Shown here piece after piece: positions 1-64,000 of a stretch of 64,000 nt of DNA. Both the position numbers and the translations under genes were made by a program. Below the pieces are notes generated by a model that was not told the DNA's origin, ran no database searches, and saw only the letters and a list, made by a program, of their open reading frames with translations. The DNA is from Antedon mediterranea (Eukaryota; Animalia; Echinodermata). The stretch's first letter is position 1; each line of letters opens with the position of its first letter. The DNA is taken from the NCBI RefSeq assembly GCF_964355755.1, contig NC_092676.1, positions 15,022,871-15,086,870 of the forward strand, given 5' to 3'.

Positions 1-625
1 TTGTTCACTAAAGGCCTAGTCAAGCCTTAATAAATTTAATTAATACACTATATATATATATATATTTTATCTAAAATGTAAAAACCTAACACTAAAATTT
101 ACAAGATAAGTTCTATTTGATAACTGCTGAACATCGTGGTTCTGGAGCTAGCGAGCTGTACACAGAGCATAGTTGTTGTTTGGTTGACATAACAGGGTAT
201 TCCCCTACACAGGTCTCCGCGTGCGTGCGTGACGTGCCCTGCCTGCTTGATAGAGAAAGCATGCAGCTCACACGCAAGTGCAAGATGCAATGGTTGAGTG
301 AATTCAGGGATCATCTTAATTCCATGGTTTTTTACCTAAACACCACATGATGGTGAATATGCCTGTTAAAGTCTCAATGATACGATCCCTAATGTACCAT
401 GTTGTTGCTAGGAGGCTTGAAAGGAGGAGGGATCTAGCCTAATTTCGGTCGGCAAGAGAATGCCGTCCTCTGACAATATAAGGTCGGCAATATTAAGGTC
501 GGCAATTGAAATTTGTGGGCTGGAAATTACACCAACAATATAGTTCATAAAAAAAAAGAGAGTAGCCGGAAATGCGATTTGCGGCCATAGGCCTATAGAG
601 AAAAAAAATTCGAGGGTATGGTTCC

Positions 626-2993
626 AGTGGCGCGCGGATCTAGCGGGGGCGTATTTTTTTTAAATTAAATAGATTTTAAAAACACGTATCGTTTCGACGG
701 TCACCGATGGTTTGCACATTTTCATAGTGAAAATAGTACGTCGGAGCACATCGTCAGCTTGATCGCATTCCACCAAGCATGTACATCGACATCCTTTGTG
801 TACTATCAATCTCTAGCGTTACCAACGATCATTCACAGTTAAGTGTAAAAGGAGCAAGTTCATAAAAGCCACGTGGTGAGCTTGGTCGCGTTCCACTAAG
901 CAGGTCGGCATCCTTTGTGATCGTCACTCCCGTATTGTAGAGTAGCGGTACCTCAGACGATCAATAGAGTTGATGAAGCCACATGGTCAGTGCTACTATA
1001 CTACGCGCCCATTTATTAAGTACAATAAAAACAAAGGCTAGGACTGTATGCCTATGAAAATTATCCCGTCAGGGATAAATTTTATTAAAACATATTACTA
1101 TTAAAATATTAACAATGCTGCAGCATTTCATGACCCTTGTTGTTTTATTTGCTTTCCCGTCGATGATTCTCATAAACACATCGCGATGACATCATGACAA
1201 AAGAGGTGTTTTGTTTTTTTCAAATCACTAAATATAATGTAATCGAGCCGGACCGTAATTTTTAAACGATCGTTTAAACCAGGTCGTTGAATATGCCGTG
1301 ATTTTAATTGGCCCTGTTCAGACCCATGGCGTTAGACCGTTTTAGCGTACAACGTTACTATCAAGGTCACGTTACAAACTGCAGAGAAAAAAACGAGGTG
1401 TTCAGACCCATAGCGTACGATTATCGTTACAACGGAAGTACGTCATCCAAGTTGTTTCTAGTTGCATATTCATGTGCTCTTACCCACGTGTTTTCATCAT
1501 TATTTCCACTGTATACAGGCCTAGATCTCAGCCCTACAATTATGACAAAATTTGCCGTAAATAAAACATACCTCAGCATTTATTTAAGAAAAATATAGTA
1601 AAGCCAAATTTCTGTTTCTATTGTTTTTATTTTGTAGTAAAATCATTTTCCCCAGGCTCTTGTGTTACCATGGAGTAAAGAATAAAATAAAGCAGGCCTC
1701 GTAATGATGAAGAAAAAAATGATTGTGATTAGTCTATCCAGTCCAGTCAAAGATTATATATTCTTTGGTCCAGTCGGTTGAAAATAACCCTTAACTTGCT
1801 AATAAAAGGGAAACAGCTCCCCTTGTTTGTTTACTGATTTTTTTAGGAGTTAGGGGGTTTTCAGCATTAAACTTGTCCAGTCTAGTCTGCCTTGTATGAA
1901 TGAGTGACTTGATGTCCCAGGCTAGTTTTTAGCTTGAATGAAATGCGTGAATGGCTCTAGGCCTAGCTAGGCCTAAAAGCGGATGGGATCGTAGTCCCTA
2001 TGTTTAAATACAAGGTGCATGTATTTATGTCATTTGTTAGAAAATATAATGGTAATCAGTTGATAATAGTTTGTAGCCTTTGTAACAGTTGTATTTGTAG
2101 TGTAGTTAGGCCTTATTTATTCTGGCCTTTTTGTTATTGAAATCCATCTCACACATTGACGATACAAGATGTCAGCCTAGGTCAAACCTTGTTTCGCGTC
2201 ATAACAGGAAACGTTCTGATTGGATACAACGTTGACTTACAGTTGCGTCGTACGCTAAAACGGTACTATCAACCGTTTTCCACTACAACGCTACAACCGT
2301 TGTACAACGCGTTGTACGCTAATCCCCAACTGTTCAGACACACATTCTTTTAGCGTCGTACGCTAAAACGGTCTAACGCCATGGGTCTGAACAGGGCCTT
2401 GTCAAAAACATGACCGTCAGTCGATGGCTCGGAGTTTCGATAAATCTCGCGTCGCATGTGTTACGTGGTGGTGGAAAACACTCAGCAAGTTTGCTTCATT
2501 ATATGCATGAGACTCTGTGACGACACGCTTTAACGTGACGTCATTTTAATTTAGCTGCATGATGCGAAGAAGAAGTAGTCACTGCGATCGACCCGGCGCG
2601 CGCGCGTGTAAGAAAATAATACCGGCCTAGGCTATACTAGGACAAGTTTATGCTTATATAAAAGCTGAAAAACATCGTCGCGTTGTAAAAATTTAGATGT
2701 AAAGTACACAGGCAAGTTGTTAGCTTGCTTTGGTACCCTAGGTAAGTATCAGCTGCATGTTCCACATGTCGTAATTCGCGAGCTTTAGAGTGTTTGGTAA
2801 ATGACATTATGAGATGTTTGTAAATCGTTTTAAACGACTTACAATGCGCTAGAACGCCAAAATTTCCAGGGGCCGTCGGCCCCTGGATCCCGACCGGGGG
2901 CCCTTGGCGGCCCCCTGTCCCCCAGCCAATGTTTGCTCGCTTTGCTCGCAAAGCTATGCCACCCCTATTTCAATATCCTGGATCCGCCCCTTG
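626..2993. mobile_element. Possible old non-autonomous DNA element (hAT-like ends) hosting a nested insertion
   Basis: Left CAGTGGCGCGCGGATCTAG (~626) and right CTGGATCCGCCCCTTG (~2978-2993) are imperfect inverted termini; no clear TSD. Confidence 0.35.
1310..2398. mobile_element. Non-autonomous TIR element (PIF/Harbinger-like MITE)
   Basis: ~41-bp perfect TIR GGCCCTGTTCAGACCCATGGCGTTAGACCGTTTTAGCGTAC with its reverse complement ending at 2398; subterminal partial repeats; no transposase ORF. Confidence 0.8.
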
Positions 2994-3041
2994 GTTCCAC
3001 TAAACAACTTAACGATCCACCCCGCCGTCAAACCTGGTTAC

Positions 3042-3379
3042 GGCCCTGTGTTCCACGCGTGGTTGCCGAGCATTTCGATTCGCATGAGTGCTCATGAAAG
3101 CGTCAGAGCTCATTTCCTGAGCTTTGATTGGTTGCGCAATATTTCGCTTCGCAAAAAGTAGAAACAATTCGAACTAGTAAATTTCGTGAAGCGAAAAATC
3201 AAAGGAACTAGAATTCGTCGAAGAAGGGAGTATGACAGACAGAAACTCGAATACGCATGCGCATAGCATGACGCTTTCGATTCGCGCGAACAAATTCGCC
3301 TAGTGGAAAATAGGCTTATGCGTATAAACTGACGCTTACGATTCGCGCGAAGAAAATCGCCTAGTGGAATATCGGCCTT
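3042..3379. mobile_element. Harbinger-like MITE remnant
   Basis: GGCCCTGTGTTCCAC start, two GCCTAGTGGAA..GGC(C)TTA ends (~3298-3318, ~3359-3379), internal TTCGATTCGC motifs. Confidence 0.4.
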
Positions 3380-3433
3380 ATAAGGCCACTATTATTATAC
3401 TGTATTCTATTTTTAAAAAGATAATATTCTTAC

Positions 3434-6400
3434 CAGCAATGTTTCTGCAAATTCTAGAAAAAAACTTGACCAGACCACAACAATCCCCTATATACAGTAC
3501 AAAATTCGAAAAAAAAACACCATTTATGTTCGTTTGCAATATGTAATACCATACATTTTTATATTATACAATGAATGTTTATGAGTTTAAAGGTTTCAGT
3601 CGATGTTATGATTAATAATAGAGTATGGTGGCGCAATTCACTTCACCTTTTGTATTTTCGGTCTCGTTGGCTCTTTCGACTTGCCCTATCGTGTTTATAC
3701 CTTGATCATCATCATTATCATGAACAGGAGTTGAATCTGATATTTCCAAAACAACATATTGTGTAACTGATTTAGTAGTACAAAAATATTGTTAAAATCA
3801 TTGAAGAAATATATAATACTATATTCATGGGCAACTAGTATTTTCTAGTAAATGCCTATGTTTTTTACAATTAATGTATTGTAAGTTTGTGGCGCAATTT
3901 ACTTCACCTTTTGTATTTTCGGTCTCGTCGGCTCTTTCGACTTGCCCTATCGTGTTTATACCTTGATCATCATCATCATTATCATCATGAACAGGAGTTG
4001 AATCTGATATTTTCAAAACAACATATCGTGTAACTGATTTAGTAGTACATGAATATTGTTAAAATCATTGAAGAAATATACAATACTATATCCATGGGCA
4101 ACTAATATTTTCTAGTAAATGCCTATGTTTTTTACAATTAATGTATTGTAAGTATGTGGCGCAATTCACTTCACCTTTTGTATTTTCGGTCTCGTCGGCT
4201 CTTTCGTCTTGCCATATCGTGTTTATACCTTGATCATCATCATCATCATTATCATCATGAACAGGAGTTGAATCTGATATTTTCAAAACAACATATCGTG
4301 TAACTGATTTAGTAGTACATGAATATTGTTAAAATCATTGAAGAAATATACAATACTATATCCATGGGCAACTAATATTTTCTAGTAAATGCCTATGTTT
4401 TTTACAATTAATGTATTGTAAGTATGTGGCGCAATTCACTTCACCTTTTGTATTTTCGGTCTCGTCGGCTCTTTCGTCTTGCCATTTCGGGTTTATACAT
4501 TGATCATCATCATTATCATCATGAACAGGAATTGAATCTGATATTTTGAAAACAACAAATTGTGTAACTGATTTAGTAGTACATGAATATTGTTAAAATC
4601 ATTGAAGAAATATACAATACTATATTCATGGACAACTAGTATTTTCAAGTAAAGGCCTATGTTTTTTACAATTAATGTATTGTAAATAGAATAATTCAGT
4701 TTATGCATTGCATTAAATTATGCAGTAATATGTTCTAATCACCTTTTAGTTTTTCGCTCTCGTCATCCTTTTCGCACTCCGCATTTGTGTCTCTCTCTTG
4801 ATTATTGTACTGTTTTTGGTCTTCAGCATTTTTAATGTCAACAAATGACAGAGGCAACATCAGACAATCATCACTAAATGGATTGGACGACTCACTGGAG
4901 TCAGATTTTTCTTCGATATAAAGTCTCAGATTATCATCTCTTATAGTTTGAAGCCAGTATGTCAAAAAGCTACGTTTAACAGATGATTTCAATTCTTTCG
5001 TTTCAAATATTTCATTGTAGAAAAATAAAATCAATGGCTGCTGCATCTCTTCAAATCCCAACTCACACATAGATTTAAAAATACGTGTAATTCGAAGGTA
5101 ATTATGAGAGGAACTGTAAGAATAAATAGTTTTCAGTTATATTGCATGTTTATAGACTGCCGACCACTATTTTGGTTAATGTATTTAAACTTTATGCTAT
5201 CAATGCAGTATAATAATTACCTACAATCATCATTCTCCTTTATAAGTTTACAAAATATGGTATTTTCTTTTTGAACAAACTATTTCGTTATTTCGTGTGA
5301 AACCGTACAATGGTTAGGGTTATATTTATATTTCCATTCATATTCATATTGTTTATTTTATTTCATTACAATTTAATGAAAAATAATTAAAGATCATCAT
5401 AATAGTTATCATCACCATTTATAGCGCACATTTTCTATGATAAACTCATAATTAGCGGCGCTTTACATAGTGGTTGAAATAAAAAGTCTAAGAGCTTGTT
5501 ACGAGTCCGTCACATCAGCGACCCTTGAATAAATAATAATATATTATTACTACATAAATACAAAGAAATAGAACTTACCGGTTAAGATGTTTAAATCTGC
5601 TTTCAAAATCATCAGATCTACACAGTTTATAGGAACCTTTTATCAATTTAATTCTAATGCCGTAAAATCCCAACATCATTTCCAAGCTATTGATAAATCT
5701 CTTGCGAGCAGCCGGATCCTTTTGAATTCTCTGACATGAAAGAATATTTTTTACAATAAATGTAATATAGCCTAAATACAGTACTTGGATTTTTGAATGG
5801 ATTTCCTAGAAATGTCTTACAAAACCATGACAAAACCTCGTATGTGAAATAATAAGTATTTATTTAAATTCAGAATTGTATTTATTTATTTATTATTATT
5901 TATATTTTACTGGTATCTGTGGCATATCCAATTTATTACGCATTTACAAAAAAAGAACAAATTCCATTTTAAAACTATCTTTTAATAGAATGGCGACATT
6001 ATGCTTCACGAAATTAAATTTGTGGCGGATCTACAACACCATGTGTAGGCGATTCGCCAGTTCGTGTGATGACGACACAGTGATGTTGCCGCTGTTCGTC
6101 AACAGGGAGGAGATCAAAGACATGTTTGGGTACAATCATGGTGACATTTTCGGCTTCATAGGTTAGAGTTTAGTGTTCAGTGATGTCAAAAAATGATGTT
6201 TTACCCCCAAATAAGTAGTTAACAACAAAACTGTAACTCTGTTTTAATTGATATATCATGTGTTCACTTTTATCTTGATTCGGTGGGATTTTCTATGTTT
6301 TTGGAGGTTTGCGGAAAAATATTATTGCAACAAGTGTATTATATGTTATTTCTGAAGCAGAAAACAACAACAACAACAAAACACCTGATGCGGCTAAATT

Positions 6401-9400
6401 CATTATGTGAGATTTTATCTCTTTCATTCAAAGAATATTAAGTTGGAGTGTTCAACTCACTATACGTGTGTCGACCTCTGTAGTTGTAATGTTGATAGTG
6501 TTGAGCCGAGAAATGTACAAAAAGTCACATTGTGCAAATAACCATATTTGTGCAAAAATAATTCATTAATGTGCAAACATCAAGCCGTTAAATGCAAAAA
6601 CGATCAGTTTCGACGTTAAATGTGTTTTGCCATGTTTGCTGCACAAAAGTGGTTATCTTATTTGTACATTTGAAGGCAAAATGGTGTTTTGTTACTTCTT
6701 CGTACTTCAATTCAACATCTAAGTAACATAATTTTTCTTTATTTAAATTTTCTAGAAGATATATATTTTTGGTACAGTTATCTGAAGTGATCACTTTTAC
6801 ATCTATTAGGTCTATTGTTATTTTTAAAATAAGTGCATTCACAACAAAAGCACGTAGGTCCTACCTTTGCTTCGTGGAGTTGTAGAACTTGCGAATACCA
6901 ATTTACTCCTTTTTCTCTTATTGGGAATAACCTTTGAAAAAAAAACCAGAAAAATAATGAGTATTGTTTTGATTTTTACGGTAGTTCATTATTTTCCTTT
7001 TTGACAATATCCTCTTTCTTTTGTATTATCTGAGGCCATAATCCAAAGTGTGTACATCAAGTGATTTAAACACAGCGTGGGTTCAAACAACACGAAGACG
7101 CTTCTTGAGAGAAGTTCTCAATGTAAGCGAGTCAAATGGTTGAGCTTTTAAGGAATGGGCGCCATTTACCTTACCTAAAGAGGTACTTCACTTTCAGGGC
7201 TAGTTGCCTTAACGGCATGATAGTGAAAGTCAAAGTCTTCATGGATAAGTACTACGCCGTGTTTACACCCATAGGCTAATTCGAGACGAGTAAGGGGTTA
7301 CCCCGGTGAACTGGTTCACAAAGTAGCCTTTGTATCAGGGGGGGTTACCACCTATCTGATAGGGCCAGTGATTAATTTAAATTTACTATTGGTAATCTTT
7401 GGCCACATGTGCCTAAAGATATAAAATAAAAACAAAAACTATTTTACTGTACACTGTTTACAGGAAAATTAGTGATAAAAGTTGTTGATAATAATCACAA
7501 TCAAATGCTGGCAAAAACATCTTACCATTGTATGTAATTATGATTGTACTCTAGTACGTCATAATTTCCTTTCCACTTCTCGTGAATTTCATCAATAAAC
7601 TCACCTATATAAGTGAGAAAATAAAATCTGTTACCGCACATTATAATATATATTACCGTATATCATAAGTATAAACAGTTAGAGTTAGTTCAATACATGA
7701 CTTGCAATTCATACTAAAGACAAGATCGTATCAATTTGATATTTGTTGTGTCAGAAAAAGAAGCACGACGTATCTCGTTATCTATAAATTAATTATGAAT
7801 ATGCCTATCGTTATTACCAAACAGAAAGCACATTATACATACCTTCTGGTTTGAATTTAATCTTATTCTGGTAGAAAAGCCAATTGTCCTTAAGAGCTTC
7901 ATTATCTTCACTCCTCATAGTCTTTTGAATAACAATACATTGTATTACATTTTATACTCCGTGTGTATGGGGCAAAAATACAGTACTATATAAATATAAT
8001 TTCCAAACATTTTAAGAGTTGCTAAAAAAAACAAAATTTGTTTTTCCAATTTATTTCTACTTTTACGAAGAGGATCAGGAGGATTTCACACTCCGTATAC
8101 AATAAAAACACCTTGAGACACAACTAGTGTTTTTAAATTGAACACTCATGAAATACCGTACAACAAAGAAAAAAACAAAAATGATCTAAATACTTCTTAC
8201 GGGATAGCCATCTCTAAACTGTTTACAATCTCCGTTTTGTATTTTGGTTTGAAAGTTCTGTAACGACATATTAAAACGCACAATTAAAACACATAAAACA
8301 AATCCTATATCTCGTTTTTCTTTTTATTGTCCTTTTTATAAAAACATCAGAAAAAATGTATCTGATTTAAATGTATAGGTGCACATGTTAAAAAAATATG
8401 TTTGATATTCATAAAAAAATCGTTTGCAATTTACTTATATAAAGTTTATGCAAAAAAAAACCATTTGTACTGTATGTTTAAAAATAAAATAGATTTTATA
8501 ATTTGAGTGGCCGGAGCAGGAGGACATTGTTTCTTAAAATAAAATTAGGGTTTTTTTTTTAAAGATGTTTGTCAGTTCAAATTAGTGTAAACTTATGTGT
8601 AGCGATTTCATAAAGTGTTAAAACATGTATTGCGCCTCATTTGCACACAGTATTGTCCTCTTAATAGAGGTGTCCCTTGACGAGGGCATCCCAAAGGAGG
8701 AGTTCTACTGTATGCCTTATGAAACGACCACTTGAATTGAAATATAATGATTGGAAACGGGTCATCATCAATTAAGGTCAAGGTGCTCGTTAAAACAATT
8801 GACTAATGATAACTTACTTTTGAAGGAGCAGGTATGACAGCTCTTGTAGACCTATTTTCGACATCCGTTATTGGTAAGTTCGCTTCATTCTTGTCATCAT
8901 TTTTACTATTTTGAGATTCATGAGCATCTTCTTTTGAAATATTTCCATCGCTTACACAATCTACACTACCTACGTTTTCTGCAAACTTTGAAATCACAAT
9001 CACAATCAAAATAAGTTATTTCAATGCAGTATTTTTATTTTTCAATTAAAGTATCACAATTTGCAATCTGGAAACCATTGGAGAATGCCACGAGAGGCAT
9101 GTCAACTTACAGTGCTTTCAAGAACTATCGATATTAGTTCTCTTGAAACGACCACTTAAATTGAAATTGAAATATAATGATTGGAAACAGGTCATCGTCA
9201 ATTAAGGTCAAGGTGCTCGTTAAAACAATTGACTAATGATAACTTACTTTTGAAGGAGCAGGTATGACAGCTCTTGTAGACCTATTTTCGACATCCGTTA
9301 TTGGTAAGTTCGCTTCATTCTTGTCATCATTTTCACTATTTTGAGATTCATGAGCATCTTCTTTTGAAATATTTCCATCGCTTACACGATCTACACTACC

Positions 9401-12400
9401 TACGTTTTCTGCAAACTTTGAAATCACAATCACAATCAAAATAAGTTATTTCAATGCAGTATTTTTATTTTTCAATTAAAGTATCACAATTTGCAATCTG
9501 GAAGCCATTGGAGAATGCCACGAGAGGCATGTCAACTTACAGTGCTTTCAAGAACTATCGATATTAGTTCTCTTGAAACGACCACTTAAATTGAAATTGA
9601 AATATAATGATTGGAAACAGGTCATCGTCAATTAAGGTCAAGGTGCTCGTTAAAAAAATTGACTAATGATAACTTACTTTTGAAGGAGCAGGTATGACAG
9701 CTCTTGTAGACCTATTTTCGACATCCGTTATTGGTAAGTTCGCTTCATTCTTGTCATCATTTTTACTATTTTGAGATTCATGAGCATCTTCTTTTGAAAT
9801 ATTTCCATCGCTTACACGATCTACACTACCTACGTTTTCTGCAAACTTTGAAATCACAATCACAATCAAAATAAGTTATTTCAATGCAGTATTTTTATTT
9901 TTCAATTAAAGTATCACAATTTGCAATCTGGAAGCCATTGGAGAATGCCACGAGAGGCATGTCAACTTACAGTGCTTTCAAGAACTATCGATATTAGTTC
10001 TCTTGAAACGACCACTTAAATTGAAATTGAAATATAATGATTGGAAACAGGCCATCGTCAATTAGGGTCAAGGTGCTCGTTAAAACAATTGACTAATGAT
10101 AACTTACTTTTGAAGGAGCATGTATGACAGCTCTTGTAGGCCTATTTTCGACATCCGTTATTGGTAAGTTCGCTTCATTCTTGTCATCATTTTTACTATT
10201 TTGAGATTCATGAGCATCTTCTTTTGAATTATTTCCATCGCTTACACGATCTACGTTTTCTGCAAACTTTGAAATCACAATCACAATCAAAATAAGTTAT
10301 TTCAATACAGTATTTTTATTTTTCATTTAAAGTATCACAATTTGCAATCTGGAAGCCATTGGAGAATGCCACGAGAGGCATGTCAACTTACAGTGCTTTC
10401 AAGAACTATCGATATTAGTTCTCTTGAAACGACCACTTAAATTGAAATTGAAATATAATGATTGGAAACAGGTCATCGTCAATTAAGGTCAAGGTGCTCG
10501 TTAAAACAATTGACTAATGATAACTTACTTTTGAAGGAGCAGGTATGACAGCTCTTGTAGGCCTATTTTCGACATCCGTTATTGGTAAGTTCGCTTCATT
10601 CTTGTCATCATTTTTACTATTTTGAGATTCATGAGCATCTTCTTTTGAAATATTTCCATCGCTTACACGATCTACACTACCTACGTTTTCTGCAAACTTT
10701 GAAATCACAATCACAATCAAAATAAGTTATTTCAATGCAGTATTTTTATTTTTCAATTAAAGTATCACAATTTGCAATCTGGAAGCCATTGGAGAATGCC
10801 ACGAGAGGCATGTCAACTTACAGTGCTTTCAAGAACTATCGATATTAGTTCTCTTGAAACGACCACTTAAATTGAAATTGAAATATGATTGGAAACAGGT
10901 CATCATCAATTAAGGTCAAGGTGCTCGTTAAAACAATTGACTAATGATAACTTACTTTTGAAGGAGCAGGTATGACAGCTCTTGTAGGCCTATTTTCGAC
11001 ATCCGTTATTGGTAAGTTCGCTTCATTCTTGTCATCATTTTTACTATTTTGAGATTCATGAGCATCTTCTTTTGAATTATTACCATCGCTTACACGATCT
11101 ACACTACCTACGTTTTCTGCTAACTTTGAAATCACGATCACAATCAAAATAAGTTATTTCAATACAGTATTTTTATTTTCAATTAAAGTATCAGAATTTG
11201 CAATCTGGAAGCCATTGGAGAATGTCACGAGAGGCATGTCAACTTACAGTGCTTTCAAGAACTATCGATATTAGTTCTCTTGAAACGACCACTTAAATTG
11301 AAATTGAAATATAATGATTGGAAACAGGTCATCATCAATTAAGGTCAAGGTGCTCGTTAAAACAATTGACTAATGATAACTTACTTTTGAAGGAGCATGT
11401 ATGACAGCTCTTGTAGGCCTGTTTTCGACATCCGTTATTGGTAAGTTCGCTTCATTCTTGTCATCATTTTTACTATTTTGAGATTCATGAGCATCTTCTT
11501 TTGAATTATTTCCATCGCTTACACGATCTACACTACCTACGTTTTCTGCAAACTTTGAAATCACAATCACAATCAAAATAAGTTATTTCAATGCAGTATT
11601 TTTATTTTTCAATTAAAGTATCACAATTTGCAATCTGGAAGCCATTGGAGAATGCCACGAGAGGCATGTCAACTTACAGTGCTTTCAAGAACTATCGATA
11701 TTAGTTCTCTTGAAACGACCACTTAAATTGAAATATGATTGGAAACAGGTCATCATCAATTAAGGTCAAGGTGCTCGTTAAAACAATTGACTAATGATAA
11801 CTTACTTTTGAAGGAGCAGGTATGACAGCTCTTGTAGGCCTATTTTCAACATCCGTTATTTGTAAGTTCGCTTCATTCTTGTCATCATTTTTACTATTTT
11901 GAGATTCATGAGCATCTTCTTTTGAATTATTTCCATCGCTTACACGATCTACACTACCTACGTTTTCTGCAAACTTTGAAATCACGATCACAATCAAAAT
12001 AAGTTATTTCAATACAGTATTTTTATTTTCAATTAAAGTATCACAATTTGCAATCTGGAAGCCATTGGAGAATGTCACGAGAGGCATGTCAACTTACAGT
12101 GCTTTCAAGAACTATCGATATTAGTTGTCTTGAAACGACCACTTAAATTGAAATTGAAATATAATGATTGGAAACGGGTCATCTTCAATTAAGGTCAAGG
12201 TGCTCGTTAAAACAATTGACTAATGATAACTTACTTTTGAAGGAGCAGGTATGACAGCTCTTGTAGGCCTATTTTCGACATCCGTTATTGGTAAGTTCGC
12301 TTCATTCTTGTCATCATTTTTACTGTTTTGAGGTTCATGAGCATCTTCTTTTGAATTATTTCCATCGCTTACACGATCTACACTACCTACGTTTTCTGCT

Positions 12401-12933
12401 AACTTTGAAATCACAATCACAATCAAAATAAGTTATTTCAATACATTATTTTTATTTGTCAATTAAAGTATTACAATTTGCAATCTGGAAGCCATTGGAG
12501 AATGCCACGAGAGGCATTCAACTTACAGAGCTTTCAAGACATATCGATATTAGTTCTCTTGTTGAAACACTTCGTTACGTTTCTAGCTGTCTACGTCAGC
12601 TATGGAGTTTGGGTGACTGCAGTAGGCCGAGTCCGGTAAGCTTTCTTTGACGGTGCTTTTTGTTTCGGCGACATCCATTATCCTACCTTTTCATCTTGTT
12701 TATTATCATCCTAACTACTTTTATCTGATAACCTGGATCCCATAATTAAAAGCTTACTTTTTGCGAAACCTCCTTTGGAGAACTTTCTTTTCCAAAGTTT
12801 GTTTTCTTGTTATCCGCTAATTCAACACTACGTTCGCTTGCGACTTGCTGTCTCGTCCTGTCTTCTTTCGATTCAACAATATTGTCTTCATCATCTTCAC
12901 AACATTCGTTGCCTTGAATCTTAACAACTTTGT
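3434..12933 (-). CDS. Opioid growth factor receptor-like (OGFr domain) protein, spliced; start and final exon not resolved
   Basis: In-frame GT-AG core exons: 8257-8201 (NFQTKIQNGDCKQFRDGYP), 7921-7843 (DNWLFYQNKIKFKPE), 7604-7526 (FIDEIHEKWKGNYDVLEYNHNYIQW), 6931-6865 (LFPIREKGVNW), 5730-5579 (MMLGFYGIRI), 5113-4743 (SSHNYLRITRIFKSMCELG). These are OGFr conserved-domain motifs. Candidate extra exons: 12933-12758, the repeat-array exons, micro-exon 3453-3434. Confidence 0.85.
3620..4690 (-). repeat. Tandem array of four ~261-270-bp units, each carrying an acidic candidate exon
   Basis: Candidate exons 4537-4445, 4273-4175, 4003-3908, 3736-3647 (93, 99, 96, 90 nt), each atatcag|...AAAAG|gtgaag, encoding DSTPVHDDNDDD..ERADETENTK. 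Confidence 0.85.
7215..7370 (+). mobile_element. Diverged SINE fragment, same family as 48975-49232
   Basis: Shares AGTCTTC..GATAAG.ACTA and AGACGAGTA.GGGGTTACCCCGGTG.AC blocks with the 49 kb copy. Confidence 0.5.
8721..12559 (-). repeat. Tandem array of nine ~421-430-bp units, each carrying a candidate exon
   Basis: Nine near-identical ORFs in the track (8803 to 12426), each ending TCAAAA|gtaagt; donors after 8818, 9248, 9678, 10108, 10529, 10956, 11385, 11806, 12235. Confidence 0.95.
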
Positions 12934-13708
12934 CTAACAGAAAAACTAATAATTCAGAATCTCTGGTTCATAGAAATAAGTACATATAAGTGTACATACA
13001 AGCATATTAAAAATGACAAAATGCGCACATAAATTTTACAAAAGTGCTAAAAATGGTAAAAAAAAGGCCTTTTTACAATAAAAATAAATCTTTCTTCATA
13101 AATGTCTTCATTCATTAGAGCGCATCTTGTTTATTTTTTCCCGATTTTTTTTGAAATTTTAATATGTGCTTGCTCAATTAATTATTTTTTCCATTTTCAT
13201 TTTACTATTTCTTACTACAATTTTGAATAACTTAGATCGCGTAATTTCACCTTTACTGTTTTATTTAAATATCTTACAGCTCTTCGGGATTAAAGTTCTA
13301 TCGGATGTTGTGACGTTATCATATGGCCAGTTTAAGTTAAAAGTAGTTTTTCATCTCTTTCGTAAAAGTTATACACATTTCAAAAAGCGCGCACCGCGCT
13401 TAATATACGTGCCCAATCTTCTTCCAAATCTTACATCTTTTTGCTCAATTCATTATCTTCCGATCTGATTTTAACGTACGTGCATGTTTTTAAAAATTAA
13501 ATGTCAGTAAAATTATAAAAATGCTCACCTATATTCTTCGTCAAAGTGACAAATTAAATTCCAGTTATGTCTGTTTTTATTTAACTACAAACATAAACAT
13601 GAAAAGCAGCATTGTCTGGTATTATTGGCAACATTGCTGCCTCTCATTCCTAATGTTTATCACAGAGCTCGTTTGACATCGTGACATGGTCTTAACAAAT
13701 CCCCATCT

Positions 13709-14220
13709 ACAGGGCCGTAGCCAGGATCTGTTAAGGGGGGGGGGGGAGGTTTCGGACACTAAGTATTTGGGTCACTATATTTCATAGCCAAACATAATTA
13801 GCCTACTGTAGGTAACCGCAGCGTTCCATTTTTTATGTACGTCAGAAGGCTATATACTTTATGCATGCTGACTGGCAGTGATATATATAAACAATAGGTA
13901 CGCGGTTGTCTGGCGGTGTGTACTTTGTACGAATCGTTCATGGCCTAGCTCGCTGTAGTGCGGTATTCGTGTCAATATCATGTTATATCCAGGGACCAAA
14001 AATGCGTATTTATTTTTCAGGTGAAAATCGGCAATTAATTTGCTACTACTCTTTGAAACAGACAGACACGTTATCGCTCGACGTACGCTCATACAGCAGG
14101 GAAGAAGTTAGAGCTATTCACGAACAAATTTACGATTTTTAAAATTTTCGAATAACCCTTGTACTGTGGGTTAAGGGGCGGGGGGGGGGGGTGGTTCGCC
14201 CGAATCTATATCTACAGCAC
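13709..14220. mobile_element. MITE remnant with a CAGGGCCGTAGCCAG terminus
   Basis: CAGGGCCGTAGCCAGGAT plus poly-G at ~13710; second poly-G near 14180; a similar terminus recurs at ~41519. Confidence 0.4.
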
Positions 14221-15606
14221 CACAACATAACATGTTTACAATTATCACATTAAAACTAATTTATTTATAAAAGCATAACTTTCAATCATCATTCCCGTAA
14301 ATTAGTCTCATTTTTTAAAATAATTTAGTTATGGTGTACCACGATACGAGCACCAACCAAAATTACAAATTTGTTTAATAAACCGTGTTTACGCGAAATA
14401 CAAAGGCCTGTTGAATAATCCTACCGCTGCACCCCAACCATTATCTAGTTCCGTTTACACCAGACATTGTTGTATAATTATAAGTCTACATGCAGACACC
14501 ATACGCCAAACTATGTCACCATGTATTTAATGAACAATACTTACTGGCGACTATTCACATCATGTTTTTGTAATTGCTTTTGCAATATGTCATATGAACC
14601 ATGTTATAGGCCTACTTACTACGTTGGTCTCCAGAATCACCTTCAGAATGTTCCCTCTTTCTTGATTCGTGGTGTTTTTCGTGTTCATTACATTCCTGGT
14701 TGGTATCGATATCATTTAAGTCGTCATGAGCGCTTGCCATTTTGTTCTGCAATGCGTTAGTTAGGCCTAACAATAGCAGAATGTCGTTGTAACATTACAC
14801 AAACACTAAGTACATAAAATGTATTATTTATAGCTATTTCCTCGTAATAATGTGTACTTTGTTAGTTATTGAGAAGAGGCGTATTTAAATATAATTGTCT
14901 GGGAATTTCCAGTTAACATGGTAGAGGGCGGGCGTCGGACTATGATTGAAATCTCCAGCGTTGGTCTTCAGTTTGACAGGGAGATGTTAGGTTATAAATT
15001 GGGTATAAAAGTCTAATTTTCTCGTAAAATCCCAAGTTTTGCAAGATGCAACATCAAGAAATGTTATTACCTATATACATAGAACCTACGGATGAAATTT
15101 TATTAGGGTACGTTCTTATACCATGGTGAGGGTGATTTTTGACTGGACTATAACAGACAGTGCTAACGAATCCATGTCTCTCTCTCCCCCCCCCCCCCCT
15201 CTCTCTTTATTTCTTCATCAACATTCTCACAATCACATAACATTCTGTCGTCGTCATCGCGTTGGAAGAGAGAAAAACACAATATTTTTTTTTTCTTTCA
15301 AACGTTTAATTGTATTATCACTACCATTACTACAATGTTTATTGCGGCATTGAATTGATTATTACTACACTACAATTTTTAGTTTTCTTAATGAATTCGT
15401 TGTTACTATTATATTGAGGTAGACGCAACGTTAAAATTGCATTGATTTGTACAATAAATTATAAATAGAAAGAGAGAAAAGAGAAAAACACAATATTTTC
15501 TTTTTTCTTTCAAACGTTTAATTATTATTATCACTACTATTACTACTACTACAATTGCGGCATTGATTTGTACAATAAAAAATTACTAATACAAAATAAA
15601 CTACTA

Positions 15607-16236
15607 CTACAAAAACAACAATGTTTTTTTTTTTAAAGTCAATGGATTCGTTGTTTTTTTCTTAATATTGCATTGAGGAAGACGCTTTCGTTTTGTCAGT
15701 TGTTGGCGCATCTCATCCCGCAAAGTATCGGCCATCGAAAGCAAACTGTCTTGAAACGTAGAAACCATATCGGTTTCTCGTTTTTGAAAATTTTCTATTA
15801 CTTGTTGATATTTGATTTCTCTTTCTTCCGATTTGGTGATATGATTTTGGAATTCTATCAACATAGTATTGAATTGTGTTTGTAAAGTAGTCAGTTTTGT
15901 TTCTGTTTCACGCAAATCTTGGCGTGCCTGCTCCAATTGGCCTGAGTTGTTGAATGCCAATGTTAGATGAGGGTAGATTATTGACATCACTAATGAAACC
16001 TCTCGTCGATGGATACTTGTCCATTAGAGAATCTTCTAAGATTCTTTTTCGCTTGTACTGAAATTTTTCTTTTAATACCGTCATTTGATCTGATATCTGA
16101 AGAATCATCTGTCTTGACATCAATCATAAATGCACGATTAATTTGTAAGTCGAATCTTTCTTTTTCGTATGGAAGTCTGCCTTTAACAAAAACTGTGGCT
16201 CTACCACAGAGTCGGCAGAGTTAGTTCATCACGTAC
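15607..16236 (-). pseudogene. Decayed transposon-derived coding fragment: CRLCG..F.IDVK.D motif followed by a coiled-coil segment
   Basis: Frame ..N*LCRLCGRATVFVKGRLPYEKERFDLQINRAFMIDVKTDDSSDI, then frame changes into the 127-aa coiled-coil-like ORF; stop and frameshifts present. Confidence 0.5.
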
Positions 16237-16976
16237 CTAAAAATTGATTAATAAAATTTGTTTTGTCAGTCTTAAGATGTAAATTGAATAAAATTGTTAC
16301 ATACTTTCAATTGTTTTTTTTTTCTAAATGTTTGGAATTAACTAATTTTATTAATATTATTCCCTGAATATCTTCCATGCTTCATACGACTATAATAATA
16401 ATAATAATATAAGTTATAAAACAATGGATACCATCCATATAGCCTATAGCCTATATAGCTACCCTTTTCTACTTTGTTTTGTCCCTGGACCCTGCGCGCC
16501 TGCTGCCGGATAATATGAACATATTCTAGCAAGGTTAGAACTCCGAGTATAAATCAATTATAAATAAATTGCTAACCATCCAAATTAATAATAATATTTA
16601 GGCCTATATCTGTCTCCAACTAGGGCCTAGCTAGGCCCGCCCACAGAGCCTAGGCACTAGCTTCAGGAACAATAGTACCACTGTCAAATGCTTCATAAAC
16701 ACATAGCATGATAGACATCGTGACACGTGAACACGGGCTAGGCGCCGATCCAACCGATTTAACGGTATTTAAAAATCATTTTTTTACAGATAGGCTAAAG
16801 GGGCTACATACAATTTTTTGTTCAGTTGATTAATATTGTATCTTACCTTTATATAAAAAGGGATCCAAGTGTATGTATCTTTTCAATTTCTTTAAAAATG
16901 ACTTTGAAAACCTGGAAATAACCGTAAACTTATATTTTGTAACAACAATTATGGTGACCGAAATATACCGAGAAAC

Positions 16977-18656
16977 CGTATCCGGATATTCACCCCCTGG
17001 ACATTTACCCCCCGGACAACTACCCCCCGGACAACCACCACCTGGACCACTACCCCCTTAGGACAACTACCCCTTTAGGACAACTACCCCCCGGACAAAT
17101 ACCCCCCGGACAACTACCCCCTTAGGACAACAACCCCCTTAGGACAACTACCCCCTGGACAACTACCCCCCGGACAATTACCCCCTAGGAACAATTACCC
17201 CCCGGACAATTACCCCCCGGACAATTACCACCCAGAAAACTATCCCTTTAGAACACCCTAACCACCCAGACCATTCAACAACCTGACTCTGCAACTATTA
17301 ATTAATAACTATATTTTAATTCGTTACTTTGACGAATTACTATTCATTATTGTAAACAAAAGTAAAAGATTGAACATAAATATAGCCTGGTGGTATAAAC
17401 TGAAGATTGTCACACATGATCATAGGATAGTCGAACGTATTATATAGTACTCCATGTATTTACTGTAAAGACTGGGTTCGCTAATAATAATAATAATTTT
17501 TGCGTCAGGACAATGCTTCGATAACCACTGGTCTTAAAAGAATTAATTTTTGTCTCAAATTTGTCATATATGTATTTTTGTACACTTGAAGAATAATATC
17601 ACTTTTGATATTTGACCTCAATGTTCACTCACCGAATAAACGTCGATCTTTAAATAAATTCCCCTCAAATAAACGGTGACCATGTCACTCCCATGAAACA
17701 TCATATGGAATAATCGGCGTCTATTTCCATTAGATTATACCCCCTCCCATTGAATAAACAACTTTCTTCCAATAAATGTCCACCTAAAACCACCTAAACA
17801 ATAAACAGCCCAGGCCGTTTTTTCAATAAATACGGTACTTTAAATCTAGCACATCTAGGGTCTAGCGTGCTGTTAAACAGAATAATCGGTTAAAAACGGG
17901 TGTTTCGAAACTAGAGACCCGAGACCAGAGACCAGAGACCCGAGACCCAATACGAAAAGGGAGACCTAAATATACGAAAAGGGAGACCCACGTATGAAAA
18001 GGGAGACCCCACTATACGAAAAGGGAGACCCTAATATACGAAAATGGAGACCTAAATATATGAAAAGGGAGATCAAATATACGAAAAGGGAGACCCAAAT
18101 ATACGAAATGGGAGACCTAAATATACGAAAAGGGAGACCCACTATAAGAAAAGGGAGACCCCACTATACGAAAAGAGAGACCACACTATACGAAAAGGGA
18201 GACCCTAATATACGAAAAGGGAGACCCAAATATAGGTCTCCCTTTTCGTATTGGGTCTCGTGTCAGGTCTCTGGTCTCGGGTCTCTAGTTTCGAAACACC
18301 CGTTAAAAACAGATGATTTCATTTTTACAGAAACCGGTCCTATATATTTGTCTACTTTTGGATTGGAGGCGGGGTAGTTGACCGGGGGGTAGTTTACCGG
18401 GGGGTAGTTGACCGGGGGGTAGTTGACCGGGGGGTAGTTGACCGGGGGGTAGTTATCCTAAGGGGGTAGTTGTCCTAAGGGGGTGGTTGTCCGGGGGGTA
18501 GTTGTCCGGGGGGTTGTTATCCTAAGGGGGTAGTTGTCCTAAGGGGGTAGTTGTCCGGGGGGTAGTTGTCCGGGGGGGTAGTTGTCCTAAGGGGGTAGTT
18601 GTCCGGGTGGTAAACATCCGGGGGGTAACTGTCTAGGGGGTAGGTGTCCTAGAACC
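16977..18656. mobile_element. Mutator-like non-autonomous element with minisatellite arms
   Basis: Inverted arrays of ~15-16-bp GGACAACTACCCCCC units (16980-17250) and their complement (18370-18656); flanking direct repeat CCGAGAAA at 16968-16975 and 18657-18664. Confidence 0.8.
17898..18301. mobile_element. Mutator-like MITE nested in the previous element
   Basis: TIR GGGTGTTTCGAAACTAGAGACCCGAGACCAGAGACC; perfect 9-bp TSD GTTAAAAAC (17889-17897, 18302-18310); internal 21-22-bp tandem ATATACGAAAAGGGAGACCC. Confidence 0.9.
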
Positions 18657-19029
18657 CCGAGAAAGATCGAGGAGTTGGGTTTATTTGATTACTATGTTTC
18701 CCGCGGATTCCGCGATCGAACAAAGAAAGTGCGCATGAAATACTCAAATGAAATTCTTGTGCGCAGGTAATATATTATTGTTTGTATCTTTTTTGTTAGA
18801 CTTGCCCCAAGTCTGTATTATCTTTTTTTTATTTCGACCGCGATTTTTGTCTGAAAAAAGTATCCAAAATCAAGTAGTATACGTATGAAACGCCATATGT
18901 GCCAAAATATTTATCTGTTTACTAATATTAAGACAAAACTCCGTCTGAAACCCAGACTACTTTTTTGTTTACACCACCATGACGTCGTTTCACTAGTTCT
19001 GACCGATAGAGGGCCAGGTAATTAGCGGT

Positions 19030-21221
19030 GGCCAGCCGGCCGCGATTTTTTTTTCCGTACGAGAGTTCCTCCATCGGTTCGTTTCGTACTCAATCGACTC
19101 TCTTCGGTATTCGGTAAAGTCAGCTCACTGATGCGTGACAACATAATACAATTTACATTTACAAACCGCGAGCTTAATTTCACACAGGCTCTCACAATAG
19201 TAAAATAAATCTACACTAATACGAGTTTTGATTTGATGACATTAATTAATAAATACTAGGCCTACTTAGTAATTACATTAAGAACCCAATAGCATATTGA
19301 AGATATTTAGGTCTACGACCCAATAGTAGGTCGTATCAGATATTATTTTTTGAAGTTGAACGACCTTTTGTCACGAACGAGAGGCTCTTTTTCTTATCGT
19401 TTATGGTATTGTACTAGCCCATGGCTAGGTATTACTTTTGAATTTAAAATGATTATGTACAGTAGGAATTCCTATGCACAGTGTATGTTTTTTATACCTT
19501 TTAAAATAATATTATTAAATTAATATTTATATTGTAAGGTAATGGAAATTTTACGTTAAAGGTGTACGTATTAATTATCCCCAATCTTGAAAAAAAGATT
19601 TCAGACTTTTAATAATAGGCAACTTTGGAGTTTTAATTAAGTTATAGGCCTACAACTAATATTATTGTTTATTATATGTAATTTGGAAAATCATAAAAAA
19701 TACATGCAAAGTAAAAAATATTCAATTACGGTACTGACACGACTGCAATAGTACAAATACATTTAATAATAACACATTTTTCAGGAAGCTTATAATTATA
19801 TGTGATACTATCATCAATTATTAAATTAACACAATATTAAACGCTTTATAAGCAAGCATGTGTTTCTATACATTACAACTTACAAGAATACATGTTACTA
19901 ATACCATAGAGATATTATAGTGAACATAATATCTCTATGCTAATACTAGGCCTAAATGTATACAATTTTTCAAATGTTACACTTAAAAACCTGAAGAAAA
20001 TTGTAATTTTCTTGATAAAAACATCTGTTAGTGTTACTTCTGTACATATAATTTCTAACCTACTACTTCATTTTATTAAAATAAAAAATAGTACTAGACT
20101 GTAGATGGAATGTACTACATTGAAGCACACGTACGTAGGGCTAGGCTAGCTGGCCTTGCTTGTGACGACCAACAAAGTGCTGCTGCTGTGTGTGTGTGTT
20201 ACTGTTTGTGAATCTGATGGTACATACATTGGTTTGTGGCTGCCTATACAGTATTATATTATTAAAATTCTAGGACTATTATTATTATTACAATGACGTT
20301 CAGTACTACTATTAATATTTATTATTATATTTACAGTGAGTATAGTATTAGGCCTCTAGTATAGTATGTATAAATTTGTCACTCGTGCAAAGAAGCTGCT
20401 CACGTTTTGTGATACGGGTTGGGTAGGTTTGGCCAGTATGCGTACCTTTTTATGGCCAGCGGGCGTCCCGGAAATTGCGCAATATGGCCAGCGGGCGTCC
20501 AATTATTGCGCAATATTTGTTCAATGGCAGCGTCCGCTCCGTGCGTGTGAAATACGTACAATGCGACACAGATGGCGCTATATACATAATTAATTTTATA
20601 TATACAGAATTTGCAAGTAGGGCAAGGCTGAACTGAGGCCTCTAAAATCCAATCTATCTGTTCAGAGCAGGCTAGTAGCCAAAGTTAAACTGATTTAGTA
20701 AATTATACTACTGTATTTTAGGGCCTAATTAATAACAATAATTATTAATAGTTTTAACTATTATAATGTCAATCAAAAAACATTTTAAATGAAATTTCAC
20801 ATTATTTAATATTTTTTTTCTGATAAATAATAATAGTACGTGGCCGGCCGGCATCTCGCGCGGAAAATGTAAATATAACGCCCTCTCTGTCGCATTGTAC
20901 GTATTTACACACAGAACAAGAAAATTTAACTGATGAATTATTCATGTTTATTTTGTGACGTTTCATGAAGGGGTCCCCAACTTATGTACGAAAAAAAAAA
21001 TCGCCGCCCGCTGGCCATATTGCGCAATTTCCGGGACGCCCGCTGGCCATAAAAAGGTACGCATACTGGCCAAACCTACCCAACCCTGTAGCGTTTTGTG
21101 GTTGCTGTCACGCATCAGTGAGCATCGGTGGCTTACCGAAGAGTCGATTGAGTCCGAAACGAACCGATGGAGGAACTCTCGTACGGAAAAAAAAATCGCC
21201 AGCCGGCCATATAAAGAGTTA
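19030..21221. mobile_element. Long-TIR non-autonomous DNA element
   Basis: ~110-bp inverted arms 19030-19141 and 21101-21210; right end ATATAAAGAGTTAC resembles a TTAA-type terminus; left tip degraded. Confidence 0.75.
20415..21088. mobile_element. Nested foldback MITE (hAT-like GGGTTGG..CCAACCCTG ends)
   Basis: ~80-bp near-perfect TIR GGGTTGGGTAGGTTTGGCCAGTATGCG..; second inverted pair ~20545-20590 and ~20867-20912. Confidence 0.8.
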
Positions 21222-22346
21222 CGACATTGGATTATAGTCGATCACGTGATATGCAGATCAAAATGTGTCAAACTTGTCTCCATTAATGCATGTAAAGTAT
21301 AGGAGCAACAAAATACTTTCAACTTTTTCTTATATTTAAAAAAATGTAATTGCACATTTTACGGTAAAATATCGACGTGCACAGCGTACAGAAGTACTTG
21401 CGCCAAAGAATATTGCGCGTGCGTGCGTTAGTACATTATAACGTTCTATTGATTGATTTTGGAACAAAACATCCCATAACTACGTCCTATTAATAAAAAT
21501 TATGTAATATTTTCAATTCATAATGCATGCTTTGATGACTAAATAAAATAATAATGTGTTGAGGATATATTTGTTAATATACTGAAAAGGGTATGAACAA
21601 TATTAAAATAATAAAGGCAAATTATTACAAATGAAATGATGAACGAGTCTCTGAATGTTAATAACGTTGGCGGCGCATTTTGTGTAAAAAACACACAGAA
21701 AGCCATATACTGCATAAAAATAGGGGTGAATTTGTTTGTTTTTTGTATTGGTTCATTCTTTGATGTATCCTAACTTCCATGTAGGCCCTAGCATTTATTT
21801 GTTTGTTATTATAACAAATATATATATATTTTAACAAATCAATACCATTAATAAAATTATTTACTAAAATAAAAACGGAATCTAAGCGTTATTTCATTGA
21901 CAACAAAATCTAAAAATAATGCATGAACGGATCATGAGTTTGAAAGGTGAGTGAGTAAACATCCTGAGGCAGTTTGGAATAGCCAAGGCTATGCGGTTTG
22001 TTTGATGCAGTAGTAGCATATTGCACACATCTTTTAATTGGATTAAAGTAGAATCTGACTTCGTACTCTCTCCTTTTATTTTACATCTCCCTGCTTTAAC
22101 TTTAGAAACTTAAACTTTCAGGTAAAAGGTCTTAATGAAACAAAAACAATAATCTCAAACTCGACAAATTTAAATTAGGCCTAGGCCTAGGCTAGGCCTA
22201 TACCTATCCCCAACAAAAGGCCTAGATGTGTTCAATTGTGGTTTAGTATCTTAAAACTGTGCATCTCTCTCCCTTTCGTGAGGAAACTCACTTCTATTTC
22301 ATTTCAAACTTTCAGTACTACAGAAATAAAAATATCAAGATTAACC

Positions 22347-22503
22347 GGGATTCCGGCCCGATGCCACCTTGTCTATTACCAACGGCCATTGCCACCCGGC
22401 CAATTACCCGCCCGTCCTATTACCCGCCCGTCCTTTTTGCCAACCGGCCTTTTGCCAACTTAGGCCTTTTGCGGCCTGGCCTTTTGCAGTAATGGGCAGA
22501 CCC
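22347..22503. mobile_element. Collapsed Mutator-like MITE remnant
   Basis: GC-rich short tandem units between GGG and CCC ends, with GATTAA on both flanks. Confidence 0.4.
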
Positions 22504-22944
22504 GATTAAAACTTATAAAAACATTTACATTAGGCCTACATGCATATTGATTTCTATTAAATTCCTAATTTCTATCGGAAAATGTTTCAAACCATTGAGT
22601 TTGCATACACTTTTCTGACTCAATTTGATTTTGTCGCAACATCAAGTCATTTATGATCTGCCAGTTATCTGCCATTTCTCTGTATGATGTCTATAAAAAC
22701 AAGAACTGCTGTTCTTTTTACGATAATCCCTGCATTTTTCGTACAGGAAACAAAAACCGAAAACACTTTTCATCCTAGAGCTATTAGATTACCATTAATT
22801 CTGTCTGACGGAAATATTGTTTTCAAAAGTTCAATCAGATGACGTCATTATAATTGTTTGAAGGTTTGCATGGCGAAATCAAATGTTGATATAAAGTTTG
22901 CGGTACACCACGTGTACTTATTTAGTTCTGAAAATAACTGTTGA

Positions 22945-22992
22945 TTTTCTCGACGTTTCGATCAATATGCTTTGATCGTCCTCATGAGAGTG
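22945..22992 (-). ncRNA. Degenerate minimal type I hammerhead ribozyme (Penelope-like remnant)
   Basis: Minus strand CUC-AUGAGGA-C-GAUCAA..UUGAUC-GAAA-CG-UC-GAG; the first C of the CUGANGA core is replaced by A. Confidence 0.5.
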
Positions 22993-23077
22993 AGAATGTC
23001 ATTATAATTAATATTGTGACGATACAACGTTCCAATTGTTCTTTTTGAACATGACGTCATTTGATTTGATTTGATAC

Positions 23078-23130
23078 CGGACCGACAGACCGACATAGTG
23101 AACTATAGAGTCGCGTCCACGCGACTAAAA
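23078..23130 (+). mobile_element. 3' terminus of a Helentron/DINE-like short element
   Basis: GACCGACA repeats followed by TATAG-AGTCGCGT-CC-ACGCGACT-AAAA terminal hairpin. Confidence 0.45.
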
Positions 23131-23350
23131 ATACCAGGCAGCATAAAATGGTTAATACCTATTTAATTAGTTCTCGTAATTAACGAACGCGGACTGGGAT
23201 TAAAGGCAGTGGTCAATTAAGTCTGTATAGAAAGGGAAGGGCTCACAACTAAAAAAAGTTTACCATCCCCTCTTGGGGAACCGTGGCCAATCGCAAATCG
23301 CACAATCACTGGCCCATTTAAAAAAAACTATAATTGCTTTACACCAAACC

Positions 23351-25420
23351 GGGTAGTAACAAAGTGCGAGGCAGCGAGGCACGCGAGGCAGGGAAGGCAT
23401 GCGAGGCAAGTCAGAAATTTATGCGAGGCATCGTTTTACCATCATCAAAAAATGCGAGGCATCATTTTATCATTTCTCAAAATTGCAAGGCAGGAAATCA
23501 CCGAAATTGAAGTAGCCTAGTAGGCCTAGGCCCGCTAGGCTAGTTTCCTTTTGCACCTGCCTTGTAATTTAACCAAGGCTTTATCCTGAATACCACAGCT
23601 TAGAATTAGTAGGCCTACTTTAATGAAGAAAAATCACATAAAAGTAACAATAAATCCATTAAATTGGTGATTTTACAGACGTTGTTTTTCTCGCATTTCG
23701 CACACTCAATGTTCAATATTTTGGTTTCTATGGAACGCCAAAAGAGCAAAATTAATTAGAGGGCTAAAAACTCTGTGGAATCCATTTATATTTAACGCAT
23801 TATTTGGTGAAAATCAAGTACAATTTCAATAGATTTTGTCACTGTCAGTAAGGAAAAATGTTACTGTTGATAATGTACACGGTTTCGTTAACCTTTTAAA
23901 GAATAAAATAGAAAAATTCATCATAATATCCTTAGTAGGATGTCCTAGGTCTAGACTAGGTAGTGATGTTGATTTAGGATCGATTATTATTCTTTGAAAA
24001 CAGAACAGTATCAGCAGTAACATATTACAACATTTTTATTGACAAATTAACAAATATATTGAAATAAAACGTGTTTTTCACCAATAAATGCATGAGAAAT
24101 TGACGCATTCCACTGAGTTTTAGTCCTCTATTATCGTTGCTCTTTTGGCGCTCCATAGAAACAGAAATATTGAACATTGAATAAGTGAAATTCGCGAACA
24201 GTGTGCGAGAAACACGCCTGTAAAATCATTAATTTAAGGATTTATTTGTTACTTTTTATGTGATTCTTTCATTAAAGTACTCATGAGGTATACTTCTAAG
24301 GTGTGGTATTCACACGATAAAGTTAGTTATCAAATTTGGAGTAAAAATATAAGCGAAGGAAACTAGCGCCAGGTTTATTAGTACGTACATGGACAACAAT
24401 AAATAAAAATCGTTCGTAATATACCTAGCTTACTAAAACAGGAATAGTGTATCATTATTAAATATTACACCAATTATTATTTTATCAAAATTGATTAAAC
24501 TATTTTCTACATAGGCCTTTATCTAGGTTGGGGCTAAGCATATTAGCTAAAGTTTAATTTTAGGCCTAGTATTACAATTGTCGGACGTAAGTCTTTTTTC
24601 ACACGCGCTCCAGAATTCTGTCGCAATTTTTTTCTTTGCGGCATGTTATTGGATCGGCATATCAGTTACCTTTTATTCACCGCCAGTTATTGAACTTGTC
24701 CTGGCAATCGCTGTTCACCTTATTTGCGAGAGAGGTACACGTGTTGTTCCTAGAGAATGGAATGTCAAAAATGTCTTTGGCACGCCGCTCAGAGAGAAGT
24801 CTGTGCGTTGCTGCTGAAACCACGTGCTATAGGAGGGGAATGCACCACAATCCTCTGAGCTGAGGGCTGAATCATTCCGCTACCTGCTAAATAGTAAAGA
24901 GGGATTTTCCATCTCTCGGGTCTACCGGATCTAGGCGCAGGGGTGTGACAAAATATTATTTTCACTCTGCTATGTTCGAGAGACATGTGAGTGAACACGC
25001 TCGAAATGCCAACAAACATTGGAGTCATTTGATGAGTGTGTCGCTATAACAATTATTGTTTATCGAAAGTTGAAGACTGTCGTTCAGATTTTTGAACCGT
25101 AGTTTGGGCACTTTTGTAAAAGTAAAATTTGACACGATATGACTTGAATGAAAAAACAATCGTTACATAAAAATAAACAACATGATGAGTGTATACACGA
25201 ATCTATTTAGATACGCTTGTATCGATTGATTATTAGGCCTATAATATAGCATAATAGCACGTTAAGATATGCCTCGCACCTTTTTGAAATTGTAAACTAT
25301 ATGCCTCGCATGCCTCGCACTTTTGGAAATGATAAAATTATGCCTCGCACAAATATTTGGCATGCCGCGCATGCCTCGCTTGCCTCGCGTGCCTCGCTGC
25401 CTCGCACTTTGTCAACACTC
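23351..25420. mobile_element. Mutator-like non-autonomous element, 2070 bp
   Basis: TIRs built of GCGAGGCA units (23351-~23495, ~25268-25420); perfect 9-bp TSD CACCAAACC at 23342-23350 and 25421-25429. Confidence 0.9.
23540..24366. repeat. Diverged foldback with ~280-bp inverted arms inside the Mutator-like element
   Basis: 23540-23815 is reverse-complementary to ~24075-24366 (e.g. TTTCTATGGAACGCCAAAAGAGCAA vs TTGCTCTTTTGGCGCTCCATAGAAA). Confidence 0.7.
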
Positions 25421-26705
25421 CACCAAACCTATTCACCACAATACAATAGGCATAGTAGTAGGCCTATAGTTGATAACTTGCTAAACAACACGAATCCGAA
25501 AAAAAAACACTAGGCCAGCCTACTGTAATTTAAAGAGGTATTGTCGATCCAGTTTTTGGTCAATGAATAAATAATAAAAGCAGGCCACCGTATCCATAAT
25601 TGACGCGAATACTGTGACCGTACCCCTAGCAACAACAATACATTGTATGCACTCTAACTGTATCACTATCAAGGATAGTGTTGCAATTGATTATAGGCCT
25701 ATCCTAGAAGCAGCAGCCGAGAGAGACTCGGATCTTCTTGTTTAAATGTGATGGAAAGAAAAGAGGGTACTTTATTTATAATATACCTAGGCCTAGTCTT
25801 TTTGTTAACTGAACTAAAAAAAAAGTCATCATGATGATATGTACTGTAGGCCTATCATAGGCCTAGACCCGCTATGCCTAGCCAAGCTAGGTAGCTAGAG
25901 GGGAAGGCCTAGCCAACTTAGGTCTAGGCCTAGACCTAGTGCTAGGTACAGTAGGCTACTACTAAGGGAGCTATAGCCTAGGCCTAGTAGTAATAGCCTG
26001 CGCTAATGCACTTTGTCTAGGGCGGCCTAGGATTCCGGCGGCCAATTTTCTTTTTTTGTTTGATCTTTTTTTCTTCTCCACCGTGCTTCCTTGTTTGTAG
26101 ATCAAGTGTTTTGATGAGTGATGGCCTTTCTTGTACTGCATGTGGGAGGTATAATAATAAGGCCCTCATTAAACAAATAATTTAAGTAGGCTAGGCCTAA
26201 TAATAGATTTAAACAATTCAGTTTCCTGTTTGGTTATAGCCTAGGACTAATAGGATCTGGTCTAGCCTAGGGCCTATACCTAGCTATCTAGGCTGGAGGC
26301 CTTTCTATGTCAGTACTATGATGATTGGGAACTCTCTGAGTCCATCCATAACAAACATGATCATGAATTGATTGTGAGTATTGCCGGGCCTAGTTCTGTA
26401 TTTGCTTACTCTGAATACAGTTATTCTTTGTAATGGTGTTAGTAAATATTTGAGCAGAAAGACCATGGCAACGAAGTATACATTCTAAAATACTCATCAT
26501 ATGCAACACATGTATTGAAATGTTTAATCCAAGCAAGATGTTTTAATCAACTCAAAATTGTACTTTATTATTACCAAGGCAAGAATAAAGTCTGAATTGT
26601 ATTTGTGTCAACCAAGGAATATTAAATATCACAAAAGTTGACAAGAATCTTGTTATGTATCGGTGAATTCATTGAGTAGTAAAGTACAACTATTTTAATG
26701 AAACA

Positions 26706-29700
26706 ATGGCATCAACCAAAAAGTCAGGAAATAAAATTGTTGTTCCACTAACTAAAAACCTGATGACAACAAACGAAAAGGTTTATCGAATGCTGAAGAC
26801 ACCAGAAGCACAGAAATCTTTAAATCTTAATGACAAAATGCCTTCAATCTCATCTTTCTGTGGTGAGCATGTACATTTAAGAGCAATAGATATGGCAACT
26901 TGCTCTAGGTTATCAATGCAATCAGGAGATAGTCTACAGGTGAATCCGTCAATTGCAGGTATCCTTGTTATGTTAATAATATTATTCACTTTCTCTGGTT
27001 TGTTATTGGTGAAACTATGGTTCAGAACGACATTAAATTATTTATGTACCGAGGACAGTAGTCCACTACTCGTCTTTTTTTTTTAAAATTAGTCTCAAGC
27101 CCACAGACCTATTATTAAGTCAAGTCTATATTAAATAAAAAGAAACATATTTTTATCATACAACATTTTAGGTACAACTCTTGCCTTACTAGAAGCTGCA
27201 GAGAAGGGTGATTCAAACAAGGTACAACAACTATTGAAGGCAGAATACTTCAATGTTGATTACAAAAGAAATGAAGATTTTCGCACAGCTCTTCACAGAG
27301 GATGCCAATATGGCCATACTCAAGTAGTAAGGCAACTTTTAAAGGTAGTGCACCGTACAATTATTTAGTATACATAATTCAAACAGTATACTCAACATTT
27401 TGACAGGGAAAATAATTAAATGGCGAGTAATAACATGGGTGCCTTAATTTTGTCTAAATACAATTACAGGATTAAAAATTAATATAAATAGAGAATTAAA
27501 TATAAATACTTATTGTTTTGGTAATTTCATTTGGATGTTAACTTATTAAAATGAAATATTTTTATTGAATATGTTGTCAGGGAGGTGCAGACCCAAACTT
27601 TAGAATGAGCTCTGGAAAAACTTTATTGCATGAAGCATGTGTTTTAGGTCACCATGATATTGTTTTGCTTCTGTTGGACTTTATTCAAGATGTAGATACA
27701 ATTGATAACCAGGGCCAAAATGCATGTCATGTAGCCGCATATCATGGAGAGAATCGGTGCTTAGCAATGTTAGCTAACAAGGGTATGCAAATCATTCTCT
27801 TTTAAATAATAAATAAAATTAATAAATAAATAATAATAAAATGAAACTATTAATATCCTAAATATTATTATACAAATAATGAACGTTCATAAGTTGGATG
27901 GTGAGAATGTTATAGAGCAGTCAATATTTCATTTAATGAAATGTTCTCTCGATCCATTCAACGAATGCAATACATTCATTATTTGTTTTAACACACCTAC
28001 TGGCTTGAATGAATATTTATTCAATTTATCTGTCGGAAATCATTGACGGTTATTATAATTATATATATCGCATACTACAGTACACGACATTGATTTTCTA
28101 ACACGATTTTCAAAACAAATTTTAATTAAAAAATGAAATAACTATAGGTTTTATTATTCATAGGTGCTGATTGTGCACTTTTTGATAACAGAGGCCGGAC
28201 ACCAGCTCATTTAGCAGCGCAGAAAAATCATCCACAAATTTTGGAAAGCTTAAGTATACATGGTGTTGACATTGAAACTGCTGATGAGAATGGTAAAAGG
28301 CCATTGCACTATGCTGCTATGCAAGGAGGTAAAATTAACAACAGAAAAGTGTCCAATTTACAATACAATACTTAGCAATGTTCCTGAATATTGCTTCAGG
28401 TGATGCATGAGAAGCAATCAACACTATCATTATATTTGTAAAGAGTTACAGTATCATGAAAATGCCCAATATCTCCGACTAGTCCCTGCCACAGGTACAG
28501 GTAATCCCAAATTTTAAACATGCCAATTCTCATTTTTGTGTAGTTTCCATACAAAAAATTATCTTACTGTATTAGCTTTGCTAGCAAGTAATTTTGAATG
28601 AGCATTCCATATGATGGTATCATGAATATTTCAGATCCCAGGTCTTGCATTACAGAGTAAATAACTTTGAATTATGGTTGCAATTTACTGTTTTAAATAT
28701 ATGATTTTTTTTTTTCAGGGTTGGAATGTCTGGTTAAATTAATCCAATGTAATTGTGATGCATCGGTACATGATGCTTTAGGTTGTATTGCAGCACATTA
28801 TGCTTCGGCTTACAATCATATCGAGTGTTTACGCTTTCTCATCAAGCATGGTGCTACATTTACAAGTGTTGATGCATCTGGAAAGACCTTAGCTCATTGG
28901 GCAGCTCAAAACGGTGCTACAACAACTCTACATTGGTTATTTGAAAAGGGTGCTGATCCGAATATCCAAGATGGTATGAACAAAATTGAAACTAGATTTA
29001 ATTCATCACTATGACGAATTATATTGTTATATTGATTGATTTTGTAAGAATCTTTAATAATTTATAACATATGAAAAATAGGATCTTGCTATTAAAGTAA
29101 ATACAATAGCCGGTATCAAAATCCGATCAAAGATACCTCTGTGTATAATGTCATAAACCACCTTGTTACATAATAATAAAGACATGCGTATAATCTATAC
29201 ACTAAGAAATAAAATTGAACAGACAATACGGATGTAAAAAAAGTCTTATTTCGATCTCTGTACCTTGGGTTATAATAATGCATATAACCTAATTAACTGG
29301 TATTATGGTATCACAAATTTTATACCAAGCAAACAATGTAAATTGTAATATCTACACACAGATCTAATGTACTTTTTGTTTGAACCTATTTCCACAATCT
29401 TTTTTATATTATATAGACAATGGAAATACTGCTGGACACTTAGCAGCTGCAAATGGACATGCAAAGTGTTTTAATTGCTATCTTCAACACAGTGGTTGTT
29501 TAGAATTAACTAATAAACGTGATGAGAAAACTATCGACATTGCAAGAAGATTTGGACATCCATTTTTAATAAGCAGAGCATGTAAGTTGAGGCTATTTTA
29601 AAATAACCCAGGACAGATTATTACTGGTTAGTTTGGACTTTCACAATAATGTAAATATATTACTATATTTCAGGTAGTAATGATATTACTTGTGTACATT

Positions 29701-30154
29701 GTCAAGATAAATCAGATATGATTAACTGGGAAAAAAATCATCAACCAACTAGAGTACAAAGGTCAATGGCCAGCATACACAGTAACTCATACAAAACCAC
29801 GCTTCCAGACAAACAGTACGTTATTTTATAATACTATACACTATAAATTGTTTTATAAAACAAATAATAAATGTACTGTATTCGTTGAATGGTAAGAGTA
29901 TTTCTTCACAAGTTGAAAGGAATTTAAACTCATAAAATAATTTTCACCATCCAACTTCAACTCCAAAAAATGTACACTTTTTTAAAGTCTTAACTTGTAA
30001 GAATTGTCATCGGTTTTCATTCATAATATAGTATATTTTGATTATTTCCAGAAAGCTGCCTAAAACTAGAAAGAAAGTTTCAAAAAAAGAGAAATATAAA
30101 CATGAAATTGAGCTACCAAAACGAGACTTGGCTACGCGTTATTTCACTGCCTAA
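26706..30154 (+). CDS. Ankyrin-repeat protein, 8 coding exons, 485 aa as reconstructed
   Basis: Exons 26706-26958, 27172-27344, 27581-27782, 28164-28328, 28719-28973, 29417-29581, 29674-29815, 30052-30154; all GT-AG, phases match, total 1458 nt; repeated ankyrin motifs (GKTLLHEA, GRTPAHLAA, GKRPLHYAA, GNTAGHLAA). Confidence 0.88.
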
Positions 30155-30158
30155 TATT

Positions 30159-30272
30159 ATACAAATAATGAATGTTTATGAGTAATAATGGCACAAGGTG
30201 AATGGTTATAACCTTTCATCATTCACCTCATGCCATTATTTGTACCATTACACAACTATAAAACATTCATAA
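30159..30272. repeat. Short palindromic dispersed repeat, same family as 36036-36422
   Basis: ACAAATAATGAATG..ATGGCAC.AGGTGAATG / CATTCACCTC.TGCCATTATTTGTACCATT; other fragments near 27870, 29860, 40700, 48090. Confidence 0.6.
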
Positions 30273-30735
30273 CTTGTCATTTGAAATTGCACAAAAGGAC
30301 AGCGCGCCTGCTAACATATTGATGCAGCTGGTTGCAACATTCAAGAAAGTTCACATCAAACAATGTAGGAGTATCAGGATCATCCAGCACTTGCTTTTAT
30401 TTAATGTAATTCATTGTTACAGACTAAAATGTGAACAATCATCACAATGTGGCATTCCCAGAGCATGCATTCAACAGCCTAAATAAAATGTTTTATGTAC
30501 CATATTACTGTACCAACATTTAGTTGTATATAACAGCTTTTTGTAATTTTGCACAATTCCTACAGAAAACAAATATTTATATACTATAAGATAAGTTAAG
30601 CAGAGTAAATTCTTGCAAAGTAGTGTAGTGTTACCCAATTATTTTAGCATGTAAATTGACTAAAAAATTATCTGTTTTGAATAATGCAATTTCCATGTGA
30701 ACAATTTTTTGAACATCAAGAGAATAGTTGCTACA

Positions 30736-30862
30736 CATTTTGCAATGAACGGTTATCGGAGTCTCTGTACAAGCACTGCATTTTGCAATGAACGGTTATC
30801 TGAGTCTCTGTACAAGCACTGCACGGTTATCTGAGTCTCTGTACAAGCACTGCATTTTGCAA
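30736..30862 (-). repeat. Three tandem copies of the NSFL1C stop-codon region
   Basis: ACGGTTATCTGAGTCTCTGTACAAGCACTGCA occurs three times, with ~42-bp and ~31-bp periods. Confidence 0.9.
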
Positions 30863-33800
30863 CTTGGCATCTTCTATTGTTTCATTATCCACTCTGTACT
30901 CCTTATTTGGAAATGTTGTCATTAAAGCAAAGTTTTGACCAGCATATTGAGGACGTGATCTGTAATAATTTTACTACTTAAGAAAAACACTTTTAAAATA
31001 TGGTATTTGTGTTGCAAACAAACATGACAATAGAAGTGCAACTTTAATATGAATCATAATGTAAAATCAATTTTCATAATATACAAAGTTAATAAATAAA
31101 ATTATATTTTATCTGCTACACTGTAGTATCTTCTTTCACTATATTATACCTACATTCGAAAATATTATTATACTGTAGTACATATTAACAATTTCTAATG
31201 AGAAAAAATAATAAAATTGTTGTGCCCTAAAATTACAATTTTCCATGTACTGTATAATAAAAAAACATCAATCTTATATAGCACTTACTACACAAAGCCT
31301 CTTAGCGCTTCACATTATTACCCAATCATCAAACACATCTGGAAACATACTCACACATGATGTTGCAGCCAGTAATTGGCTCAGTTGTGTTTTGATGAGG
31401 CAAATGTAAGTAAAGTATCTTGCCTAAAGAAATACAAACAATGCTTTGGATTTTGGATCTCGCACTCAATAGTCCAACACACTGCACCACACACCGTGGT
31501 CAGGTTTAAGTATTTTTAAATTTCATAGCCATCCTCATCACCAAAACCCAGAAATTCTATAGAACCATCATCTCTATCATCAAATAAAAGAAGTGTTAGA
31601 TCATTTTTCATATCTTTTTTGGGTTGTGGGTGCTGTGAAAATTCTCTACAAACTATCACTTTGCTGGCCTCTGAACCATCTAATGCATTTGAAATTCCAC
31701 ACTTTAAAAACATCTTTTTAATTTTTTCTTCCGATACAGATTTCCAGGCTTCACTAACCCAGTTTATTACTTGACATCTTGATGGAGTCATCATAATTGC
31801 ATCAGTTGCCTTTTCTTTATTAGCCAAAACCCATGTTTTCCAAAGTTTATCCAACTTATTTGTGAATGCCATGTTTACACAAGCATCCATCATTCTAGAA
31901 ATAGAAGTACAGCCACCAGGTATACAAACTGTTGCAATGTTGGCATCTTCCAACAACTTGCATGTTGTAGTTGCATTGTAAGAATTAGGCCTATCCAATA
32001 TCACTAACAAAGGTAGACTTTCATCAAACTCTCTTAAAGCATCAAGTCTACTAAGCAACCACTTACTTTGAATGTGTCCATTAGAAGAAGCTCCTACTCT
32101 AACATTAGCAGGCAAGCAAAAGTCCGGCTTAATTGAGGGAGGAATATCTCCATTTTGTTTTTTGAAAATAATACATGCAGGTAGTTTGCAGCCATCAGCA
32201 CATACACACAAACAAACTGAAAATCCCCTTTTCTGTATTGTCAGTTTTTCATTATCATTGCTTGCTTCTATCAGCTCTTTACCTTCACCTCCATCAACAT
32301 GTTGTAATACTTGTGTTGATAACTCCTTTTTATTAGCATGTATAAATTCATCTCTGATGTTACCAACATGTATTAACTCATTTCTGCCATCATCTGTGGA
32401 CAACACTTTGATTAAACCTTCATTTCCAGATGTAGTTAACACTTTCATTAAATCTTCACTACTTGTTGGTTCAAATTGTAGTAAATCTTCATCAACATCT
32501 ATTAATGGCATCTGTATTAATTCTCCATCAGTTGCACTTGCTATTGTCTGCTTTACTTTCTGTTCCTGTGAGCTTTCAATCATACTATTAAAACGAACAA
32601 CAATTTGGTGCATATTTACAATTTGATGTGTGGATAAATGTAGATTCTTCCGCTTTTTAATGATTGTTCTTTGAAATAGTAACATTTCTTCCTGAGAATC
32701 ATCTGTACAATGTTCATTAGATCCTGATTGCATTGTAACATTGGATCGGGTCTTCCATCTCTTCAACCAGCCATTTGATGCAGTGAAATTATTAATATTC
32801 AGTTCCTTAGATATTTCAAAGGCTTTTTTCTGTAGCATAGAATTAGTTACTACTATTTCATTACTACGCTGTTGCTCCAAGAACACTAGTAGTTTTTGGT
32901 CCATTTCGCAACTCAGTGGTTTTTGACCACAACTTATCTTTTTCTTTTTCTTTAAACCTGATGAACCACAAAGAAGAAGCAACTCTTGGTAATTTCGGTC
33001 CCACTCACGGATACATTTTCTGTCACATCCAAAAAGCATAGCTGTTGACGCTTGGCTTGAATTATTTTCTCGATGCCACTGTATAATATCAACCTTTTCT
33101 TGCATTGTCCAAGACTTCCTTTTGACAGGAACATGCTCTAATTTGTCTTTGTTATGTCTTTTAGGTGACTTTTTTTCTTTATTTTTGGCCAAATTTTCCT
33201 CAGAGAACATCTTTTTCCCATTCATCTTTCTGTACTCAGTTAAGAAAATCAATTCTTATACTTTCACCAAGGAAACTGATAAGGGGAATTCTATTCCTGT
33301 TTAGCTGTAAGCTATTAATATCAGCGAATGGCAAATAGTGAAGTAGCACAGTGAACAATATATTTCATATTACGCTACAACTCAAATTTGTTTGTAGAAT
33401 GAAAAAACTAACAATAATCCTCCTCATCAAATATTAAGTATCTTACTATCAATAATTGACAATGGTCATTGCAGATACAACAAAAAAACAACTTGCAGAA
33501 CTACCTAACTTCAATCTCTAAATAGCGAGCTAACGAATTGTGTTCAAGTAACCCTTTTACACTGCCAGGAAATATGCAAATGTAACACAGATCAGCAACA
33601 ATCAAATGAGAAATTGGTGGCCAGTATAAAATTGACTGAATGAAAGTGGCTAATGAAGCAAAATGCATTTAGCGTCAAATTAACTTGATGCATGCCCATG
33701 TTCGCAATATACCGTACACAGTCGTTCTTTAGATATAAATCCGATTTGTTGGCATTAAAACAAATTGTAGTAGACTGGAAATATTGTACCTTTAGCAGGT

Positions 33801-36800
33801 GTAAAGAAATAGTATTATAAGATTAAAAATCACATTTTAAAAGACAATTTGTCCAGATTTGTTTTCAGTTCAGGAGTGTGAAAGGGGTATAGTATACTGT
33901 ACGATAATTTAAATATTAGGTTTAGCAGTTAATGTGTTTACATTCTCAATTCAATGTACAGTAAAAATACCAATGCTGTTATAGTGATAGATGTTATACA
34001 CAGTTAAATATTATTTATTTTCATTATGATATTGAAGATGTATTGTTTGCAAAACACACACAAAAATAATGAATAAAAACAAACTTTAAATAGGCCATTT
34101 AAATAAAATAAATACACGCAGAAAAAAAACACCACAAAATAAAGATTTTGCTTCTAAAAAATACCGGTGTCTGGAAGCCTGTTGATTATATTTGTCTTGA
34201 AGTTACAGTTTATTGGGTAAATACTTTAACAAAACTTTTGTAACAAATATTTTTATGCGACAATACATCTTTAATAATACTATGTTCATACCTATCTATA
34301 TCGATCAAATAAATAATAGTTCACAATACAACTCAATCAATAGTGGCAAATGACATACACAGTGCAACACTATAATTACAACACTTAATTGGCTTATCAA
34401 AATGATTTCAAGAGGTCTAGTTTAGCAGTTCCTTGTCAATGAACGAAACTAAGCCATAAACCCTAATATTAATTTATTTTCATTAATAATTAAAAGTATA
34501 TAACAGTATATAATATTTAATAATTCAGTAAAGGATACGCAACAATGAAATTTCTGATATTTCCTAATGTGTGAGTATTATTGAACTTCCCAACAAGTCT
34601 GTTGAACAAATTAAACAAACACTTTATTAGTTTAATTAATTAGTCATCATCTGATAATTCAATGGTTTATTAAAAATAAGTGGCATTGCAGAAAAATCTG
34701 AATTGCAAATTTACATTCAAATATAAAAAGTATAAAAATGTATATAAAATACTAGCAATTATACCCGCCCCAGGGTGGGTGTCAAAATTAGTTTAAAGCC
34801 TTCTCAGTACATACACCCGCTGCCAGTATCCTCCTATACTCACCAACTCCTCCACCTCTCTCCAATAACACCCCACACTCTTTTTAAAAAACAAATTCTT
34901 CCCAGTAAAAATTTAAATTCAACTTTAGCTTCAAAATGAAAGGGGTATACATAGTTATGATAGGCCTAAAACAGTATAAATGAATAGGTGTCATATTGGC
35001 TTAAAATATCTAATTTTGATACTGCAGCCCCGGCCTTCTTATCTCCTCTCACCATCCCAGCCAAAATCAACAAACCTTAACTTTTCCCAGTACAATTTCA
35101 ATTATGTTGTACTATTTCCTCCAAATTCCAGTATCTCCACCCTTCCCCCTTCCAACATGATGTGTTTAAGACGTGTGTTAAGCCATTACTCCCAACCCAT
35201 AACCCCTCAGTGGCAGTTTTCAAACGTAGTTTGTACATTACATTTTGCTATTGATTTTTGTTTTTCGTACCTTCTGTAGTAGATTCCATTCATTTTGATG
35301 AACTTTAATTGCAAAATAACGACAAACGTGCACGTTAAAATTTAATAATCGTGTGCTAAAAAATGTAAGTAATTTAATGCAAATTTGTGCAAAAATATAC
35401 CTGTTTTAATCGGTTATAGCTCCCCCATTTTTTAAATTTTATTATGGAAGCCAATCAATTCATGTAAAATGTATATCTACTAAAATTTCTCTCTTTCTCT
35501 TTCTTTCTCTCTCTCTTTTTTTAAAAGATGGCCTCGTATTTTTATCTACAGATGCTATACTGTATATAACATAAAACGTGTATTCCGTAAATACTTTATG
35601 CTTTATGACACAAAATAGGTACAATTCATCACTGTAAACATATTTAATTCATGTCATAGGATGGCACAATAATTGTCGCCCTTTATATTTGAACATGTTG
35701 CGTTTGTGCGGATAACCCTAAATCGTCAAAGTGACAGTTCAAATCAGGTATTACGAAAGCCAGGCAACTGAAACTGCTAATTCTGTTTTTTCCAACAATT
35801 CCTCATCTTGTAGATTTAATTATTAATTAATTAATCAAGATCATGTAAACAATCTAAAAATCGATCTCCAAAAATTCTGTTGCCAAATCGAATGTTCAAT
35901 GTTGTTATTAATTTTAAAATAGGTGGCGCTGTTGGATTCCGTGTTCAGAATCACAGTAATTTTTTTCTATATGCGAAAAGAATTTGTTAAAAAAAAAATA
36001 GAGAAAAAGTACAATTTAATGATCGTTAAATAGTGAGTATTATATAACACCTATATAAATTCCTGTCATTTGATTGGACGAATGTGGGTCACATGGCGTG
36101 CAATAGTACGCACTATTCAACGATCGTTAAATAGTACTTTTTGAAACATTTTTGTGTACGAAAAAAAAACGTCTAGATGTTATATAAAACAAATAATGAA
36201 TGTTTTGTATTCGTGTAATGGTACAAATAATGGCACTTGGTGAATGATGAAAGGTTATATCAACTCGGCTTTGCCTCGTTGATATAACCTTTCATCATTC
36301 ACCTCGTGCCATTATTTGTACCATTGCACTCATAAACATTCATTATTTGTATACTATTGCACACCACGTGACCCACAATCTTCCAATCAAATGACAGGAA
36401 CTTATTTAGATGTTATATAATATGGCATATGGAAGACTCACAATGTAGATTTATGTATGTTGCATACACATTTGTGTATCGGACGTTGTCTAGTAAGGCC
36501 ATGGATTATATTAAACCTAGTTCAGAGATCAACCACGGATTAACAAATGCTCTTTGTGATGCAACAATGATTTTGACACTGGCAATGAACAAACATGACC
36601 ATGATCAGCAGCTACGATGAACAATACTTCTCGATATATCACATGATTTAGATTCTGGTCAAGCTGTCAGCTGAATTAAACTGTCTGACATTACAAACCC
36701 TGTGAAGCCATGAGTTTGGACAATTTTACTAAAGTAAAAAAATATATTGGTGTTTGATATTACCTAGATCCATCAGCTAATCTTAACTGGATACTCGTGT

Positions 36801-39800
36801 GTGGTTGAGATGTGTCTACTTGTATTGCTTGTTGGCCTACAGATCCTGAGCTTGATGAAGCTGCACTGCTGGCCGTAGCTATCACATTTGGTGCTGGACT
36901 ATTAACAATGAATAAAGAGAATGAACAGACTGATTTACAACACACATTTTAAAAGGGCTGCAAAATGTACCAACTAAACCAATATAATTAAAAGAGGATT
37001 ATTAAACTATGATTGAATTACATTTTTTTAAATTACATTTTGATAAATATATTAAGAATTTAATTCACATTTTTATCAATTTGCAATTAAATGTGATGGT
37101 GTACAACACTTATGAAAATGACACTAAAAAGACATGGAATTAAGAATTTGTTTTTGTTTTTACTCTTCCCACCTTTTGAATATAATGAATGTTTTTTTCA
37201 TAGTTTATATTCAAATATGAGTGACTTTTCTGTACCTTCCTAGCAAATTACCGACACCAGAAAATGCTTTGACTTTGGGCTTAGGAGCTGTATACTCCTC
37301 TTCTCTATGATCTTCCATATCTAGGTGAACTTCACCACCCCTTGCCTGTTGTAAAAGTTCATGTGGTATTTCCCTATTTAAAAAGAAAATTAAGAAATAT
37401 TGTTAAATCAAATGTGATTAAATATGTAAAAAATGTGTGAAAACTTTAAACTCAATGAAAAATAATTGGGGTTTTTTCATAATTGTTATATACTGTATTC
37501 ATGTCATTTAATAACCAATCACACTGTTCACCTGCCTGCCATCCAACCTCCTCCTCCTGCCACCCCTTTGCTGCTGGCTATCAGGATTGTTGTACATCAT
37601 GAAATTAATGAGGCAACATTCAAAAGCCAGTTTATTATTCCTATTTTGCAATCAATCATGGACACACATATTTAAATACTGAAATTTATAATTACTGAAC
37701 TGAAATTCATATTACTGAACAGGATCAACAATTTAATAAATATAACTAAACAACAATAAACCCTTTCTTGTACTTGTCCTAGATCTGTGGTGTCCACTAA
37801 TAGGAGGTTCAGCTGTAAATCTGACAAAAAAAACTATACCCTTTGCTTATACTTCCAAGGAATGTTGCATTTTTTTTATCTTTGTAATCACGCAACTCTT
37901 CATCGTTGATGGTAAATCCATTTTTCCAAAGCTTAACTTTACAGTGCATTTCTTTTTCTTCTTTTTTCAATTTTTGTCCATGTACAGTTTGACTTGGTTT
38001 ATCTTCTGTGTCTCCTAATCTGTAGCCTACTCCAGCAAAATTCCTTGGTTTTGAAGCCATGATAGGATTGCTACCAGCAGATACTTCCTCTGCACCATGT
38101 CTGTGACATTTTAAATAGTAAAAACATTATAGTTCAAACTGTGAAATATTTACTTTAAATCACTGTTAGTGTTTAATAGAATACAATTATTGTAAACCTT
38201 TATTCAACTAATCTGTGGCTGCCATCTTGAATTGAATATGGAAAAGTAGCCCATACAAAGGCAGAACACAGATATACTCTTCTGCCCAACTTAATTGTAC
38301 TGAACATTTTAAAACTAGAAAAATGGTAATTTAATAATGTCTTACTCTTTAGCTTTTTTAAAAAGGTTGTCTACTATTTCACTTGTTTTCTTCTTTTTTG
38401 GTCCAACAACCTGCTGTCCACTGAAGCCAAAGTGCACAAATATATTATTGACAACAGTATCCAAAAACACACCCACATAAAAAAAATACATTCTTTATAT
38501 TATAATTGAACAACAATTTATTATTAATCATCAAATTATTATTAACTTAAATTAAATAATAACTCATACCCTGATGAGACATTTTGGTCACGGAAGGCCG
38601 CCGAAGGAAGCATTTCGCGAGTTTGAATAAATTTAGTGAAAACATTTTATTTGCACACTACAAACTGTTTCATGAAGGTGAAAAAAATTGCTAGGCTCTG
38701 ATAAAATAGATATAAAGTGCAATATTCACAGGAAGAGACTAACTAAAAGTTTTGTGGTTAATTACGATAAAAAGAGAAAAACAAGGCACTAGCTAAGTAG
38801 CTCAAATGTCCTCTCGTGTACGGTCTTAGGCCTAGCTTATAATACCTACTGTAGGCTTAGTTTTGTAGGCCTAGCTTGTAAACATAAATTAATCAGACCT
38901 TGATTTAAAAGGAGCGCCATGGCGCTGACGCTCCTTGGCGCTCCTGAAAACGATCAAAGGAGCGCCTAAAATAGCGCTCCCCAACCTGTTACAGTGCGTC
39001 ATAAAAATATATATAATGATAAGAATATTAACCCCGAATACAACACACTGTCTATATATAGTCGCGCAAACGATCTTTGTTATGGCTACCCCCGATAGGC
39101 TAGGCGCGGCTACGATCTTTGATGTTGCGAGAAAAATATCGTAAACAATTCATTCTAAATATAGTATCAGAACGTTCAGTCGGTCGCTCAAAAAGACTGC
39201 CGACAGAAGACCGTAATTATACAGACCTGGTTTTTTTGGTCACATGGCATGAAACGCGATACTCTATGCTTTACCGCAACATCTTTTTTTAACTCAGTAC
39301 GAGAGGGTGGCTGCCAACGATAAACAGTAATTAAGATCGTGATCGTGTACCTGGATTTTGTGTCACATGACATGAAACATAATACTCTCTGATCTTAACT
39401 GCTCACATGTTTTCCCCTCCAAAATCTGGTCGGGCCTTTTATACACATGTCGTAATCATTTTAAAAGGCTTAAGCCTTTATGTTAAATAAATATTAAATA
39501 ATATGGAATATATATTTATTTTGCATATATTTTGCTGGTGTCCTAGCCTAGGCTAGGTGTCGTTGTTTATAATTCGCTAACCCAAGGTAGGATTAAATAA
39601 TTTATAGTGTAGGCCGCCGAAACAAGACTAGATAGCCTCGACTCTCTCTCTGCGTGAGCTGCTGAGGTCCACGGACCCGATGTCGTCTCGTCGGCGGATT
39701 TCCGTCCAAATTAGGATAACCGATGCGTAGGCCTAGCTAGGGTGGCTACAAAAATTGATGTCTACTATCTTTAGATAGGATTTTAATTAGAAAACAATAC

Positions 39801-42755
39801 ATTGTTTGTTTGCATTGTCCATGCTTCTAAATAAAGGCGATGACAATGGTGTTTACTAACCCTACGAACCACCCTACGATCGACGCGTAGATAATTATCA
39901 TAACAATACATCGTAGACTACGTTCAGAGAACAATGACCTACGATGAATTTTACGTGCGAGAGTACCATTTCCGGCCATCTAGAGGTGTCATTTATCAAA
40001 ATTCGGCTCGCCACAGGCCCAACCATGGTGGGCCTGTGCCTCGGGTACTTAATCAAAATAATGGCTCTCCTCAACATATTGAGGAGAGCCATTAGGAGCT
40101 CTCCTCTTATATTTATAAATCAAGGTCTGAATTAATATTAATATATTTTAATAAGACACTGTACCTATGATCTGATCCACCTGCATAAAAGCGTTGTCCT
40201 TCATCTTCATCATCAGTGTTTTGGTTTTTCTTCATATCATTGACTGTCACAACCCTGCAATTAAAAACATGAAACTTCTAAGGACTGTTTATGTTGCAAG
40301 TTAGTTTAGCGTTTAAAAAAAACACAAATTGTCGTGTCAGCAAAAACAAATTACAGTTAAAAACATGCAATCGATTGGATGTTAGAACTCATTTAACCAG
40401 TTATGCTGGCTGTTATGGGTCAACTACTATAGTACTTTGGAAACCCTCAGACCCAATTAGTCAATTCTAGAAGTGATAACTTAGATTCTGTTAATATCAC
40501 AAACATGCCATTTTAACAAAAACATCAATTTTAGTGGATGATGACTTTGGGCATTTGACATAATTCACAATTTACATTTAGGTTGTTGCAAAAAGCAGAT
40601 AAAAATCAATTTAGCAAAAATTGTGTATAAACAATACACAAATCTATTTGGCAAATAAATTGTTATTTGATGTTATGCAGCAGACGTAATTATATATTAT
40701 CATGTTTATTTGATAATTCTAATTCCCATAATCATCCAATAAAATGACAGGAATCTATTCAGGTGTTATATATTAGGATTTAGTAAATTGAAGCTGATGT
40801 ACCTATTTGACTTGGGTCTTGAAGTTGTTGGATTTGATACAGGAGGAGTAGCATCTACAATGTCAGGTTGTGGACGTTGAGTAGCGGCTGATTCATCGAC
40901 AACGTCCATTGATGTATCATCTTCTTCATAAAAACTTCCAAGCGCAACCTATATAATTATTAAAGCAACATTCTTTATTATAGAGAAATCATATTAACAT
41001 AAATATTAGTAACCATTAGTGATCTTTATCATCAAGTCTTTTTTATTTTGTATCAAATCAACCAATATTCTGAAAATTTAGTTTTACATTGTTTAAGCAC
41101 CCAATTCCAAGTTGTTTTAAAATATAGCCGATTGAAGACAGGGTACAATGATCTTCAGAATTTGCAAAAAATGAGTATTTGAATATTCTGCACTTCAAGA
41201 TACAAAGCTGTAAATTGGTATCTAGGGTCACTTATTACCAAATAATGCTCTGATCTCAAAATATATGTATTTCATATACTTTTCTATTTAATTGCTACCG
41301 AAAACTTTTATATTACTTAAAATTATGATAATATTTTGTATACTAAAAGTATGTACAGTATGTATAACAGTATTTACAGTCATATAAAAAATAATTATAA
41401 AGTTCTGTTTTACATAATTGAATTTTTTTATTTGTATTCTATTTGAAGTTTGGAATGTCAAAATGTGATTTCTATCTGTAGGTAGCTTGTACTGCCGTCC
41501 TCCATGCCCTTATACAACCAGGCCCGTAGCCAGAATGGGTCCAGGGGCTGAAGGCCTGGAAGCTTTGGCTCTCAGAGCATACTGACCTTAAATTTTGTGT
41601 TTTTTTCGCATGTGATGTGAAAAAATCTGGGCAAAAAGATTGAATTGAACGTGATATTGTGCGTCCAGAAAAGCCTGGCCAAAGCACGCGATTGATCAGT
41701 CAATTTTTCTGTCATAATATTTATAACCATCATCTCAATCTCACGCTCAGCAGTGACTTTGACATCGGACACAAATTACAAATCACAAAATATAATTCTT
41801 GCCTCTTGTACAAAAATTAAGTTTTTTAGACAAGCAGTTTTTGATAAAATACAATTTTAGTTACTTGTTACTTTAAGACTGCTCACCAACTTTTGACATT
41901 TCTGTCCTATCTTTTATCATTCCAAGTCTAAAAATAATTTTAAAATGTGGTCCAGAATTGGAACCGTGGTCCCAATTGCCTCCAAAATCACATATCTATC
42001 TGTATTTTGGGAAGATCTTTTTGGTCGGAGTTCACAAATTTTGGAAAAACTAATTTTTTACTAGATCGGCTGGACATTCGCTATATTATGTTTCGAAGTT
42101 GACCTAGGCATATATACTAGTTTAATTGATGTTCACCCTGTAGTGCCATTGTGTCTTTACCGTGGGAAATTTATATTTATATTCGCCGTCGAGTAGATAA
42201 AAACACGCACAAAGAAAACGATTAAGATTAAAAAACAATTTATTTATATACGCAGCTGGTGAATGTTTTTTAACTGGGTAATCTCTCCCATATAGGCCTA
42301 ACTATCTATTGGGCCTACTAGCCTAGGAGGCCTAGGCCCTAGTTAGGCCTACTACTACCAGGCCTAGCCTAGGCCCTAGGCCTACACTTGTTTGTCAGTT
42401 TTTTGTTATTGATTTCCGGTGTATTTTTGGATTTTCCGATGTTAAAACATACTTCTCCACTTTCATTTCATGGGCTGTTTAGGAGGACTCTTATTAATAT
42501 TATCTAGGTAGCTAGGCCTACCTATGCATTTTACTCCCAGTGTAGAGGTAGCTACACATCGTGGGTAAGTGGATTCTTAAAAGAGGCCTCTACACTCTAG
42601 GCCTAGGCCTAGGAGTAGTAGGCTAGCCGGCTCGCTTGCTTTCATACCTGTAATTGCCATCCTGATGATTCGAGGTAAAACTCGGCCCTCATTGAATCTA
42701 CACCAGTGATATTAGCGAACTCGGTAATCATGTGCTTATTCTCTTCACTTGCCAT
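30827..42755 (-). CDS. NSFL1C: NSFL1 cofactor p47 (UBA-SEP-SHP-UBX adaptor of p97/VCP), 9 exons, 381 aa as reconstructed
   Basis: Exons 42755-42648 (FANITG..AEFYLESSGWQLQ), 40948-40803, 40254-40165 (GQRFYAGGSDHS), 38420-38346, 38100-37840 (KLWKNGF), 37373-37236 (AFSGVGNLLG), 36898-36764 (IQLRLADGSR), 34598-34539 (LVGKFNNTHT), 30959-30827 (FALMTTFPNKE..NAVLVQRLR*); total 1146 nt in frame. Confidence 0.93.
31260..31500 (-). mobile_element. Old SINE-like fragment
   Basis: TATATAGCAC..AGCGCTTCACA tail-like segment and AAAGTATCTTGCCTAAAGAAATACAA core-like segment. Confidence 0.4.
31516..33225 (-). CDS. pogo/Tigger transposase-derived protein (Brinker/HTH, CENP-B-type HTH, degenerate DDE_1); 569 aa from the first ATG
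   Basis: Uninterrupted ORF. RKSWTMQEKVDII..FGCDRKCIREW, FTASNGWLKRWKTR, CADGCKLPACIIFK, CIPGGCTS..MDACVNMAF, WVSEAWKSVSEEKIKKMFLKCGISNALDGSE and the EFLGF tail are pogo-family hallmarks. Confidence 0.9.
   Translation of the reverse strand: MNGKKMFSEENLAKNKEKKSPKRHNKDKLEHVPVKRKSWTMQEKVDIIQWHRENNSSQASTAMLFGCDRKCIREWDRNYQELLLLCGSSGLKKKKKISCGQKPLSCEMDQKLLVFLEQQRSNEIVVTNSMLQKKAFEISKELNINNFTASNGWLKRWKTRSNVTMQSGSNEHCTDDSQEEMLLFQRTIIKKRKNLHLSTHQIVNMHQIVVRFNSMIESSQEQKVKQTIASATDGELIQMPLIDVDEDLLQFEPTSSEDLMKVLTTSGNEGLIKVLSTDDGRNELIHVGNIRDEFIHANKKELSTQVLQHVDGGEGKELIEASNDNEKLTIQKRGFSVCLCVCADGCKLPACIIFKKQNGDIPPSIKPDFCLPANVRVGASSNGHIQSKWLLSRLDALREFDESLPLLVILDRPNSYNATTTCKLLEDANIATVCIPGGCTSISRMMDACVNMAFTNKLDKLWKTWVLANKEKATDAIMMTPSRCQVINWVSEAWKSVSEEKIKKMFLKCGISNALDGSEASKVIVCREFSQHPQPKKDMKNDLTLLLFDDRDDGSIEFLGFGDEDGYEI
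34752..34785 (-). mobile_element. Helitron-like 3' terminus
   Basis: Hairpin ACCCACCC-TG-GGGCGGGT 7 nt upstream of CTAG|T on the minus strand; 5' end not located. Confidence 0.55.
36036..36422. mobile_element. Palindromic non-autonomous element with nested inverted repeats
   Basis: Outer arms ~36038-36110 and ~36352-36422; inner near-perfect hairpin ~36190-36349. Confidence 0.75.
38894..40129. mobile_element. hAT-like non-autonomous element in NSFL1C intron 3
   Basis: TIR CAGACCTTGATTTA / TAAATCAAGGTCTG; AATTAAT on both flanks; subterminal GGAGCGCC/GGAGAGCC motifs; CpG-richer than the host intron. Confidence 0.75.
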
Positions 42756-43944
42756 AATTGGTGCCTTAAATACCTCCTGAAAGTAGTGAATTTAAATGGA
42801 GAAATCGCTACCACTTATTAGGCTACAACTAGCTAGGCCTCCTACAGCTAGCTACACATTTCATCATTTTAACAAAACAGATCCGGCCAAACCGTACCAA
42901 AGATTGTATAGCGCCGCCGCCGACCACCGATGATATGGAACAAGAATAATAAAACAAGAAATATTTCTTACAAATAAAAAAATATTTTTTATTTCAAATG
43001 TTTTTGAATGTGTCATTTTATTTTATTTTATAGTTATTTTACCTGAAAAAAAATGTAATTTAAAGGAACAAATACTTAAATTGTCTGTCAGACAATGGTT
43101 TTTGGGCCCGATTTTGGGTTTCTTTTCTCGTTTTATATGTGAATAAATATTAATTATTCATTATTATTATTTTTTTGTTACAGAAGTGAATACTCAATTT
43201 CTGTCACTTTAGTTAATTTTATTGCTAAGTTGAAGTCTGGGGGTCACTTCATCACCCTAGATATTTAAAGTGTGAAGTATCCTATTACAAACACAAACTT
43301 TAATGGACTGTTTCGATAATAATTCAATGAATATCTGACAGTAAATTACAGTCAAAAGTCATAAATACCAGAAATGCTTTGGGATTTGTAATTTTAGCAT
43401 GACATGTCCTAATAGACTATTTTCCCAGACGTTTTTTTGGGTCTACAGTAGCAGCTGGAAATCTATAAAATAATTATAGTGGAGTTGCCATTTTCGCAAA
43501 ACTGTCATCCTTAGAACTATAACTGCTGCTTGCTTTAGCTTCTGATTGAGTAGTCCAAATGGGACGTAGCGGGCTAGAGCAGCAGCGTGAAATAAGTCAC
43601 AAAATAAACATGAGTATTCATTAGTCATATTCATAAGGTGTGACGTAAGAATTGATCTAACTACAATTAACAAATGCAAACGCTTTCTGTCGACCCGTCT
43701 GTGTAGTCGAATACTACAGTATTTGCATTATATTTCTTGAATAATAGTAAATATATACATTTTTAATTTGATTTTGAAGAAATATTCATTTATTTTTATT
43801 ATTTGAATGGGTACCAGAACCAGAATGAGTAGTCAATTAATTTCCTCTCGACATTCACTAAGAATTTAGAAAAAAAACTTATTTGCCACTCAAATTTCAG
43901 AATTAGCATCATGAAACTGATCTTATCAAGGGCATTCATACACT

Positions 43945-44003
<59 letters not shown>

Positions 44004-44126
44004 CCAAAGGCAAATTACTGAAAAAAATGACAATGCTGTGGGTATCAGTGGCTGGATCTCAATGGAGATACAAAAATAAAAAGCGAAAAGCTATTATCAA
44101 AACGATAAAGTAAACAGCCAGAAAAG

Positions 44127-44168
44127 TTAGCAGAGCTTTCGGTCAATACTAGCCCTTCATCAGTGCAA
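44127..44168 (-). ncRNA. Minimal type I hammerhead ribozyme, copy 1 (one stem II mismatch)
   Basis: UUGCA-CUGAUGA-A-GGGC-UAGUAUU-GACC-GAAA-GC-UC^UGCUAA. Confidence 0.6.
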
Positions 44169-44175
44169 GTGAAGG

Positions 44176-44240
<65 letters not shown>

Positions 44241-44477
44241 TAATTAAATTTCAGTATATCACCGGGCGGTTTAGAATTAATGTTCTTTGCCTACTGATCG
44301 GTTTATATATATATATATATATAAATGTCCTCGTGAATAAAAATACTGAAAGATGAGGGCGTATCAATTTGATCTCTGTTTCGCGTGCGTACAACTGAGG
44401 ACTAGTGCTGTTCCGCCGTACCACGCCGAGAATGTTAAAGAGTTGTTATCCAATCAAGTTCGAACAATACCATGAAA

Positions 44478-44549
44478 GCCCCAGTGGTCTAATGGTTAGG
44501 ACATCTGCATATCAAGCAGGCGGTCCGAGTTCGAGTCTCGGTTGGGGCG
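44478..44549 (+). tRNA. tRNA-Asp(ATC)-like cloverleaf, probably repeat-borne or a pseudo-tRNA
   Basis: Acceptor GCCCCAG/TTGGGGC, D arm GTC/GAC, anticodon stem TCTGC/GCAGG with loop ATATCAA, T arm CCGAG-TTCGAGT-CTCGG, G discriminator, T5 run just downstream; truncated copy at 44842-44902. Confidence 0.6.
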
Positions 44550-45110
44550 ACTTTTTCTCATTCTCACAGATTTCCTCATCTTTATCGTTTCAAATTAATT
44601 AATTAAATTTCAGTATATCACCGTGCGGTTTAGAATTAATGTTCTTTGCCTCTTGTGTTTATATATATAAAAGTATCTCTTCGGAGATCCCGCCTCGTGA
44701 ATAAAAATACTGAAAGATGAGGGCGTATCAATTTGATCTCTGTTGCGCGTGCGTACAACTGAGGACTAGTGCTGTTCTGCCGTACCACGCCGAGAATGTT
44801 AAAGAGTCGTTATCCAATCGAGTTCGAACAATACCATGAAAGCCCCAGTGGTCTAATGGTTAGGACATCTGCATATCAAGCAGGCGGTCCGAGTTCGAGT
44901 CTGAAATTAATTAAATTTCAGTATATCACCGGGCGGTTTAGAATTAATGTTCATTGCCTGATGTGTTTATATATATATATATATAAATCCAAAGGCAAAT
45001 AACTGAAAAAAATGACAATGCTGTGGGTATCAGTGGCTGGATCTTAATGGATACACAAAAATAAAAAGCGAAAAGCTAAATCAAAACGATAAAGTAAACA
45101 GCCAGAAAAG

Positions 45111-45152
45111 TTAGCAGAGCTTTCGGGCAACACTAGCCCTTCATCAGTGCAA
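45111..45152 (-). ncRNA. Minimal type I hammerhead ribozyme, copy 2 (intact)
   Basis: UUGCA-CUGAUGA-A-GGGC-UAGUGUU-GCCC-GAAA-GC-UC^UGCUAA; palindromic AGCU stem III as in Penelope-type minimal hammerheads. Confidence 0.7.
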
Positions 45153-48100
45153 GTGAAAGAATTTGGATAACGTCATAGTATAAAGCTGGCAAGTGCTGCC
45201 TGGGTGGACAGGAATAAAAGAAATATAACAAAGGGAGCCAGGGTGGCGTCTGAATAAAAGTAGAATATATATATATATATCCAATGAGCTATGCTCGACG
45301 CGATTATGAGATCATGTTCCGAATATGAGCACTGTTTCTATAATTTACAGTATGATTTATATATAATTTACACAGTGCTACGCAACATCATTGATTTATA
45401 TATATATATATATATATATAAGAAGTTCATGTAAACACTTGTTTGTAAAAAATGCATGTAATTATGATGATGCAAAGTTGCCCCATTGATGCTTTCATTG
45501 TGGCAATATAGCTATTACTAAACAATCTTTTAAACAAAGTATTGAAACATAATAATCAAGCTATATATCAATTCTGTCGTGTTCTGCATATATGAAGGGT
45601 TTATTTGCACATATCTGTGATTTTACCCACATTTCAATTCCGGTTTTAATTAAAAATGAAACAAAAATCATTCTTTTAATATGTAATTCATAAATATTCC
45701 TTTTCATAATTAATCGGAAATATGGATGTACTGTAGCAATGTTAAAAGTAAAACAACGTATTGCAATTTCTTATTGAAAATTGAAAGAAACAATTATGAT
45801 GTAACTTAGTAATGTCAATTAATGATGTAGAGAACATGCACCTCATCATTGTGTCATTGACTATTTACCATCTGGACTGATATCAAATTGATTGTTTAAT
45901 TAAGTACAAAAAGCATATGCCTGTAATAATAATTTGTTGTCTGCTAATCAACAAGCTAGCTAGCTAATAGTGGATTATTGTGTATAGGGCCAACATAATC
46001 AAATCATTGCATATTGTTATTCCATCCCAAATTAAACATTTGTCCAGTAATTCTACATTTCTGTATAATATAATAATAATCATACATTTTATTATTCATG
46101 TGTTTAAACTGAAACTCACATCTTTTACGTTTTTACTCACTCACACACACACTGACGACAGTCGTTGGTACAACTTACTACCATTTTAGCACTCTTATAA
46201 ACTGTTATATTATGTATAACAACAATCAATGTACACAATCCATATTTTATTGGAAACAGGGGGGGGGGAGGGGTACAATACTATATTCCAAGTATTCTAA
46301 TAAGTATTACCTTTAAAATTAAATATTGCATAATGCCAGTTTGAACAAATACTGCAGTAGAATGTAATTTAATTGTCAAGAGGATAAGTTACACTTTTTT
46401 GGGTTAAAAGATTTATACAGTATTTTAATTTAAATTGTCTTTATAGCCTAAAATATGTGAAAAACATAAAAGAGATGTAGTATATCTTACAAACTAAACA
46501 GCACCCATTGAGATGCTACAGTATTTCGTATGATAAAGGTATAGCATAAGTGGGATGAAAAACCACACATTGAATGCAATATTTCAGAACAATTTGCAAT
46601 CCTGTTTCTAACAAAACCTAATCAAAATCTAGTTTGTACTATAATGTTGTATTGCAATATGTGTTGCCGCCAGTGTGTATTGCACAATGGTTACCGTTTG
46701 CAGCTACAAACAATAATCATTAATAGAAGAAGTTATTAAGTATATTTTCATAAAGAAAAATAAATACACATTGCATTAGTATACTGTACTTGAGTAGGAT
46801 AACTTATATTTGTGTTTCATTCCAGTTTCACAGATAAAATTAATAACAAGTTATGCAACTAGATAAATTATGTTATTTTTTCAAGATTATTTCAGTAAAT
46901 AATATTTGAAAGAATATTAATAACAAAATAAAATAAAATGCAGTTTAGTTCATAATATACTGCACTGAGCATTCAATTATTTAGAATGTATGATTATACA
47001 TTTGTTACCATCTTAAACATTTTATCAGCATATTTTTGTACAATAAAGGAAAATCAATTACATAAAAAACTGAAATTATGGGAAAATAACATGTATTATT
47101 GTTATAAACTAATCATGTATTTCAATGAACAGTATCTTAATAGGTTTTCTTAATTAAAACCAAGTTCAATCATCATTATAATAACACAAAGAGTGGGTAA
47201 CAATCAAATTTTAAGCATTATTTAAGATAATTTTGAATATGGTGAAAAATAGGTTAAATAAAAATATGGTACAGCTGAACCACTATGGTACATAACAAAC
47301 CATTGAATAGGCAAGTACATGTAATATAGTATAACAGTACCTACAATGATCTTTGTCATTTAATTGGAGGATTGTTGGTCAAATGATATTTAATAAATAA
47401 TCTATGAAGCATCAAAATTGCATTTTTCACTACATGCATGCAAGTGCAAATTTGTATTATGCATGTTCATTCTTGTTATTTGTGAACGCAATCTTTGACA
47501 CGACCAAAAAAGCAGACCCATGGACTAAAGGTTAGAGAGACAAATTTGGCAGACATAGAAACCCTGTATATGGCACAGAACTCAATCTGTTTTTGAGCGG
47601 ATTTTAGAGGTTTAGACATTGAAGAAAAATTGAAACGTTGATGAATGCAATTCGATATGGGCTTAACCAATATAATGGGCTTAACAAATTATAAATCTAG
47701 TTAAGGTATTCAAAGGGCAACAACATGGACCCAAATTGCCACGTCGATCTGAGTCCTAGTTGAAGAATTAGTCTTGTACAAGGCATTAAAAGGAGCTAAA
47801 AGGATAAATTATAATTTCCAAAAGTTGAATCAAATGATACTATTGCTATAATAATAATAAATGGGGCTTATATAGCGCATTATGCAAAGCCTCAAAGCAC
47901 TGAACAAAAAAAGTTTAAAAGGTGAGTTTTCAGATTCCCAAGATAAATTGATTCCATGTGAATTCATTAGACTCTTCTACAATTTTTATCTTGTTTGTGT
48001 TTGACAGTTAAACATTTAAAAAAGTAAACTGGAACTAAATTGTCAAGAGGACAGAAGAGGAGAGCAGAAAGGAGATAATTTTTTAATGTACCCTCCAATC

Positions 48101-48579
48101 AAATGACAAAACAATCTACGTAATGCAATGACAAAAATATTTCATTTGATGAAAGATGAAATGTTCTATTTTCACAATATTAAATATTTGTACCATTACA
48201 CTTTAAACAGTTATTCTTTGTACTGTCTTGTTTGCAAATAAAGAGGTCTCATTAAAATATGGTATATTCTTCATGTTTATGTATATTTGTTTGACTAAAT
48301 TGTTTTATTATTCAGTGGCTACACTGAACTTGGTATTATTACAATCATGAGTAAAATACAAGACAAACATTAATGCTTTTGACATTTTGAACAAAATTAA
48401 TAACTTTAATTTCATTTATTTATTCATTAACTTAAATTCTTAGGATCTGCTAACTTTATAATTGATTATTAGCATACAATTGTTTTATTTATTGTAATTA
48501 GTTCACAGGTATAACTTGTTATTAAGTTTGTTAATATCTACTTATACTTAAGGTCAGTTTTTGATCAAATCATCCATTT

Positions 48580-51500
48580 TCACAGATCTGTGAAGACAAA
48601 AATACAAATTTGTTACATGGACCATTAAAATGATCAGTCTAAATGTAAATTTTGAACGTATATTTAATGATGTAAAATAAGAAGCAGAATACAGTGTACT
48701 ATCACCTATTGATTAGTGTACCGAATACCTTGCTTCCATGAATGAGAATTACGATAGTGGAAAACATAATCCATAGTGCTATGGCAAGAGGTTGGAGGCT
48801 TACTCGCTCCATGGTTCTGGTGGTAGAATGAGTCTTAAAAATAAGTACTACAAACTGTAGGTCCAGTGTACGTATGTTTATGTGCACTTTCAAAGAACCT
48901 AGTACAGTACATTTTTTTTTTCACCATGTCAATTTTCTCGTTTGTATAATAGTTGAACTTTGAATTTGATATTTATTTACACAGGGCCCAGTTATGATCG
49001 GTGGTTGTATGTAGTACTAGTACACCGGGGTAACCCCCTACTCGTCTTGAAAAATGTACTAGGTTCTTCAAAGTGCACATGAGCTAAATGTGTACACTGG
49101 ACAGTTTATAGTCCTTATCTGAGAAGACTTGTTCTACCAACAGAACCATGAAGCGAGCGAGCCTCAAACCTTTGCCGATATTAAGGCTACGTAATTACGG
49201 TTCCGCTGTCTTAACCACTCGACCACTCACTCATTTCATATTATTTATTCCGCCATTACCATCCACAGGCAAATTATCAAGAGGTTCTCTCTTTCTGTTG
49301 AAATTGTTAGCTATTCATCTTCATGGTTTCTTATTTTAATGGGGAAAACAGAAATTGAAACTAACATTTAATTTTTTTTCCCATTTAATCCTTGTATTTG
49401 ATTGTATCACATTACCATATCATCAACCATCAACTATTCTGAGATATATGAACAAATTAAGTTAAAGCTTATCCAGTAGATACTTACGTCCTGTTACTGT
49501 GTGCTGCTTGCCATTTTTACTTGGTTTTACTTGTGTGTTGTGTCCTGCTGGTGTACTATGTGATACCCAGTTAGCACCTTAAAAATTGTATAAACATTTT
49601 AATTGTGCTTCTTTAATATAAAAACATTTTATCTATTTCAAAGCAATATAAATCATACAAAACCAATTTAGAGTATATAGAAAATGTACTTGTTACACTC
49701 ACACCAGGGAAATGCTTCAATTATACAATTAACTATAAGAATTCAAGACGAAAATAGTCTAATGTAATAAATATACCATTTTGGCAAAAACTAATGGTAA
49801 CAAAACTACCGGTTGATGGCAGTATATTCCATAACTAGTGGTGCTGTGCATATAGGTCAACCAAAGCAATTTAATTGTTTTATAGCATCTTTCCCTCTAC
49901 TTTCTATTTATAGAGTTAAAGATAAAGTGCCATACTACTAATTATTAAACGATATGGACATCAGTTTGGTTCATCACCTTATAAACCAAATAAAAAGAAA
50001 ATTACCTTGTGAATTGAAATAGGTTGGGAAGAGATTATTAGCAATGGGACTGTCTGTTTCTGTTAATGTTTGTAGAGACTGCAACCAATGAGGTGGTTCT
50101 TCTGTTGATAAATCTGAAGATAACAATAACAGTAATTTATATAAATAACAATATGTATATCTATTTTTTTATATCTATCTTTTAATTTAAGAAAATGTTT
50201 ATATTTAATGTACTGTCATTCTTTGTTTTTTAAACCAGAATGTATAAATAAAAGAAGCTTGCTATATAACTACTTTTATTTAGTCTTGAACATGGTAACA
50301 CCAACAACATTTTTAAAATAATAATACTTACTATCTCTGTCATGATTATTTGGTACACTGGGAGGTGCTGCTATGCGAACTATTGCAGGATCTTGTGTTT
50401 TCCAAGAACCGGTACTATTTTCTTTTGAAACCCAGTTACCTAACATAAAAATACTGTTGTTTAAAGATGCATTGTTCTCCAAAAATATTATAATAAGATT
50501 ATTAAAATCAGACTTTGAATATGCCATTTTGCAATTTCAATAAATCTATTAACGTTACTAAATAAGACAGTTAAATTTAACCAAAAACACATTGTCTGAC
50601 AGATAATTTCACTATTTTTTAATTGGGACAATATATTTTTAATTGTTGGCCCTGTAGGAATTTTCATACCAGTTGATTCCAAGGATGATTCATAATTTGC
50701 AGCACCAAAACTGATGTTAATATTGGGTAGTAATGCCCTAAAACCATCTTGCCAGCTTTTAAGATCAGATACATGGTTCTGTTGTCTGCTGTCAGCTGAT
50801 TGACTATTGTGCTGCTGAGACTCATGAAATATATGATTTGAGAATCCTGGCAGTTGATGCTGTTGACCAAGGCCAGGGGGAGCTTGACTGTTATTTACTT
50901 GCTTTTGATTCATCTGCATTAAACTCAATATTTTACTACCTCCACCTAATAGAAAACAGTAAGCATTGTTGATACATAAAGTGCTTCATAATGGCAATGC
51001 CCCCACTTTTGCCCTCTGGGCCTATTTCAAAACCAGTTGAAATTGTTTCTCCGCAATACAATAAAATAAAGTTGATAGCTTTGAGTTTTTGTGCTTCATA
51101 ATGGCAATGCCCCCACTTTTGCCCTCTGGGCCTATTTCAAGAACTGTTGAAATTGTTTCTGCGCAATACAATAAAATAAAGTTAATAGTTTTGAGTTTTT
51201 GTTGAATTACAATGTTAAAATGACAATGTATATTTTTATGAATTAAAAATATAAAATATAAATCAATTTAAAGAATGAACAACATAGTATCTATAGATTG
51301 ATCAGAGAATCTAGAATTAAAATTTGATCATAATATGCATATAATCAAAGTACATGCCGGGCAATATATGTTTACAACAAAATATCTAAGTTTGTGTTAT
51401 CTATTAGATTTTATAAAACCTCATGTATAGCTTTGCTATTTAGTTCTTCACTCTGCTCTAATCTAACCTGTCAATTGTTTAATTCTAATAAAACTAATAA

Positions 51501-54500
51501 ACATTCATAAATTAAACAATATTACATTACTAACCTGGTGGATGTCTGCTGGGTATTGTGAAAGGACTATGATTTGATGGTTGGCTTCCAAAACCTGGTG
51601 GGGGTTGTGTTAAGCCTGGTGGCTTTTGTGGCTGATGCTTTAGTTGCATTTCTGTTGCAAGTAAATCGGCTAAACCCTTCTTAGATTCTTTAAATGGATC
51701 AAAGTCCAATTCATCTTCACTGTGATTATCTTCCTTTTCATTGAGAAAACCAAAAGCTTGCTGCCAATCTGTTGTTGAACTTCCTACCGGCAAAGAATCA
51801 GAACTCAATATGCCCTCACTCCAATCTGTGAATTTACAAAATAAATTGAATTACTATATAAAACAATAAAACAAGCATACAGTATTTTAAATTATTTAGT
51901 ATTTAGTTCTTCTGCATTTTGTTGTTTATTTTTATGTTCATTTTTTCAATTTAAACACAGACTGTCCAACTCAAATGTAAAGATTGGTAAACTTTTTAGC
52001 TATGTGTATGGACAACTTTTTATTGATGATAAGTCTCAAATAATGATTTCAAAATTGTTTTCACTGTCTAAAGACATTTTTTTTAAATTACATATTTTGT
52101 TTTTTTTTATTTTTGATTTATTACATTTGGAAATAGCATATTTCTAATATAATTCTATTGATCAATTAATTTCCAAGTTCCAATTCAAATTACATTTTAC
52201 ACATTCCGAGACATTTCTGCTTTTTAAAAAATTGATTATAATTTGAAAGTATCTAGTTTAACATACCTTGAGGAGCTATTGGATGTATACCTAAGGAGTT
52301 TGAAAGTGCTGGTGGCGGTTCAAGAGCTGGTGGTTGAGAAGGTGGTAAATTTGTCATCCGATGTAAATTTTTTGATGGCATGCCAGAGCTGGGACCAAAA
52401 AGACCATTCTCTGAGAAGAATGATGAAGTTGTTCTGGTTGATGTAAATGGAGATATAGTTTGTGGAGGTGATGGATTATCATTCAACAATTGACAATTAT
52501 TTGTTGGCCTTGCTGACATCATGAATGATGGCAACTCATCTTGACCTGGTGATGAACCTTGCTGTTGTATATTTGTAGGTAACACTTCTATGTAATTATT
52601 ATGTTCAACAGTCTCTGGACTAGTTTCTGTTGGTGAGAATCTTTCATTCTGCTTTATATCTCGTTGTAATGTAGGCCATGCTTCCTTTGAGTTTGTACTT
52701 GGAGGGTGTGTTGTTGCCAATGGTGGAGAGCTCGGCTTTGACCTATGGTATAGACGTATCAAATAACAATTACAAAAAGTTTACCAGAAGCTATAACCGC
52801 AATACTCCAGTTCTCACTATATCATTGATATGAGAGGGTTTCCTTTAATATTTTTTATTTCGAGACATGCCTCCTCTAAAATGTAGCTGTAAGCAATGAC
52901 TCTTAAAATATTTATTCATTTCAAATGAATTATCCTCAGAATGAAAAGTAACCCCCACTTAAAAAATGTATTAGGGAAGCAAGAGATGTAGATATGAATC
53001 AGATGTTGTGACATCCATTACCATAATCATATGACTATATGAATTTGAAAAATTGGATTTCCATCTCTTTTGATTATTCATGCCTGATAATCCTCAAAAG
53101 GAAAATATGTTCTTGCTCAGACTATAATCTTTCACAAGCCAAGCACAACCCTGATACTCTTCATATTTATGAGAAGCATACAACCATACTTTTCTTATCC
53201 TCATTAAAATTAAAAATATTTATGCATACTTGATTTAATATTACCTTGTTAAAGAAGAAGCTCTTGGTCTTTCTGAGGAAAATGACGCTGTTGTATTATT
53301 TGTTGAGGCCTGAGAAGGTACTGCACTATTTGATTGGTTAAACATATCATGAATCAATTTTTGCTCATATTCTTGATGTTTTCTGTAAGAAAAAAATTCT
53401 TAAATTCACAAAAAAAGCAACACAATGTTTAAAATAATGCATTGTAGCTTGGGTACTGGGGTGCACATGGGGTTTCTGGAGTAAAAATCATCAATGTTGT
53501 TAAATATAATTCAATAATATTATGTCAAAAAGCAACAATTTGGATGAAGTTCTCAGTTTTGTCGCTGCATCTTTGCTTGACAAGTTTCAGTGCTATTTAC
53601 AACTCTCTATAAAAGGTAAGAGTGCCATTTCTTCTCAGCATTTTTTCATCTCAGCCCCAATATAGGATGGGTATTCTCAAATCAATTTTATATAGGTCTA
53701 AGCCACAGTTAATTCTGTTGCTTCAGATATAACTGAACATCGTCCGGTGGATAAATTGCCATTTCAAACCTTCTGAACAACAAACAAATTCATCCACCCC
53801 AGATAGATTTTCTTGGTTCTTTTCTCAATGCGCAATACTTAAAGCAAAATATCATTTCTCTATGAAGAAAAAATAGAAATCTTTCATACACTGGAAATAT
53901 TGTTTACATTCAGAAGATTTGACACGTATCACAAAAAAAATGAATAATTATGAGTACCCCATTTGCATGTCCTCTTTTGTGAAACTTGCTGTTCCTTCAC
54001 CTAATTCGTGTAAATACATACAATCCTAGAAAACACAAAATATAAATTGTTCACTCGTCAAGTAATTTACTACAGATTTCATGGTGACAAAAACAAAAGC
54101 TGTCTAGGTATGTTTTCCAAAAGACAAAATTGTTTGTTTGTTGACCTGACAGTCGTTGTAATCATTCAGTTATTTAACACGATAAACAAACAAAATATTA
54201 ATAAATTTCACCATCAGCATAGAATTTTTTTTCTAATTGTAAGCTTCTGTCAAAATGTTGATTGATGAAATAAAGTTTCCACTCATAGCGGAGCGGTGGT
54301 TAGCATTAGCCCAGTTTAAAATCTTTATCTTCACCAATGCACTAGGATGGTTTTAGTAGCTGATAACAGTGCACAATGTCATCCTTCCAATTCCAGGCAA
54401 GGTTTAAAGATGTATTGTTCCCCAAAAACATGAAAAATGAAGATTAATAAAAAAAATTCAAAAAACTATACATTTATAAAAAAACAGGTTAAATCAAACC

Positions 54501-57500
54501 GAAAAACCCATTGACTTCCTTCCAGTCAATTTGAATATTTTTTGCTTTAATTTGACATTTTCAGGTTCAGTAAACGAAGGCCCTGATTGCATTTTAATAT
54601 TTGCTATTAGTCAGATTGCATAAGAGTGATCTAAAAACTAGATAACTTTAAACTTTTGTTATAAATATAAAATAAACAGTTGTCTAAATATCTCCAAATT
54701 TGTTGTATTTTTCATTATTATTTCTTGTTATCAAATTCATCTATCTACTTTTATCAAAATCAAAAGATTGTTTTTACCTGTTTGGGACAAGACATATTTT
54801 TTAAGAAATTACTACAATATTTTGTAGTTCCAAGAGATGCCTTTAAAGTTCTTCCATCTACATGTACATTGTTAACTGCTTGTATTGCTCTCAATGCATC
54901 TTCTGCTTTTTGATACGTCACATAAGCGCTGGCACTTGGGCCCTTTCAGGAGGAAAGAGGAAAAATTAATTACAAAACATTTATCATAGCACAAATTTAC
55001 TACACTACATTAACTACTAACCAAAATAAATAGGATACTTTAAATTTTCAGATGTAAAACAAGATTTCTAATTGGCTGCCAACCTTCTACAGATGATGTA
55101 TATTGTAGTAATATCTGTATATGTACATATTTTCTGAATTATAATTTGTTGTACATCTCTCTGAATAAAGTGGTGACTGCTAGAGTAAGAGATAATATTA
55201 TTGGTATGAAAAAAACATAAAGTGTGATAAAAAAAAAGTAATTCAAATTTACCCCTTGTCCAGCATATGCTGTATTTTGGTTGACGACAACTTTCATTAT
55301 TTTACCGAATTTACCAAAATATTCTTGCTTTCTCAAAACCTTAAAATTTAAAAACACAATATAAATATTTATGTGTCTGGTAATATACAATTTTTATTTA
55401 TTGTTTAGCTAAACCTACAGTACCAAGAAATAGGAAATTGTTAGTAGAATATAAATACATTTATTATTAAAGAGAAATAATCATTTTGAAAAATATAGAG
55501 TTTATCATGGAGGTATTACCTTTATGGTATATATTGAGTCATAATAACTTTTAATAGTCTTTATTTAATTCTGTACATTGTTTTGCTCTGTTCTTTCTTA
55601 CAGTGAGGGTACTTTTTTCTCAGGATGTTAATACTATCTACAAATTATCATTTATTCTGAAGTATTCTGTTTCGGTTACTCTAGCTTAACAGGTACCGCC
55701 ATAGGTACATACAGTAGGTATAAGGTAAACGGTGAATAGTTTGTCAGCTAGTATTCTGTTTCAGTTACTCTAGCTTAACAGGTACCGCCATAGGTACATA
55801 CAGTAGGTATAAGGTAAACTGTGAATAGTTTGTCAGCTAGTATTCTGTTTCAGTTACTCTAGCTTAACAGGTACCGCCATAGGTACATACAGTAGGTATA
55901 AGGTAAACGGTGAATAGTTTGTCAGCTAGTATTCTGTTTCAGTTACTCTAGCTTAACAGGTACCGCCATAGGTACATACAGTAGGTATAAGGTAAACTGT
56001 GAATAGTTTGTCAGCTAGTATTCTGTTTCAGTTACTCTAGCTTAACAGGTACCGCCATAGGTACATACAGTAGGTATAAGGTAAACTGTGAATTGTTTGT
56101 CAGCTAGTATTCTGTTTCAGTTACTCTAGCTTAACAGGTACCGCCATAGGTACATACAGTAGGTATAAGGTAAACTGTGAATAGTTTGTCAGCTATTGAC
56201 GCTGTAGTCCAAAATGTGATCTAAGTGAAACTAACATCCTTTTGGTGACTGAAAGTGACATAGCTCTAGATATAAATACAATTTTAATTTTAAAAATCGG
56301 GTATGGACAAAAAGGCCATTACTTCCTTTAGAAAACACATGGTTTACATGAATCTAACAAAGAACTAGATTTAATTTGTCACTATGACGAATTATAGGTT
56401 ATATGCGTTGATTTAAATAAAGATAATTGATTGATTTAAGATGTATTGATTGATTTATTTTCTCAGAATCTTTAGTTATTTATAATATATGATAGGATCT
56501 TGCTAACGCAAATACAATAGCCGGTATCATAATCCGATCAAAGATCCTTCTGCGTATATAATGTCATAAACCACATTTGTGTTTTATCTAGATTTCATTA
56601 TAAATCATGTGTATAATCTTTACACTAAGAAATACAATTGAACAAACAATACGGATAATAAAAAAAAATCTTATTTTGTTTCGTTTCCCAAGGTGAGACT
56701 CGAACTCGATACCTTGAATGCTACAGACACGAGCAAAGACCACCGAGCCATACACAACTGACTAAAAGTTATAGAAAGATTCCTCCGTGTATTTACTATG
56801 CAGCAACCACTTTGGTGCAGATAGATTATTACATACCGCAATGAATTATAATGTTTTACTATGATGACATCTTTAAAAATTTTTTTAAATGGTGCACTGT
56901 CAATATTTTAACTTTAATATATATATATATATGAACTTCTTAAGGAAGAAAGTTAATGTTAAGTTTGTTATTTCGGCCTAAGAAAATTGTATAATTTGTA
57001 TGATTGTCAAAATTTATTTTTAAAAATTTAATATGCCATTAATGATGACTTAAGTTTTGTTCTCTTAATTTCAAAATAATTCATACATATGATACATAAA
57101 CTTCAAGAAAATTAAATAAAAAATAGGTGTTCCTGAGCATTCTAACGATATATATTAATTTTAAAATTTAGCATATTTTCACCATTTTGTTAACTTACAC
57201 GTGCGTAGCCTGTCACTTTTGACGTGCTCGTATAACGCTGTTTCGCATTGAAAAGTGAATAAAATATGATATTATTAAAGAAATGTTATACAACAGTAAT
57301 CGGACAAAAACAGTGCGCATTAACGTTTGACGTGCAGTGCGCGTGCAAAAATCTGCGCACTCATGGCAATTTTATAAACACTTAAAATTGCCTGAAGCGT
57401 ACTCTAATTTCATCGAAAATAAATTCTGACAATTTTTAACATTTTAAGCACGCGTTATATGCGCTACGCACGTAATTGTATTGCCATATGATGAAATATG

Positions 57501-60024
57501 ACCTGAAATTTATGAGTACCAAATTTTGTTTAAAAGTGATTCATGCTTGTGAAGATATGATTACAAACGTGATTTCGTTAAATCGCGCGTAAACCGCGTA
57601 ATTTTTGATTGCACACCGTGAAAACATAACCACATCGATTCCTGGCCATAAGGAATATACTCTGAATAATTGACTTAGCTGAAACATGATACCAAGATAA
57701 TTCACGGACAAAATAGTGCTAAGGAAAGAATAAATAAATAAATAAATAAATAAAGATCCTGACAGAATCAAGAGGTTATATGCATATCATGCATATAACC
57801 TAATAATGCACTACATACCTCATTATCAGCTAGTCTTGTTGAAAGACCAACAACAAATACTAGATTTTTCTGTACAACCCTAAGAAAGATGGTAAGTAAA
57901 CAGCAATCATTGTAAAGAATGAAGTTAGAAGAACAAGTGTGAATGCATTCCAATTATGTATTAATAAGCCTATCCACTTTAAAACAAACCAACTTTATTG
58001 CCATTTAAGATGTGTGGAACATTCAAGCAAAAACAGTACCTGACACTAGCAAGATGTTTCCTATTCTCTGATACTTTTTGCCGTCTTTGATGATCTTTCA
58101 GCTTTTTTTCATTCTTTATCCTTTGTAATCTATAATTAATGATAAGTATGTTTTCAAAGTACCGTATCCAAGTTAAAAGTGCATTTTTGGTTGTGAATTC
58201 TTATACTGTACTGTATATGGAAGGTTGTTTCTTAACTTGGTAGAGCAGTATAAAAATGCTCTGTTGTCTAATGCTTTTTTGGTACAATGAGGTAATTTTG
58301 AGATTGAATACTGTACATTTAGATTTAGAATGAGCATTTATTAAAAGAAAATAAAAATTAAGATAAAGACATTCATGTTTTTATCTCATCTGATATTTAA
58401 AGTTTTTATAAAAGTGAACTTAATAAAAGAATATAAAATAAAATATATAGTAGTATACACATCAACTGGCATAATAACTTTTAATAAACTTGATTGAGCT
58501 AACATTTTAAGAATATGGTTTGGGAGCAGTATGTATTCCATACAACAAATCTACAACGAATACATGATTCAATTCAATGGTCTTTCCAAATAGCATACAG
58601 TATTTTCTTTCTGTACTCCCTTTCTAAATTTACTGTAAATGTTATTAAAATATTATTTCAAAACAGTCTTACTCTTCTTCTGTCAGTGGTTTAAAGTTTG
58701 CTGGGTGTTCTTGGTAAACTTTCCTACATGCAGGACACAAACCATTTTCGTCTGTACGGATACGATGCCAGCAAAAACGACAAATCTATCAAGTATTTTA
58801 AAGTGAGAACCTTGTGTAAATAATCCTTTTTATTTAATTTTAAAATATGCCCCTATTTTATTACCTACTGTATATTAACTCAACATCTGACAGTTAATAA
58901 ATGTGAATTACTATTAATATTCCAAAATATAACCTACCTGATAACCACATGTACAGGGAAAAAAATTCACATCATCAATTTCAAGAGTTTCCATGCACAA
59001 TGGACACTAAACAAAAAAGATTTAAAACATCTCAACAAAGTTTTATACTTTTCCTTTCAATTTCAAAGCATACTGTAAACAAAATCATTTTTAACAATTA
59101 TCAAAAACCAAATGTAACTCTTACAATAACAGGCAAAACTAAAAGTGTGTTTGGTATCAACATTTTTATATTTTGAATTTATGTGTACATAATTTTGTTT
59201 TGTAAAATTGCTATAGTGTGTGCAAACAATTTAAAGATCAATTTTGTTTGTTGTTTCTTTTTTGGTTTTTTTGGAGGAGGGGGGGGGGCACCTAAATTTC
59301 AAGCAATGCTTATGAAGAATGTACAGTACAGTGTGGATGTGAAAATGGATTGGAAGTGATTCAAAGAAAGTAACATTTTTTTGGACATTTTTAACTATGA
59401 AAGTTAGCTCTTCTGGTCAATTTGAGATTTAAAATGCGTTACAAATGAAACAAAACCAATTTAAAATGTACAGTAACTTTACTTTTATATTTAAAACTGT
59501 TAGAGTGTTACCAGCTTTTTTTAGATCTAATTTAAAAATAAATACTGTATGGTCATATTGTCACTTTTTTTGCCTACATAAATGATTAAAAATGTGAAAA
59601 ATAAGTTGATTCTAATAATTTAAGCGGCCCGCTATAAATCCCAATATGCATTGTGTGGACTGATATTTTAGTTTTCTTCTGTGATTCCCCAACTTTTAAT
59701 CGATCATGAAGGCCAAACACAAATAGAAGAATTGTAACTTTTTTATATAATTAACAAATTCTGCCAAAAACAGAAAGACAATTATGCAGCAACTAGACAA
59801 CATCAGACTAGGCCTATAACAAAAATACGATGTCCGTACGTTGCTGCTGTTTTACATTTGCATACGTACATTTGTACACAAAGGTAAAAAATAATAGGGA
59901 ATGGGTCTAGTATAACCTGTGTACTGTACAGGCATACCAGTACTGGGATGTTATGTAAAGAAAAATGTGATGGAAAGTGGATCTGTAAATGACTTACATC
60001 AGCTGGTTCGTCATTATTAATCAT
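48580..60024 (-). CDS. CNOT4: CCR4-NOT subunit 4, RING (C4C4)-RRM-C3H E3 ligase, 16 coding exons as reconstructed
   Basis: Exons 60024-59998, 59006-58938 (CPLCMETLEIDDVNFFPCTCGYQ), 58785-58673 (ICRFCWHRIRTDENGLCPACRK), 58129-58040, 57879-57819 (VVQKNLVFVVGL), 55339-55253 (EYFGKFGKI), 54942-54778 (SAYVTY..ASLGTTKYC), 54025-53958 (DCMYLHE), 53382-53245, 52742-52267, 51825-51535, 50945-50670 (WQDGFRALLPNINISFG), 50439-50332, 50113-50006, 49577-49488, 48587-48580; the last exon is the least certain. Confidence 0.93.
48750..48905 (+). mobile_element. tRNA-derived SINE, diverged partial copy
   Basis: Aligns by eye with the reverse complement of 49055-49200 (CATGGTTCTG.TGGTAGAA, ATGTGCACTTT.AAGAACCTAGTACA). 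Confidence 0.6.
48975..49232 (-). mobile_element. tRNA-derived SINE, near full length
   Basis: A-box TGGTCGAGTGG and B-box-like GGTTTGAGGC at the 5' end, TAAATAAAT tail; related copies elsewhere in the window. Confidence 0.65.
50981..51201. repeat. 110-bp tandem duplication in a CNOT4 intron
   Basis: GTGCTTCATAATGGCAATGCCCCCAC.. at 50981 and 51091. Confidence 0.9.
55661..56195. repeat. 89-bp minisatellite x6 in a CNOT4 intron
   Basis: AGTATTCTGTTTCAGTTACTCTAGCTTAACAGGTACCGCC.. repeated six times, near identical. Confidence 0.95.
56362..56850. repeat. Dispersed repeat shared with ~28990-29330
   Basis: Both copies start AACTAGATTTAATT..TCACTATGACGAATTATA and share AAATACAATAGCCGGTATCA.AATCCGATCAAAGAT. 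Confidence 0.7.
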
Positions 60025-62917
60025 CTTAATCTTCAGACTTTTTTGATGAAATTAATCTCAAATGCTCCTGTAAAATAGTCAATAGTGTAATTAAAAAGAG
60101 TAATAAATTAGTATCACTTAAATCTACTGTATGTTATTTTAAAGAGATCATAGCTAGATGTCTGGTACTAACTATGCTATTTTCAAAATATAGTTATGCA
60201 CAATTTTGACCCTATGAAAAATTTAAAAAAAACATATACATTATGGCAAAACGTAAACGGAATGAACTTGATTTAACTAGTGTTAATAAACTTTGAAATG
60301 TTACCAACTAATTATTGTGTTATTATTGCTTGGCTCGTTTATTGCTATCAAATTACGTCAAAATAAAGGAGCTTAAAAAACATGTGGTGTTTTTATTTGA
60401 TTATGACACCTCTGCACATGCGCATCAATCAAAGCCCCGCTCTGCTATTTTTATCACCCATGCTGCTGCTAGCTCGCGATAAACAATAAACGACCAACAT
60501 TATGCCGCTAAAAACACATTGAGAAACAATAATTTACTACTGTAACATGTTTTATTGGTACAGAAAATAATGTAACTTTTAAAAAAGGTAAACTGAATTA
60601 GCTTAATATTAATAAAGTAGGCCTAGTCCTATCAGTATTATTTAATTAAAACTAGCTTGACACAATCATAGCCTAGGCCTTCCCTACGCTAGACCGTACC
60701 GGGCAGCATTCGGACCGGTGATTCAAAGCATTTTCAGTGACAACGTGATGACTTTAAAAATATGTTTTCAGGAAACCGGACTTTCGAAAAACCGGAAAAT
60801 ATATGCCCGCCCAAGGGTGTCCGGTATTGGGAGAGTTGACTGTACAAACATAAAATAAACAATTTAAAAATCAAGGAAAAGAAAAGAAGCATTACATTTA
60901 AAAATGGATTAAATTGCATTAAAATTTCTCATCTATTAATCTAAATACAACTTTTCATTGTAGATACAGTATGTAACAACATACAGTAGTCTCAGTAAAA
61001 TTTAATAAATGATTGACTTAGTAGTAAATGAATGACTTACTAAAATACCTCAGCTAGAAAATAATAACGCCTAGGTATTAGGCTAGGCCTCTAAAAAAGG
61101 TGCCCTTATGGTAACATGGAACTCAACCCAACCCAACTGTGTTGACAAAGCGCTCCGAGTAACTGAACACACTGAAAGGCACCCACAAAATTCCACATAA
61201 ACTTAGTTGCTTTAAGTTGCCCATGTTCTACTTTTTTGGAATTGAAAATGGATGGGTAACCGCGATCAGTGATTTTACATATAAGCGCTCGCGCATACTG
61301 GTTTTTATACAAAATGAATCACATCGTGGGCCCCATAAGTTAACCAAGACTAGTTACAATCAGTTCTAGTGTCGATATAAGCGCTCGAATTGACGACATA
61401 GGCCTAGGCCTAAGCGCTCTTGTGTGTGTTACAGTAACCAAATTATTGATCGTACGTGGGACTCACATCCTGTGTAGCAGCAGTCGTTAAGTCTTTTACT
61501 TTATTCTTATGTTCTTTTTTTGCTAATAAAAATATACCATCTAGGCCTAGCAGAAACAAATGGTTTAGTACAAGCAAGAAAAACAAGATTTGAACTTGTC
61601 ATTTGACATTTGTTGATGAGTACTGTTAGTGTTAGTTTAATCCGCACAAAAAACTCCACAGGCACCTAGGTTAGAAAATATAAAAAGAAAAATATTCATC
61701 ATTTTAATGTTGATAAAACTATTATTAAAATATTTAATAATACTGTAATTCTTTTACATATATTATAGGGCTAGGCCCCTAGCCTAGTTTATTACATTTG
61801 TATCACGAACCAGTGGAAAGAACATTTATTTTAATGGTGAAAAATTATAAATCCAATTCATTTTTGTAGACCCGAACGTCTTTCCTTTATAATTATTAGA
61901 TTTTTAGAATGGGCCCGATCATCCATCTAGCCTAGCATAATAACAGTTGGCCGCGAACGTACACACAGTTTTAGGCTTGAAGGTCCACACGCGTTGGTAC
62001 CCAATCGTTTTAAGAATAAGCCCGATCGTCCATCAATCATGTAGTCTATGCCTACTAGGCCTAGTCTAGCCTAGGCCCTAGCTAGTAGTAGTAGTCTAGG
62101 CCTAGCCTAGTTAGGTGGTAGGCCTAGTAGGCTAGCCTAGCCTAGGCCTAGGCCTAGCATAATTCTAATTGTAATGTTACTAACTAAACAAACCTAATAA
62201 AATGTAATAAACAATGTATCACATTCACATCTCACCAAACTAAAATTATGATAGTAATGTTTCACATTAAAATATTTATATTTTACAGATAAACTTACTA
62301 ATACTTTTTGTTAGTATATTGTCCAATTGCGGGAAATCAGCAACAGAAATTCTAGGCCTAAACACCACCGTCGTACATATACAATCGATGTACGTACACA
62401 CATCATAAACGTAGTATGGTGGGAGGAGGCTAGTACTCTGCTCTGTGTGTGTATATAGGAGGCTAAGTACAGTAAAGCCCGGATGTACACACAGGTATCA
62501 TTGATTGTAGAGGGCGTATGCTACAAAATTAGCATCCTCTGGAGAAAGTTTCTTCTCAATATGAATGAATTATTATTATTACATCTCAGCCAAATTAGTC
62601 AATAAAATACACGTAATTAGTCAAAAATGAAAACACAATGTAAAGTAAAGTTTGTTTTATTGCTGATTACTTCAGTAATAAATAATAGAGCAGCTCTATG
62701 AACTTAACATTCAAATGCAATGTACTTTTTTAACGGGCCCACTAGATACTGTTGTACAAATTAATGTTTGGGGATATTTATTTTCCATTACTTCATTGAC
62801 GATTATTTGTGTAGACAGATTAGTAGAAGGTGAAAGAATATCCATGTTTGTTATTTATGTGCATAAATCAAGAATAATTATGTTATAGTCATGTATTGTA
62901 GTCATATGTGTCATATA

Positions 62918-63807
62918 ATCAAATACGCAGATGGTACTGATTGGTCTATTGAAAAATACTGACGATCATGTGTATAAGGCTGAATATGTTAAATTAATGT
63001 CATGGTGCAATGACAATTACCTTAAGATTAATTTTAATAAAACTAAAGAAATTATATGGGATTTTAGGAAAAAGAAAAATGAAAAAAGTTATCTGATAGT
63101 TAATGATCAGACAATTGAACGTGTTCATGAAACCAATCTTGGTACACATATTGATGATCAACTTAGTTTTGGAAAAAATACGGCCGAGATAATTAAGAAA
63201 GGTCACCAAAGGTTATATTTCCTAAGAAAGCTAAATAAATTTAATGTTAGCTGTGGTACTTTAAAATTATTCTATGAAACAGACTTTATTCAATCAGTAC
63301 TCTAGTTATCTCTTTTATTGCTTGGTTCGGTAATTTAAATGAAACACACAAGAAAGGTCTCATTAGAATTACTAAGATAGCATCAAATATAATTGGTTGT
63401 ACGGTTAATGATTTAAAATATCTTTATGAAAAACAGGTCCTAAGTAAATTAAGTAAAATTTTAGAAGATAAGAAACATCCATTACATATGAGATTTTTTT
63501 AAAACAAGTCAGGCCGGCTACGGGCCCCTAGAGCTGATACGTCAAGAAACCGATTGTCTTTTGTACCAAATTCAACTCATATTTTTAACTCAAAGAATTG
63601 TTAGATCATAATAGCGCACATGCAATATATATTTTAAAGTTTTACTGTTGATGGATGTTTTAATTAATGTTTTTAAATTGTAAATTTTTTCTATGTATGA
63701 TGTAATTATGAATGTTTTACCATATTTTTCTGTCGAGGAAAACAATTTTTCCATGTACAATTTAGTATATATGGAACGAATAAAGATTTGATTTGATTTG
63801 ATTTGAT
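62918..63807 (+). mobile_element. 5'-truncated, decayed LINE (L2/Crack/CR1 group) reverse transcriptase 3' fragment
   Basis: IKYAD(D) motif remnant, then WCNDNYLKINFNKTKEIIWDFRK..LGTHIDDQLSF..KKGHQRLYFLRKL, stops downstream, AATAAA plus (GATTT)n tail at 63779-63807. Confidence 0.85.
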
Positions 63808-64000
63808 ATCTGGTTTATTTATTTCATATTAACTCAAAGTGAATGATGATATATAGTCTGTCTCCTGAAAAATAGTTATTTTTGTTAAATATGCCATTTT
63901 AATGTCATAATAATTATTCATTTTGACCAAAAATTGGACCAAGAAAAAATTATTAACCTGAAAAACTGTAATTTAAAGCAATTAATACTCAAATTTTGAA

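Follow-up and report, generated by a model that had tools for sequence, protein, structure and literature searches.

The last intron of the p47 (NSFL1C) gene of the feather star Antedon mediterranea contains a long pogo transposase reading frame on the same strand, which raises the question of whether this frame is a relic of a mobile element, a nested gene in its own right, or an alternative last exon of its host. p47 is a helper of p97, the cellular protein-extraction machine. Within the window (the whole stretch of DNA analyzed, 64 kb), nine p47 exons on the minus strand, to which all features below also belong, encode a 381-aa protein identical at 381/381 positions to RefSeq XP_071957050.1. 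These comprise coding exon 1 (42648..42755), where the UBA domain begins, exons 2 (40803..40948), 3 (40165..40254) and 4 (38346..38420), exon 5 (37840..38100), where the SEP domain begins, exon 6 (37236..37373), with what we take to be an SHP/BS1-type p97-binding box near 37264-37238, exon 7 (36764..36898), where UBX begins, exon 8 (34539..34598), which joins exon 9, and exon 9 itself (30827..30959), the canonical last exon with the second half of UBX. The initial annotation was thus correct in assigning 34598-34539 and 30959-30827 to the host as UBX-coding exons. It had also placed phase-2 donors at exons 7 and 8 with the transposase frame in register, and this agrees with our analysis, in which the AG at 33231-33230 is frame-compatible. 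Every donor from exon 2 to exon 8 has phase 2, so that a frame match has a 1-in-3 chance and does not by itself select a donor.

The transposase frame (31516-33255) is intact, lies nested in intron 8 and matches the phase of the exon 8 donor. It spans 579 codons from stop to stop and is the longest of the 20 frames of 100 or more aa in the window, with 45 and 74 stops in the other two reading frames across it. An uninterrupted pogo frame at this place had been claimed previously, and Pfam matches to CENP-B_N, HTH_Tnp_Tc5 and DDE_1 bear it out, both the DNA-binding and the catalytic domains of the pogo superfamily being present. The complete transposase-derived coding exon would extend over 31516..33229 (stop codon 31518-31516), behind a weak candidate 3′ splice site AG (33230..33231). 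A lysine-rich linker of 35 codons (33124..33228) precedes the ancestral transposase start and is followed by the CENP-B_N helix-turn-helix (HTH1, aa 35-83, 32977..33123), the HTH_Tnp_Tc5 helix-turn-helix (HTH2, aa 107-165, 32731..32907), His206 where the first catalytic Asp would be expected (32608..32610), a degenerate insert of 117 aa built of 11-14-residue repeat units (32233..32583), the DDE_1 core (aa 336-506, 31708..32220), and a tail resembling a TND-interacting motif, with a hydrophobic stretch, an acidic linker and FxGF (aa 543-561, 31543..31599). The insert, which sits after the first catalytic motif, and the acidic FxGF tail are additions to the initial annotation. The structure model shows an HTH-HTH-RNase H-like core with Mos1 and CENP-B as nearest structures and with low confidence in the linker and the insert; a single-sequence fold of a 915-aa p47-transposase fusion was uninformative, with a pLDDT of 35.

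The second and third catalytic residues, Asp411 and Asp447, are 35 residues apart (DD35D), a spacing that Fot elements share. It is also the spacing by which Passer is defined in the excerpted text of PMC7386202 and PMC9976928, and the protein is, by its sequence features, a Passer-like pogo transposase. At the first catalytic motif, 79 relatives have D-E-T as their consensus, and the nearest ones read NMDQ. The Antedon frame reads NMHQI, as noted initially, and an intact DDD triad as in an active pogo transposon is therefore absent. Among 81 proteins, this position is D in 69 and H in only two, and the combination of the D-to-H change with the repeat insert is confined to the pair formed by Antedon and another feather star, Anneissia japonica. 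Of 89 family-conserved sites, 49 are retained in both crinoid proteins, D206, T208, W384, H416 and P445 being among those altered; residues of the fold are kept and those of the active site lost. In a FastTree phylogeny without named Passer or Tigger references, the two crinoid transposases were sisters with a support of 100; a 380-540 aa length filter had retained 75 of 150 representative matches. All atlas matches were <0.9, with POGK-like clusters at 0.80, under the atlas bar.

The closest database relative is XP_033111851.1 of Anneissia japonica (LOC117112790, 'uncharacterized protein'), which belongs to another family of feather stars. Its RefSeq computed gene model, from which the first ~21 residues are missing, has the architecture UBA-SEP-half UBX-HTH-HTH-DDE_1 and joins the transposase exon to the exon 8 donor of p47, with the break point exactly past the final exon 8 codon, as predicted, and the transposase part beginning at the position homologous to the candidate acceptor. 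It shares architecture and junction with Antedon and is considered the orthologue; its second Asp is also replaced (N758), and its insert is longer. The conserved position in a related species that had been suggested as a check was thus found, at the level of this protein model. The transposase frame is open in both crinoid lineages with 54% identity overall (HTH1 90%, HTH2 63%, DDE core 60%, insert 28%), and HTH1 is more conserved than the host p47 (78%). Over its whole length, starting at the first codon, the linker aligns colinearly in the two species (35 vs 36 aa, score 43, 0/5000 shuffles), and the chance of 34 open codons within intron 8 is about 0.08. In Anneissia, the first Met after the junction is Met365, within the first HTH and past the basic arm, which is conserved. 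In most relatives that start with Met, the protein begins 4-11 residues ahead of a conserved Trp; both crinoids lack a Met in this region, and the residues upstream of the sole shared Met are conserved. Conservation of the linker right from the first codon, together with the lack of a start codon at this place in Anneissia, makes translation from upstream exons likely. No canonical p47 of Anneissia was present among 42 matches, and sequence searches yielded no junction-spanning fragment of a third crinoid; SEP or UBX occurred in 0/19 long or top matches scanned for other p47 fusions. A platypus protein (P0020) considered as a transposase fusion was rejected, because it consists of p47 followed by a low-complexity tail, without any transposase domain.

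As shown by comparison of the two proteins, the insertion predates the split between Antedon and Anneissia, a split for which no published family divergence date was found, and is constrained at the protein level. Domestication, which the initial annotation had proposed, is well supported: a second crinoid family has a syntenic orthologue under constraint, and the inactivating changes are common to both. The accompanying claims that terminal inverted repeats are absent and that the frame is CpG-poor like its host also held: no inverted repeats above chance were found between the flanks of the ORF (5/40 simulated flank pairs reached the best score), and CpG observed/expected was 0.22 in the ORF and 0.36 in the p47 coding sequence, compared with 0.77 in the window. 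In each of three DNA runs of one sample (3/3), a single contig spans the ORF without a break and with 0-1 differences, which argues against near-identical copies, and no second transposase copy occurs elsewhere in the 64-kb window. Metagenome scans returned 143 pattern matches for the ORF protein and 588 for its nearest intact relative (P0003), with 0 loci confirmed. Rfam gave two weak miRNA matches under cut-off, both on an intronic hairpin repeat.

An in-frame acceptor is indeed present just 5′ of the transposase ORF, with a weak score of 2.6 (rank 29 of the 212 AGs of intron 8). It had been described as moderately strong and is weaker than that: in leave-one-out scoring of 14 reference acceptors (eight from p47 and six read by eye from an ankyrin gene), values ranged from 1.3 to 11.8, and 12 of the 14 were not lower. 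The only spliced assembly, X1, lists the joint 34539→30959 and no joint to 33229; its contig 31401-34023 spans the acceptor unspliced, and unspliced contigs cover both parts of intron 8. As contigs lose rare forms, this result lowers the likelihood of a fusion without excluding it, and as X1 may contain DNA, its unspliced contigs need not be RNA. Read-based contigs were examined over 30860-34900, so that splicing of exon 7 or an earlier exon to 33229 would be visible only as a break or loose end; no such case occurred among the loose ends listed, and the X1 end at 34600 runs on into exon 7. No X1 contig covers 30960-31110 or 34601-34742, where DNA runs continue; coverage gaps within a single study are no proof, and they were therefore not read as marking a 3′ end; nor were gene parts ranked by contig depth. 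As to the suggested test of the junction 34539->33229, the X1 contigs list the canonical joint alone, and the fusion junction occurs in the Anneissia RefSeq model. From Antedon RefSeq, only the canonical 381-aa p47 was retrieved, carrying no isoform label, and no protein of the transposase ORF. Behind the ORF, no AATAAA was found in 31515-30960; ATTAAA is present at 31048, and weak poly(A)-signal variants lie at 31145-31108.

The ATG located 4 nt past the acceptor in Antedon invites a different reading, in which a stand-alone nested domesticated gene of the POGK/TIGD kind, with its own promoter or a non-coding first exon in intron 8, is translated from this ATG at 33225 or from Met41, and the fusion in Anneissia results from faulty gene modelling. 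The weak acceptor and the X1 contig, unspliced for ~800 nt upstream of the ATG with the fusion joint unlisted, fit such a gene. However, Anneissia has Ile where this ATG lies and no Met until inside HTH1, and conservation extends upstream of the only shared Met; moreover, an unspliced leader would carry 9 ATGs, and no CpG-rich patch lies directly upstream (o/e 0.38-0.62 in 33000-34500), all of which makes a stand-alone gene unlikely.

Because Met1 and Met6 are new and occur only in Antedon, and X1 contigs are unspliced over both parts of intron 8, it might also be supposed that the fusion is real in Anneissia or ancestral, whereas the Antedon exon is now used mostly via intron retention or a new ATG, a rare fusion and a free protein coexisting as for PGBD3, which yields both forms according to the part of PMC2268245 available. 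Such a shift appears quite improbable, given that linker frame and length are retained from the acceptor codon in Antedon as well and that X1 contigs may derive from DNA. A non-functional relic, or a recent insertion that is still mobile, would agree with the fact that transposase expression is predicted only and that the orthologue was compared as a protein, but it is very hard to reconcile with 579 codons open in both lineages at 54% identity, the conservation of HTH1 beyond that of p47, the common D-to-H change, the lack of inverted repeats, the low CpG and the DNA contigs unbroken by any near-identical second copy, and we regard it as highly improbable.

The domesticated pogo transposase thus probably serves as a minor alternative last exon of crinoid p47. 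For the fusion isoform suggested initially, the RefSeq model with the same junction and the conserved start-less linker speak in favor, and the lack of a supporting junction in X1 speaks against. Exon 8 would sometimes be spliced to 33229 in place of exon 9, and a poly(A) site in the remaining intron 8 sequence would complete an exon trap like that of CSB-PGBD3. The product, of 908 residues, is predicted to tether p97 to chromatin. It would retain UBA for ubiquitin, SEP, and the SHP box for partial p97 binding, and lose a working UBX, half of which would be removed together with exon 9 and its F-P-N loop (30913-30905). In yeast, deletion of the Shp1 UBX abolished Cdc48 binding only partially, according to the part of PMC3572051 available. 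The fusion would gain a basic linker, possibly a nuclear signal, two helix-turn-helix domains and a non-cutting DDE scaffold, and its FxGF tail may bind a chromatin reader of the LEDGF/HRP2 type. TND-interacting motifs comprise a helix with hydrophobic residues, an acidic linker of 8-16 aa and FxGF (PMC9987994); the crinoid tail has the hydrophobic helix residues, an acidic linker of 9 aa (10 aa in Anneissia) and FxGF, the helix being weakly modelled. Tentatively, by delivering p97 to particular sites on DNA, the fusion could serve to strip off or remodel the proteins present at them.

A close precedent is CSB-PGBD3, an abundant fusion demonstrated by RT-PCR and western blotting, which, as described in the excerpt of PMC2268245, also has a transposase ORF in a host intron with an in-frame acceptor a few bases ahead of its first Met, and forms an alternative 3′ terminal exon beside the full host mRNA. 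Unlike the Antedon locus, it involves piggyBac rather than pogo, a chromatin remodeller as host, and element ends that are still visible, whereas the Antedon fusion is predicted and at most minor in the RNA examined. The tetrapod fusions KRABINER and SETMAR likewise arose by splice capture through an acceptor just upstream of the ORF, in KRABINER after insertion in the last intron, and tetrapod fusions retain DNA-binding domains; their host domains are mainly KRAB, SET and SCAN, and 'UBX' has 0 occurrences in the main text (bioRxiv 10.1101/2020.05.07.082677, as far as the accessible text goes). In Antedon, by contrast, a ubiquitin/p97 adaptor would supply the host part, and one of its domains would be cut in two. 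The Passer-derived POGK and POGZ resemble the crinoid protein in carrying a whole DD35D Passer-type transposase behind host domains, and POGK in its altered triad, DN35D; they differ in being vertebrate proteins with KRAB or zinc fingers and without the repeat insert, and the excerpts of PMC7386202 and PMC9976928 do not describe them as alternative host isoforms. POGZ further shares an FxGF motif, which binds LEDGF (PMC11910589, in part).

In most host-transposase fusions known so far, transcription or chromatin domains have acquired DNA binding. A conserved p47 fusion, if true, would connect the ubiquitin/p97 machine with specific DNA sites and extend transposase capture to crinoids, with a host partner unusual among known fusions. 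A sea star protein, XP_038052932.1 of Patiria miniata ('piggyBac transposable element-derived protein 4-like isoform X1'), similarly has UBA-SEP-SHP of p47 ahead of a DNA transposase and no working UBX. It differs in its piggyBac DDE_Tnp_1_7 domain and zinc finger, joined at the p47 exon 6 boundary, and would represent an independent event if the gene model is right. Together, the Antedon and Patiria models suggest that the phase-2 intron run of p47 is a repeated landing place. It is a rather doubtful extension that echinoderms made p47 a DNA-binding p97 adaptor at least twice and independently via alternative transposase last exons (a pogo element in the feather stars and a piggyBac element in the sea star), UBX being lost and UBA-SEP-SHP retained in both cases, with the feather-star product as a sequence-specific, LEDGF-docked p97 recruiter; this would be a targeting factor of transposase origin for the extraction of chromatin proteins, not a KRAB-type repressor. 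Of the 79 free relatives, 14 also have an FxGF tail, a hint at a LEDGF-type targeting motif on some pogo elements.

Between the last two exons of NSFL1C/p47, exon 8 (34598-34539, minus strand) and exon 9 (30959-30827, minus strand), an open frame of 579 codons (33255-31516, minus strand) encodes a product of 569 residues counted from the first ATG, with CENP-B_N, HTH_Tnp_Tc5 and DDE_1 domains. The initial annotation had described this frame as an uninterrupted, CpG-poor pogo ORF on the p47 strand without TIRs, and each of these features was recovered: the best inverted-repeat pair around it does not exceed chance (5 of 40 simulations), and its CpG value is 0.22 vs 0.77 for the window. The host gene comprises nine exons encoding 381 residues identical to RefSeq XP_071957050.1 (Antedon mediterranea), and every donor from exon 2 through exon 8 is in phase 2, including the exon 7 and exon 8 donors already assigned to that phase. 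A high-copy repeat (31265-31534) directly follows the transposase stop, where the 3' UTR would lie, and resembles a tRNA-derived SINE relic.

A protein collection searched with the ORF product yielded 5 matches among 6687 candidates, the best being XP_033111851.1 of Anneissia japonica (51% over the whole length), a member of Comatulidae and thus of a different feather star family from Antedon (Antedonidae; bioRxiv 2024.08.14.607903). In a comparison set of 81 proteins (75 of 150 representatives retained by length plus six), the proposed alteration of the first catalytic motif proved to be a His replacing the first catalytic Asp, common only to these two crinoids. Their first-to-second Asp spacing is 204 and 227 residues (median of the set, 106), and a degenerate repeat, alignable between Antedon and Anneissia, accounts for the additional length. 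In a FastTree tree, in which one protein (P0001) carries a composition flag, the two are sisters with a support of 100, adjoined by an intact-triad relative (P0003). Between them, the first HTH is 90% identical, the second HTH 63%, the DDE core 60% and the insert 28%, compared with 78% for p47. Both retain 49 of 89 family-conserved sites, and the changed ones include residues around all three catalytic positions. The structure model (90-row alignment, pLDDT 74) shows a pair of HTH domains plus an RNase H-like core and has its nearest structural matches in Mos1 and CENP-B; its linker, insert and tail are of low confidence. On these sequence grounds, the frame is real, old and constrained at the protein level, and the transposase is domesticated, as had been suggested. 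In each of three DNA runs from one sample, a single unbroken contig with 0-1 differences spans the ORF, whereas many contigs pile up on the repeats to either side; this evidence bears against near-identical copies only.

The candidate acceptor (AG 33231-33230), previously rated moderately strong, is weak instead: it scores 2.6, against 1.3-11.8 for reference acceptors, and ranks 29th among the 212 AGs of the intron. It is in frame as predicted, and splicing 34539 to 33229 would join exon 8 to the transposase exon in a reading frame of 908 residues without a stop. XP_033111851.1, a computed gene model, has the architecture UBA-SEP-UBX (profile 3-45 of 82)-HTH-HTH-DDE_1; in tblastn, its p47 part extends to the final codon of exon 8, and its transposase part begins at 33228. 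Evidence that does not depend on that model's read support comes from the linker: its 35 residues downstream of the acceptor match the 36 of Anneissia over their full length, starting with the first lysine (0 of 5000 shuffles). Most free relatives start 4-11 residues ahead of the conserved Trp in the first HTH, a stretch where both crinoids lack a Met; in Anneissia the first Met behind the joint is Met365, within that HTH, and the basic arm preceding this Met is conserved. The colinear linker, the missing Met and the conserved arm together make it likely that translation of the transposase-derived protein begins in upstream exons.

We consider a p47-transposase fusion isoform with this candidate joint probable, given the same joint in the Anneissia model and the colinear linker. 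A stand-alone gene nested in intron 8 would agree with the ATG that Antedon has directly behind the acceptor and with X1, the sole spliced read assembly for the locus (RNA origin presumed), in which a contig of 2623 nt passes the acceptor unspliced and the contigs list the canonical GT-AG joint 34539 to 30959, plus a loose end into exon 7, and no joint to 33229; however, the lack of a Met before Met365 and the conserved arm ahead of it in Anneissia make such a gene unlikely. Because contigs lose rare forms and may contain DNA, X1 does not show that the fusion is absent or that the ORF is expressed. A mixed state, with both fusion and free protein, appears more improbable still. Also counting against the fusion, canonical p47 was the sole form retrieved for Antedon, and for Anneissia the sole form was the fusion, with a short N-terminus.

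The fusion would work like CSB-PGBD3 (PMC2268245) and KRABINER (bioRxiv 2020.05.07.082677), and the origin of the crinoid transposase resembles that of POGK/POGZ (PMC7386202, PMC9976928). Domains and DD35D spacing point to Passer membership, the tree having been built without named references. Our searches, largely of open-access literature, brought up no report of a p47/NSFL1C-transposase fusion, although they could miss an entry in a supplementary table, and one survey of transposon-derived factors across metazoans (PMC10027918) mentions neither crinoid, echinoderm nor UBX in its main text. The probable fusion would represent an unusual host partner within a known host-transposase fusion type. 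Among other proteins, XP_018105792.1 of Xenopus laevis (P0066; source name 'plectin isoform X1') combines a Chromo domain with a whole pogo transposase.

Searching with the whole Anneissia protein gave 3 matches among 7989 scored candidates, including a RefSeq model from Patiria miniata (XP_038052932.1, P0019) in which p47 UBA-SEP-SHP runs, at the boundary of p47 exon 6, into a zinc-finger-bearing piggyBac transposase. Its first catalytic motif, usually IDES in piggyBac, looks altered (TGES). If the model holds, Patiria possibly represents a second, independent p47-transposase capture.

The fusion would retain UBA, SEP and the SHP box (a label we presume) and drop the UBX half carrying the F-P-N loop, presumably the R-FPR motif, while gaining a basic linker, two HTH domains that are highly conserved, and a non-cutting transposase core. 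In yeast Shp1, UBX deletion reduces Cdc48 binding only partly, complete loss also needing BS1/SHP mutation (PMC3572051), so by analogy weaker p97 binding should persist. The tail, a hydrophobic stretch followed by a 9-residue acidic linker and FxGF, fits the definition of LEDGF- and HRP2-binding motifs (PMC9987994), and POGZ is listed among the FxGF partners of LEDGF (PMC11910589). In 16 of the 81 proteins, FxGF falls within the C-terminal 90 residues (expected, 0.006 per 90 residues), which implies that it arrived with the transposon and was then retained; it may be a targeting device of pogo transposons. The most likely role, tentatively predicted, is that of a chromatin-tethered p97 adaptor. 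An acidic FxGF end resembling LEDGF-binding motifs is present in 14 of 79 free pogo-like transposases, including P0003, P0004, P0022 and P0023.

Around the p47 locus, tandem duplications of 31 and 43 nt (30736-30854) repeat the stop-codon region in the 3' UTR, and a multi-exon ankyrin-repeat gene (approximately 26700-30150, plus strand) converges tail to tail with p47. Intron 7 contains a palindromic MITE-like element (36038-36422), of which incomplete copies lie at 29849-30277, 40725-40775 and 48185-48222. Elsewhere in the window are a fragment of an OGFr_N domain (4735-5136, minus strand) and a tRNA-Asp-like call with anticodon ATC (44478-44549, plus strand), which sits in a duplicated repeat flanked by TA runs and is probably repeat-derived.
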